Shown here piece by piece: positions 1 through 64,000 of a stretch of 64,000 nucleotides of DNA. How positions within the stretch are numbered: the first letter of the stretch is position 1; every line of letters begins with the position of its first letter. Source of the stretch: Eledone cirrhosa (Eukaryota); contig OZ024746.1 in assembly GCA_964016885.1 (NCBI GenBank), forward strand, positions 54,250,001-54,314,000. Reading direction: 5' to 3'. A program made the translations under genes and the position numbers. The notes under the pieces were generated by a model that did no database searches, was not told the origin of the DNA, and saw only the letters and a program-made list of their open reading frames with translations.

Positions 1-505
1 CACCACGATTACCACAGCAGTATCAACAACAACTACAACAGCCGCTAGACGTTTCCTAATTATTCCTTGTTAACATTTACTCCTGCTCTTCTGTACTTTG
101 TACTTTACAATTTCAGATCTTCTAGCCATCGTTTTCTTCTATTTATCTGTTGCCTGTATAAATATTTATCTGAAGTCTTGTCTTATTTGAGTCCTGCTCT
201 AGACGTATTGCACCACACTACACTCCAATGCTTCACAACACTCCACATTACATCGCTCTATATGCCATCATACCGCACTACATTACATCATACCACAACA
301 AACTTCACTATAGTATAGAATTCTACACAGATTTTCTCAAATCGTGAGTTGTGGCCATCACAGAGGTCGTGAAGAAACCTGCCATTGAAGGATTTCTGAT
401 ATCTATATTTTTGCTAAATTTAAAAAAAAGAAATGACTAAGTTTCTATATTTAATTCCAGCTTAGCTTCTCCCCAGGACCATTTCTATTCATTAATATTA
501 TAAAA

Positions 506-690
506 GGGCGGTGGATTGGCAGTATCAGTAGAGGGTCGGACGCCATGCTTTCCAGCATAGTTACGTCCCTTTACGATCTGAGTTCAAATCCCGCCGAGGT
601 TGACTTTGTCTTTCACCCTTACGGGGTCGATAAAAGAAAGTACTAGTAATGCACTGGGTAATTGCTGGCCTTGTGCCTAAAGTAAAAACA
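506..690 (+). mobile_element. tRNA-derived SINE with Meta-type central domain
   Basis: Head GGCGGTGGATTGGCAGTATC(A/G)GTAGAG (A-box-like), B-box GAGTTCAAATCC, core (G)CTTTCACCCTTACGGGGTCGATAAAA..AAGTAC resembling the MetaSINE domain; 15-bp target-site duplication ATTAATATTATAAAA at 491-505 and 691-705. Confidence 0.85.
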
Positions 691-1196
691 ATTAATATTA
701 TAAAATCTTTATAGTTCGCGTGAAGTTTCACGGAAATATGCGTTTTATCTGAAGCATTCGAGAAGTTTTCCTCTACATCACAGTGATCTAAACCATTCTG
801 CTATATAGTATATACACGGAGATTGATGCCAACTAATGATAGAGCATTTAAACCTCCATTCGAATAGCATAGTACCGACTGATGAAATTCTCAAGAAGCA
901 CATGGCTATATCGTTCAGGAGTTCGCTTTCCAAAGGCTTGGTTTCTAGATCATTCCTACTGCATTGCATCTTACACAAGGGAAGTTCTTAACTGTTCGAC
1001 CAAGCAACGACTAGACAACTGATAATAAACGCTGAGAAACAACACATATTAATTCAGCTGGAAGTAGTATTATGTATAGAAGTTGCCTAAAGATTCTATG
1101 TTTATATTTGATTAATAATTATGTCAGGATAGTAGGATTAGCTCGGTAGCACACCGTGTAAACAACATCTACCAGACGCCATTGATACATACATAC

Positions 1197-1250
<54 letters not shown>

Positions 1251-1253
<3 letters not shown>

Positions 1254-1650
1254 TATGTACACGTACATACATATATGTATACAGACGTACAGTAGTATGT
1301 ATATGTATATACATACATGCACACATATATATATGTACGTATGGATTCACCGAACATTTATTATAATGCTCGGTGTGTTTGTAAACAAACATCCCGTATT
1401 AAGCCGTATTAACAAACGAGCAACGATGGTTGCTAGACACTACGGCTTAATACGGGATGTTTGTTTACAAACACACAGAGCATTATAATAAATGTTCGGT
1501 GAATCCATACGTACATATATATATGTGTGCATGTATGTATATACATACTACTGTACGTCTGTATACATATATGTATGTACGTGTACATACTTATATTTAA
1601 GTAACAGCCGTACTAAGAGTGGGAAATGAAATTTCGTTTCATTTTTCCGT
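1251..1650 (+). mobile_element. Non-autonomous (TA)n-inserted element (family B) with 5' inverted arm; ~155-bp palindrome
   Basis: 1251-1408 is the reverse complement of 1441-1592; the end GAAATGAAATTTCGTTTCATT-TATA is shared with copies at 50657-51362 and 54172-54360. Confidence 0.8.
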
Positions 1651-1759
1651 TTATATATATATATATTTATGTGTGTGTGTGTGTGTGTGTGTGTGTATTT
1701 GTATTTGTCGATACAAATATTTACGTATAGACATATATATATATATATGCATACATGTT

Positions 1760-1869
<110 letters not shown>

Positions 1870-2299
1870 AACATGTATGCATATATGAAACTAATGATAT
1901 ATACATATATACACATATAGAAACATACCAAATGTATCTAAACATTTCTGTCAGATATGTATATCCGTCAATATACGAGACAGATAAAGCATTTCCCCCT
2001 CTCTATTGTCAGCCATTATAAAATGTTTGTAGACGTCATAATTTATACACCACTTCCGGTATTTATTTCGTTAGTATTTCAACATAAGTGTTAACATCAG
2101 TTCTGGGGTCAGAGAATTGTTCTACTATTTATTTGTTGTCTGCATGCCTCTCCTCATCTCTCTGTAGGATTCTATCCACCGTCACACGCACATTCTTTTG
2201 AATCAGGTGTATATGTTATATATAAATACACAAAGACACACACACGCGGCCATTCATGCACACAAACGCACACATAAATACGCACATATACAAACACAT

Positions 2300-3276
2300 A
2301 CATAGTTTTCATTATCTGAAGTTTCAATTTTCACATTGCGAGATAGTTTACTTGATTTAAGTTTTCTTCACATGTCATATTCAGATGATGGTAAATTATT
2401 AATAAGCTTATGAATGGACTCTGCGACGTAGGTTTCAAAAGCCCTGACAAGAGTGTTGGCTGACATCCTTTGCTATTGATAACGATGAATTGAAAACTTT
2501 GGTTGAAGCAATTTCTCGCACAACTCTTTGAGAACTTGCAGGAAAGCTAGATATATGCATGCGAACGATTTCTGAACATCTGAACAGACTTGTAAAGGTG
2601 AAGAAACTTGAAAAACGGGTGCCACGTGTATAATCGCCGATATGAAGTCTGTACTTCGCTTCTCTTGCGGAATATCGTTCATTTCTTGATTTACTCAGAG
2701 ACGACGTACGATGATGTGTGGATTTTCTACAACAAACGACAACGCTAAGTGCAGTTGTTGGTCTCAGATGAAGCACCTAAACCTTCCACAGAGACAATGT
2801 TTCACCAAATGATGACTATAGTATTTCTTCGGTAATCTGTAGTCGGATGAATTCTTTACAGCTTTCTAAATCCTGGCGAAGCAATCAGAGCAGAAATGTA
2901 TTTTCACAACGTCAAAGAAATGCATACACATTTCAACGTATATAACCAGCAAATAACCAAAGTAAATCTGCTTTATACAGAATTCTTACTGCGTTTTCAC
3001 CAACAGTCTGTCACATGTTAAAGTATTTTGGACTTCATGTAAAGAAAAGTCTTCAACAATAAAAAAAAAAGGCGCAAAAAATGCATCGACGAATTCATCG
3101 AGTCCACATCTTCAGGATTCTATGTCACCTGAATAAACAAAATTGTCTCCTGTTGGCAAACAAATGTGTAGAATCTAAATGTTTTTATTTTGATCAATAA
3201 AGTATATTTTGGGTCCAGATATATAATTTTGAAGTTAAAGCTTAAACAATTGCATTAATTTCAGAACAAACTAATA
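2300..3276 (+). mobile_element. Degraded mariner (Tc1/mariner) transposon
   Basis: Broken frames read NDELKTLVEAISRTTL*ELAGKLD..TISEHLNRLVKVKKLEKRVP (WVPHEL region), WIFYNKRQR, FLNPGEAI, INKIVSCWQ; 3' TIR-like GCATTAATTTCAGAACAAACTAATA; 5' limit approximate. Confidence 0.75.
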
Positions 3277-3964
3277 GAAATTATTTAATATTATATTATG
3301 AAAGAAATATTAGTCTTTATAGATGTCACAAAATGAAATCAACTCGAGACCGAATAATTTTAATGTGAGATTTTAAACCATACACATGCTGTGTGGGTTA
3401 CCTTGATAAATTATGAATGTCAGAGATTTTCATCCACAACACGGACTTTCTACCTTCTTCCACTAAAATGATTTACAAATTTTAATAAGGTCTAGCATGA
3501 ATAATCACTATCCATACACACACACACACGAACACGTAACATTTTTCACCTTGCTAATGGAATTATTATCCTCATTATTATTGAGATTGTTGTTGCCATC
3601 ATTATTATGTTATCACATGACCTTCTGTACCCGAACGGAGAATGGAATAAATCATCATTGCTACACACACAGACACACACACACACTGTCACTTACACAC
3701 ACACACTGTCTCTTACACACACACTGAACTACACATACACAGAGAGACCAGACACTAATAAATAAAAGAAAATATATTTATTCAAAACAAAGAAAATATA
3801 TTTGTTCACCCGGCTATTTGCTGAACCATAACTACCCAAAACACACACACACGCCCCCCCCCCCACACACACACAGTCATGTATAATTCTTGTTCCTTTT
3901 GCTGATTGGATCGTTATTATTATAGTTGTCATACGGAGGTGATGTTGATGGTAATAATTTTTTT

Positions 3965-4475
3965 TCTTACACTTTACGGCATAGAGTTGCGGTCCTTTAC
4001 GTTCTGAGTTCAATTCCTGTCGAGATTAGCTTTGCCTTTGTGGATTGTCAAAGGGTGGTGGATTGGCAGTATCGGTAGAGGTTCGGACGCCATGCTTTGA
4101 CGCATAGAGTTACGGCCCTTGCCATTCTGAGTTCAAATCCCAAAAGTAGAAACAATTATTAAGGGGTCAATAAAATAAAATACCAGTAATGCACTGTGGT
4201 CGATTTAATCGACTTTCCCTTTCCCCCAAATTGTTGGTCTTGTGCTTAAACCAGAAATCGTTATTATTACTATTGTTGGTGGATTGGCAGCATCGGTAGA
4301 GGATCGGACGCCATGCTTCGCAGCATAGAGTTATGGCCTTTATTATCTGAGTTCAAATCCCGCCGAGTTTAGCTTCTTTGCCTTTCATCCATTACGGGGT
4401 CAATAAAATAAAGTACCAATAATACACTGGGGTAATTGCTGGCCTTGTGACAAAAGTAGAAACAATTATTATTAC
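3965..4475 (+). mobile_element. Cluster of three Meta-SINE copies (one partial, two nearly full)
   Basis: Repeated GGTGGATTGGCAG..GAGTTCAAATCC..GGGGTCAATAAAATAAAGTACC..TTGCTGGCCTTGTG..AGAAACAATTATT starting near 3980, 4053 and 4277. Confidence 0.8.
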
Positions 4476-5374
4476 TATTGTTTTTGTTAATGTTCGAATT
4501 ATTAAAAACCAGACATGAATTGCCACTGTCTATATTCATTAAACCATTCCCTTCCACTTTTCCTGGCTCGGAAGTGCCACCAAATTCGGTACCGAATCCC
4601 AAGGTCATCCTCAGCCCATCAAATTATACTTTAAGCCGATATTAACTTGAGCTACGTTTCACCATAAAAAGGAATGAGTCATGAAACTCGATTTTTGGCG
4701 CGAAATCACCACAAAACTCGATGCCTAATTACATAATTTTCCTCAACATATTAAATTGTACTTCAAATCTGAACCATATTTCTTTTGCATAAAACAAAGA
4801 AAGTCCCAAGATCAGTTTGATACAACACATCTCTCCACCTCTCTTAACTTTTGAAAATCATGAAACTGTGAAACCGGTGATGTTACAAATTGTTGTATAT
4901 AATCCTTCTTAAAGACTCAAAGTGCATTTTCAGCTTCTTCTTTCGTATATTTTTACCCTCGTGAGATATATTTAAAAAAAAAACTTACTTTCAAATATAT
5001 CTGGACGGGTAATATATGTGTGTATTACCCTTAATTTCAAAATATTTTCCTCACGATGGAAAATGTTTAACCCCGACGGCAGACGTGAGCGTTTCGGTTT
5101 GTTACCTCTTCTAGCCATCGTGAAGAAAATATCTCGAAATTAAGGTAATATGAAGAATGAAAAATAAACGGAGAGGCGAGAAAGTGAAGAAGAGAGAAAA
5201 GAAATTAAAAAAATTACGCAGATACAAAAGGCACTATAGAGTAGATGTTTAGGATAGCTTTGCTATCCTGGATAAAAGTTTGGTCAGAGGGTATATCTTC
5301 ATGGCAAATAGGGAAGTGTTGGATGGCATGGGGGTTAGAGGTGGAGGGAATCAAGTTTGTTATCACACTGAAAT

Positions 5375-5500
5375 AGGCGTCGAAACGGCTTGAGCTCTGC
5401 CGTCGGGGTTAAACATTTTCCTATTACCCACTCTACTACCCTAAGTATTGAGTACTCTGGTATGTTATGGTCCATCTGGTTCCTTACCACTCTTCCTTCG

Positions 5501-5502
<2 letters not shown>
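5375..5502 (+). mobile_element. 3' end (pseudo-LTR) of family A PLE derivative
   Basis: GTCGAAACGGCTTGAGCTCTGCCGTCGGGG..CCTATTACCCACTCTACTACC..GGTTCCTTACCAC..CCTTCGTTA then (TA)n; reverse complement of the family at 32325. Confidence 0.75.
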
Positions 5503-5555
<53 letters not shown>

Positions 5556-5633
5556 TATGTGTGTGTGTGTGTGTAATAGTTCTAGTCCTTTAGAAGACAT
5601 TTCTATATTAGATTGGTTATATATATATAAATC

Positions 5634-5686
5634 AAGAAAGAAGAGTGACACGGTTTGCTATACAAACCGTGTCACTCTTCTTTCTT
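5634..5686. repeat. Perfect 24-bp-arm hairpin next to a TA run
   Basis: AAGAAAGAAGAGTGACACGGTTTG-ctata-CAAACCGTGTCACTCTTCTTTCTT. Confidence 0.8.
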
Positions 5687-5851
5687 GTTTTTTCATTACT
5701 CCAAGTGTAAACAACATAGAAATCACCGCGTACTCGCAGCATCACTATGGAAACGCCTTGTTGAGTCAAGCGTTGATACAATCCACTACTCGGAGTACCC
5801 TAACTGGACTACACCTAAGTGGACTACCGAGAAACAATAATCTGTTATCCC

Positions 5852-5902
<51 letters not shown>

Positions 5903-6256
5903 CATATATATATATATACATACATACATATGTGTGTGCATGTGTGTACGTGTGTGTCAGTGAGTCTGTGTGTCTCTGTGTGTGATTGCGTACATGTGTG
6001 TATTACTGTGTTCGTGACCACTACCCTTGAAATCTACCAGGATACTTTATATCAGTCAATAACGAAAAATTGATCTAGAAATCTATTCTGGTCTAAAACT
6101 GGATCAGAACGAATGTATTTATGTGTATATCTGTGTATATAAGTGAATAATTCCTGAAAACGTTTCCAGCAAAGACAAACGTGGACAATTGCCAAGAATA
6201 TATAATCTAGAACTTAAAACCACAACACCCCTTCCTTGGCAGCTAGTTCTTCTATA

Positions 6257-6346
<90 letters not shown>

Positions 6347-6425
6347 TACACATATATATATATATATATATGTGTATGTGTGTGTGCATGTGTGTGTGTA
6401 TGTGTGCATACTATATATATATATA

Positions 6426-6497
<72 letters not shown>

Positions 6498-6794
6498 CAT
6501 GTACATATGTGTAAATATATATTTGTATTCTTTTATTTGTTCCTACTTCTTGGACGTATACACACATACAAACACAAACACACACACACATATATATATA
6601 TATACACACATACACAGAAACACACACATAAGTATATCGGAAATATAACAAAAAACTTTTCGCGGAAATGAGTTTAATTCTGTCTAATTAAAGTTGAACA
6701 TTTTGAGAATAAGATTGATAATAGATTCTGATTTAGACACATTGCCAGAATTTGTGTGTGTGTGTGTGTGGGGGGGGGGGGGGGGTAGTGTCGA

Positions 6795-6842
6795 TTATAT
6801 TAAAATGTTTTCGTCACACATTCTGTGACCTCTTCAATGATT
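6795..6842 (-). ncRNA. Degenerate hammerhead ribozyme motif
   Basis: Minus strand TTGAAGA-G-GTCACA GAATG TGTGAC-GAAA; stem II nearly the same as in the 20782 motif, but C3 is mutated and stem I is poor. Confidence 0.4.
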
Positions 6843-7019
6843 ACTTTGTTATTTTGTGTCTCTCCTTTGTTCTGCCCTACATAATATTGTTGTTGCGAGC
6901 TGTGAACTCATATATATATATTGCAAGAGATGTCCACATGAATGGACCAGTTATTTTTATCTAAAGACTTTTTTACAATTTCAACCAACCGTCCCCTCAA
7001 TCTATCTTATTTCTCATTC

Positions 7020-7060
7020 TTTCTTCTGATGAAGGACTAGCGTCCGAAACGTTATGACCC
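7020..7060 (+). ncRNA. Hammerhead ribozyme core (stem I degraded)
   Basis: CTGATGA-A-GGAC TAGC GTCC-GAAA-CGTTA; palindromic AACGTT in the stem III position; stem I pairing not convincing. Confidence 0.5.
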
Positions 7061-7207
7061 TCTGCCTGATAAATCAAGCGTTAACATAATATATCCCTTC
7101 CATATACTGTGTCGATTGTGTTGTTATTTCTGTTTACCTTTTACACACACACACACACATATATATATATATGTATATATATATATTATATATATATATA
7201 TATATAT

Positions 7208-7274
<67 letters not shown>

Positions 7275-8086
7275 TGTGTGTGTGTGTGTGTGAGAGTGTG
7301 TGTTCATGAAAGTCTATTTATTTCCGTCTATGTGTGTATGTGTATGTTGTGTGTGTGCGGCCATCTTAATTTCTTTGTTGTATTTCTTGCATACATATAC
7401 AGCTATGTGTGTGTTTATGTTATTTTTTATATGTATATATGTGTATAGCTGTTTCTGTGTTTACGCTGAATCGTAACTTAGCGATTCAACCAAACTATTA
7501 AATTAGGAACGAACTCAATAAATTTGATTGGATAAGACAGACAAAAAGCACTTCAAGACGGTGCCCAAGCATGCTAACAGTCTAATTCCTGAAACAAGTG
7601 AAAGATTAAATGAATAAAAGAATAAAAGAACAAAACATATAGGCAATAACAAGATTCAATTTAAATTGATTGTTGTCAGCTCCAGACATGTGTCAACCTT
7701 ATTTTGACCTAATGAAGGAATCCTAGATTTCACGGTATTTGACAATGTAGGTTAATGTTGAACCATTAGGTCAATGTAGAGAAAAAAGCATTTTACATTC
7801 TTTGATTGGTAAAGGATAATAGGAATTGTATAGATATTGAAATAAAATCAAAGACGCCAGGCTACGTCCTTCATCTATGGAAGTCTTCGATCTGTAGAGA
7901 CAAGATTGTCACTCAGTGGTGTACAGAAGAAGAAGCAAACGGCGGTTCAATGGAAAAATCAAAACAGATTAATGGAAAACAAAGAAAACGTATGATGATA
8001 AAGGAAAAAATCGACAAGAACAGAAAATGAAATGAAAAAATAGGCAAATACGAAGAAAAAGCAAGATATTGCAAATACAGTTGTAT

Positions 8087-8126
<40 letters not shown>

Positions 8127-8171
8127 TTATATATTTGTATGTATATATGTATATATACATACATATATATA

Positions 8172-8277
<106 letters not shown>

Positions 8278-8482
8278 TATATATATAAGTATATATATAT
8301 GTTGATATATATGTATGTATGTATATATATATATATATATATTCTTGTAGAGCGTAATTTTTTCTGGCAGATTTGTGTTAGTTTCAATCTGTATTCACAC
8401 ACATAAACACACACATACTCACTTTCCTTCGTATATATATTCATATATTCAAATATACATAAAAATATATAAATACACACAT

Positions 8483-8576
<94 letters not shown>

Positions 8577-10172
8577 GTGCGAGTGTGCATATATAATACA
8601 CACATACACTGCTACATTAATATAAACGTGTGCAGTGATATAAATATGAACAAGCATACCTCCATACTAACAAATGTAGGATGTCATTAGTACTTTCCAA
8701 CTGCTTTGCATTATGTTGTACTGTGCACGCCAACACACATACGCTCATATGTACGTATAAATATATCCGTGAATAAATACACACGCACACACACACAAAC
8801 ACAGTCTCACACACACTCATAAGAGAGAGAGAGAGAGAGATAGATTGCATTTTATTGTAGTGTGTTTGGGGTTTTTTAAGACAAATACTTTGGAACTCTT
8901 TGTGCAGTGTGATGCAGTAAATCGCATATATTCGTAGCTTTATTTTTTCAATGTATATTGTTAGTTTTTAAATCCCCACTTATAGATGGAAATGGCTGTG
9001 AAACAAATAACAGAAAAATCAACTGTAAACATAACAATATGGACACACACACATATTCTCACACAAGTACGCAATAAACATGTAAACATGGATACGCAAA
9101 TAAACACTCACGGAGTTAGTGACACACTTTCACGAAAGCATATATATTCATACGTAGTCATAAACATACGGATGAATGCAAGGCACACATACACACTCCC
9201 ATTCACACACACATATAATATATACATACATACACACATATATATATATAGGAATACATGTTTGCTTGTCTATGTAGAGAAAGGTCCCTTCATATATAAG
9301 AACATGTGTATTGTATCTGAACATAAAAGCCTATATATATATATGTGTGTGTGTGTGTGTAGGGGTGTGTGTGAGAGAGAGAGTGTGTGTGTGTGTGTCT
9401 GTGTGTGTGTGTAGATATAGATGTGTGTGTGGGGGGTGGGGATGATGGGGGGATGTGTGTGTGTGGAGGGGGGGCGTCGCGCTGTGTGTGTGTATATATA
9501 TATATATTCATTTATATAAGCACATGCCAGTGTATGAATGTAAGTATGTGTTCGAACATGTGACTTCCATGTGTACATATATCTGAAAACCAATAAATAC
9601 ATACATATGGAATATAATAATCTAAAAACATCAAAAATGAAAACTAAAATATCGAAAATCAAAAATCAAATTCAAACAATATATAATAGATAGAAATAAA
9701 ACCCACCGCAACTCTTAAGCAAAAGAAAAAGAAAAAAAAACCCAACAAGTTTGAGGAAACGAAGGGAAAAGAAAAATAGTGGAAAATCAAAAGTGAAAGT
9801 AAAAGGAACTGGTTTGTCAAAATATCAGATCGTAAGAACAGCAAGCGGAGTGATATAGGCGTAATCAGGCTTTTCTTTGACAAAAGAATATAAGCTGTGC
9901 TTCCGCCATGTCGCACACAGAAAAAAACAACAATAATATAACAAACAAAATACTAAGTAAAGAATAAATCATTTCCTTGTAAACAGAAACAACACGAACA
10001 ACTACAGCATCTAGAACAACAACTGTAACACAACAACGAGAACAACAGCAACAACAACCCCAACAACAATAAATTCAACAAGAGCAGAGGACAGGAAAAA
10101 AAAAAAAAAAACTACGACGAATAACAATGAATAATGAATATATTTATACATATATAAATATGTGTGTGTATT

Positions 10173-10229
<57 letters not shown>

Positions 10230-10303
10230 ATACACATACATACACACACACACACATATATATATATAATATATATGTATATAAATATATATATATATGT
10301 ATG

Positions 10304-10335
<32 letters not shown>

Positions 10336-10432
10336 TATACATACATATGTATATATATATGTATATATGTAGATATATATGTATATATAAATATACATAT
10401 ATATATGTATATATATATGTATATATATATAC

Positions 10433-10482
<50 letters not shown>

Positions 10483-10499
10483 GTATGTATATATGTATG

Positions 10500-10534
<35 letters not shown>

Positions 10535-10546
10535 GTATATATATAC

Positions 10547-10592
<46 letters not shown>

Positions 10593-10767
10593 GTATATCT
10601 TTTACAACAACAATTGTAGCAACAAGAAGTCCACTCGTTGTGAAGAATGTAAAAGAAGTAGTGAAACAATTGGTAATCGTTATAGTTTTCTAAAGCACAA
10701 CTTGTGTGTCAAATTTGTTTTATTGTATATAAACCCTCCATATATACACACACACGCTCACACACGC

Positions 10768-10858
<91 letters not shown>

Positions 10859-10989
10859 TAGACACATACATGCACATATGCATATACATATATTTATGTT
10901 TTATATATTTATACATAGATACATACACACATACTTATTACACGTTCATACATACACACACACACACATATATATGTATATATATATAT

Positions 10990-11184
10990 AACGAAGGAAA
11001 TGTTGTAAGGAACCAGGTGGACCATAACGCACCAAAGTACTCAATACTTAGGGTAGTAGGAACGAGTAGGACCCCGACGGCTGAGCTCAAGTCGTTTCGA
11101 CGGCTAATTCTGGACTAAACAATATAGTCCAGAATTAGCCGTCGAAGCGGCTTGAGCTCAGCCGCCGGAGTCCTGCTCGTTCCT
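10990..11184 (-). mobile_element. Family A PLE-derived mini element with internal fold-back
   Basis: Starts TA-ACGAAGGAAATGTTGTAAGGAACC; hairpin centred on CTGGACT..AGTCCAG; ends TTCCT-ATATA; both ends in (TA)n. Confidence 0.8.
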
Positions 11185-11234
11185 ATATATATATATATAT
11201 ATATATGTACGTGTGTGTATGTATGTGTGTGTTG

Positions 11235-11266
<32 letters not shown>

Positions 11267-11521
11267 CGTGTATGTATGTGTGTGTTGTATATATATATAT
11301 ATATACAATTTATATCACTGCATATTTATATCACTGCATATTTATATCACTGCATATTTATATCACTGCACAATATATATATATATATATATTACACTGT
11401 GTTTCTCTCTAGTTTTTTTCCCTGTACATATATTTTATTTCAAATTTTATCTGTGATTTGCTCTCGTTTTCTTCAGCAAATACCATATAATAATAATAAT
11501 AACAATAATAATAATAATAAT

Positions 11522-12292
11522 AGACATGGAACTGGTTGAGAAGAGGAGACCTCAAAAAGGCTACAGAAGGAATGCTAATGGCTGCGCAGGAGCAGGCCCT
11601 CAAAACGAAGTGGTTGAAACACCATATTTACAAGGAGAAGGCTAGCCCACTGTGCAGGATGTGGAGTGAGGAGACTGTGGCTCACATTGTATCCGAGTGT
11701 AAACACCTAGCCCAGACCCACTATAAGGGCTGGAGACATGATGTGATGGGCAGGGTGATCCACTGGCACCTGTGCAAAGTAAACAATTTACCACATTCTG
11801 AGAAATGGTATGAGCATAGACCAGAGGCGGTGATGGAGAACGATCAGGTGAAGGTGCTGTGGGATTTTAGGATACAGACGGACAAGAAACTGGAACACAA
11901 TAGACCTGACCTGGTGGTTGTGGACAAAGAAAAAAGAGCGTGTCTGATTGTGGATGTGGCCTGCCCATTCGACACGAGAGTGCAAGAGAAGGAGAGGGAG
12001 AAAATTAACCGATACCAGGACCTAAAGTGGGAGGTGAAAAGGATTTGGAACTGCCATGAAGTCAAAGTGATCCCGATTGTCATAGGCGCACTGGGGACTA
12101 TCTCCAAAAGTTTCCAGGGATGGTTAAAGAAAATCGGCCCCTTCACGCTTTTTGGAACGCTTCAAAAGGTATGCTTGCTGGGAACAGCAAGAACCCTCCG
12201 ATACGTCCTGAATATCTGAGGCTGGAGGTAGTGGCTTGATATTCAATCCAACGGACTTTCCAGTTAACCAACATCAATGACTGAGATTCAAG
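11522..12292 (+). mobile_element. 5'-truncated R4/Dong-clade non-LTR retrotransposon (RLE domain)
   Basis: ORF 11536-12219 with a degenerate CCHC region (CRMW..ETVAHIVSEC), RHD, RPDLVVVD..DVACP..EK..RYQDL restriction-like endonuclease motifs; (TAA)n on both sides; 3' UTR matches the copy ending near 54907. Confidence 0.9.
11536..12219 (+). CDS. C-terminal RLE endonuclease domain of R4/Dong-like element (truncated, frame open)
   Basis: PD-(D/E)xK motif RPDLVVVDKEKRACLIVDVACP and IPIVIGALG terminal motif. Confidence 0.8.
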   Translation: MRRGDLKKATEGMLMAAQEQALKTKWLKHHIYKEKASPLCRMWSEETVAHIVSECKHLAQTHYKGWRHDVMGRVIHWHLCKVNNLPHSEKWYEHRPEAVMENDQVKVLWDFRIQTDKKLEHNRPDLVVVDKEKRACLIVDVACPFDTRVQEKEREKINRYQDLKWEVKRIWNCHEVKVIPIVIGALGTISKSFQGWLKKIGPFTLFGTLQKVCLLGTARTLRYVLNI

Positions 12293-12345
<53 letters not shown>

Positions 12346-12347
<2 letters not shown>

Positions 12348-12532
12348 TGTTTCTACTTTAGGCACAAGGCCAGCAATTACCCAGTGCATTACTGGTACTT
12401 TATTTTATCGACTCCGTAAGGATGAAAGGCAAAGTCAACCTCGTCGGGATTTGAACTCAGATCGTAAAGGGACGTAACTATGCTGGAAAGCATGGTGTCT
12501 GACCCTCTACCAATACTGCCAATCCACCGCCC
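12346..12532 (-). mobile_element. Meta-SINE copy, tail-to-tail with the Dong element
   Basis: Reverse complement of the 506 family; tail merges into the (TAA)n tract. Confidence 0.85.
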
Positions 12533-13042
12533 TAATAATAATAATGACAATGTAAAATAGATGGATAGCGTAAAGGAGAAAGGAAAAAAATTCATGGAGG
12601 TTTAAAAATAAAGTTGAAATGTTTGAATTTATTGGTTGACAAAATGAAGGAGCGAATTAATATAAGGCAAAAATCTAATATGTTTTGGCGAAGTACAAAT
12701 TGACTAAAACAACACCGATCAGAAAATGTTTTAAAACTTTGTTAGAAGTTACACCTATTTCTGAAGAATCCACACAATTTTGGTCAGGTCTATGTGGGAT
12801 GGCAAACACGCGAGATCGACAAATGAAGCCGAGCATTTTATTAAATAAACCGAAACATAGATGGAAAAGAATTTCAAGAGCAAGATCAGAAAATGATCAA
12901 CAGGAAATCTACTGGAATGGATGAGATCCAAGTATTCTGTCAGAAAAGATTTGAAATTATTCATTCAAGGCTAAGGAAGTACTATATGATTGTGTAGTAC
13001 AAGTTGTTCCATGTTCGATGGTGCAATGTAATACAACTTTAT

Positions 13043-13215
13043 AATTGTTTCTACATTTGGCGCAAGGCCAGAAATTACCCCAGTGCATTACTGGTACTTT
13101 ATTTTATCGATCCCGTAAGGATAAAAGGCAAAGTTAACCTCGACGGGATTTGAAGTCAGACTGTAAAGGGACGTAACTATGCCGGAAAGCATATCGACCG
13201 ATACTACCAATCCAC
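13043..13215 (-). mobile_element. Meta-SINE copy
   Basis: Reverse complement of the 506 family. Confidence 0.8.
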
Positions 13216-13219
13216 AACT

Positions 13220-13800
13220 TTGATAAAAAATCTTGCTGTTACCAAGGCGATCATGAATAAGGGCAAAAGACGCCAAGAGAATTCTTGCATGGCTTGGATA
13301 GATTTTAAGAATGATTTTAACATGGTCCCACGCCTACTGAAAACTTTGAGAATGATTTGAGAATGACCGATTAAGTGTATCAACAGTTACCAGAGAAAGT
13401 CCTAGAAAACCAGACTGCGAAACAGATGTTAGACGTTAAAATCCAATAGAGAATTCTTGAAAATGCAAAGCCATACATAACTTTGGTGGATAGAGGTACT
13501 AAAAGAACGAGTTTGTTAATCAACATAGCTTGCCCGGGAGACATCAATGGTAAAGAAAACGAGAATATCATAAAGTATACAAACTTGAATATAGATATTG
13601 AGAGAATGTGGAATATGAAAGCAAGGGTGGTAACAATTGTGATGACAGCACTTGGGTCGGTGACAGAAAACCTCCAGAAAAGCCTTGTTAGAATTGGAAT
13701 CAGTCCCAACATTACGACGACATTGGGAATAGCAAATACCCTGCGGAAAGTATTGTCTATCTGAGGTTATATCAGTTGATAAAGAGTCAATTAAATGTTG
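13220..13800 (+). mobile_element. Old, internally deleted R4/Dong-like relic
   Basis: AWIDFKNDFNMVP (RT motif) followed directly by the RLE remnant LINIACPGD..KYTNL..IVMTALGSV..LRKVL. Confidence 0.7.
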
Positions 13801-15222
13801 CGGTGTTTATACAATCATTACTGAGCAGATGATATTATTATCCCGCCGAGGTTAACTTTGCCTTTCATCCTTACGGGGTCGATAAATTAAAGTATCAGTA
13901 ATACCATGGAATAATTGGTGGCCTTGTGCCAAAAGTAGAAACAATTATTATAACGATAATAATAACAAAATTACAATGACAATGATGATGGTGATGGTGA
14001 TAATGATTCAAACCACAGAATGCAGAAATATGTACAACACAGAAAATATAGCTGTACTACCTAATAGCACGTGTATTACCTAATAGCCAAGGGTTACAGA
14101 ACTGTGGAAAAAAAAGCTGTAGATACACGTCCACTCATAGCAGCAACAGGCAGAAAACGAGGCAGCTTCATATTCTGAGAGAAGCAGTTTCTATCTACGC
14201 GCAACAGAATCAAAGTTTCTTGTATCTAAACTATAATAAAGTAAGCAGTGCGGGACTGCATCCAGAATATATTTTTTTTAGCCCGTTTGTAAAATAAGTT
14301 GGATTACTTTGAATAAATAATGAATGAATATTACATAGTTTATCTACTAATTTTTGTGGCTGGTCATTAAATATATTGTATTACTTATTTAAAGATTCAC
14401 TTCTTTAAAATGTTCAAATGTCAACACTTCCGGTTAGCGATCGCTTAAATAAACATTCATATATTTATGTCCCTAATTTTCTCCTAATGCAGTTTATATA
14501 TAATATCGTCTTTTTTTAATGTACCATGGATTACGTTACTGATTACATAAGACAGTGTAACGCAGTCTTCGTTCAATTTCTGTGTATATTGTCAATATGA
14601 TTTTATTTGATGTATCATATCTACATGAATATATACTTGTGTATAATATAAATATGCACATTACACATGCTAGCAGAAAACCACCCGAAATGGTGGTTTT
14701 TCTGCTAGTAATTATAATTATAATTGAGTTCAAATCCCATAAATATTAGATTTCTCTTTTACGCTTACGGGACCGTTAAAATACAGTATCCGTAATGCAC
14801 CTTCGTCCTTTTAAATTGCTGGCCTTGTATCAAAAGTTTATACAGTTCTTATTATACGATGTAGGGTAAGAAGAATAGCACAGTACAAAACCCCTTCAAA
14901 ATAACAAACAAAGAACTTAACTAAAACAATAACACCAACACGCACAAAACAAGAGCAGCAACATAAACATTAACTAGAACAATAGTGGTAAATGGAAGTA
15001 ATATAATGGAAGTACATTTAACCTAAAATTATATATAAGACATATGTGACATATAAATGAGAATTACACACTTTTCATCTGACACACGAATGCGGTGTGT
15101 ATATAATAAACACACGCACTTATATATAATGCCAATTATACATACATACATGTATGTATGTATGTATGTATGTATGTATGTATGTATATGTGTGTATGTA
15201 TGGTTGTATGTATGTGTGTATG

Positions 15223-15298
<76 letters not shown>

Positions 15299-15510
15299 TA
15301 AATATAAATGAAAGGTATAGAAATTGTTTTAGCGAGAAGCTAACATATATATATATATATATACATCAGAATGGATGCAGTAAAAACGTGTTAGGGTACT
15401 GCTTACTAGAGTACCTGACACTTACAGAAGTCGAGTGTAGAAATATGATGGCTGAGCTCCTGCCGCTTCAACAGAAAATTCCAGAAAATTCCATTTTGAA
15501 ACGGCAGGAA

Positions 15511-15857
<347 letters not shown>

Positions 15858-16169
15858 CATATATATACATATATATATATTTATACATACATATATATGT
15901 TAGATTATGCCTATCACCCATATTGGTGAGTGTGCATAGTGCTGCAATTAACATCACAATGCATCTCATCCAACGCTGCTAATCTACTGAACTGGCAGGT
16001 TACGTGATTTTATCGAATGAGTCAGAAGCGAAGTTGAAATTGGTGTTGGGATTTTACAGAAGATTGCAGGGAACCGGAAGAATTTCTGCAAATCATTTTG
16101 TGCTATGCACTACCTACACAACCACTTCACCGCGTATAAATCTATTGAATGGAATTTAGAGTTTTTAAA

Positions 16170-17130
16170 TATATATCGCAGCTTTCCATGCGTTTTCTGT
16201 ACGTTAGATATTTTGTCTGTATCAAGGATTAAAGTGATTTCTCAGAAATTAGAATATATATATGCAAATATCGACTGTAAAGGTTTCACTGGATATTCCA
16301 AGGATCTTCCAAGTAAATTTTACAAGGATCTGAATCAATCTCCGTTAAGACGATTGAAGAACCTCGGTTTGCTCACTATATCCTGACTATAAATCCCTAA
16401 TTTTATGTGGGAAATATTATTTGGAATGTCTAAAATATAACTCTACCAGCTTACAATCTCTATTCTGCAGTAGCTATTTATGGTGACACCGAAATAATAT
16501 ATATATGTACCTGTTGACTTTAAAGTTTTGACTAGATTTTTTAAGTATCCCAATTAAGATTTTTTGAATCATTCTCCGTTAAGGCCGTTAAATAACTTCG
16601 GTTTGCTCACTATATACTAACTATAAATCCCTAATTTTATGTGGGAAATATTATTTGGTATGTATAATATATTATATAACCCTACCAGCTTACAATCTAT
16701 ATTCTACCATATCTATTCATAGTGACACCGAAACTTTCGTCAGAAATCAGGTGACTTCAAAATAAGTTTTTACAGAAAAGCAACGATTTCTGAATCTTCC
16801 GTATATATCGAGATCTCTATCATAGATGGAAGCGAAAGAACTAACCATCACCTGGCAAATCTTGCGATGCAAATGTTTTGTGATGGAGGGATACAACTCT
16901 ACTATATCAAACTGAATGAAATTGCAATCATGTTTATGCACTCTGATATTAAAACATGTGATTACGGATGTTCTATTATCTCATAAAGGAAAACGGGCAG
17001 ATTGTATAATTTTTAATTTAAGTGAACCCAAAATAAAATATGCCGATTTTACGTAAATTCACGCTATCTACGATTAATGAGCTTGCACATGGGATTAGAT
17101 AAAGTTATCCATGTAGACATGCTTAAAAGT
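16170..17130 (-). mobile_element. Degraded Penelope-like RT fragment with internal tandem duplication
   Basis: FIQFDIVELYPSI (PLE RT motif A), upstream NPMCKLIN, downstream FGVT(M/I) motif-B remnant; 16330-16495 is duplicated at 16565-16735. Confidence 0.65.
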
Positions 17131-17429
17131 TATATAGTGTTGGCGGTGAGCCATGCATTTTAACTGCGCGCACAACTACACACAAAAACTACACTCTTGA
17201 ACACACACACGCACACACACATACTCACTCATATATATATACACGTATACATATAATATATGGATGTATATATATATATATATATATACATACATACATA
17301 CATACGTATATATATATATATATATATACATACATACTGTATATGTATGTATTTATTATAAGGACAGATTTGCTCTACGGGCTTATATATATATATAATC
17401 CTTATCGAGCCGTCTTCCGATTATAATCT

Positions 17430-18775
17430 TCAAATTGACACAGCCTTCGCTGACCCATTCACTAGTAACACCAGTATACTCCTGCTGCTCCTGTGCAGCT
17501 ACGACAATCTTTGTAGCGTCATCACATGGATACTCCACCAATTCATCCATAACTTGACGCTGTACAGACGGGAGGCATACACCCGGAAGGCGATCAACAT
17601 CGTCATCATCTCTCACCGCTGGAGTTCATTTGTGACTCACTGCCGGCTCTACAGATGAGCTCGACACTGATGATAAAGTTGCGGGTGGTCAATGCTACCA
17701 GGTACCAGACCCACCTTGACGAATCCTGTCCCCGCGATCTCAGCATCGTTTCTACATTTGCGTACTCTATCGTTAATCACTTCAGCGCTCTGACCGAGGA
17801 CGAGACTAACAATTCGGACATCTTTAAATCAAGCATCAACCAGTCTAGTAAACTCAAGATCTCTTCCTAAACGGTCATATATTTCACTGCAGTCGCTGGA
17901 GATAATCAAATGTTGCTGCAAGACTCGCCTCAACTTCATACGCAACAAGTCCATCACAGATGACCGGGAGAAGCTTTGGGCGGAAGAATCCGATTGCCCA
18001 TAGCTAGCAGCAAGGAATAATAACCTTGGCCAGGTGTTCAACACATTCCGCAGAGATCATTTCCGGTCCTCCCATCAAGTCAGTTCTGGTGAAGGATTCC
18101 AATACCAAAGCCACCGTAAAAACCACCTGCCTCAAATTTTGGAAGGAGCAGTTCAGCCTACTTCTTCATCACCCACCCATCCCAATTGATTGCTGCCTAA
18201 TCATCACTGCAAACAGAGCTGCAGTTAACAACACCTGCAAACTCGATCCTGTCACCCCCAATGAAGTTAGAGCCGCTCTGAATTAGTTCAACAGCAAACA
18301 AATACCCTGGAATTCGCACTATTTTTCGGCTGCAGCAAATACAGGGGCATAATCGTTCTCTCCATTCCAAGCAAGCCCTTTACCATTATCTACCCCACCC
18401 GTACTCTTCCTGCCATTAGCAAGAGACCTCGCCCAACACAAGCCGGATTCAGGTTAAATCGATCTACCGCCGACCACATATTCGTCTCATTATTGAAAAA
18501 TCTTGGAAGTTCCACCAGAACATCCTACCAACACCTTATTATCGTTCGACTCAACCACCACAGATTGGAAGAGGCCCCGCAGCAGCTGGGTGGATTTGAT
18601 TTAGAAAGATCTCCTGATGCTCGACGTCATCTAGGAAGATGCAGCGGGTCTAGCACGGGAGCGCCAACAATGGAGGGCTATGATGGACCTGGTCTGCTCT
18701 ACCCACAATGATACCTCTGGGATCACTGACCTAGGATGATCCAAGTCCCATTGAGCAAGAACAACGAAGAAAGAA

Positions 18776-18776
<1 letters not shown>
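17430..18776 (+). mobile_element. Degraded RTE-like LINE
   Basis: FWKEQFSLLLH, VTPNEVRAALN, CSKYRGIIVLSIPSK, QAGFRLNRSTADHIF remnants typical of APE-type non-LTR RT; clade assignment tentative. Confidence 0.7.
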
Positions 18777-18822
<46 letters not shown>

Positions 18823-19075
18823 CAGGACGGAATCAGTTTGAAACTGGTTAGACATTTACTCAACAGAGTACTCGATATTTGGGACAGCATAGTATAGATA
18901 ATTCCTGAGTTCTTCCACCCATTGATGGGTCTTGTTTTTCATCCCGCAATGTGCCCACAATCACCCTCCTAACAAAGAAAGTCGGTGGGGTCGGCATTTA
19001 GCCGTCGACGGCCTGACCATGCACATGTTGTACTGGGTTACATGTTACCAGTAGCGCTGACGTCCGACCTGACGT

Positions 19076-19129
<54 letters not shown>

Positions 19130-19469
19130 TACACACACATATATATATATATACAGATATACATACACACGCATACTTGTCTGTGTTCTTCTCAACTGAT
19201 GTATATATATAACAGTGCAATTGAATTTTCATTGTATTTGACCCTACTTCACCACAGTTATGCTTTCAAAATACTCTACACCGCAACTTACATAATGAGA
19301 AACAAAACAACAATTCCGTGGTACAGTCGGCCTAAATGTCTACTGAACCTGCAATGGAATTCTTTAAAAGAAGGGGAATATAAAGACAAATTGATGAATA
19401 ATGCCATATGTTGTTTTATAGGTAACAATTAGTTATAGGTCAACTTATATATTTTAATCATATATACAT

Positions 19470-19535
<66 letters not shown>

Positions 19536-19628
19536 ATATAATCTTATATGTATAAACATATGTATATATATTTGTACATATATGTGTGTATATTTATACA
19601 TATATGTGTTTATATAAGCATACATATA

Positions 19629-19682
<54 letters not shown>

Positions 19683-20716
19683 TGGGTGGGTGTCTTTGTC
19701 TACATACGCACGCATGTATGTATGAATGTATCTATGTATGTGTGTATGTGTATATGTACACTTTATCAACCCTCAAAAAAACCCCCCCAAAACAACAACA
19801 AACAAACAAAACAAACAAAGCAAAAGAATAGAAAACAAGTGTAAAGCCGTAAATACATGTTGTTTTTCTGTTTGTAATTAATATAACACTGTTTTCCTTT
19901 CGGCATGCGTCGACCAGTCTTTCGAAACGTGGGCGCATGTTACTTAACATTTAAAGCCAGGGCTGTGTTGTTAAGAAATTTCTTAGTGTTTGGCATATAA
20001 CTTATCAAAATATTCTTCCATAAGATCATGATGTAAAGTTTTTACATATCTGCAAAGACTTTCGATTGAACATGTTAATATCATAGAAGCAAGGCTGGTT
20101 TTACGCGGTTTTATATCAAGATATGTAAGCAGTTGAGTGTATGTTAAGATTAGTACATTATCAAAACTCTTTGGTACGTGCTTCTTGGAATAAATAGATT
20201 AATGCAACTAAGGGATTTTATAAGGAAAACCTGACAGCTGCATTTGTGTAAATAACTACTCTGCACCTATATGTATAATGCTGGGTGTAAGTTCGAATCT
20301 TGAGAGTTTCTCTCGCTTGTATTCAGGTTTAGTATGAATATAAATGCAACCGTAATGGACAAATGTACAGATTCAAATAGTATTTAACAGGTCTAATATA
20401 ACATTTTGAAACAGTGAAAGCCGTGAGTGCTCCACATAGATAATATTTCCTAGACGTATATGCATGGAAGCTATGCGTTTTAACAACAATTCCACTAAAT
20501 GGAGTTTATATATGTATTATATTTACAAACAAAAGGTACTGTCGGACAATCTATCTGTCTATCTATCAGCGATTCTTTGCTTAAACTTTAATCTGTTATA
20601 TTAATAAATATTTGCTCTTCGGTTCTTATATATTTGATATATATTTTCCTTATCGAGCCCTCTTTGGATTTTAGTCTTCAATTTTATTATTATTACTATT
20701 TATATATATATATATA

Positions 20717-20885
20717 TTTCAATTTATTATAAATTTCCGGTTGGTCGGTTGGTTAGATAACCGGATAGGTGTTTATATATTGTCAAAACACTTTCGTCAC
20801 ACATTCTGTGCTTCCTCAGTGACGAAAGAGCTTTGACAATATATAAACAACCATTCGGTTATCAAACCAACCATCCAACCGAAAA
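20717..20885. repeat. Imperfect inverted repeat enclosing a hammerhead; family also at 34437-34566
   Basis: ..GGTTGG..TTGTCAAAACACTTTCGTCAC / GTGACGAAAGAGCTTTGACAA..CCAACC; left arm starts at a TA run. Confidence 0.7.
20782..20823 (-). ncRNA. Minimal type I hammerhead ribozyme
   Basis: GTCA CTGAGGA AGCACAGAATGTGTGAC GAAA GTGT TT TGAC; stem I GTCA/TGAC. Confidence 0.65.
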
Positions 20886-21036
20886 TATATAGTAAGTCGA
20901 AGTGAAATCAGCAGGTGCGTGTGTTTTTATTGGCAGCATGATCCTCCCAAAGTATAACAATATCTGTTTCAACAGACGTTTTCAGATAAGAAATCTTGCA
21001 AAACAAATTCCTAAACGATATATACATAGAGAGAGA

Positions 21037-21285
21037 AACGAAGGAAGTGTGGTAAGGAACCAAGTGGTCCATAACGCACCAGAGTACTATTACCTCGCTA
21101 AAAACCTAATTTAGTCCAGAAATAACCATCGAAACGGCTTGAGCTGTGCCGTCGGGTTCCTGAACATTTTCCTATATATATATATATAAACGAAGGTTTT
21201 GTGATAAGGAACCAGGTGGACCATAACGCACCAGAGAACTATTACTACGCTAAAAATTTAATTTAGTCCCAAATTAACCGTCGAA

Positions 21286-21286
<1 letters not shown>
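21037..21286 (-). mobile_element. Two adjacent deleted family A copies
   Basis: ACGAAGG..GTAAGGAACC..GGACCATAACGCACCAGAG..TTAGTCC..GTCGAAAC present twice, separated by (TA)n. Confidence 0.7.
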
Positions 21287-21361
<75 letters not shown>

Positions 21362-21367
<6 letters not shown>

Positions 21368-21623
21368 ATTATGTAATAAACAACATAAGGCAATTATTCC
21401 ATTTACCAGTGGTTTCTTAAAAGCAAAAGGTTTTGCTTTCAATCCTCAGAATGAAAAATCCTGGTTTGTTTATTGAATACGGATTCTAAAAACCTTTAGA
21501 ATCCGTATTCAATAAACAAACCAGGATTTTTCATTCTGAGGATTGAAAGCAAAACCTTTTGCTTTTAAGAAACCACTGGTAAATGGAATAATTGCCTTAT
21601 GTTGTTTATTACATAATAATAAT
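21362..21623. repeat. Perfect palindrome, 129-bp arms, 4-nt loop
   Basis: 21362-21490 is the reverse complement of 21495-21623; abuts (TA)n on the left. Confidence 0.9.
21530..21587 (+). ncRNA. Type I hammerhead ribozyme (mirror copy on - strand at 21398-21455)
   Basis: TTCATT CTGAGGA TTGAAAGCAAAA CC TTTTGCTTTTAA GAAA CC ACT GG TA AATGGA; all core nucleotides and three stems present. Confidence 0.85.
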
Positions 21624-21856
21624 AATTAAGCTCTGTTGCATACATAGAGCACTCTTTTTTCCTGGACTTTTCCGATGGAATTACTTCATTCACACATATA
21701 TATATATATATATATATTTGTAAATAAACATTGGAGCGTCGAATGAGTTGAAATATTTAGAAAATTTAGAAAATCTCGAACGCATGTAAAATAGATTATT
21801 TATCTTTTATTCAGACCGTATTTGTCGACAGAGGAGGACATTCTATACATTTCTCT

Positions 21857-21980
<124 letters not shown>

Positions 21981-22013
21981 CTGTATGTGAATTTTCATGT
22001 ATATATAATATAG

Positions 22014-22160
22014 TTGTTTCTACTTTTGGCACAAGGCCAGCAATTATCAGTACATTACTGATACTTTATTTTATCGATCCCGTAAGGATGAAAGGCAAAG
22101 TTAAACTCGACGGGATTTGAACTCAAACCGTAAAGGGACGTAACTATGCTAGCAAGCATG
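22014..22160 (-). mobile_element. Meta-SINE copy (5' truncated)
   Basis: Reverse complement of the 506 family. Confidence 0.75.
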
Positions 22161-22647
22161 GCAGTGTTTCAAAATCATCTCTAGAAACTAGTCACTTCTG
22201 ACTATAACTTACGCCACTTCCTAAATGCGTAATTTCTTTATTTTGCATCTGTTTACGTTGTCCTTACGAACACACTCACGGTCACACACCCATATAGACA
22301 CAGACTCACAGACCCAGACGCAGACACACACATATATATATATATATAAAGAACAATGAGGGCGTAGTAAGATACTAGTTGGACCATGACGCACCAGAGT
22401 ACTCAATACTTAAGGTAGTTAAGTGGGTAAAAATTTGACCATTAATTGCCTTAAAGCGTAAGTAAAGCACTTAGAAAATACCGTATGCCAAACGCTGATC
22501 ATCTCATAATTTCCCTAAATCAACGCCCGTACTGCATCACTATATACCGTAAAACACGGCATACCGGAATGGGGAAAGCAGACATTGTCAGGCTGCAGCT
22601 TTCATATGTAGATTCTGTATAATAAACCACGTGTGTACATAATATAA

Positions 22648-23125
<478 letters not shown>

Positions 23126-23461
23126 ATGTTTATATATGTATGTGTATATATATATATATACATACATACATATAGATGACCCCTTAGCCTTTATCAAGGC
23201 AGAATTCTAAGAGAAGGAAAATTATGATATAACACCTGCAACCCTGATGGTATCCAATGATGTTGACTTGTTCTTCTTTTTGGTAAATATCATCTTGGTT
23301 AAGAGAGTGGGACTGGTTTGTGCAGTGCCTTTGCTCACTATAAAAGCTTCACGGCACAGGCATTGCTTTATATCTGGAGATCTCTCTGCACTTGTCATCA
23401 CATAGTGCCATGGGCTTCAGTTCTGCCGTCGGGGTCCTGAACCTTTTCCTATATATATATA

Positions 23462-23560
23462 CTAGCAGAATAGCCCGGCGTTGCTCGGGATTTGCTCTAG
23501 GGTTCTTATATATTTGATATATATTTATCCTTCTCGAGCCACGTTTGTTTATATTTTGTT
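23462..23560 (-). mobile_element. Non-autonomous Helitron 3' end
   Basis: Minus strand hairpin CCCGAGC-AAC-GCCGGG, 8 nt, then CTAG|T; the adjacent internal motif TCCTT(A/C)TCGAGCC recurs near 17400 and 20650. Confidence 0.6.
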
Positions 23561-23594
23561 ATTGTGTATGCAAAAATATCTGAACACGAATATA

Positions 23595-23668
<74 letters not shown>

Positions 23669-23799
23669 TGCTCAATGGTTCAGATGAACCAGAGCTATAA
23701 CAAACGTCAAACGCCAAACACACTGAGACGATGGTTAAACAATAATTCGCATAGGCAAAAAAAAAAAACGATCAAATAATTCGGGTATTGAAAATTTAC

Positions 23800-24110
23800 G
23801 AGCATTGGGCTTGCAATTGAGAGGTCGTGAGTTCGTTTCTCCGATCGTGTGATGCTTTGTGTTCTTGAGCAAGACACTTTATTTCACGTTGGTCCAGTTT
23901 ACTCAGCTGTAGAAATGAGTTGCGACGTCAGTGGTTCCAAGCTGTATCGGCTATAGCCTTTCCCTTGGAGTTCATCGGTGGCGTGGATAGGGGAGACTGG
24001 TATGCATGGCGAGTACTGTTCTTCCACAAAACAAATCTTGCCCAGGCTTGTGGCCCGGAGGGAAACTTCCTAGCTGCAAAACCATGGTCATTCGTGACCG
24101 AGTGGGGCTT
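23800..24110 (+). mobile_element. Second tRNA-derived SINE family relic
   Basis: B-box GTGAGTTCGTTTC followed by GTGTTCTTGAGCAAGACACTTTATTTCACG..CCAGTTTACTCAGCTG core. Confidence 0.65.
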
Positions 24111-24210
24111 TCAGATACACACATATATATATATAGCGGATATATATACGAATATATATATATATATATGTGTGTGTGAGTGTGTGTGTGTGTGTGAAAA
24201 CTAATTATTT

Positions 24211-24338
<128 letters not shown>

Positions 24339-24670
24339 AGTATATATATATTTATATGTATGTACATATATTTATATGTATGTATATACATATATTTATA
24401 TGTATGTACAGTATATATATATATATATATATTTATAAAGTGTAATGAGTTCTTTTACAATGAAAATAGCTCAAAGAAAGAAATTTGTCTGAGCCGTGTA
24501 AAACATGATTTATTATTTTAAATCGATAGAGGCAGGCTGTAATATTATAATTAGTATATTTCATTCTGGCTAACTAAATTTCTTTTGCAATATAAATGCA
24601 GATATGTTGGTATTTGTGTTTCATCATATATATTAATTTATATTTAAATGTTTTATATATTTATATATAT

Positions 24671-24710
<40 letters not shown>

Positions 24711-25371
24711 CTAGAGAGAGATAGAGAGAGAGAGAGAGAAAGAGAGAGAGAGGGTGAGAGGGAAAGCTTAATAGATATGTAGTTACATAGAAACATTTAA
24801 ATAAATGTAGGTTGGTATGCGTGGATTCCTGATCACTTTGCCGGGTGTATTACATGATTTATCCGGCTACTTTCTATGATAATAAACTGCATTGTGGCGA
24901 CTATATTTTCAATTTTATATGCATATATATGTATACCAATGAATGGCTGGAAGCTTCTTAACAAAAGCAGAAGCAATAGAACGTTCAGTGATACGCTATT
25001 ACTGAGGGGTCAATGCAGAAACTATTAGGCGGTGGCGTTGTTAGCGTTAGAGGAGGGGTGATATCATAATTCTGATGCATTGTCATATGATGTGATAAAT
25101 AGATTTCTCTTATTTGATTTAGCATTTCACAGAAGCCTACTTCTGTCTCCCTCACAACACCCCGTACTCCCTTTCTTTTCTCACTAAATAGCAAATACAG
25201 TTATATAGCAAATAGTCTTTTGAAATGATCCAAAAGCAGGAATCAGGCCTGATCAAAATCTTGGCCACTTGCCAGAACAAACAACAGGATTTGGCCTACA
25301 TTTCTCTAAGAATCCCACCAACAATACACACACAATGACGCACGCACATACACCCACACACACACACACAC

Positions 25372-25491
<120 letters not shown>

Positions 25492-25661
25492 ATTTATACA
25501 TATACACGTTCATATGTACGTTTTAAGTAGGTACGTATTTACATACGTATAAACGCAAACATAGTTAACTTTGCACACTCATTACGAATAAGATTTGATT
25601 GATATACAAAAGCACACACAAACTCCTACACACACACACATATATATATATACACATACAC

Positions 25662-25713
<52 letters not shown>

Positions 25714-26181
25714 ACAACCAATATACAAACATACAAATCGATTGTATATGCGTGTATGTGCATGTATGGAAATGCGTATGCATCTGTATATGTGTGCGTG
25801 CGTGTGCGCATCTGTGTCTGCGTGTGTGTGTGTGTATGTGTGAGTGTGTAGAATTAAGTCCGACCTAAATGGATCCGTGCCAAGGTCATAAAATTAAGGT
25901 CGGGAAGATTGGGTTAAGAATGCTCTCGATAGGGAATATAAAATCTATTGGATTGCAGTCGTTTGTCTGTGTTTCTGTAGTATTGTACTATCGATCGCTC
26001 CAAGTACATGTCTACCAATGTATCTATGTATATATGTGTATTTGTATGTATGTATCTATGCTTGCAGTGTGTGTGTATATATGTACGAATGTATGTGTGT
26101 GTATTATGTATTGATGAATGTATGTATGGATGTATAAGTCTGTATGAGTATATATGTATGTACGTATGTATGCATGCTTGA

Positions 26182-26225
<44 letters not shown>

Positions 26226-26385
26226 TATGTATGTGCGAGTGTCTATATATATATGTATGCATTTTTATTTGTCTTGATATATGTATGTATGGATATATGT
26301 ATGGATGAATGTATGTATGTGTGTATGTGCATCTGCTTTCTGAATGCATGTACTTTCGAAAGTGTGTATCTATATATATTGTTAG

Positions 26386-26505
26386 GGCTTCAGATAGAAT
26401 GTTTTGCGGCGTTTTCCATCTCTGTGATATGAGTTCAACTCTCTCCATGGGGAAAGTTGATAAATACGTCACTAAATCGATAAAAACGTTACTCAATTAC
26501 TTGGG
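26386..26505 (+). CDS. Candidate host exon (VWA-like domain, DxSxT)
   Basis: ttgttAG|..GG|GTaatc; 120 bp, phase 2-2, reads ASDRMFCGVFHLCDMSSTLSMGKVDKYVTKSIKTLLNYL. Confidence 0.45.
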
Positions 26506-26659
26506 GTAATCTATCTTCTGCTCCACCAGCTTTCTGTTCTTTTTCTTGCATATGAAATGTAGAAGAAATACTGTTAACCGATGAGTGGATAACTGTGCGA
26601 ATTGAACCAGCTATCTGTCGCAGAAAAACGAATGAATCGAAACGAAGAGAACGATGACG

Positions 26660-26850
26660 GTGTAAAGGCGCCGCGTCGTGGCGTCTCGCTCGCTATAGGA
26701 GGAAAAAAAAAAGGCGGAATGGTCTACGAGCCGGGAGATGAAGACGGATGCGGCGCGTTTGGCGAATTACGCGCGACGACCATCTCCCGCCGACGACGAC
26801 TACGAAACGGACGAAAATGAAATCGCCTGCCGACTGCCTGCCAATCGTTT
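26660..26850. promoter_or_regulatory. Short CpG-rich island with nested hairpin
   Basis: Dense CG dinucleotides in an otherwise very AT-rich window; CGGGAGATG/CATCTCCCG and GCGCGT/ACGCGC stems. Confidence 0.4.
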
Positions 26851-27098
26851 TCTCTTTCATTTGCTTACTTATTTTACCGATATATACAAATGCATTTACA
26901 TTTTCCTGTCTGTTTTAATAAGCCCACACCCCAGTGAACTATTTCTCACGACAGATGACTGGCCGATTGCAAACAATACAACCACTAACCTCTATATATT
27001 ACCATGTCTCTTCAACAAATTATTTTAACATGACTGTACATATCACCACTCTCATTTCTGCTAACGACATACTATCATAGTCTATTGGTTTTTTCTAG

Positions 27099-27150
27099 GT
27101 ACAATGACCAATACATCAACTTCAACACTATCGTATATGTAGGCACGCAG
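27099..27150 (+). CDS. Candidate host exon
   Basis: Strong acceptor ttttttctAG and donor CAG|GTatgt; phase 2-0; (G)YNDQYINFNTIVYVGTQ in frame with the previous exon. Confidence 0.55.
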
Positions 27151-27672
27151 GTATGTGTTTCTTTAAATTTATATGCAAATTATCAAATACATTTGACCGT
27201 AGATACATCGGTTGTGTATGTGAATACATTTTCCATATAAGCATATTATATTATAGACTAAACTTCAGATTCTCAAGGATCTCTTTGATGTTATGCAGAA
27301 TTTAAACATCGCAGTGCGATATAGGGGATTACTTAATAATTCAGGTTTTGTAGTCGGAGACAGAACTATATTGAAACATCTGTTACAGACTCGAATGTAT
27401 AAATAATCGTTTCGTTGAACTTCAACAAATGTTGCCTATCTTTTTCTAATATCCTGTTTTTATATATATATATACGTATATATATATATATATATATATA
27501 TCAATGATATTAATAAATGGAAACTATATTTATAAAACCATATTTATTCTATTATATATATTTCAAGGGTACCAACACTTTAGTACGCTCTCATCAGATA
27601 AAATACAAAGTTCGTTTTATAAATATTGACATATCCAGGAACGAGATCGTAACGGTTCAAGTTTTCCCTTCG

Positions 27673-27726
<54 letters not shown>

Positions 27727-27732
<6 letters not shown>

Positions 27733-28109
27733 TAAAAGGAAAAGAAAATGCTGACAAATTGTTCCCAGTGAAAAATAGTTTAATTAGGAATAAGTAAAAA
27801 TGAGTAATAAGTATTGGTTAGTATTCAGTTTTGGTTTTAAGTTTTTATCCGTTGCGCATTTCTAATGCTTTTCAAAAATAATTTTGAGATAGAGCGCCCG
27901 TGATGTTTGTTCTAATCAGATTAGAGCAAACATCACGGGCGCTCTATCTCAAAATTATTTTTGAAAAGCATTAGAAATGCGCAACCGGTAAAATCTTAAA
28001 ACCAAAACTGAATACTTACCAATACTTATTACTAATTTTTACTTATTCCTAATTAAACTATTTTTCACTGGGAACAATTTCTCAGCATTTTCTTTTCCTT
28101 TTACCAATA
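27727..28109. repeat. Near-perfect palindrome, ~190-bp arms, 1-nt centre
   Basis: Centred on TCTAATC-A-GATTAGA at 27918; a few substitutions between arms; (TA)n on both sides. Confidence 0.9.
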
Positions 28110-28145
28110 TATCACAACTCGTGTGTTACACCTCTATTCTTTTAA

Positions 28146-28218
<73 letters not shown>

Positions 28219-28234
28219 AATACATACATACGTT

Positions 28235-28440
28235 GCATTACCATCTATGTTTATTTACATGTCTCGCTCGCTTCACCCTATCTTACGTGTCCCAATAACT
28301 TTATTTATTGCTCGCACCAACCAGAGGTATATGATTTTTAAAGCGAATAAATACCAATCAAGGTTGGAAGATCACTGATGAAGGACTAATTTTATTCATA
28401 TGTAACCCATGTGCAACCACGCAGCACGCCATTTTTCATA
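28235..28440 (+). repeat. Dispersed (TA)n-associated repeat, second copy at 30560-30760
   Basis: Shared TTACGTGTCCCAA..TTGCTCGCACCA..GTTGGAAGATCACTGATGAAGGAC..TCATATGTAACCCAT. Confidence 0.7.
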
Positions 28441-28461
28441 TTTTTTGTATATATATATATA

Positions 28462-28765
28462 TATTGGTTTGTAACAATAGTTTATATCATTTATTCAACC
28501 ATATATTTTGCATTTTGTTCTAGTTCTTTTCAACTTCTTTCAGGCAACTTTATGATTCCCTCCACCCAGAATTGATATCTTTCTGCGTCATGTACCTGAC
28601 TAAGTGGTTCTTCCCATTCAGAAATGGTTGTAGGGATCGGAAGAGATGATAATCCGAACCTGCAAGGCCAGGCAAATACGACGGGTGTGGTAGGACACTC
28701 CAGCCAAGATTATACAAATTTGCCGGGTCCTCAAAGAAATGTGTGGTCTAGTGTTGTCCTACGTA
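28462..28765 (-). mobile_element. mariner transposase 3' fragment
   Basis: Minus strand DNTRPH..GWSVLPHPSYLPGLAGSDYHLF (YSPDLAPSDYHLF-like) and FWVEGIIKLPE; TIR-like TATTGGTTTGTAACAA at a TA. Confidence 0.75.
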
Positions 28766-28807
28766 GTAGCCCCAAACTTAATGAATCAACAAGTCAACCA
28801 CTGTAAA

Positions 28808-29030
28808 TAATGGTTTCTTATATAGGCACAAGGCCAGCAATTTGGGGGGGGAGGGGAAAGTCGATTAAATCCACCCCTGTGCATGACAAGTACTTTATTT
28901 TATCGACCTCATAAGGATGAAAGGCAAAGTTAACCACGGTGGGATTTGAACTCAGATAACAAAGGTGCGTAACTCTATGCTACAAAGCATGGCGTCCGAT
29001 CCTCTACCGATACTGCCAATCCACCGCCCT
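28808..29030 (-). mobile_element. Meta-SINE (long-tail variant) with TSD
   Basis: Flanked by AACCACTGTA(A/G)ATAAT direct repeat. Confidence 0.85.
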
Positions 29031-29159
29031 AACCACTGTAGATAATAATAAATCGAGTGAAATAACCTAGGAAGCGGAAAAATGTAGAATTTACTCTATG
29101 ATCCTGAGTCACTAATCGCTATGCTTTAGATTGTCAGTTTCTAGCTAGAAGTTTCATAT

Positions 29160-29350
29160 AATTGTTTCTACTTTTTGGCACAAGGCCAGCAATAACTCAG
29201 TGTATTACTGGTACTTTATTTTATCGACCCCGTAAGGATGAAATGCAAAGTTAACCTCGGCGGGATTTGAACTCAGATCATAAAGGGACGTAACTCTATG
29301 CTTCAAATCATGGTGTCCGACTCTCTACCGATACTGCCAATCCACCACCC
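29160..29350 (-). mobile_element. Meta-SINE with ~21-bp TSD
   Basis: Flanked by TAGCTAGAAGTTTCATATAAT at 29142 and 29351. Confidence 0.85.
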
Positions 29351-30214
29351 TAGCTAGAAGTTTCATATAATGTTGAGATTTAAGTAACATTAGGAACATT
29401 TAAAATTTGTAATGTAGCCATCTCAACGTAAATGATTAAACAATTGTCGAATGTCTTTCATTAGAAATTTGGCAACAGAGGGATTAACTTAGCCGTAGGT
29501 TTAGCTCACATACAGCTTTAACACCATTTCATACCCAGTAACCAGTCACCATTAGCAGTACTTATACCGTACAATCTCTAAATATTGACAATCCTAGAAG
29601 TGGGACACTGTGGAAATTATGGCTCAACAGTGACTTTAAACTAGTTTCTGACTCATTCCTTTGCTAATTCCTGAAAAAGACATTGTTGAACTCAACGAGA
29701 TTTCAATGAGATTAGAGCAGAGGTCAAATACACTAAATACAGCAACGCATTCTATCCGATGTTCTAACGATTTTGCCAAAACAGTGTTAATATCTTCAGC
29801 CCACACATATTTAACAACATTCCACAAACCAGAAATACTAAGCAACAACAGTTTTCCTTATCCGTTCCAATCTTCAAGGGTCGACAACTCGAACAGTAGA
29901 GACAGTAGAGATATTATGGCGCAATAGATACGTTAACCTAGTTTGTTTTGCTCTTTTTTGTTGCTCTCCTAATCAGAGAAGAAATGTGCCGTTAAATACT
30001 TTTCAATCAGCGGAGAGATCTTATCTAAAAGGTCGGTCAAAATACTGACCTGAATAACATCCTCGTATAAATTTCAGAAATGCGTGACAGACACACACAT
30101 GCACATACACACACACACATGTAGATATAGACACATAATTACATATATACACACCTATCTATCTCTCTCTATATATATAAATATAGATATAGATATAGTA
30201 ATGTATATATATAT

Positions 30215-30392
30215 AATTGTTTCTACTTTAGGCACAAGGTCAGCAATTACCCAGTGCATTACTGGCACTTTATTTTATCGATCCCGTAAGGATGAAAGGC
30301 AAAGTCAACCTCGGCGGGATTTGAACTCAGATCGTAAAGAGACTTAACTATGGTGGAAAGCATGGCGTCCGATCCTCTACCGATACTGCCAA
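30215..30392 (-). mobile_element. Meta-SINE copy
   Basis: Reverse complement of the 506 family. Confidence 0.8.
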
Positions 30393-30425
30393 ATAGTGTA
30401 TATATGGTAGTGTATATATATAGTA

Positions 30426-30562
<137 letters not shown>

Positions 30563-30919
30563 CCTCACCATTTTGTTTGTTTACCCTCGCGTCCCCTTTA
30601 TTTACGTGTCCCAACGACTTTTTTTAGCCGTTGCTCGCACCAGCCGGAGGTATATGGTCTTTAAAGCGATGAAATGCCTATGATAGTTGGAAGATCACTG
30701 ATGAAGGACAAACTTTTTTCATATGTAACCCATTTGCAACTCCGCAGCGTCCTTATTATCATATATATATATAATATGGACGGAATACATCTGTGTATGA
30801 ACGTATATAGACCCATACGATATCGTATAGGTATGATAATTTGATAGAAGGAAATAATTTTTATTCATTTGCGTGTTTATCTGGGGCATCAGCACATATT
30901 CAGAAACACGCACACCCAC

Positions 30920-30990
<71 letters not shown>

Positions 30991-31344
30991 ACTGATTGCA
31001 GTCATTGGACTTAGGAAATGCTGGAGCTTTTCCGTGAAAGGATTTAAGCGATTGTATCAGCGAGTATAAATAGATGTTCTCTGTTGTAACGCCTTCGCGG
31101 TTTTGTCCGCGGAGAGCTATCCAGATACCCCGCTTAGAATGTGGTGTAGAATCCGCCCTCTCCCCTCAGTTTCTCCCATTCGCTATTTCATATTTTCTAT
31201 CTCTCTTTCATTTTCATTGCAAACGTATTATAATATGATATTTATATAGAAACTAGATGGGGTATACTATAAATTGTGCGGGTTTTACAAAGCATAAACT
31301 AAACGTCAACGTATTAAAAGGAAAGTTTATTTTGAAACTTGCCC

Positions 31345-31480
31345 TGGTACTTTATTTTATCGACCCCGTAAGGATGAAAGGCAAAGTTAAACTCGGCGGG
31401 ATTTGAACTCAGACCATAAAGGGCCGTAACTCTTTGCTGCAAAGCATGGCGTCTGACCCTCAGCCGATACTGCCAATCCA
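31345..31480 (-). mobile_element. Meta-SINE copy (tail missing)
   Basis: Reverse complement of the 506 family. Confidence 0.75.
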
Positions 31481-32133
31481 AATTGCCCAAAGATGGTTAG
31501 AATTTGAAGTGCAATGTTGAAGACGTCAGAAGGTAGTCATACACAAGATAATATTGTGGGAATAAACTCACGGATGACTTAGTAATGAAAGACCTACTCG
31601 AATCTTCATCGATCAAAATTCAGAGTAAACAAATTGTCGCAGGGAGCAATTGACAAGATCAATGGAAAAGCGTGCATTTTGGAGAGACGTTGTCAAGAAT
31701 CTTAAACTGTGATCACCATGATGATAACTTGTATGCGTATCAATGAAATGTTAAATCTTTTGTTAAGTCTAGTACGACTTTCATTGATGTGACTTTCGAA
31801 TCTTGAGTCGCCCGGACTATTTTTTTTTATCTTATAGCAAATATAAACACATATAAATTGTATTGTACCCACATTCCAGTGATAGTTCTTTCATTTACTT
31901 ACATATGTGTGTGTGTGTTGAAGGCGGGATTCCAAATTTTCTTTTAATGTTGCAAAAATCACAATATGTTTTTCTATGACAAAAAGAGGCAAAAGAGGCG
32001 ATGTCATCAGGCGTAATTCCCAAAGATTAAGTAATCAAAGAATACTGCAAAATATAAAAAAAAAAGAATAGAGTTGATACGATGGTGGCCTGCCCGCCTG
32101 TGTGGAAACTGTAGCCCTCCGTTTCTGTCTGTT

Positions 32134-32164
<31 letters not shown>

Positions 32165-32202
32165 CTATTCATCTATCTACTTATTTGTCGATCTCTCTCT
32201 CA

Positions 32203-32292
<90 letters not shown>

Positions 32293-32293
32293 A

Positions 32294-32324
<31 letters not shown>

Positions 32325-32325
<1 letters not shown>

Positions 32326-32930
32326 ACGAAGGAAATGTGGTAAGGAACCAGGTGGACCATAACGCACCAAAGTACTCAATACTTGAGGTAGTAGAGTGGG
32401 TAATAGGAACCAGTAAGACCCCGACAGCTGAGCTCAAGCCGTTTCGACGGCTAATTCTGGACGTTAATCCGAATCTCTCCTTGGTGCCGAAGTCTTGGTT
32501 GTCGCAATATCTGTCATAGAAAAAAGTTCTCCCTCTAAGTCTTTTCGCAAATAGATCGATTTTTTGCGTGAGCATCCGAAGGTAAAGTTTTTTCGGTGGG
32601 ATTGGGATGTTCTTGGTAGAGAAGTCAATGTTGTGTTTTCGCATGGTGCGGGTGAAATGAATTGAGCTTAGCGGAAAAGTCTGGATACGGCGTGGTAGGG
32701 TCGGAAAGTGCTCTACTACGGGTGTAGGAGCTAGATAACGAAGGAAATGTGGTAAGGAACCAGGTGGACCATAACGCACCAAAGTACTCAATACTTGAGG
32801 TAGTAGAGTGGGTAATAGGAACCAGTAAGACCCCGACAGCTGAGATCAAGCCGTTTCGACGGCTAATTCTGGACTAGCCAGAATTAGCCGTCGAAACGGC
32901 TTGAGCTCAGCTGTCGGGGTCTTACTGGTT

Positions 32931-32933
<3 letters not shown>
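32325..32933 (-). mobile_element. Internally deleted PLE (family A): pLTR - ORF N-terminus - pLTR, plus inverted arm
   Basis: Direct repeats 32325-32463 and 32736-32874; between them ATG at 32644 begins [43 protein letters not shown] (KNIPIP start recalled from invertebrate PLE ORFs); inverted arm 32876-32933. Confidence 0.75.
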
Positions 32934-32965
<32 letters not shown>

Positions 32966-33234
32966 TAATAATATGAAATTCCAAACCAATTAATTGTATA
33001 TCTTGTTAATTAATTTACGACCGTTTCATCCATATTTTGAGTAGATTAATAATTAATTGCCAATTAAATAATTAAACAAAACAAAACAAATAAAATTCGA
33101 ATCTTCAGTACTATTAAAATGACAAAAATTTATATTAAATGTTACCACATAAATATTACGTTTTGAAGTCAACATGACACAGCGGTTAGGATCTTATATA
33201 TATATATGTGTGTATACATACATACACGCAGGCA

Positions 33235-33362
<128 letters not shown>

Positions 33363-33591
33363 TTTATATATATATGCAACGTGATTACACCCACGCAACA
33401 CAGAAAAACAGACAGACGATTTAATAAAACATCTATCTATTTCTCTTTGCCCCCCCCCCCACTCTCAATTGTTTTTCTTTTTCTCTCTCTCTGTATATAT
33501 ATAATATATATATATAATATTTATATATATATGTATATATATATATATATAGCCTATCCTTCACGGCTGATTGCTCTTAGCTCCTTACCAG

Positions 33592-33731
33592 GGAGTTCAC
33601 TGCAAGGCAACTTCTTTGATCAATAATTTCAGCAATTCAAATCCATTTCGAGGGGAAAACGTTCACCAGATCGATATTCCTGTCTTAAACTCATCGAACA
33701 TCAAAGAAGCACGCATCCGCATTCCTGATTT
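33592..33731 (+). CDS. Candidate host exon
   Basis: ccttaccAG|..TT|GTaata; phase 0-2; GVHCKATSLINNFSNSNPFRGENVHQIDIPVLNSSNIKEARIRIPD. Confidence 0.4.
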
Positions 33732-34135
33732 GTAATATTCATAATTCTTATGTTTTGCATTGGTAGATGAGTTGGAGATTCATATGTATGTATGTATGCA
33801 TGTGTGTATGTATGTATGTATGTATGTATGTATGTATGTATGTATGTATGTATGTATGTATGTATGTATGTATGTTCTTCTGGTTTTATAATTTCACAAA
33901 TTTTAGCCAATAGAGAGAGAGTCGGTTTCTAACATAGACACAAGACTCTCTCACTGGAATTTACACAACATCAACTAGGTAGATATGTCTGCATGTCTGC
34001 ATGCATGCATGTGTGGATATGTATGTTATTGTATGTGTGGATGTGGATGTTTTGAGTTGTATGTGTGCATGTGTATATGCAGTTATTAGATGCTGATCTT
34101 CGGCTCTCTTCTGGGGATGATCATTATAATTTCAG

Positions 34136-34187
34136 ATGCTTTATTAGACAGGAATATACACCAGCAGATGATTTCAGGGCTTTCTTG
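34136..34187 (+). CDS. Candidate host exon
   Basis: aatttcAG|..TTG|GTgatt; phase 2-0; (L)CFIRQEYTPADDFRAFL; weak donor. Confidence 0.3.
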
Positions 34188-34327
34188 GTGATTTCCCCTG
34201 AATGAAACAGTTCTAGTCTTGTAGGAGCCATTTCTATATTAAATTTTTTGTTTACACTCTACTAATATATTGCGCATCTTACTGTTCGTTAGCCCTGAAT
34301 GAACCCGAGACTCATATACATATATAA

Positions 34328-34427
<100 letters not shown>

Positions 34428-34590
34428 TTCGTTTGGGAGAGCTTTGACAATATATAAACAACCTTCCGGTTATTGAGCCAAACAACCACAAATTTATAAT
34501 AAATTGAAATGAAAACTAACAGGCGCGTGTGTTTTTATTGGCAACATGACCCTCCCAAAGTATAACACTTATATATATATATATGTATAT

Positions 34591-36200
34591 ATTAGGGCGT
34601 TCCATTTTGCAAATCGCCAATCCTCTCCTGTCAATTGCTCCCGTATTTGTGTCGATAAAAGAACAAAGTGTGTCGAATTATTGGTCAATCGAAAATGTTT
34701 GATGTTTGCACACTATCACATCTTTGTATTCATAACAATTTCTTGGGACCTGGCCTGCGGTATATTGTCCTTTGTTCACTTTACAATAATATTAGTGTTA
34801 AAGATAGAAACACTTTTTTATGAATCCAATTTATTACCGGAAACGACTTTTTCTGGATCTCTTGATTTACGTGGTGTAAGCTGAAGTTATTCTTTGACCA
34901 GAACTATTTTGATCACATAGACGACCTTTGCTATATAACACAGGCAAGGAAAACTGGGGAGATGGCCAACCACCAAGATAGAGACGAGAGCTTTGTGAAC
35001 TCGACATAGTCTTTTGGGGATAGTCGCCCGAAAGCAGGACAGTCAGTAGATATTTAACCATCTCCTCCCTCTTTTGCTTGTAAAAATCTTCCATGGGCTC
35101 ATCATCGTCCAGGATAATTTGATAATCAAACTTATCGATGGAGTCCCAACGTCTCTGGAACTTAGTGAACTTTGGGATACTGAGAATAGACGATGGGAAA
35201 AAGATCTCAAAGACTTTCTTCAAAACCAGTTCAAGAAAGTGAGGTCAATAAGCCAGTCACAAGAGGGATTTTTTCAGAATTGTTTTAATTTTCATATTAT
35301 CTTCTTGGTGCATATTAGTGATACTGGTGGTAGTGTCGACAAACATACCATTTATTCTCTCATCTATCTTGAGTAGTTGAATTTCTTTCAAAACGACTTC
35401 AACAATTTATTGTCCGGTATCATCTCTTGCAATCGGAACCACTAATAGCCCCTTCTTTCCTTTCCCTGTAATTAAAACTGCAATCTGATCTTCAAGTGTG
35501 CTGGATTGGGAAGCTGATGGTAATAATTCTCCATCACAGTGGATGACTAGCCAGAATTTGTCTTTAGATGGGAAAGCGGATTACTCAATTTCCCGAGCCA
35601 TCTTCTCATGATGAATGGTTCCTTCTCAATAAACTGTTAAGGAAGGGGGTGGGGATCGAGAGTTCAGACACATGATGACCAAGAATCTTCGCAATTGCGA
35701 TGTAAGAATTACTTGTTTGTCATAACGATAGTTTCTCTCTTTCCCACGTGGACAAGTGAGACAAGAGTGGCGTCGAGAGTCGGTTTTATTCACTATTTTT
35801 GAAGGGATGCTAACTTGAAAATTTAATCATCATCATCATTAATAACTGGGCGGGATTACAAACTTTCAAAACCTATTTTCTCGACTATCTTCTTGTCTTC
35901 ATCTAGCTTTCTTATTTGATATCCTGAATCTTTTTTTCCTTCTTCTGATTGGCTCTCACATATTCTGCATCAACACCAGCTATGAATAAATACATACGAT
36001 CGTATCGTTGTGTCTCAAAAAAAGCTTTATCTACAGATGGGAGATCCTCTCGTTCGAGTACCTCTTGGCTTGAAATGTCACAAATTTCCTCTCGATCACC
36101 TTTCCAAATCTCAAGCGAAGTGTGCAAGTGTATCACTACGTAATTTTCCAGCTTTTATGTGAAATTCAGTCAGAGCGCAAATGACATGAGGTGATTCTAA
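34591..36200 (-). mobile_element. Degraded hAT (hATm-like) DNA transposon
   Basis: ICDISSQEVL..DKAFFETQR..GVD, DGELL, FVDTTTSITN, HFLELVLKKVF..KFQRRWDSIDK remnants; TIR-like TTAGGGCGTTCC at 34592. Confidence 0.65.
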
Positions 36201-36230
36201 CAAACACGTTTCCTTATAAATATGAAACAC

Positions 36231-36366
<136 letters not shown>

Positions 36367-36575
36367 GGTAGGTAAGCGATCATTAAGTAGGTGAATGAGG
36401 GTTGGGTCAGAGTTGGTGGCCGACTAAGAAACCTGTGTTATATAGAAAGCCAACGGTGTATCGCTTTATATATATATATATATATATGAGATAGAACACT
36501 GGAAGGTATTATCCGTAGTGGTAGAGCACTCATTCCATGGGACGAGTTTGGTAGAAGTAGTAACTCAAAAGTTAT

Positions 36576-36645
36576 TTCACGATACCGAGAACAATTGTTT
36601 CACCTTATCCGCATAAGGTGAAACAATTGTTCTCGGTATCGTGAA
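36576..36645. repeat. Perfect 33-bp-arm hairpin containing the 3' half of a hammerhead
   Basis: TTCACGATACCGAGAACAATTGTTTCACCTTAT-ccgc-ATAAGGTGAAACAATTGTTCTCGGTATCGTGAA. Confidence 0.8.
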
Positions 36646-36662
36646 CTAAATGTTGTGTTACT

Positions 36663-36772
<110 letters not shown>

Positions 36773-37158
36773 GTAGATACATATATATATATGTATATAT
36801 GTATGTATATATATATGTATGTATATATATACAATATGGACTGAGTAGGCTTAAACCCAACGGCTTTTTAAAACTTCGTCCTATTTTTTCTCGGTTACTT
36901 ACTTACATGTGACATTTCCTATGTTTCCTACTTCTATCGGTATGTTTTCTTCCTTTTTTCCCCTCCATTATTCTAATTATTTTCTTTCTTTCTTCTTTTC
37001 GAAATCGCTTCTTCCCTCATGGATTTTTTATAGATTATAGGGCGCGCTACGGATAGATGTATTTTCTATAATGCGCTGAAACATCCGAGACCCGTATTGC
37101 AAAACAGATGAAATGAAAATGTCCATCTACTGTTTGTGTACCTTACTTTCTAACTATG

Positions 37159-37524
<366 letters not shown>

Positions 37525-37548
37525 GTATATATATATATATATATATAT

Positions 37549-37913
37549 AAAATAAAGTTAAATAAAAGTCAAATGATTAAAATTTAGCTTCGTTTATTAC
37601 TGCTATATATATTTCAGTGACAGCCATCTTTGGCTGTGACCTCTTCAGGCAGTTTGAATTAGTATGGTATAGACAAGTACATATGTTGTTTAGGTGTATG
37701 ATATTGTCAATACTCTGATATGCCCAACAAGGAACTGGGCATATCAGAGTATTGACAATATCATACACCTAAACAACATATGTACTTGTCTATACCATAC
37801 TAATTCAAACTGCCTGAAGAGGTCACAGCCAAAGATGGCTGTCACTGAAATATATATAGCAGTAATAAACGAAGCTAAATTTTAATCATTTAACTTTTAT
37901 TTAACTTTATTTT
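37549..37913. repeat. Near-perfect palindrome, 178-bp arms, 9-nt loop
   Basis: 37549-37726 is the reverse complement of 37736-37913; the two near-identical ORFs on opposite strands confirm the symmetry. Confidence 0.9.
37809..37863 (+). ncRNA. Minimal type I hammerhead ribozyme (mirror on - strand 37599-37653)
   Basis: ACTGC CTGAAGA GGTCACAGCCA AAGA TGGCTGTCACT GAAA TATATA TA GCAGT, followed by AATAAA. Confidence 0.85.
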
Positions 37914-38004
37914 ACACTACTCCGGAGTAACCAAACCAACCTGCGCACTTCGTCGAGTGCTCCAGCCTGCATACTGAGGTGTTGGTATACAACCAACATA
38001 AACT

Positions 38005-38042
<38 letters not shown>

Positions 38043-38096
38043 AACCAGATGGACCGTTGAATCGGCTTGAGCTCTGCCGTAGGGGTCATACTTTTT

Positions 38097-38147
<51 letters not shown>

Positions 38148-38509
38148 AAACAAAAACACATATCCCACAAATCGATCAAATAAACTAAGAAATCAATCAA
38201 AAAACGAAAGAAAAATCAATTTTGATTTTCTGTCCCTCCTACAATTTTTTTTTCCTTTTCACCTTCCTCCTGGCTTTTTTCTTCTCCACTTCTATTTCTG
38301 CAGTTCTGATTATGTAAATCACGTTAAAAAGCATCATAGAAGAAAAATAGAAAAAGATCTCTGAAATGAAAAAAAAATACGGAAGAATTTAAATGAAGGA
38401 GATAGATGAATAGATAGATAGAGAGGGAGTGAAAGAGAGAGATAGCGATAACGACGCACACACACACGTGCGTTATGGCTCACCTGGTTCCTTACCACAT
38501 TTCCTTCGT

Positions 38510-38546
<37 letters not shown>

Positions 38547-38578
38547 ATATGCACATATATACATAAATATATATATAC

Positions 38579-38654
<76 letters not shown>

Positions 38655-38802
38655 TATATATATGTTTATATATACACGTATATATATAGTTATATACACG
38701 TATATATATGTATATATATATAACTATATATATATATACACGTATATATATATTTATATATAAATATGTGCATATATATATATATATATACGTATATATA
38801 TA

Positions 38803-38855
<53 letters not shown>

Positions 38856-38884
38856 GTATATATATATTTATATATATATATATA

Positions 38885-38932
<48 letters not shown>

Positions 38933-38952
38933 TATATAGACACGTATATATA

Positions 38953-39011
<59 letters not shown>

Positions 39012-39372
39012 AGAGAGAGAGAGAGTGAGAGAGAGAGAGTGAGGCGCGAGAGAGAGTGAGAGAGAGAGAGCGAGAAAGAGACAAACAACTTAAAGATCCA
39101 CATAGCTGCCGAGAAGAGTTCCACTTAATTTATTGCAACTATGATAGTAATCCTGGAATCCATTGAAGAGTGACATTTATATATTGTCTTTGGTTGGGTG
39201 AGGTTGATAAAGGTCATAACGACATTCTTTATACCATATCACACACACCCATACGTAGGCACACACACACACATATATATATATATATACACATATACAC
39301 ATATATATATATATATTTATTTCAACATATATTTATATATACGTATATATTTATATATATTTATATATATAT

Positions 39373-39458
<86 letters not shown>

Positions 39459-39529
39459 AAATATATATGTATAAATATATATATATATATAAATATATAA
39501 ATATATATATAGAGTAAAGCATGTCCAGA

Positions 39530-39581
<52 letters not shown>

Positions 39582-39584
<3 letters not shown>

Positions 39585-40484
39585 GTATATATAGTCTATT
39601 TTGCAATACACTCTCTGCTTAATTAAAAGCATTTCGAAGACCTTACGCAATTGTTTTAGAGTAGTGACAGTCTCACTTCTTTAAATTTTCAGCAAACAGG
39701 GGAAATAAAGCTGACAGAACTCTGTTTCGTACTTTTTGGTACTTATCAAAGCTAACTACTCCACCTGTTTGCTGAAAATCATGAATGTTTGATTCTTATA
39801 GAATTCTAGTAATAATCAAGAACTGATTATACAGAGCGGTTGCCGGTCAAGCAGAAATTGAAAATTAGAATTGGTGCTCTGAAATATCGATATATATATG
39901 AATGTATATATAGTGTATTTTGCAATACACTGTATGCTTAAGTAAATACATTTCGAAGACCTTACGCTATTGTTTTAGAGTAGTGACAGTCTCACTTACT
40001 TTAAATGTTCTGCAAACAGGGGAGATAAAGCGGACAGAGCTCTGTTTTGTACTTTTTGGTACTTATCAAAACTAACTACTCCAACTGTTTGCTGAAAATT
40101 ATGAATGTTTGATTCTTATAGAATTCTAGTAATAATCAGGAACTGATTATACAGAGCGGTTGCCGGTCAAGCAGTAATTGAAAAATTAGAATTGGTGCTC
40201 TGAAATAGCGATATATATATGAATGTATATATAGTGCATTTTGCAATACACTGTTTGCTTAATTAAAAGCATTTCGAAGACCTTACGCTATTGTTTTAGA
40301 GTAGTGACAGTCTCACTTACTTTACATTTTCAGCAAATAGGGGAGATAAAGCTGACAGAGCTCTGTTTCATCCTTTTTGGTACTTATCAAAGCTAACTGC
40401 TCCACCTGTTTGCTGAAAATCATGAATATTTGATTCTTATAGAATTCTAGTAATAATCAGCGGCAACCGCTCTGTATAATCAGT
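39582..40484 (-). mobile_element. Tandem ~320-bp retrozyme-like array (~2.75 units)
   Basis: Units start at 39582, 39901 and 40222, each with a hammerhead motif; 3' end in (TA)n, 24-bp inverted piece at 40461-40484. Confidence 0.8.
39685..39779 (-). ncRNA. Type I hammerhead ribozyme, U3-A8 core variant, extended stem I (copies 40029-40073, 40350-40394 more mutated)
   Basis: AGCT TTGATAA GTAC CAAAAA GTAC GAAA CAGA GT TCTG TC AGCT, enclosed by ATTTTCAGCAAACAGG/CCTGTTTGCTGAAAAT. Confidence 0.8.
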
Positions 40485-40705
40485 AACATTCAAACACCAA
40501 CCAGATGTGAGAAAAACCACAGACCCTCCATCTCAACTCTATTTTGAAAAGCAGAAGAACTGCGAAACCGGTAAAGGAACCAAATAAATACATATATATT
40601 TTTTTAAATAAGACTCCAGTTGCATTTTCGATTTCACCTTTTTTTCTTTATACTTTCACTCGTGAAGGACACCTCGGTTATTTTTCATTTTGTAAACCCC
40701 TTCAC

Positions 40706-40712
<7 letters not shown>
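40485..40712 (+). repeat. Dispersed retroelement 3' segment, also at 50380-50635 (+) and 50032-50172 (-)
   Basis: AACCACAGACCCTCCATCTCAACTCTA..GGAACCAAATAAATA..CACTTTCTAA-TATA shared. Confidence 0.75.
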
Positions 40713-40747
<35 letters not shown>

Positions 40748-41442
40748 TTACTCTTGGCGCAGCAGATTTGAAAAAAATTCCCGGTATAAGGTTAGCATTT
40801 CTTTGTTTATTTTTTATATATGAATATTGATTGTTCCTTATATCTCATTCTGTTATTTTGCCCGAGAAAATATCTGTGTGTCATCAAATGTTGTACACAC
40901 ATAGAAAATTTTTCAATTTCCAATTGAGTTCTTACCACGTGGCCTGAATTCCTTTCAGAGTTAATTGTCACGCGCATGTATTGTTTTTTTTTGGTGGTAA
41001 TTCACTTCCTCATTTATTGAATCAGTTCGAGCACTTCTTTTAGAACTGCTGGACTGGCAACCTGACAGATACCTCAGGCACAGAAAGTGATTATCGCTAA
41101 ATGCTGATGTTGGTTAGATTATCAATATTAGTATTATTGGGGCACCCACTAATGAATTATAGGAGCACATTTGAATATATATCTATTGATGGTATACAAG
41201 CTCCTACATAAATTGGTATAATTTCACCCAAATTGTAGGAATCCTATAATGAAACGAGACGTCCGTCTGGGAAGAGATATATTAGATATGTCTCATTTGA
41301 AATAATACACCCAATTTTCCACGCAATACTTTTAGTTAGCACCCGTAACACATAATTGGGAATATAATCACTTATTTCCTAATGTTTGTTGAGTGAGTTG
41401 GAATTTGGCCGGAGTATCGCTAAAAAGCTTTCTCCGATATTG

Positions 41443-41630
<188 letters not shown>

Positions 41631-41677
41631 GAGGTTATATTTAATCTGCTGGGATTCAACAGATTAAATATAACCTC

Positions 41678-41892
<215 letters not shown>

Positions 41893-42053
41893 ACATATAT
41901 ATATATATATGCAGAGGTTATATTTAATCTGTTGGGATTCAACAATAATTTGCATTGGTTGCCCTTGAAATATATATAATAAAATAATTATGATTTTATA
42001 AATATAGTTTCCATTTATTAATATATTGTATATATATATATATGTATGTATGT

Positions 42054-42135
<82 letters not shown>

Positions 42136-42275
42136 ACATATATATATGTATATATACATACATATATATATATATTTACATATACATATATATATGTATA
42201 TATACATACATATATATATATATACATATAGATATAGATAGGTAAATATACACGGGTGTGTATGATTGTGTATAG

Positions 42276-43931
42276 AAACCCAGCAACCTGTATGGCCTAC
42301 CGAAAGTTCATAAGTCAAAAGAAATACAACTGGCAGTAAGAGAACAAAACAGTGAGTACATTAAATTATTACACCCAAAAGACTTAAAACTTAGACCTAT
42401 TATAGCTGGTCCAACATGCCCCACCCACCGTCTAAGCAATTTTGTTGACATTATTTTGAAACCACTATGTATTCACATACCCAGTTTCATCCGGGATGAT
42501 ATCGACTTCCTGTCCCATCTTCCCAAAACCACGGAAACGAATTCACTTCTACTCAGTTTTGATGTGGTAAGCCTTTACACCAACATTACACATGATTTAG
42601 GAATAAAGGCGGTTAAATACTGGGTGGAAAAACATAGAGAAGTGATTCCCATTAGATTCACAGCGCCATTTATATTAGACGCAGTTAAACTTATTCTGGA
42701 AAACAACACTTTCTTCTTCAATGGAAAGAATTACATCAACATTAGAGGCACAGCGATGGGAACGAAGTTTGCTCCCGTTTACGCGAACTCTGTAATGGGA
42801 TACTTAGAACAACAACTCTACCAAGAAATAGAGGAAAAATATAGTACTGACTTTAGAAAGTATATTGAAAAATCTTGGAAGAGATACCTTGACGACTGTT
42901 TCATCATCTGGACAGAATCTCTAGATACTCTGGATGAGTTCATTATCCTCCTGAATAACCTACACCCATCTCTCCAATTCACAAAAGAGATGAGTAGGAC
43001 CAAATTACCATTCGTAGATATAATGATAATCAAAAACGACACCACCATTACCACGGATATATATTATAAACACACAGACACCCATCAATATCTGAATTTT
43101 AAGTCGTGCCATCCACCTCATACAAAACGCAACATCCCATACTGCCTAGCCAGAATAATTTGTACCATTGTAGAAGATACGAATACCAGGTACAAACGCC
43201 TAACAGAACTAAGAGAATTTTTGCTCAAACAAAAATACCCATCTCTACTTATAGGAAATGACATACAGCGGGCTATAAAAATACCTATACAACAACTTAG
43301 AACAACCCAAGGAAGAAGAAACCAAGAACTGGTCATACCATTTATAATGACACACAACCCATGTCACCAGAATATCTTCAACACTGCCAAAGCAAACCTA
43401 CCGATCATTGCTCAAAGTAATGAATTAAAAGGCTTAATCACAGATCGATCTTTGACTCTTAGTAAAAGACAGCCAAAAAATTTGAAGCAATTACTAACAC
43501 AAGCAAAGTTTGACCTTAACAACAAAGACCAATCATTCACTGTATCTAAATGCAATGATAGTCGATGCGGCACATGTCAATCCATACACGCCGGTCAATA
43601 TATGAAAACAAAAACTGGAAAAATATTCCCAAATGCAAATATGAACTGCAAAAGCAGAAATCTAATTTACTGCATTAAATGCCCGAATTGTGAAGAACTA
43701 TATGTCGGTCAAACTGGAAATGCACTATCGGAACGTGCACGGGTACACCGTCAACAAATCAGAGACCCAAATGTCCGTCAGATACCTCTAAGCGGCCACC
43801 TGGCAACATGTGGTCAGGGAATATTTATAATATTCCCATTCTACAAATTACACAGCCCAAGTGAAATCAAGAGAAAAATCAAAGAAAAGAATTTTATTGA
43901 TAAATTCAAACCCAAGCTAAATGAACAATAA
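42276..43931 (+). CDS. PLE reverse transcriptase + GIY-YIG endonuclease (open frame, native start missing)
   Basis: Frame is open 60 codons upstream of the listed ORF ([16 protein letters not shown]); [26 protein letters not shown], CxxxxCxxC linker, [17 protein letters not shown] of the CCHH motif. Confidence 0.9.
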
Positions 43932-44139
43932 TAACGCCTAGGGGTACTACTCCAACTACCACTATGACCACGACCACTAACAACAACAACAACAACAACA
44001 ACAATAATAATAATAATAAAAGTGATGTTGATGGTGATGATTAATAGAAAATGCTATTTTCATCATTTCTAAACATAGCAAAACAATTGATGCTTTGGAT
44101 ATGATCATTGGTCGTTAGCATGCTCAACCAGCCGTGACG

Positions 44140-44252
44140 CTTAAACCAATCAGCTTTAGTAATTCAGTGAAACTACACACTGATTGGTCGAAATACAGTT
44201 TACAGGCTTAGCATTCTGGAGCCACTTTTCTCTGTATAAAATGTATAAAAGG
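44140..44252 (+). promoter_or_regulatory. Putative pLTR Pol II promoter
   Basis: CCAATCAG (~44146), inverted CTGATTGG (~44180) and two TATAAAA boxes (~44236, ~44244) upstream of the hammerhead. Confidence 0.4.
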
Positions 44253-44313
44253 TAGGAAATTTACCCATCTCATTACAGTTGAAAATTGCAAACTCGACTG
44301 TCACCACATATCA

Positions 44314-44352
44314 TGAACCTGAAGATTGCGAAAGCATGAAAGTACTTGTTCA
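44314..44352 (+). ncRNA. Minimal type I hammerhead ribozyme in PLE 3' UTR
   Basis: TGAAC CTGAAGA TTGC GAAA GCAT GAAA GTAC TT GTTCA; palindromic AAGTACTT stem III typical of dimer-active PLE hammerheads. Confidence 0.85.
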
Positions 44353-44467
44353 ATTAACACTTAGAATTTAATATTCTATCATACTATTTCATTATAATAC
44401 AATTATATATTTTAAAGGATTGTAAATAAAACGAGTAAATCAGACAAAGTTAGAATTCCTCTTATTA

Positions 44468-44522
<55 letters not shown>

Positions 44523-44642
44523 ATGCATAGGCATGTCTGTGTCTAATGTGTTCGCTTAGCATTCAAATGCTTACTTGTTGAAACTCACTGAAGGCCACAT
44601 ATTGAGCAGGTGTTTTCTGCCACATCTAAATCTATGTGTATT

Positions 44643-44752
<110 letters not shown>

Positions 44753-46959
44753 AATGTGTGTGTCTTTGTGTGAGTGTGTGTGTTTTTTTGTTCGTGTTTT
44801 CGTATATATTTGTGACTGTATCTAATTATGTGTCCTGTAACTAAAAAAAATAAACTATCGATAAAGTAAGTATTAGTCTTTTAAAATAAATAAGCCCAAC
44901 GGTCGATATAGTTGATTGAAATCCATAGAAATGGGCGTTCAAGCATGGCCACATTTAATCAATAAAAGAGTAAATGACATGGAAATGGTGGTTTGTACTT
45001 TTTCTTGTTGGTATGTGTCATGTATATTCAGTAACAATGCTAGTAATTAGTTACTATCTCCTGAGTTCAAATCCCAGCAGGTTCAACCTTGCTTTTCACC
45101 TTTCCAAGGACGATAGATTTGAGGACCGCTCAAGTACAGAGGTCATTTTTCTCGCCTACTCTCTTCGACTACGTTTCAATCCATAGGCCACTCTTAGAAA
45201 TATATATTGATCTTCATCAATTATTGATATAGTATTTTGTCGAGAATATGCTTACCTAAATATATAACAAAAAAACTACAGTCATCACAATGTGAGTCGG
45301 TTGTATTAACATACTTTCAGTAAATGTTTTAAGTGTCCGAGCATCCTTTAGCAGTAAAAGACACTCTATCATTTGTCTTACCCTTGATCAAGCAGAACTT
45401 CCAGGGTGTGACAGCGGAAAGGAACATTGACCTCAAAGACAAATATCCTATACTTTCACGACTCTGTCAAATTGACCGATATAACAATATATTCATTATT
45501 AATTAGATTATATGATTATATGACGAAAACAATGAAAGGAAGCCCAGAAATCAAAACCTCCTCGTGAAGGAAAAGTAAAGAAAAATATACATATTTGAAT
45601 GTTTTATGTGTTTCAAAATCTTTTACATAGATTTTTGTTTCACATATTTCTGCATAACACTTACATATTAAATATGGATGGAACGAGCAAAACACGTAAA
45701 TCTATGTGGGTATGTGGGATTAATAGCAATATATATCTATAAGTTTATTGCGGAATATGAGGAATATTTGTGTCTCTAAAATCTGCACGTTTTGGCCTTC
45801 GGTTTTGAAGTTGGCTGAACAAATTTAATCTTTCAGGAAAAAATTTTTAAAAAAATTTTTCTGCTATTACTTGTGTAAATTCGAAGTTATTCTTGCGGCA
45901 GTTCTGTTCTGTTTATATAATAATACAGTTTTGTTTTTCTTGTTCATTGAGTGAGGAGATATATAATATGCATATTTGGAGACTTTGTATCAATGTCAGC
46001 TATTTTAGAGTCCGTAAGAATAGAAAATGGCTGATAATTTATTATTTACACTAGCTTCAAGGCTGAAAATGACAGCAGTTCTTTATGCGCTTACTGCCTC
46101 TGGTCTCCATTCCAATTTTGTTGGTGTTTGGAACTATAGGTTCCAAAATATTCTCTCAGATTCTGGTATCTATCTACCAGGTATAGTTATGTAGTTAAAA
46201 ACCTCTTCGAAACCATATAGTTCTGATTTCGATCCCTCTCGTGGAACCTGGATCAAGTACGTATTTCATACTCTACTCTTAACATTGTTTAATGCATTGA
46301 GAATAGAATTCCTTAGTTAGCCAGATCTGGTTTCTGTTGTTATTGGTGTTATTTAGCCTCGTGACAGCTCTGACTAAGAAGATTACAAGTGGTCTAATAG
46401 TGACATTCCCGGCTTTCGCTCTTTTTCGGACATGGTGTATCTACGATCATTTATATAAGGTGTCCATTGTGGTATTTAAAGATAGTTGAATTATATTTGA
46501 TGAACATTTAGCTGCATATAGGAAACTTCGTTGAATCAGATAGATGAATCATTGGATCACCTAAATCGCCATTCTTTTCTTTGGATTCGCTAGGAGGCTC
46601 CTTCTTTGGATCTCATAGTGGCCATGTCGTTGAGTCGTATTCTGGTTCATATCGTTGTTGTTGTTTAGTACTAAATCAACCCAATCATCGTGCATACATG
46701 TGATCAAATGAATCCCAGCTATATCCAACAGGTCTTTATTTCGTTTGAGAAGGAGGACGCAGACTAAATTATCTAAATCTAACAAGTTCTGCGTTTCAGG
46801 GTGATTTCCGCTTCCAGGGAGAGTTACTAACAACCTATTCTAAGAGATAGACGGACAATGTAGATGGCCTCTCGTTGGTTTATTAGTAGATATTCATGTA
46901 GCCGGTTAAACGCGAAGACACCTCTATACACCTTCCTGTGTTTTCTAATAGCAATAATT

Positions 46960-47240
46960 ACCGAGTAAAAGGCACTCCGTCGGTTACGACGATGAGTGTT
47001 TCAGTTTATTCGATCAACGGAACTGACTGCCCATAAAATTAACGTGCATGTGGCTGAGCATTCCACAGACACGTGTAACTCTAACTTAGTTGTCAGAGAG
47101 GTTCAGCGTGATACAGAATGTGACAAGGCTGGCCATTCGAACTACAGGTACAACTCATTTCTGCCACCGGGTTGGACTGGAACAACGTGAAATAAAGTGC
47201 CTTCTTCAAGGAAACACTGCAACCACTGGGAACCGAACTT
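46960..47240 (-). mobile_element. SINE relic related to the 23800 family core
   Basis: Minus strand AGTTCGGTTCCC..GTGTTTCCTTGAAGAAGGCACTTTATTTCACGTTGTTCCAGTCCAACC. Confidence 0.6.
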
Positions 47241-48199
47241 TCAAGAATTCATACACATATCTATACATACATGCACGCACAGGCACAAACGCACCAAGCC
47301 TATATATAATTTATATACACATGTGCACACACACACATTGATAAGAATAAGAAGAGTTTGTATGTGAGCGTGAGAGAGAGTGAACTAAAGTAAGGCAGAA
47401 AAATATTAGTAAAGAACGAATTATCTTCTACTATATAAATGCTACAGCCATACGCTTTAAAATCTCTATAACCATATTCACCCTTTAAAAATTCATAAAT
47501 AAAAAAATGCACAACTCTCGCTGAAACAATTTGAAAACTTAAATATTCTCCAACCTTGTCAACAATCCGATCTGGCAGTCCATTATTGGTAGAAGGTAGG
47601 GTACAATTTATGTAATATAGGCAGTCTTGAAATAATTTGATAGAGAGCAGCTACAATTAATATAGGGTTGCTTGCTTGTTACGACCAGCATTTTAACAAA
47701 ACATTCTTGTAATCGATAAAAATGTATGTTTCCTTCCCACAATAGCATAAATTAAGTAAACAAATCCTAACGACAATACTCTGTAACATATACCATGACT
47801 TATTTCAACATTAAACCCTACGTTAAACATATAACGTTATAACTTCCCCAATGATCACGTAACAGTCAAGCGCACAATACATTCTTACACTGTATTAACC
47901 TTTGATTGGTAATAATAAACCGGTAAATATTCATGGATTTTGTTTTAGACACACCCTTTTTCTTTACACTTTAATACACACCTGCATATACTTTTTTGAT
48001 TCAATCACATATTCCTTTCGTATATATATATATATATATATATTTCTGCATTCTTACACGACGATTTGTAAATAATCGTCAATAATCTGGAATGGCTCGC
48101 CAGGCGCGACTCCCGCACCATTCCCTGTGGAAACGCCTTTTCTATTCTGTCCACACTGGTGACGTGTCGACCAGCGCGTGGGCCCCCATTTGCTCATAA

Positions 48200-48620
48200 T
48201 AATTATTTCTACATTTGGCGCAAGGCGAGCAATTATCCCAGTGTGTTACTGGTACTTTATTTTATCGACCCCGAAAGGATGAAAGGCAAAGTTAATCTCG
48301 GCGGGATTTGAACTCAGAATGGCAAGGGCCGTAACTCTTTGCTGCAAAGCATAGCGTCCGAACCTCTGCCGTTACTACCAATCCACCGCCATTTGCTCAT
48401 AATAATGGTTTCTTATATAGGCACAAGGCCTGCAATTTTGAGGGAGGGGAAAGTCGATTAAATCGACCGCAGTGCGTGACTGGTATTTTATTTTATCGAC
48501 CGCGTGAGGATGAAAGGTAAAGTTAACCTCGGCGGGATTTGAACTCAAACCATAAAGCGGCGTAACTCTTTGCTGCAAAGCAAGGCGTCCGACCCTCTAC
48601 CGTTACTACAAATCCACCGC
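48200..48620 (-). mobile_element. Head-to-tail Meta-SINE pair
   Basis: Two full copies; CATTTGCTCATAAT occurs before, between and after them. Confidence 0.85.
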
Positions 48621-48669
48621 CATTTGCTCATAATGAGAGATGGGGGTAGCGGGAGAAACGGAGGCAGTG

Positions 48670-49990
48670 ACAGTGGGAGTTTGGTTCTTATATCTACATC
48701 TGACGCGTGGAACATCGCCGGTAAGCATTTTTATTAATTTCTATACAAAAAACCGAACTAATTGTTTGAAAAAACATAACAGTTTGTAGATTAACCCCAA
48801 GCTGAATTGTCAGCTGGGTGGTAATCCCATTTTTCGCCCCTGTAGGGGCGAACATTTTATTTTTAAAATTTGTTTTAAAATATCACATTTTACAAACTAA
48901 ATAACTTGAGCAACACAAGAACGCTGGAGAACGTTAGTAGAGAAAAGAGAGAGAAAGAGGCAGACACTAACGTTATATCTGCTTCTGCTACTATGGACGT
49001 CGCCATAGATACGACTGTCAACGAAGAAAAAAAAAAGTATTACCACTTGAAGATTTTAAAATTTCTACCGTCGAATTGGAGAAAAATAACAGTAACACAC
49101 AGGAAAAAACAGGAATTAAACCCATTAACATACATACACATGAAAAAGACATCAACAACTCTACAGATATATCTACACATAATGTTTCACCTCGACAAGG
49201 AACTGAGATTTCCAACACAGAGCCTAACAACGATAACAACAACAACAACAGCAACACCACACAAAAAAAGAAAATGTCTTTCGCTGAAACAGTGAACAAA
49301 AAACAAGATTTTATAAATCTTGATATCTCCAACGCAAGAGATATGCTCCAGCAAGGGAAAAAAATGTGTAACTTTCGAAGAAAGAGGGGGTTTAGAATTA
49401 ATTCACCCCTTGAAATAAAGGAAGACACAATTCGCAGATCAGTCACCTTTAGGACTGTGTCAAATTCCAGAAGAAAGCCGACATTTGTTAACCAAGCAGA
49501 TATAGAAGATACTTTCAAGGAAATTCTAGCAAATGTCGATTTTCTCCAGCGAGGAAAACAGTACGGAAGTGTTTCCGTACTGTTTAAAAGCGAGGCACTC
49601 GCACAAAAACACCCCGTGACACCAATGGTGTCAAAAGCATACACCTTTTTCCCTACATACATGGGAAAAAGGACACAAAAATAAAAATAAAAAACATACC
49701 TCCAAACATTAAAATCTGGTGGATCTTGGCTGGCTTCGTAGAACCAGAAACTGATATGATACTTTCAATACGAAAATCTATTCGACAAAGGTGGGCGGGT
49801 ACAGATTTGGAAATTCTGTTGCAAATGAAACCGGAGAGAATCTCCAAAATACCCGAAAAACTCGTTATCGATAATAACAAAATAAACATTTCGGTAGAAG
49901 GACGAACATTTCGTTGCTTTCGCTGTGGTAGCACAGCACACCTAAAAGCCTCTTGTCCACAAACACACAACAACATCATTAAAAAAACAT
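48670..49990 (+). mobile_element. 5' part of a non-LTR retrotransposon: frameshifted gag-like ORF1 (L1/Tx1-like, tentative)
   Basis: ORFs 49076-49684 (SFAETV motif) and 49726-50052 with zinc knuckle CFRCGSTAHLKASCP. Confidence 0.6.
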
Positions 49991-50588
49991 CAGCCGTCGG
50001 GGTCTTACTTACTCCTATATATATATATATAAATATAAAGAAAAAAAGATGAAATCGAAAATGTAACTGGTGTCTTATTTTTTTTTAAATATATATATTT
50101 ATTTGGTTCCTTTACCGGTTTCGCAGTTCTTCTGCTTTTCAAAAGTAGAGTGGAGATGGAGGGTCTGTGGTTAAAAAAAAAGCCTTCGTGAGCCCCTTTT
50201 TTCAAGTAAAAAGAAATTCAAACACTCATATATGAAAAAACAACCTGTGACACCCCCCCCTCTTATTTGAAGAACTATTGTAACACGAACTGGCGCGAAA
50301 TTTATTATAATCATTGACCAACCAATCCAATTACTTCTTGAAAAACCTTGCATTTCGAGCCACTTTTTCCATATAAAACAAGTAACATTCAGAGACCAAC
50401 CAGATGTGAGAAAAACCACAGACCCTCCATCTCAACTCTACTTTTGAAAAGCAGAAGAACTGCGAAATCGGTAAAGGAACCAAATAAATATATATATTTA
50501 AAAAAAAATAAGACTCCAGTTGCATTTTCGATTTCATCTTTTTTTCTTTATACTTTCACTCGTGTAGGACACCTCGGTTATTTTTCAT

Positions 50589-50623
<35 letters not shown>

Positions 50624-50934
50624 CACTTTCTAATATATATATATCTATATATATATATAAATGAATAGAATGAAACGAAATTTCATTTCTCACTCTTAAT
50701 ACGGCACTTACTTAAAGGTAAGTATATATGTATACGTACATACATATATATATACAGACGTACAGTAGCATGTATATATATACATACAGGCACACATACA
50801 TATATGCACGTATCAGTTTACCGAACATTTATTATAATGCTCGGTTTGTTCGTTTGTAAACAAACAAACAGCCTGAATTACGCCGTACAGTGTTTAGCAA
50901 CCACGTCACCTTTTTGTTCAACACTGACACAGGA

Positions 50935-50977
50935 ACGATGTACTAGTTTCAAGCTTATTAGCTATCGTCAGCACCGT
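50935..50977 (-). ncRNA. Minimal type I hammerhead ribozyme
   Basis: ACGGTG CTGACGA TAGC TAATAA GCTT GAAA CTAG TA CATCGT; palindromic ACTAGT stem III. Confidence 0.85.
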
Positions 50978-51010
50978 ATACCTTTCTGCCAGATGGTTGA
51001 ACGTCCGAAG

Positions 51011-51058
51011 GTATATACTTCCTTATGAAAATTAACGGCTGAGCAGCCTAATTTGCAT
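51011..51058 (-). promoter_or_regulatory. Putative snRNA-type promoter cassette (octamer, PSE-like, TATA)
   Basis: Minus strand ATGCAAAT (51058-51051), CTCAGCCGTTAATTTTCATAAG (loose PSE match), TATATA (51017-51012), ~35 nt upstream of the ribozyme. Confidence 0.4.
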
Positions 51059-51207
51059 ATCGAGTGAGTTCAGTCGGCCAGGCGCACCGAAAACGATAAA
51101 TGGAATAGAATGAAATGAAATTTCATTTCTCACTCTTAGTACGGCACTTACTTAAATGTAAGTATGTATGTATACGTACATACATATATGTATACAGACG
51201 TACAGTA

Positions 51208-51261
<54 letters not shown>

Positions 51262-52241
51262 GCACACATACATATATGCACGTATCAGTTTACCGAACAT
51301 TTATTATAATACTCGGTTTGTTCGTTTGTAAACAAACAAACAGCCTGAATTACGCCGTACAGACAAACAGCTTGCGGTAGTAAAAAAATAAATAAAATAA
51401 ACCGAAGATCGAAAAACAAAAACAAGTATATTTACTTAGGTGTCACAAGCGGTTCTGACCATGTAATTTCATTAATATATGTCTGTATGTCAACCACGTT
51501 AATATATTTTGTAATATTTTGGGATATTTTGGTAATATTTATGCCAACGTAAAATGACTTGACCTCCGTGTATTTGTTACAATGGTATAGACATTTTTTC
51601 AATACAATTTTTTCAACACAATTTAGTTCTATATGATTTTTTTCTTACCCTGTGTAAAACTTTATACTATTTGTTAACCTTGAATTATATGTATGATGTA
51701 ATTTTGTATATCTTTTGATGCCAATATATTATAATATTGTTATTATAATGTTATTATAATGTTTCTATATTGTTTATGCACACTGACAGGGAATTATATA
51801 TTACATTTATTTTTATTTTTATCTTTATTCTTATTTTTATCTTTATTATATTATACTGTAAACAATATATATATATTTAAATACTTAATAAGTGTTAGTT
51901 TGTATTTGTACTAATGTGTATATGTATATATATATATATATATATACATACATTAAGCTTTTTATTATCACCATCTATCATATTATATTATATTCTATAT
52001 CGTACTGTAATTCTCGCATTATATTACCATTTGTGTTTCAAGTTTTTGCATTATACAATATTTGCAATGTGGGTTCAGCATGTTAATCACTTCCTTGCTA
52101 TTTGGTCCATATCAATGTTTGTAACTGCTCACTCTTAATCTTAGCTAACTTTTCCTCGATATATTTCCTGAGCTTTAGTAGATGTATACTCCATATTCTT
52201 CTGAGTTTTTGGCTTGTATTGGCCGATAGTGCTTCTTGTAG

Positions 52242-52295
52242 CTTTACTTGCCCTGATGAGTCCTTAATAGGACGAAACATTGTTGGCTAATAAAG
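52242..52295 (+). ncRNA. Type I hammerhead ribozyme
   Basis: CTTTA CTT GCC CTGATGA GTCCT TAAT AGGAC GAAA C ATT G TT GGC TAA TAAAG; overlaps AATAAA; (TA)n ~55 nt downstream. Confidence 0.85.
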
Positions 52296-52345
52296 ACTTT
52301 TGATGTATTGAAGGCTTCTTTGGTTTATTTTTTATAATTTTTATA

Positions 52346-52399
<54 letters not shown>

Positions 52400-52477
52400 G
52401 ATTTGTGCCTCCATTCATACATGTTGCATACTTATATATTACAAACTTTATTTTTAAAATCTTGATTCTTTGAACCA

Positions 52478-52882
52478 TACTTTGCAGCATAGAGTTACGC
52501 CCTTTACGATCTGTGTTCATATCCCATTGGGGTTAACTTTGCCTTTCCTCCTGGCGGGCTCGATAAAATAAAGTACCAGTAATGCACTGGAATAATTGCT
52601 GGCATTGTACCAAAAATAGAAACAATTGTTATTATATTATATTATTTATACTATTTATTAAGGGCAGCGGATTGGCAGTATCGGTAGAAGGTCGGACGCC
52701 ATGCTTTTCAGCATAGAGTTATGGCCCTTTACGATATGAGTTCAAATTCCGCCGGGGTTAACTTTGCCTTTCATCCTTACGGGGTCGATAAAATAAAGTA
52801 TCAGTTATGCGCTGGGTTCGATTTAATCGACTTTTCCCTCCCCCAAATTGCTGGCCTTGTGCCTATATGAGAAACCATTATT
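52478..52882 (+). mobile_element. Two Meta-SINE copies
   Basis: Family motifs at ~52478-52630 and ~52662-52882. Confidence 0.8.
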
Positions 52883-53815
52883 TATAATATTTATACTAAT
52901 AGTACTGGATACTCAAATGACATAAAAGTACGATGATTTAAAACTGGGTGTCTATAACCTTACCAGTAGCACAACAGCTATTATTATGGTAAAATGAAAA
53001 CAACTATGGTGATAGCAGTCAGACAATAGCTTCGGGTACTTGCCAATTGACAACACTATATTAGTGTCTACACCCCATAAACTATATTTACGATACATGT
53101 CTATCAAACCTCACCATGTTTTCTTTTGTTTTTATATATGAAATTCCTTTGCGAAATATTTCTCAACTACCCTATGAATCTCATTATGATATTAACTTAT
53201 CTTATATCTAACGTTCGTTGATCATTCTGACATCAGGTCCGCCGGGTGTGAAATAGTTTAATTATTTTAAGATTCTTATTTTTATAGTCATATTCTTTTA
53301 TTCCATATGTTTACATTCCAATATTTTTTGTTCACTTTATTTTAATTTATTTTATCATTATATGAGTTTTTGTTTCCATTTTGATTTGATATTGACTTTA
53401 TTTTTGGTCTTTTGTTTAATATTTCTTTTTTTTTCTGTAAGTGTTCCATGATGTCTGTGTATTTCTAGCGACAGATTGGTTTTATATCTGTCCCTATATC
53501 AACTCGTCTGAAGACGCGTTAATTGTCTGATTCCAGCTATGAAATCACAGTTGCCTTCAGCAGAATTATTATAGAAACAATTGTTAAGTAATAAACGTAT
53601 TGTATTGACCTCTTCGCCCCGTATTTTCATAACAATCTACAATCCTACTTTATGCTATGTTTGGACTTACTAGATTCCTGAACATACGAAAACTATAGAA
53701 TATCTGTGTATCATACCTTTAGCGGATCCAATGATCGCAGTTAGTGATAATAGGTTTTAAAAGAAATATAATTTTATAATCTACTAAACATAATATATGT
53801 ACTCACACAGACACA

Positions 53816-54061
<246 letters not shown>

Positions 54062-54079
54062 CGTGTGTGTGTGTCTGTG

Positions 54080-54152
<73 letters not shown>

Positions 54153-54171
54153 GTATATATATATATATATA

Positions 54172-54360
54172 TTGAAACAAAATGAAAACGAAATTTCATT
54201 TCTCACTCTTAGTATGGCACTTACTTAAATGTAAGTATGCATGTATACGTACATACATATATGTATACAGACGTACAGTAGCATGCACATATATATATAT
54301 ATATATACATATATACATACATATGCATACAGGTACACATACATATATGCACGTATCAGT
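54172..54360 (-). mobile_element. Family B 3' fragment
   Basis: AATGAAAACGAAATTTCATTTCTCACTCTTAGTATGGCACTTACTTAAATGTAAG.. next to (TA)n. Confidence 0.75.
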
Positions 54361-54390
54361 ATATATATATATATGCATACATACATAAAT

Positions 54391-54432
<42 letters not shown>

Positions 54433-54906
54433 TTGGTCGTCAAGTATCAAATTTGTAGCGAGGCATTAACAAACTTTGTTTTTTCAACAAATTTCATACT
54501 TGGCGACCCAGTATATATGTATACATAATTTACTAATGAAGCATATAAGATATAACTCAAAAGCTGGCTGCCTCATGGGGGCGCTGCTTGGCGTCATGTG
54601 AAGACGTACATTTCATTTCTTGCTGATGTTTCAGTAATTATTGATGTCTCATCAATTCTTTAGATGCGCTAGACGGAATTATTTCTCCCCATATAGTTTA
54701 GAATAAAATCCATTATTTTTGGTGATGTTGTTGGTGATGATGGCGTGAAATTAGTATACCGTTAAATTTTAGACTTGGATAATCTTAACCGTTAGAATGA
54801 GCGAAAACAATGCAAGATTACTGCCGAGAGGAAATTTAGTTGTTCATTAATTATGATTCAAAATTAGAAACCACTATTGTTGTTGTTGCAATTATTATTA
54901 TTATTG

Positions 54907-57900
54907 TTCTTTGAGTCTCAGTCATTGAGGTTATTTAACTCGAAAGTTTGTTGAAATGAATATCAAGCCAGTATCTGCAACCTCAGACATTCAGGACGTA
55001 TCCGAGGGTTCTTGTTGTTCCCAGCAAGCATGCCTTTTGAAGTGTTCATAAAAACGGGGCTGGACTAATCTTCTATAACCATCGTTGGAAAATCTTTGAG
55101 ATTGTACCTAGAGCGCCTATGACAATCGGGATGACCTTGATTTCATGGCAGTTCCAAATCCTTTTAAACTCCCACTTTAAATCCTAGTATCAGTTAATTT
55201 TCTCCCTCTTCTTTGTCAAATGGGCAGGCTACATCTACAATCAGGCATGATCTGTTTTCCTTGTCCAAAACCACGAGATCAGGCCTAATGTGTTCTAATT
55301 TCTTGTCCGTCTGTATCCTAAAATCCCATAGCACCTTCACCTGATCGTTTTCTATCACCGACTCTGGCTTATGCTCATACCACTTCTCAGAATGTGGTAA
55401 ATTGTTTAGTTTGCATAGATGCCAGTGGATCACCCTGCCTATCACATCATGGCTCCAACCTTTATAGTGAGTCTGAGCTAGGTGATTACACTCGGATACA
55501 ATGTGAGCCACAGTCTCCCCTCTTTCTCCACAGATCCTACACAGTTAGCTAGCCTCCTCCTTGTCAATATGGTGTTTCACCCACTTCATTATGAGGGCTT
55601 GCTCTTACGCAGCCATTAGCATTCCTTCTGTAGCTTTTTTAAGGTCTCCTCTTTTTAACCAGTTCCTTGTCTGTGGATCTCTAAATTCCGTTTTCTTAAA
55701 GAAGGTTCTATGAAGGGATATTTCATGAAGATTGCCCTTCCTCCTTGTTATTTCCTCCTTCGACATCCCCTGGTCTATTGTCTTCAGTACAATTTTGAGC
55801 ATTGGCTCCCTAATGTCAGCCACATATTTGTGTAGGTTGTTTTTCTCCATCTGAACACAGTCCTCTATACTGATAGGACCTCTTCCACCTTCAGATCTCT
55901 TTAAGTAGAATCTATCAACCTCACTCCTCTTGTGGAACATGTTGTAGATAGTCAATAGCTTCTTAGTTTTCCTATCCATTTCTTTTTGTTCAGCAACATT
56001 CCATTTCATAATCCCCGCACTGTACCTAATAATAGACACAGCTCGGCAATTTGCTGCACTTATGACATTCCTACTATTTAGATGTGATTTTAGTTTGTTC
56101 CTTAGACTCCCTATGTATTCAGATCTTATAAATTCCTTCATTTTATTTTGTTCTTGATGTCATCTGCCTCCAGAACACCTAAATATTTGTATCCCTCTTC
56201 AGTGTCAATTTCCTTTATCATCTCACCTGTTGGTACATGGATTCCGCTGCTTCTGCTCAATTTAACCCCCCCCCCCCTCCTCATCACTAGGACTCCACAC
56301 TTATTAACACAGAATTGCATACATATATCATTGCTGAAAATACGGACAGTGTCAACAAGCACATCCAACTCCTCACTCTTAACAAAGAGTTTAAGATCGT
56401 CCATGAAGAGGAGGTGGTTGATGGGAAGCTCTCCTCTTCCCAACTTGTATCCTGCTCTCACTTTTCGCAATATGACGGACAGGGCTATCAGGGAAAGGAC
56501 AAACAACAAAGGGGACAAACTATTTCCCTGGAAGATACCTCTCTTGATCTTCACGCCTCCCAAGGATTCTCCACCTGATGTTAACTCTGTTTCCCAGGAC
56601 TTCATACTTTTGCTTAATAACTCTCTGATGTTATCTACCACCTTGAAGATCTCTAGGCTTTTGGTTATCCAGGAATGAGGTACCATGTCGAATACCTTTT
56701 TGTAATCTATCCATCCCATGGCAAGACCAGTGTGCCTCCTCTTGAAATTCCTCATTACCATCTTATCAATAACTAACTGGTATTTTGTACAACGGGATTT
56801 CTTTCGGCGTCCTTTCTGTTCGTCCGGTAACAAGTTGTTTATGTGGAGGTGATAGTAGATTTCCTCAGACACAATGCTTGTTAACAGTTTCCACATTACG
56901 GACAGACAGGCCTATAGTTGGTAACATCCCTACCCTTGATTCGGTCTTTCATTACTAGAACTCTGGTACCTTTTGTCAACCACTCTGGTACTTCACCCGA
57001 CATCAAGCAGTCATTGAACATGCTTGTCAGTTTTGGGTGGAGGGATGTTATATTTTTAATCCAATACCCTTGCACACCATCTGGGCCAGGTGATTTCCAG
57101 TTGGTTAGCTTTTTGGCCTGACCTTTAAGAATTTCAGCTGTGATACTCAAATCAGGTTGTTGGTGTGCTTGTTCACTAATCTCCTTTTGAACTGTCTCAA
57201 TCCACACTGCATGACTATTATGTTCAACATCCTGCTCCCATATTCCTCTCCAGAATGTCTTAGTCTGTTCCGCCTCAGGGATCACGTCGTTGCTTCTATC
57301 TTTCCCTTCAAGCTGTTCAAACATCTTCTGGTTGTTGTCAAACATGCGGTTCTGTCTATACTGACTGACTCTGTTCTCATACCGCCTAATCTTTGCACTT
57401 TTTACTACAATGCGTTGCTTCAGTTCTTCTATGATAACATTTAGCTCTTTTCCACTAGTTTTGTATTTTATTTTCAATCTATCTTTATTGTCTGTTTTGC
57501 AATGTCCCATTCAGTAAAGACTCAAGCTTTTCAATGTATTTGCTCATTTCCTTGATTTGACCATTCAGTCGTTTCTTCCACCAAGGTTCTGATCTTTCTT
57601 GTTTGTTGTTTATTCTCCTTTCTAGGCCAAGTAATTTTTTCACCGCATTTGCGGTTGCTTTCAGGATATTGTTGCATTGGTGAAGGTTCCTCGCCTCAAG
57701 GTATGGGATGACCTTGTTTACCTTAGCTGTTGTTTCCTGTCTACAAATCTTAGATTCATAGGTTTTCCACTATCATTGTTCATTTCATCTACCACTAAGT
57801 TCAGGATATCAACAAAATCTTGCCCTAGGCCGTCAGCATTCATTTCCTCAATGGCCGTATCTTTGTTCCTGATGTTATTTATTTCAGGATTCAGATCATT

Positions 57901-58435
57901 GTCTGCTCCGGATGCTTCCCCTGTCTCTCAACTCCTTCACCTTCATTTGCCACTGGGTCATTTGCCTGATATACTCCACTCTCCATTACCAACTTAATCT
58001 CTCTGATCAGTTCCTCCAGTTCCAACTCGATTATCCATCCATTAGTTCTTATTACACGAGCCTGTCCGGCCAATTTTTGTTCACCTAATTTAACTAGACC
58101 AATCTCGTTCCGAATGTTATGCATCCGTTTCCTATACTCTTCAGGTAACATTTCATGACAGTTCTATTCAATTCTTTCGTCCAGTTGGTTCTTGTCCCAT
58201 TCCTTCTTCTTCCTCCAACACCAGCAGTATTTGGATGACAGCCAGGTCCCTGCTGCTGGGCCAGGGAACACTTGCTGGGTGAGTCTTTCACATGACGTTC
58301 CAGTCTCCTTTTCACCGTTATTCTAACTCTTTAGGTTCGACATTTAAACACTCATATCGAGGATTGGTGAATTTATGGTTACACCACCACCAGTGTTTTT
58401 TTGTGTGGCACCATCACGTTGTAGACGAAAATAAA
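54907..58435 (-). mobile_element. Near full-length, inactivated R4/Dong-clade non-LTR retrotransposon
   Basis: Consecutive broken ORFs: WTKELN..CY, WKSPGPDGVQGYWIK, NYRPV, WIDYKKVFDMVPH, GIFQGNSLSPLLF, HLLFMDDLKLF, YKYLG, CRIC..HIVSEC, RPDLVV; (TAA)n tail. Confidence 0.92.
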
Positions 58436-58727
58436 TTAATTAATTAATGAACAAAAACATAAAAAAATAAAATTAGTTTCATTGTAATGTTTGAATGTCT
58501 GACTTAGTTTTTTCCTTTTTTGTTTTTCAAGTCCAGTAACATCGGTTACTAGTGTTGTTGTTGCTGCTGCTGTTTTTGATTTTAGCTACGCTAAGTCGTA
58601 GTCATAGCAACGAGGGAGGTAGGGTGTGTTGCGTTCAAAACTTTTGAAAGTTGTTTTTCTTTTGAAGTTGTGTTTGTTTTTGTCTGTGTTCTGTTCTGTA
58701 ATTTTTCGACTTGTTACTTATCATTAT

Positions 58728-60845
58728 GTGGATTGGCAGTATCGGTAGAGGGTCGGACACCATGCTTTTGATGCATAGAGTTACGGCCCTTGCCATTCTG
58801 AGTTCAAATCCTGCCGAGGTTAACTTTGCCTTTCATCCTTACGGGGTCGATAAAATAAAGTACCATTAATGCACTGGGTAATTGCTGGCCTTGTGCCAAA
58901 AGTAGAAACAATTATTATGCAAGTTGACATCGTTTAAATTAAACAATTTGAGAGAGCTTAGAGATACAACGACAATGATTATTATTATGATCGTGTTGTT
59001 GTTGGCTATGTTGGTGGGGGACTTCAACGCCACTTCAGTTCATGTTCGGATGTTAAAATTTTCTTTTGACAGGCTCACTAAATCAGTCTACTTATATCTT
59101 TTGGTAGCTTCCTCCTTTCTAGTCTTGTGTAGTGGCACTACTACCTTCCCTCTCTTAACAGAAGGTAGTGAGGGAATAGTGATGGTAGCAATGATGGAGT
59201 GGTGACGGTGTTGATGGGGTAGTGGTACGGTAGTGATGGTGTTGTTGCCGCAGTTGGTTTGTCTCTAGCTAAATTTTGTGGTAGTTTACTGGTACTTTAT
59301 TTTATCGACCCCGTAAGGATGAAAGGCAAAGCTAACCTCGGTGGAATTTAAACTCTGACCGTAAAGGAATGTATTGCTATGCGCCTAAATATGTTGTTCG
59401 ATGCTCTACCGATACTGCCAATCCACCGTCCAATAACTAAAACGAATTTCAAATCTCTTGATGCTGCAGAGATTAATTTGGAGTTTGAGTCGTGCGTGTA
59501 ACGGAATTACACACAGTACTGTTCTGCCAGGAAACCTTTCCTAGTTGGCATGAGTTATTGTTTTGTATTGCTAAAGTTGAGACGGCGAATTAGCAGAGTC
59601 GTTAGAACGTCGGAGAGAATGCTTTAGGTTATTCGTTCCAGCTCTCTGCTCTCTAAATTCAAATCCCGCCGAGGTCAAATTTGCCTAACATCATTTCGAG
59701 TTCGATAAAAAAAAGTACCAGTCTAGTACTGGAGTCAATTCTTCCACTATATCACTTTCTCACTTTCTCTCTTTCTCTGGAAGTAATCTGCTGTACTCAG
59801 GCGTGGAGAGGGATGGGTTCCGTCAGGCTTAAAATGCCCAAGAAACGCCGTATCACAACACGGCGCACCCAAGGCTGTATCAGGAGTTATGGGATCATAC
59901 ATAAATACATTGTAATCATTACTCGTCATTACAATTAGTGATTATATACGGTGGATTGGCAGTACCGGTAGAGGGTCGGACGCCATACTTTGCAGCATAG
60001 AGTTACGGCCCTTTATGAACTGAGTTCAAATCCCGCCAAGGTTAACTTTGCCTTTAATCCTTACAGGATCGAAAAAATAAGTACCAGTCATGTACTGGGA
60101 TAATTGCTGGCCTTTTGCCAAAAGTAGAAACAATTACAATTAGTGTTATTATACCTCAATTTTTCCCTTTGTTGAATTCTCCTTTATTCCGTTGGATGTA
60201 AACAATGCTCTATGATTTTTATTCGTCCGTATATTGTTCCCCAAATCTTGGACTATTATTCGGTTGGGCGTCGGTCAACATGTTATGTGGCAATACGTTC
60301 TAAGTTCAAATCCCGCCGAAGTTAGCTTAGCCTTTCATCTTTACGACGTTGATGAATAGTACCAGTGATGCACTGGAGGCGCTATAATCGACTTCTCCCT
60401 CCTCAAAGAATGATTGGCCTATATAAGAAACCATTATTCAGTGGATTGACAGTAACGGTAGAGGGTCGGAACTCATGCTTTGACGCATAGAGTTACGGCC
60501 CTTGCCATTCTAAGTTCAAATCCTGCCAAGGTTAACTTTGCCTTTCATCCTTACGGGGTCGATAAAATAAAGCACTGGGTAATTGCTGGCCTTGTGCCAA
60601 AAATAGAAACAATTATTATTATTATCCGTGGTGGATTGGCATAATAGGTAGAGCGTCGGACAAAATGTTTTGCACTATTTAGTTACAGCTCTTTACGTTC
60701 TGAGTTCAAATCTCACCGAGGTTAACTTTGCTTTTCCTCCTTAAGAGGTCGATAAAATAAAGTAACGAACTGGGGTCGATTTAATCGACTTACCTCTCCT
60801 CCCAAATTGCTGGCCTTGTGCCTAAATCTGAAACTATTATTATTA
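58728..60845. mobile_element. Cluster of ~7 Meta-SINE copies
   Basis: Copies at ~58728-58917(+), 59287-59430(-), 59583-59740(+), 59950-60137(+), 60270-60438(+), 60441-60620(+), 60628-60845(+). Confidence 0.8.
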
Positions 60846-61269
60846 CCAACATAAAAGCCGCCACAATTGACGGAGTATACAGTAAAACAACATATTTATT
60901 CTACTAATTCCTTTATTACACCATTCTCTGAATTTTGCTTGACCTTCTTGATATTCAATGTTCCCTATCTACCATCCCAACACTACTGCTATCACCAACG
61001 ACACGATTATATAGCTATCGGTCACCGCCATTAAATGAGGAGAGACCATTAAAAGAATTTTGAGGAAAGGTCAATTGTAAAAAGGTCAGATCAATTTAGA
61101 CTAGGTTATTTTCATCGTTTCCTCCTACTTTCTACTAAGAAATATTGGTTTTCAGTTAGTGGCTTTATATCACTACTTCTTCTACCAGCACCCACTGCAA
61201 CGTCATCATCATTAGCGCCACTACTAATAAAATCTGTCTTTCACCCATCTACATTCCATTGTCTTACAA

Positions 61270-61900
61270 AGATCTGCGTCAGTCATCTACTTCTGTGATG
61301 TTGTGTCTCCGTCGACCTCAACGCGGTCAGAACAGCATGAAATTCAATATGTCTGGCGCTGTTATTCCACGCGAAACATCTTCATCTATATCATTATGTC
61401 AGGTTCACCATTCATGTTCTCTTTTGAGCCAGCTGTAGTCACTCGCATTCTTAGCCGCTTCCGATAATATCCTCGAAAGGTGCTTCCTTTTCTTTTGCCG
61501 CTAGACAAAGGCCTCTGAGGAGGAAGTCAACATGCAAGTTCTGACACATCATCTGACATAGACCTCTATAGGGACAGGATGCCTTCTATGCGCTAGTTTT
61601 ACTTAGTTTAACTAGCTCACTGTACTTCCCAAGAGAAAATAAACTCCGCCATCTACACAACCTTTGTTGGAAAACTTGGAAAGTGGTATTTGTCGTCCAT
61701 GTCGATTGAGACCTTCCAGATCCCCTCCCATTTTTCGGTCAGGTTCCTTTCTTACAAAGGCTGACTTGCTGTGTTCCCCATCATTACAGAACTTCATCAT
61801 GTTCTTCCCCACTACTTGTGGTCTATCACAGTTGCTCATCCTCTTTACTCTCTCTTCCACTGGTTTTAACACCACTTATATCTGTTTGATTTTTCGGAAG
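61270..61900 (-). mobile_element. Highly degraded LINE RT remnant
   Basis: VDGGVYFLLGSTV resembles the V..F.YLGS motif after the RT palm; otherwise eroded. Confidence 0.35.
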
Positions 61901-63175
61901 GGAGAAATCTATGTAAACTCTTCCTAGATACACACATTTCTTGCTTTTTAATATATATCATTTCTGTGTTTCATGATTCTGTCTTCTGTTTTTCTTTCCC
62001 TTTCTTTCCCATATATATATATGTATATATGTATCTGTTCTCTCTCTCTCTCTCTCACTCGCCCCTCTTTTTTTTCTATTTGAATTTGTTTCGCAATGGC
62101 TATTGATACATATGATATTATTTATTTATTTTTAACTCATAAAACTATGTCTATCATTATCCTGTTTTTTTAAATCAAGGATTAAAATAATTTCCGCTTC
62201 CGGCTCTGTTTCGATTGTTTTTATAGTTTCATTTCAGAGAGTAAATAATAATAATAAAAATGTAATTAATTATATTCATGCATATTTAAGGAAATGTTTT
62301 CAGTGATCAAAACAAAACAAATTATATAAAATATTTAGAGAATTACGAAAAACAAGAACGTATTTAAAGAAATCCATTCCAATCTTCCTTAGCGAAAAGA
62401 GTTCTTAAAATTATGGGATTGCTTTTATAGTCTTGTCCGCGGGGCGGAGCCCGCCCCTGGCTCAGAGCCTATTCCCCCTCCTCCTTCCTCTCCACATTCT
62501 TCTGTACACTAGAGTCCTTGCCATTCCCTCCCTTTTTCTTTTTTTTTCTTTTTTCCTATTTGCTTTTATTTTTAATTCCATTCTTTCTTCTCAATCTAAA
62601 TTTTATCTTTTTATTTTTCTATTAAAATGTATTTACATGATATATTTCATAAATAATTATTTTCATGTTTTATATTATATTACATGATATCTCTAATATC
62701 TGATACCAATATGTATTGGCACGTTGATCCGATGGTCCGATGTCCCAAGTGCACGCACACGCAGTCGCACATACACACACACACACAAACACACATATAT
62801 ATATAAATATGACGAAAGTACCCATATTTTACTCCTTTACAGTTTTACCTGCATATAGACCCCTGTCTTTATACAACTTTCTTAAACATGTTTGTATGTT
62901 GTTTAATAGAAATACTCATTTCTATTCTCCTGTACTCTTTATATTCTGATCGATTACATTTTCCTTTTCCGGTGTCTAAAATATTTTGTAAGATGGTCTA
63001 ATAATATATAAAATTATACAATTTTGGCGTAACGTATGAAATTGTATTTCCAGTAGGGTAGGTGGTTGAAGAGAGTTGATGCTCGCATTCTTTTATCGTC
63101 CATTTATTCATGTGCACATGTACTTATATTCGTATATATATATACGAATATATGTATGTATACGAATATATAGTC

Positions 63176-63219
<44 letters not shown>

Positions 63220-63254
63220 GAATATAAGTACATGTGCACATGAATAAATGGACA

Positions 63255-64000
63255 TGAACGTTAACATATCTCACATAAAATATAATGACTTTCAAAAAAC
63301 CATTCATCCTAATACTCCAATATATGTTAACAACATTACTAACAAAATTCCTAGTAATCAGACTAAAACACCTAAATCAGTTAATCTAACTAAACCTATA
63401 TATATAATACATTCACTAATAGTAACTCTCTTAGTAAACATCCTGATACATCGTATAAATATAAAAAACAATATCGAAACCGTAATCGACGGGTTACTTG
63501 GTATAATGCTCCATTTAATCTACAAATTAAAGATACTATCCCTAACATTTTTTTTACTATTCTAGAGAAAAACTTCCCGCCAACCCATAAATACCATCAA
63601 ATTTTAAATAGATCAACTGTCAAATTTTCCTACTCCACTACCAAAAATATACAACAAAATATAAGTGAGTACAACACATATAAATGTAAAAAAAACCCAC
63701 AAATATACCACCAACACATCAAACCAACCATAATACTAAAATAAACCGCATCAAACCACCATCTCCTTCACCTATAACAAGTCGAGTAAATTCCACACCA
63801 AATTTGACTAACTCACCTGATATAATATTCACGAATGGTTGTAACTGTAGAATCAAAAGAAATTGCCCATTAAAGGGAAATTGTCTTATTAATAACATAG
63901 TCTATAAATGTAAAATTAGCACTAAGGACCCAACTTATTCATATATAGGAGCTACGTCTAACCAATTTAAAATAAGATTTAATATCCACAAACATAGTTT
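63255..64000 (+). mobile_element. Penelope-like element fragment (thumb/linker + GIY-YIG), runs off the window
   Basis: Broken frames RRVTWYNAPFN..FFTILEKNFPPTHKYHQILNRSTVKFSYS and CNCRIKRNCPLKGNCLINNIVYKCKI..YIGATSNQFKIRFNIHKHSF. Confidence 0.8.

Follow-up and report, generated by a model that had tools for sequence, protein, structure and literature searches.

A tandem 320-nt retrozyme of Eledone cirrhosa with a predicted U3-A8 hammerhead, and its likely mobilization by Penelope-like element enzymes

Results

Organization of the locus

The window, by which we mean the whole 64,000-nt stretch of contig OZ024746.1 analyzed here, comes from a genome of 3.0 Gb that is rich in (TA)n. It holds a chimeric insertion of two arms placed head to head, one built of retrozyme units and the other of the 3′ end of a Penelope-like element (PLE), with the following features.

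39273 to 39593, no strand: left (TA)n target tract (TRF)
near 39580 to 39590, minus strand: 3′ end of the retrozyme arm, tail-less, merging into (TA)n
39591 to 40459, minus strand: retrozyme arm, about 2.7 head-to-tail units, 5′-truncated at unit position 93
39686 to 39778, minus strand: predicted type I hammerhead of unit 1, intact, with core UUGAUAA at 39749 to 39743 (U3-A8)
39742 to 39729 and 39728 to 39725, minus strand: stem II and GAAA of unit 1, whose stem I has an internal loop and a long distal helix
39998 to 40103, minus strand: hammerhead of unit 2, with G12 changed to A and the first stem I pair broken
40319 to 40424, minus strand: hammerhead of unit 3, with two stem II changes
40461 to 40484, plus strand: inverted 24-nt piece of the unit (unit positions 66 to 89) at the head-to-head junction
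40482 to 40713, plus strand: 3′ end of a family 1 PLE pseudo-LTR, the second arm of the chimeric insertion
40712 to 40747, no strand: right (TA)n target tract (TRF)

TRF resolves the tandem array at 39571-40460, with a period of 321, 2.8 copies and 92% matches, in good agreement with the roughly 2.75 head-to-tail units of about 320 nt described in an earlier note made from the letters of this DNA; units 2 and 3 are 93.5% to 93.9% identical to unit 1. That note ran the repeat from 39582 to 40484, and the tandem units within this range stand, but it missed that 40461-40484 is the inverted 24-nt piece, the last 3 bases of which are common to the PLE arm. Its interpretation is supported in part: the retrozyme identity, the compensated core and the insertion into (TA)n hold, but the likely PLE helper, the head-to-head architecture and the run-on into the PLE 3′ end were all overlooked.

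The retrozyme element has no stop-to-stop frame of 200 aa or more, and the unit carries no ORF. What is found is a non-coding repeat in the 150- to 450-bp range, in tandem and with one type I hammerhead per unit, as in non-LTR retrozymes; the LTR retrozymes of plants, defined by a type III hammerhead within LTRs, differ in that here the topology is type I and the units are tandem or inverted. Chance was taken to account for a 24-nt resemblance of the unit to the family 1 PLE ORF (E = 0.015), and the miRNA matches in the window were set aside as (TA)n artefacts. The window also contains an 188-bp tandem repeat at 22708-23128 (2.2 copies, 98% matched).

The predicted hammerhead

Hammerhead positions follow the established numbering, together with the text of the papers cited below. 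On the minus strand, TTGATAA is present in all 3 units (U3 at 39749, 40069 and 40390), as is a GTC triplet (C17 at 39713, 40033 and 40354), and each unit has stem III CAGAG(C/T)TCTG and a long distal stem I, just as the earlier note had read them. In the predicted fold, stem I (AGCU/AGCU) leads into the core UUGAUAA; stem II, of 4 bp and closed by a CAAAAA loop, is followed by GAAA; stem III, also of 4 bp, has a palindromic loop; and GUC comes before the internal loop and the long distal helix. The hallmarks of a type I hammerhead, namely the three-way junction, core positions 3 to 9, G12-A13-A14, A15.1-U16.1 and an NUH site, are seen both in unit 1 and in column counts over about 195 copies. 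Folding z-scores for units 1 to 3 are −6.7, −3.6 and −4.6, and none of 200 shuffles was equally good. Only unit 1 is intact among the 3 units of the window, including the GAAA and stem II for which the note had singled it out, and its predicted cleavage site, after GUC between 39713 and 39712 of the minus strand, is the one that the note had named. From their sequences, the hammerhead of unit 2 is likely dead and that of unit 3 likely impaired. The nearest Rfam entry, Hammerhead_HH9 (RF02275), resembles the unit in loop II (CCAAAAAG) and on the 5′ side of the internal loop in stem I; unlike that entry, the repeat is dispersed and mobile, and its match at 39695-39763 (24.3 bits, E = 0.0016) does not reach the gathering score of 52. 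It is confirmed that the window feature is real, a predicted type I hammerhead in a retrozyme repeat.

U3-A8 as the family state

A skeptical view of TTGATAA would be that the repeat is a decayed satellite and the core a mutated, dead one, and both the subthreshold Rfam score and the AT-richness of the genome speak for this. Nevertheless, we regard it as extremely improbable, because the double change is fixed throughout a family of dispersed copies and covaries with changes in the stems. A DNA search of the genome with the unit gave 2,202 candidates, of which the 40 scored lie on many contigs at 95% to 97% identity, and an exact 36-mer of the unit occurs at 180 places; the repeat is thus a dispersed multicopy family, here called family A. 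Genome-wide, the family A context contained the canonical core at 0 places. When positions 3 and 8 were left free, in a degenerate pattern of the core 29 nt long, 520 places matched, against 0 for controls, and the 100 listed of these read 97 U3-A8, 2 U3-G8, 1 C3-A8 and 0 C3-G8. In the same 100 of 520, one stem II pair reads U-A in 57 and C-G in 41, the remaining 2 being mixed. By column, U3 is present in 188/193 and A8 in 193/195 copies, many of them picked by the core; among segments from loci picked instead by whole-unit similarity, 47/48 are U3-A8 and 1/48 is gapped. The earlier note had staked its retrozyme with a compensated U3-A8 core on the family consensus not being canonical, and with 97 of the 100 listed cores U3-A8 and none C3-G8 the proposal is supported family-wide. 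On these sequence counts, U3-A8 is confirmed as the family state of A and not decay.

A sister subfamily, B, at about 78% identity to A, carries the canonical pair: the 100 listed of its 161 cores read 91 C3-G8, 6 C3-A8, 2 U3-G8 and 1 U3-A8. In a covariation alignment of 24 A and 19 B copies (43 in all, 41 distinct), 97.6% of cells are paired, compared with 34% to 49% for slid structures. The 3-8 pair is Watson-Crick, U-A in 22 and C-G in 19 of the 41 distinct rows, and both sides change in 7 of 25 pairs: this one, 2 in stem II and 4 in distal stem I. Counted against covariation, the "pairs changed" measure had only 157 of 500 shuffles failing to separate. Moreover, the independent events are few, since the covariation is mainly a single split between the 2 subfamilies. 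Divergence from the column modes is 2.9% in A and 4.3% in B, the B copies having been picked differently, and by this sequence measure family A appears younger than B or of similar age, which again sits poorly with a decayed satellite. Once inserted, copies show no core conservation and no selection: post-insertion changes hit the core in 8/354 cases and other positions in 211/10322.

The earlier note called U3-A8 a rare variant, which overstates the matter. The available text of 2 papers presents it as natural (PMC3088659, PMC4209133), the first as a natural covariation and the second with about 1,300 hits in S. mansoni, in PLE motifs, and at least 2 other hammerhead-like families here share it, one in the pseudo-LTR (pLTR) of PLE family 1, whose motif has the canonical core at 0 places, and one in another repeat family. 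As far as those texts go, the published examples have the same compensated 3-8 pair and are active in vitro; the motifs in PMC4209133 are minimal PLE motifs, whereas that of family A is a full-size retrozyme motif with a stem I internal loop. Matches to a degenerate core pattern in metagenome contigs numbered 0, and among sequencing runs no RNA run was listed as containing the repeat, which counts neither for nor against its expression. The practical lesson is that CUGANGA descriptors would miss the whole of family A.

A reason for the core swap is suggested by folding. The active fold is computed to lie 3.4 kcal/mol above the ensemble in 23 A copies, a gap that rises to 6.3 after an in silico core swap; in 12 B copies the gap is 4.9 kcal/mol and falls to 2.5 after the swap. 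With C3 in place, the sequence leading into and through the core would duplicate the 3′ strand of stem III and vie with it for the same partner. Secondary-structure modeling accordingly predicts that U3-A8 destabilizes a misfold, the pairing of stem I and the core with the palindromic stem III. Subfamilies A (U3-A8) and B (C3-G8) form a natural matched pair in which the effect of a core swap can be measured.

Insertion architecture of the family

The architecture of the family was read from 87 elements, picked by the core alone, that lie behind the 100 listed places of the exact 36-mer. Sixty are head-to-head, none is tail-to-tail, 26 have a single arm and the last one is complex. There are 2 sites for canonical 3′ ends. 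An end at the TA-rich beginning of the unit is tail-less, and one at positions 44-52 carries an additional tail of about 30 to 38 nt. Among the 49 head-to-head elements with 2 canonical ends, 43 have one tail, 5 have none and 1 has two, where independence would give one tail in 50% (P = 2e-8); 11 further head-to-head elements have a non-canonical end. As the earlier note had it, the insertions are into (TA)n, which follows 69/76 tail-less and 52/58 tailed ends, against 8/27 of the 5′ ends. The median arm is 314 nt long, and 64 of 149 arms reach at least 330 nt. Family A thus has the fixed 3′ ends, optional 30- to 40-nt tail, 5′ truncation, inverted 5′ arm and microsatellite target of PLE insertions.

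How such palindromes arise is constrained by the pairs themselves. Fold-back copying of one arm is ruled out as their general origin, since in 21 of the 43 one-tail pairs copying of either arm from the other is impossible; a few junctions at stem I may nonetheless have arisen in this way. Diagnostic variants are shared by opposite arms in 25/58 cases and by tandem units in 9/29, against 6.8% between elements; these counts exclude one locus (L176), the inclusion of which brings them to 84/145 and 139/204. Hence, one template variant often, though not invariably, gave rise to both arms. That tandem units have variants in common in only 9/29 cases counts against copying of a single circle, which predicts more, and 2 head-to-tail cores are kept in only 11/87 elements. 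The L176 array (L176:2-3393, G000:C3:202686800-202690300) is the longest retrozyme array seen, with at least 2.9 kb in one arm that runs off the stretch analyzed, and is possibly a source locus.

The cleavage site offers a further handle on the template. Out of 52 partner arms, 39 read past the site, 8 fall short of it and the other 5 have their ends no more than 15 nt away. Linear cleaved monomers are thereby ruled out as the main template, which must be circular or uncleaved, and the data do not separate these 2 forms; the rolling reverse transcription of a circular RNA that the earlier note had proposed would need the first. It is a possibility, if a somewhat doubtful one, that the same element and helper operate on uncleaved multimers, with no circle and with a ribozyme that is weak or dispensable. 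The incomplete sharing of variants between tandem units fits this, as does an active fold predicted to lie about 3 kcal/mol above the ensemble; moreover, in the available text of PMC11167929, the anole PLE inserts from unprocessed RNA irrespective of hammerhead mutations. However, the compensatory changes of core and stems have been kept across the subfamilies, and related animal retrozymes yield abundant circles, according to the available part of PMC7229834.

Penelope-like elements in the genome

A GIY-YIG search of the genome gave 10,595 candidates, 150 of which were scored, and established that autonomous, EN+ PLEs (RT plus GIY-YIG) are present. One of them is as follows.

L121:3260-9400 (G000:C1:145870759-145876899): near full-length Neptune/Nematis-type PLE with two pseudo-LTRs

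This element has a 938-aa RT+GIY-YIG frame with the Cx4CxxC linker that marks Neptune/Nematis, and its pseudo-LTRs are 97.8% alike. A head-to-head retrozyme copy lies in the same locus, at L121:286-705. In PLE family 1, to which L121 belongs, the two fixed ends lie about 60 nt from each other, and 7/7 head-to-head copies with 2 canonical ends have one tail. The tails of family 1 and of the retrozyme both terminate in TTCTAAT, a match too short to point to a helper.

Given that the copy architecture of the retrozyme is identical to that of PLE ends, the unit could be nothing but the pseudo-LTR or 3′ end of an autonomous PLE yet to be found, and its copies the 5′-truncated insertions of that element. 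Xenopus retrozymes are homologous to pLTRs in the available text of a preprint (10.64898/2026.07.22.740005), and only 40 of more than 2,000 candidates were scored in the DNA searches. We consider this very unlikely. Arms of more than one unit continue as further units, which add up to about 2.9 kb at L176, and none runs into an ORF; among 50 GIY-YIG loci (from the 150 of 10,595 candidates scored) no pLTR proved homologous to the retrozyme unit; and the retrozyme hammerhead is full-size, unlike the minimal PLE motifs in this genome. The RT+GIY-YIG ORF sits in other elements, and the retrozyme is not itself an autonomous PLE.

The window has several other traces of such elements. A 5′-truncated PLE at 42276-43931 (plus strand, 3′ end near 44520) has an open 551-aa RT+GIY-YIG frame and is 98% identical to family 2 (L124). 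Head-to-head family 1 3′ ends with one tail lie at 50031-50651, with two minimal U3-A8 hammerhead-like motifs at 50142 (minus) and 50444 (plus). A canonical CTGATGA hammerhead-like motif at 52225-52315 (plus) belongs to a different repeat family that is found in L118 as well. Hammerhead-like motifs also occur as opposite-strand pairs, 21449 (minus) with 21536 (plus) and 27751 (plus) with 28085 (minus), which are probably ends of other PLE-type repeats. An RVT_1 fragment at 56138-56911 (minus; E = 2e-17) was matched by none of the three PLE proteins tried. Elsewhere in the genome, L002:2141-2300, L064 and L098:774-929 represent another (TA)-ended family with a minimal U3-A8 hammerhead-like motif and no linked ORF.

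Retrozyme-PLE chimeras

The PLE arm of the window consists of the last ~230 nt of a family 1 pLTR, is 89% identical to L121, carries a minimal U3-A8 hammerhead-like motif at 40544 and has its tailed end in (TA)n. It meets the inverted 24-nt piece of the unit through a 3-nt microhomology, with no (TA)n at the junction. Since the retrozyme arm is tail-less and the PLE arm tailed, the one-tail pattern holds in this chimera. At a second locus, L019, a retrozyme arm is joined to the tailed end of PLE family 2 via a 7-nt microhomology, so that in 2 chimeras the partner is an ORF-linked PLE 3′ end; the upstream part of the PLE is absent from the far flank at L019 and from that of the window copy (left flank). 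In L002 and L049, retrozyme arms are joined to other (TA)-ended families with hammerhead-like motifs and no linked ORF. Chimeras account for 4/106 elements, with only 1 (L049, both arms of which are tail-less) among the 87 unbiased ones. Four contig runs from one study, an uninformative sample in this respect, listed no piece bridging the chimeric junction of the window.

The PLE arm of the window could instead be a chance neighbour, 2 separate insertions having been joined by deletion at the target site or later. PLE 3′ ends are indeed common, with families 1 and 2 covering about 0.46% of 291,900 flank bases; a further family 1 copy lies in the window, and the microhomology is just 3 nt. Yet the junction has no (TA)n, the orientation and the one-tail pattern fit single insertions, and L019 repeats the pattern with its 7 nt. 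At 0.46% flank cover, about 0.1 chance junctions are expected in the 48 examined, and 2 were seen. Juxtaposition by chance therefore seems unlikely to us.

Discussion

The reading that we favor, and consider very probable, is that the locus holds a dispersed, non-coding, 320-nt non-LTR retrozyme with a fixed U3-A8 predicted hammerhead, copied into (TA)n in trans by the RT/GIY-YIG protein of a Neptune/Nematis-type PLE. The family, its copy architecture, the covariation and the chimeric junctions are observed; the steps that might connect them can be laid out as follows. Tandem copies would be transcribed, and the ribozyme would cut after GUC to release monomers, which may circularise. A PLE protein would bind the retrozyme RNA and cut a (TA)n tract, and the two DNA ends would each prime cDNA on RNA, from a tail-less start at about unit positions 10-20 or a tailed start at 47-50. 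The RT would pass intact or religated ribozyme sites and halt at variable points, after which the two cDNAs would join head-to-head, often through short overlaps. At the window locus, one end would have copied retrozyme, and the other about 230 nt of PLE RNA before switching to retrozyme.

This scheme draws on what is known of PLEs from the available texts of 2 papers. The first gives 5′ truncation, partial tandems, inverted 5′ copies and microsatellite targets, with a tail of 30-40 bp often at one end only (PMC8557442). In the second, the purified protein, a predicted dimer, cuts AT-rich DNA and extends both strands; the tail is the distance between two RT start sites; and in vitro the protein uses unprocessed RNA, hammerhead cleavage being dispensable (PMC11167929). 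Family A resembles Neptune/Nematis-type PLEs, as far as those texts describe them, in 5′ truncation, partial tandems, the inverted 5′ arm, the often one-sided 30- to 40-nt tail and the microsatellite bias, and differs from them in having no ORF, a full-size hammerhead and no homologous autonomous pLTR in the 50 loci. A bolder version of the scheme, to which we give an even chance, is that a PLE dimer primes both ends of one (TA)n cut, with one tailed and one tail-less start, and can hold two RNAs, such that the copies are a fossil record of PLE integration, and that U3-A8 was selected to escape the stem III misfold.

With the metazoan non-LTR retrozymes of coral, mussel and axolotl, as the available part of PMC7229834 presents them, family A shares a non-coding repeat of 170-400 nt with one type I hammerhead per unit, and, with 10.64898/2026.07.22.740005 added, low GC and co-occurrence with PLEs. 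By these testable features family A, known here from DNA alone, belongs among them. It is set apart by the fixed U3-A8 core, the C3-G8 sister subfamily and a 4-bp palindromic stem III, and by its mostly short head-to-head insertions where the others form long arrays. Tails and chimeras like those of family A are not described for retrozymes in the available text of PMC7229834 and 10.64898/2026.07.22.740005, the supplements of which list many families and may include U3-A8 retrozymes. The preprint, in its available text, argues that metazoan retrozymes are non-autonomous PLE derivatives and reports cleavage in 1 of 9 retrozyme dimers tested, with 8 of 9 uncleaved (10.64898/2026.07.22.740005).

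Retrozymes, U3-A8 cores and PLE tails are thus already known, and the U3-A8 variant alone is of modest novelty, as it has been published; what is added here is the matched subfamilies, the one-tail rule and the retrozyme-PLE chimeras. A search of literature titles and abstract openings, with most subscription journals and the early Penelope papers outside its range, returned no description of family A, of a one-tail count or of retrozyme-PLE chimeras. The insertion pattern carries more weight than the core variant. Inverted PLE copies and one-sided tails are named as an open question in the available text of PMC8557442, and the 43/49 one-tail rule and the chimeric arms lead to a prediction that can be tested in the existing in vitro PLE assay, as that assay appears in the available text of PMC11167929. 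The link between retrozymes and PLEs has so far been one of co-occurrence and pLTR homology, going by the available text of 10.64898/2026.07.22.740005. If the bolder version of the scheme is true, the chimeras would testify directly, at the level of the genome, that PLE particles carry animal retrozymes.

Follow-up and report, generated by a model that had tools for sequence, protein, structure and literature searches.

The window, as we call the whole stretch of 64,000 nucleotides that was analysed, carries on its minus strand a copy of a non-LTR retrozyme that probably brings its own host-type small nuclear RNA (snRNA) promoter with it. In the reading that we favour and consider reasonably likely, the element would be transcribed by RNA polymerase II (Pol II) from position 50987, cut and circularised in tandem form, and re-inserted by the reverse transcriptase (RT) and endonuclease (EN) of Penelope-like elements (PLEs). 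The preliminary description of this DNA had proposed a non-coding hammerhead retroelement, and the insertion is indeed a copy of a non-LTR retrozyme family, a class that had already been named.

The whole insertion (50658..51362, minus strand) consists of a 5′-truncated partial unit followed by one full unit and ends in TTTA joined to (TA)n. A TA-rich target tract (50632..50657) lies at its 3′ end, and a terminal hairpin (50669..50687, minus strand) is found just before this main 3′ junction. The full unit (50663..51102, minus strand) belongs to family A and is 97.5% identical to the 442-nt unit of locus L008, so that, judging by its sequence, the window copy is best read as a recent product. 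The repeat described earlier as 439 nt long is present, with a unit length of 440 nt when measured by repeat spacing. The upstream partial unit (51103..51362, minus strand) corresponds to unit positions 215–442 and has neither promoter nor hammerhead. As it contains a TA expansion, the earlier count of 1.6 tandem units is correct by length and falls to about 1.5 units by sequence. The unit body has a GC content of about 33%, and there is no LTR and no protein-coding frame, in agreement with what had been stated before: the sole frame is of low complexity, extends over 119 codons from stop to stop on the plus strand, and was judged not credible. No RT plus GIY-YIG open reading frame was found in or beside the unit, and the subfamilies differ by indels. 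A U1-like 10-mer, ATACTTACCT (50722-50713), was rejected as a candidate feature, being a window-specific variant that is missing from the L008 unit.

Other repeats are also present in the window. Two family A fragments (1250-1643, an inverted pair, and 54181-54321) carry neither promoter nor hammerhead. A 142-nt inverted repeat (50031-50172 and 50414-50555), 96% complementary and with 241 nt between its arms, is MITE-like or an inverted tail. Two overlapping plus-strand frames at 48971-50052, the second with a CCHC zinc knuckle, resemble a broken LINE ORF1 and gave no Pfam match, and broken non-LTR reverse transcriptase frames lie at 55194-58163 on the minus strand. Tandem repeats with periods of 321 (2.8 copies, 39571-40460) and 188 (2.2 copies, 22708-23128) did not match the hammerhead pattern.

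The elements of an snRNA-type promoter precede the hammerhead of the full unit on the minus strand. The perfect octamer noted before, ATGCAAAT, was found at 51058-51051 within an extended octamer, TATGCAAATTAG (51048..51059), a motif that also occurs at -77..-80 of the host U6, U6atac, MRP and tRNA-Sec genes. A loose PSE-like stretch had been proposed without exact coordinates; the portion of it that proved to be conserved is the core TCAGC (YCAGY, 51042-51038), as at -55..-58 of the host U1, U2, U4, U5 and U12 genes. The TATATA ahead of the hammerhead was recovered at 51017-51012, 25 nt after the core, and transcription is predicted to start at a C|A step at 50987 (unit position 117), 30 nt after the TATA box. 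RNA folding also predicts a hairpin (51023..51059, minus strand) in which the octamer is paired with a downstream arm. The hairpin in which the TATA box had been said to lie, TATACCTT/AAGGTATA, exists in the window; its perfect form is private to one copy among 29 distinct family cassettes, and this hairpin was rejected as the cause of the conservation.

The host loci compared were those of U6, U6atac, MRP, RNase P, 7SK, tRNA-Sec, U1, U2, U4, U5, U11 and U12, and the octamer, the YCAGY core and the TATA box of the element all match their promoters. The counts rest on nine Pol III and 16 Pol II loci, with pseudogene-like and near-identical array copies excluded; the U6atac loci L054-L056, which look like promoterless pseudogenes, were left out in this way. 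The motif TATGSWAATNAG was present at -77 to -80 in seven of the nine Pol III loci and in none of the 16 Pol II loci. YCAGY at -55 to -58 was found in 14 of the 16 Pol II loci, not in U11, and in those 14 the distance from core to TATA is 23-29 nt; among the Pol III genes it is 33 nt in 7SK and 32 nt in RNase P. With a core-to-TATA distance of 24-27 nt, the elements fall within the Pol II-type range and outside the Pol III spacing of 32-33 nt. On the evidence of motif and spacing, the cassette is a hybrid of an octamer of the host Pol III-gene type with a PSE core and TATA box at Pol II spacing, and it is a well-supported host-type snRNA promoter, probably read by Pol II. As its elements match host snRNA promoters, the repeat likely transcribes itself. 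In insects, sequence and spacing determine the choice of polymerase (PMC1761439), and we infer by analogy that this spacing rule applies to the elements described here. When scored with a profile of the host Pol II promoters, lineages C, E and G reached 14-21, like true host genes; the window copy scored a moderate 3.2 (top 0.4%), one family A copy 0.05, and lineages B and F were at background. The AATTAA element near -90 of the host Pol II genes was not conserved in the elements.

Pol III offers another reading of the same cassette, namely U6-like transcription terminating in the T-rich junction, where occasional read-through would give the promoter-bearing templates. We regard it as unlikely. 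Among host genes the octamer occurs only in those of Pol III, the combination of PSE and TATA directs human genes to Pol III (PMC6004067), and one main 3′ junction sits in a T-rich tract. Few T4 runs precede that junction in the unit bodies, which gives them a Pol III-like look (in A, C and D there are none, but one to three A4 runs). However, the host Pol II snRNA genes have a TATA box too, the distance from octamer to TATA is 41-44 nt in the elements versus 47-49 nt in the host Pol III genes, and the core-to-TATA spacing is Pol II-like. The avoidance of T4 was rejected as proof of Pol III; it is a weak sign, broken by one B subfamily with an internal T5.

Regarding the host itself, the comparison (loci L031-L033, L053, L057, L301, L302, L305 and L058 versus L043-L045, L096-L105 and L292-L300) outlines a promoter grammar in which Pol II genes have AATTAA near -90, YCAGY near -57 and TATA, and Pol III genes have an octamer near -78 or a core 32-33 nt before TATA. 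In the U6 array copies L037 and L042 (contig C19), unrelated sequence has taken the place of the upstream element immediately ahead of the TATA box.

A 251-nt query yielded 2,202 candidates in the 3.0 Gb genome, of which the 40 that were scored are 98-100% identical, and the family A hammerhead core has 24,251 exact matches. On its own, the octamer is frequent, with 95 occurrences in 800 kb. A pattern made of the octamer and any hammerhead 60-90 nt later, i.e., at matching spacing, had 26,525 matches in the genome and none in the reversed-pattern control. Counted by such matches, the window repeat belongs to a set of tens of thousands of copies. Besides family A, the lineages include B (arrays of 466-469 nt units), C (443 nt), D and others; BLAST revealed no similarity among lineages A-D, and 87 distinct cassette segments were divided into eight groups below 70% identity. 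The window copy has a single hammerhead, other family loci have more, and arrays occur, e.g., 14 units in block C3a. At L002 and L011, one tandem insertion mixes young (97-99%) and old (87-88%) subfamily units, which would reflect either a template switch or an insertion event within an older copy.

The promoter motifs are kept within family A and across lineages that are only 45-70% alike. Motifs that vary among copies and differ from host snRNA promoters would have spoken against the earlier proposal, and neither was the case. Among 43 distinct family A copies, variation amounts to 1.1% in the octamer and 1.2% in the TATA box versus 2.6-6.7% elsewhere outside the ribozyme. Likewise, no variant was listed in the octamer and TATA blocks in four runs of three organisms (Fisher p 0.04), these runs being contigs of unknown kind whose depth is uninformative on expression. 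Low-depth cover in organisms B and C gave only a hint of relatives. In lineages B-I the conservation of the octamer is a product of how the copies were chosen, because the octamer belonged to the search pattern there; the positions of the core and the TATA box were not fixed by that pattern. Across the eight lineages below 70% identity, a YCASY core at offset 16-18 was found in six (shuffle mean 0.13, maximum 3 in 2000) and a TATA-like box, under a pattern widened after a first look at the data, also in six (shuffle mean 0.71, maximum 5). The full layout of octamer, YCASY core 17 nt on and TATA 24-27 nt past the core is seen in nine of 11 element representatives, and a TATA match is absent in the other two. 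In lineage C (L069, L090-L092), three octamer-like repeats about 33 nt apart lie upstream of the core.

For each of the 11 element representatives, a hairpin is predicted in the octamer region (z from -0.1 to -4.3), with other sequences doing the pairing, and no such hairpin is predicted in six of seven host promoters. A hairpin in the elements and hardly in the host promoters is expected if the promoter region travels in RNA. It would also be compatible with motifs that serve RNA structure or the binding of protein in the circle and not as a promoter, the RNA itself being supplied by read-through from neighbouring genes or elements, and the strong folding of the whole unit (z -6.8) points the same way. 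This explanation seems to us very improbable: the pairing arm varies between lineages while the motif stays host-like, the core, TATA and C|A start retain host spacing, and there is an excess of 5′ ends at the predicted +1.

That excess comes from genomic copies. The start at TATA + 30 had been predicted before the genomic 5′ ends were examined, and the C|A start position agrees to within 1-2 nt among lineages A, B and C. In 160 copies (TA)n is joined to a 5′ end that lies a short way upstream of the hammerhead; among the 100 of these listed and tallied by eye, 12 joins fall exactly at +1 (50987), 11 of them independent, while five comparable single-base joins hold 4, 3, 2, 5 and 2 ends. The join with the most ends (17) is at a site of 4-nt microhomology. 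The Poisson probability of the +1 excess is between 0.0005 and 0.014. At the cut site, a tally by eye of 100 listed copies out of 198 revealed no excess of 5′ ends (9 versus 6, 8 and 6). Four of the 11 independent copies starting at +1 continue past T6-T7 plus T4 into the next unit, and coverage along the unit, in 864 kb of unselected DNA, rises smoothly, neither +1 nor the cut site being marked by a step; most templates therefore contained the promoter. Both the crossing of the T runs and the smooth coverage at +1 argue further against transcription by Pol III, and they agree with a Pol II transcript that begins at 50987 and reads through.

The ribozyme that such a transcript would contain is a type I minimal hammerhead (50935..50977, minus strand), whose predicted cleavage point, between 50941 and 50940, lies 47 nt after the predicted start. 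Helix I (ACGGTG/CATCGT) has 6 bp, and the core nucleotides are CUGACGA and GAAA; helix II has 4 bp with a closing U-U mismatch, helix III has 2 bp and a palindromic loop, and the cleavage triplet is GUA. Rfam gave no match at gathering anywhere in the window and none to this hammerhead at E<=10, and the Rfam miRNA matches in the window were dismissed as TA-repeat noise. The hammerhead had been called complete, which is valid for its core nucleotides only, since the monomer is predicted by RNA folding to misfold and the stand-alone active fold is not obtained. A double-hammerhead fold reaches -16.2 kcal/mol and is not the predicted minimum (-20.8). Such hammerheads are described as acting as dimers (PMC4209133). 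Across lineages, the hammerhead stems vary in sequence but still pair, and the helix III palindromes differ.

It is conceivable, and in our view unlikely, that the promoter is real and the family A hammerhead slow or dead, the templates being uncut array multimers and not circles. The predicted misfolding of the monomer, the U-U closing pair and the GUA triplet would fit, as would the lack of an end excess at the cut site and the copies that start exactly at +1. Moreover, a preprint reports cleavage in vitro for only one of nine Xenopus dimers (bioRxiv 10.64898/2026.07.22.740005). Tandem units differ equally within insertions (70 in 4,382 sites) and between them (1.2%), so that shared variants are uninformative on circle versus multimer and failed to separate the models. 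On the other hand, the family A core is conserved (2.3% variation) and the stems compensate across lineages, cleavage is reported for an axolotl hammerhead that shares the U-U pair, and is better in the dimer (PMC7229834, section 15), and a single end stops at +1 whereas some 48 units cover this position; short linear templates would leave more such ends.

Other hammerhead-like motifs in the window lack the octamer cassette (52237-52307, 7026-7049 and 44319-44341, all on the plus strand). The first scored 28.5 bits on Rfam HH9, which is under gathering, and the last is the same motif that was found downstream of PLE frames in L143 and L149. Head-to-head inverted pairs with hammerhead-like motifs (21413-21572 and 37612-37850) are as expected of inverted PLE ends.

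The 3′ ends of the units lie at two spots, at the TTTA just past the terminal hairpin and at unit positions 386-392, nearly always joined into (TA)n, and the 5′ ends are truncated at numerous positions, often abutting an inverted copy. Partial tandems and inverted 5′-truncated copies are the architecture described for PLEs (bioRxiv 10.1101/2021.04.23.441226), and by their (TA)n targets, partial tandems and inverted tails the insertions look as if made by Penelope machinery. The genome holds 10,595 GIY-YIG candidates, of which 150 were scored, and it has long frames with RT plus GIY-YIG (up to 938 codons) that carry the cysteine motif of the Neptune type, a clade label that follows bioRxiv 10.1101/2021.04.23.441226; thus, autonomous PLEs share the genome with retrozyme units whose insertions are of the PLE type. 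A PLE parent with the same cassette was sought in 42 PLE-bearing loci and rejected, as no cassette preceded the PLE hammerheads and no sequence was shared with the units, except for inserted retrozyme copies. Past the PLE frame of L143 and L149, the PLE hammerhead is preceded, at a distance of about 80 nt, by two CCAAT-like boxes and TATAAAA; this is an mRNA-type promoter in a position equivalent to that of the retrozyme cassette.

Taken together, the favoured cycle by Pol II, circle and PLE enzymes would run as follows. The octamer, the YCAGY core and the TATA box, which resemble those of host snRNA genes and have a Pol II-type core-to-TATA spacing, would direct an RNA that begins 30 nt after TATA, as the genomic 5′ ends suggest. 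In arrays, the polymerase would pass the T-rich junction into the next unit, and this read-through would include the next promoter in the RNA. Two hammerheads would then pair via the palindromic helix III and cut, and the product would be a unit-length RNA containing the promoter and closed by a host ligase. Copying, as the DNA junctions indicate, begins at UUUA sites, with nicked (TA)n as the primer and presumably by a PLE enzyme, and yields partial tandems and inverted 5′-truncated tails. The earlier proposal that the tandem layout copies the promoter into the next monomer does not apply to the 1.6-mer of the window and would hold only for arrays with at least two hammerheads: with a partial unit upstream, one hammerhead and no downstream unit, the window copy is unable to rebuild, in cis, a monomer that bears the promoter. 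It is a one-hammerhead product that could still fire.

Whether a radiation of animal retrozymes, with at least eight lineages and more than 26,000 copies, built a hybrid promoter from a U6-type octamer and a U1/U2-type core and carries it as a hairpin in circular RNA is, in our estimate, evenly balanced. If so, each circle would encode its own promoter. Newt satellite 2 would have an invertebrate counterpart that arose by convergence, and the high transcription of retrozymes a general explanation; the texts covered describe the circular RNAs of animal retrozymes as highly expressed and give promoters only for newts and schistosomes. A non-coding parasite would then be using the host snRNA machinery at scale, with the octamer, core, TATA and +1 as exact, mutable positions for self-transcription. 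As a by-product, the analysis yielded a host promoter rule (core-to-TATA of about 25 nt for Pol II versus about 33 nt for Pol III) together with mapped, usable U6 promoters.

Among known systems, the closest class is that of the non-LTR retrozymes of animals, described together with their circles in coral, mussel and axolotl by work that considers PLEs their likely helpers (Cervera and de la Pena 2020, PMC7229834), and derived from PLEs in a 2026 preprint (Li et al., 10.64898/2026.07.22.740005). They share with the present family the type I hammerhead, low-GC tandem units of 150-450 bp, the absence of ORF and LTR, the co-occurrence with PLEs and the presence of both dispersed and arrayed copies. 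The difference lies in the host-type snRNA promoter found here across at least eight lineages and in the start site seen in genomic 5′ ends. In the portions covered, PMC7229834 does not mention an octamer and has "promoter" only as T7, and 10.64898/2026.07.22.740005 does not mention a promoter; the word is likewise unmentioned in PMC6155905 and PMC2837043. A literature search that covered mostly open-access main texts found no report of an snRNA-type promoter in an invertebrate retrozyme.

The pseudo-LTRs of Neptune-clade PLEs also have a minimal hammerhead behind a promoter, partial tandems, inverted 5′-truncated copies and (TA)n targets; in contrast to these PLEs, the units described here have no RT/EN frame. 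The Schistosoma Sm-alpha and Sj-alpha repeats are of tRNA-type origin. They are reported, second-hand, to be transcribed by Pol III (PMC2220036, PMC6765202), and they too have a promoter followed by a hammerhead and need tandem copies to keep the promoter (PMC6765202). The present elements differ from them in having gene-external snRNA-type elements at Pol II spacing. Newt satellite 2 has an octamer/PSE layout. It contains an internal snRNA-type promoter used by Pol II, as reported second-hand in PMC2220036 and PMC6765202, and in newts and salamanders its hammerhead, with a weak palindromic helix III, works as a dimer. The unit in the window likewise has snRNA-type promoter elements inside it and, by layout and promoter type, appears to parallel satellite 2, with the differences that its host promoter grammar is of a non-vertebrate type with a TATA box and that its octamer, of host Pol III-gene origin, stands 17 nt from the core.
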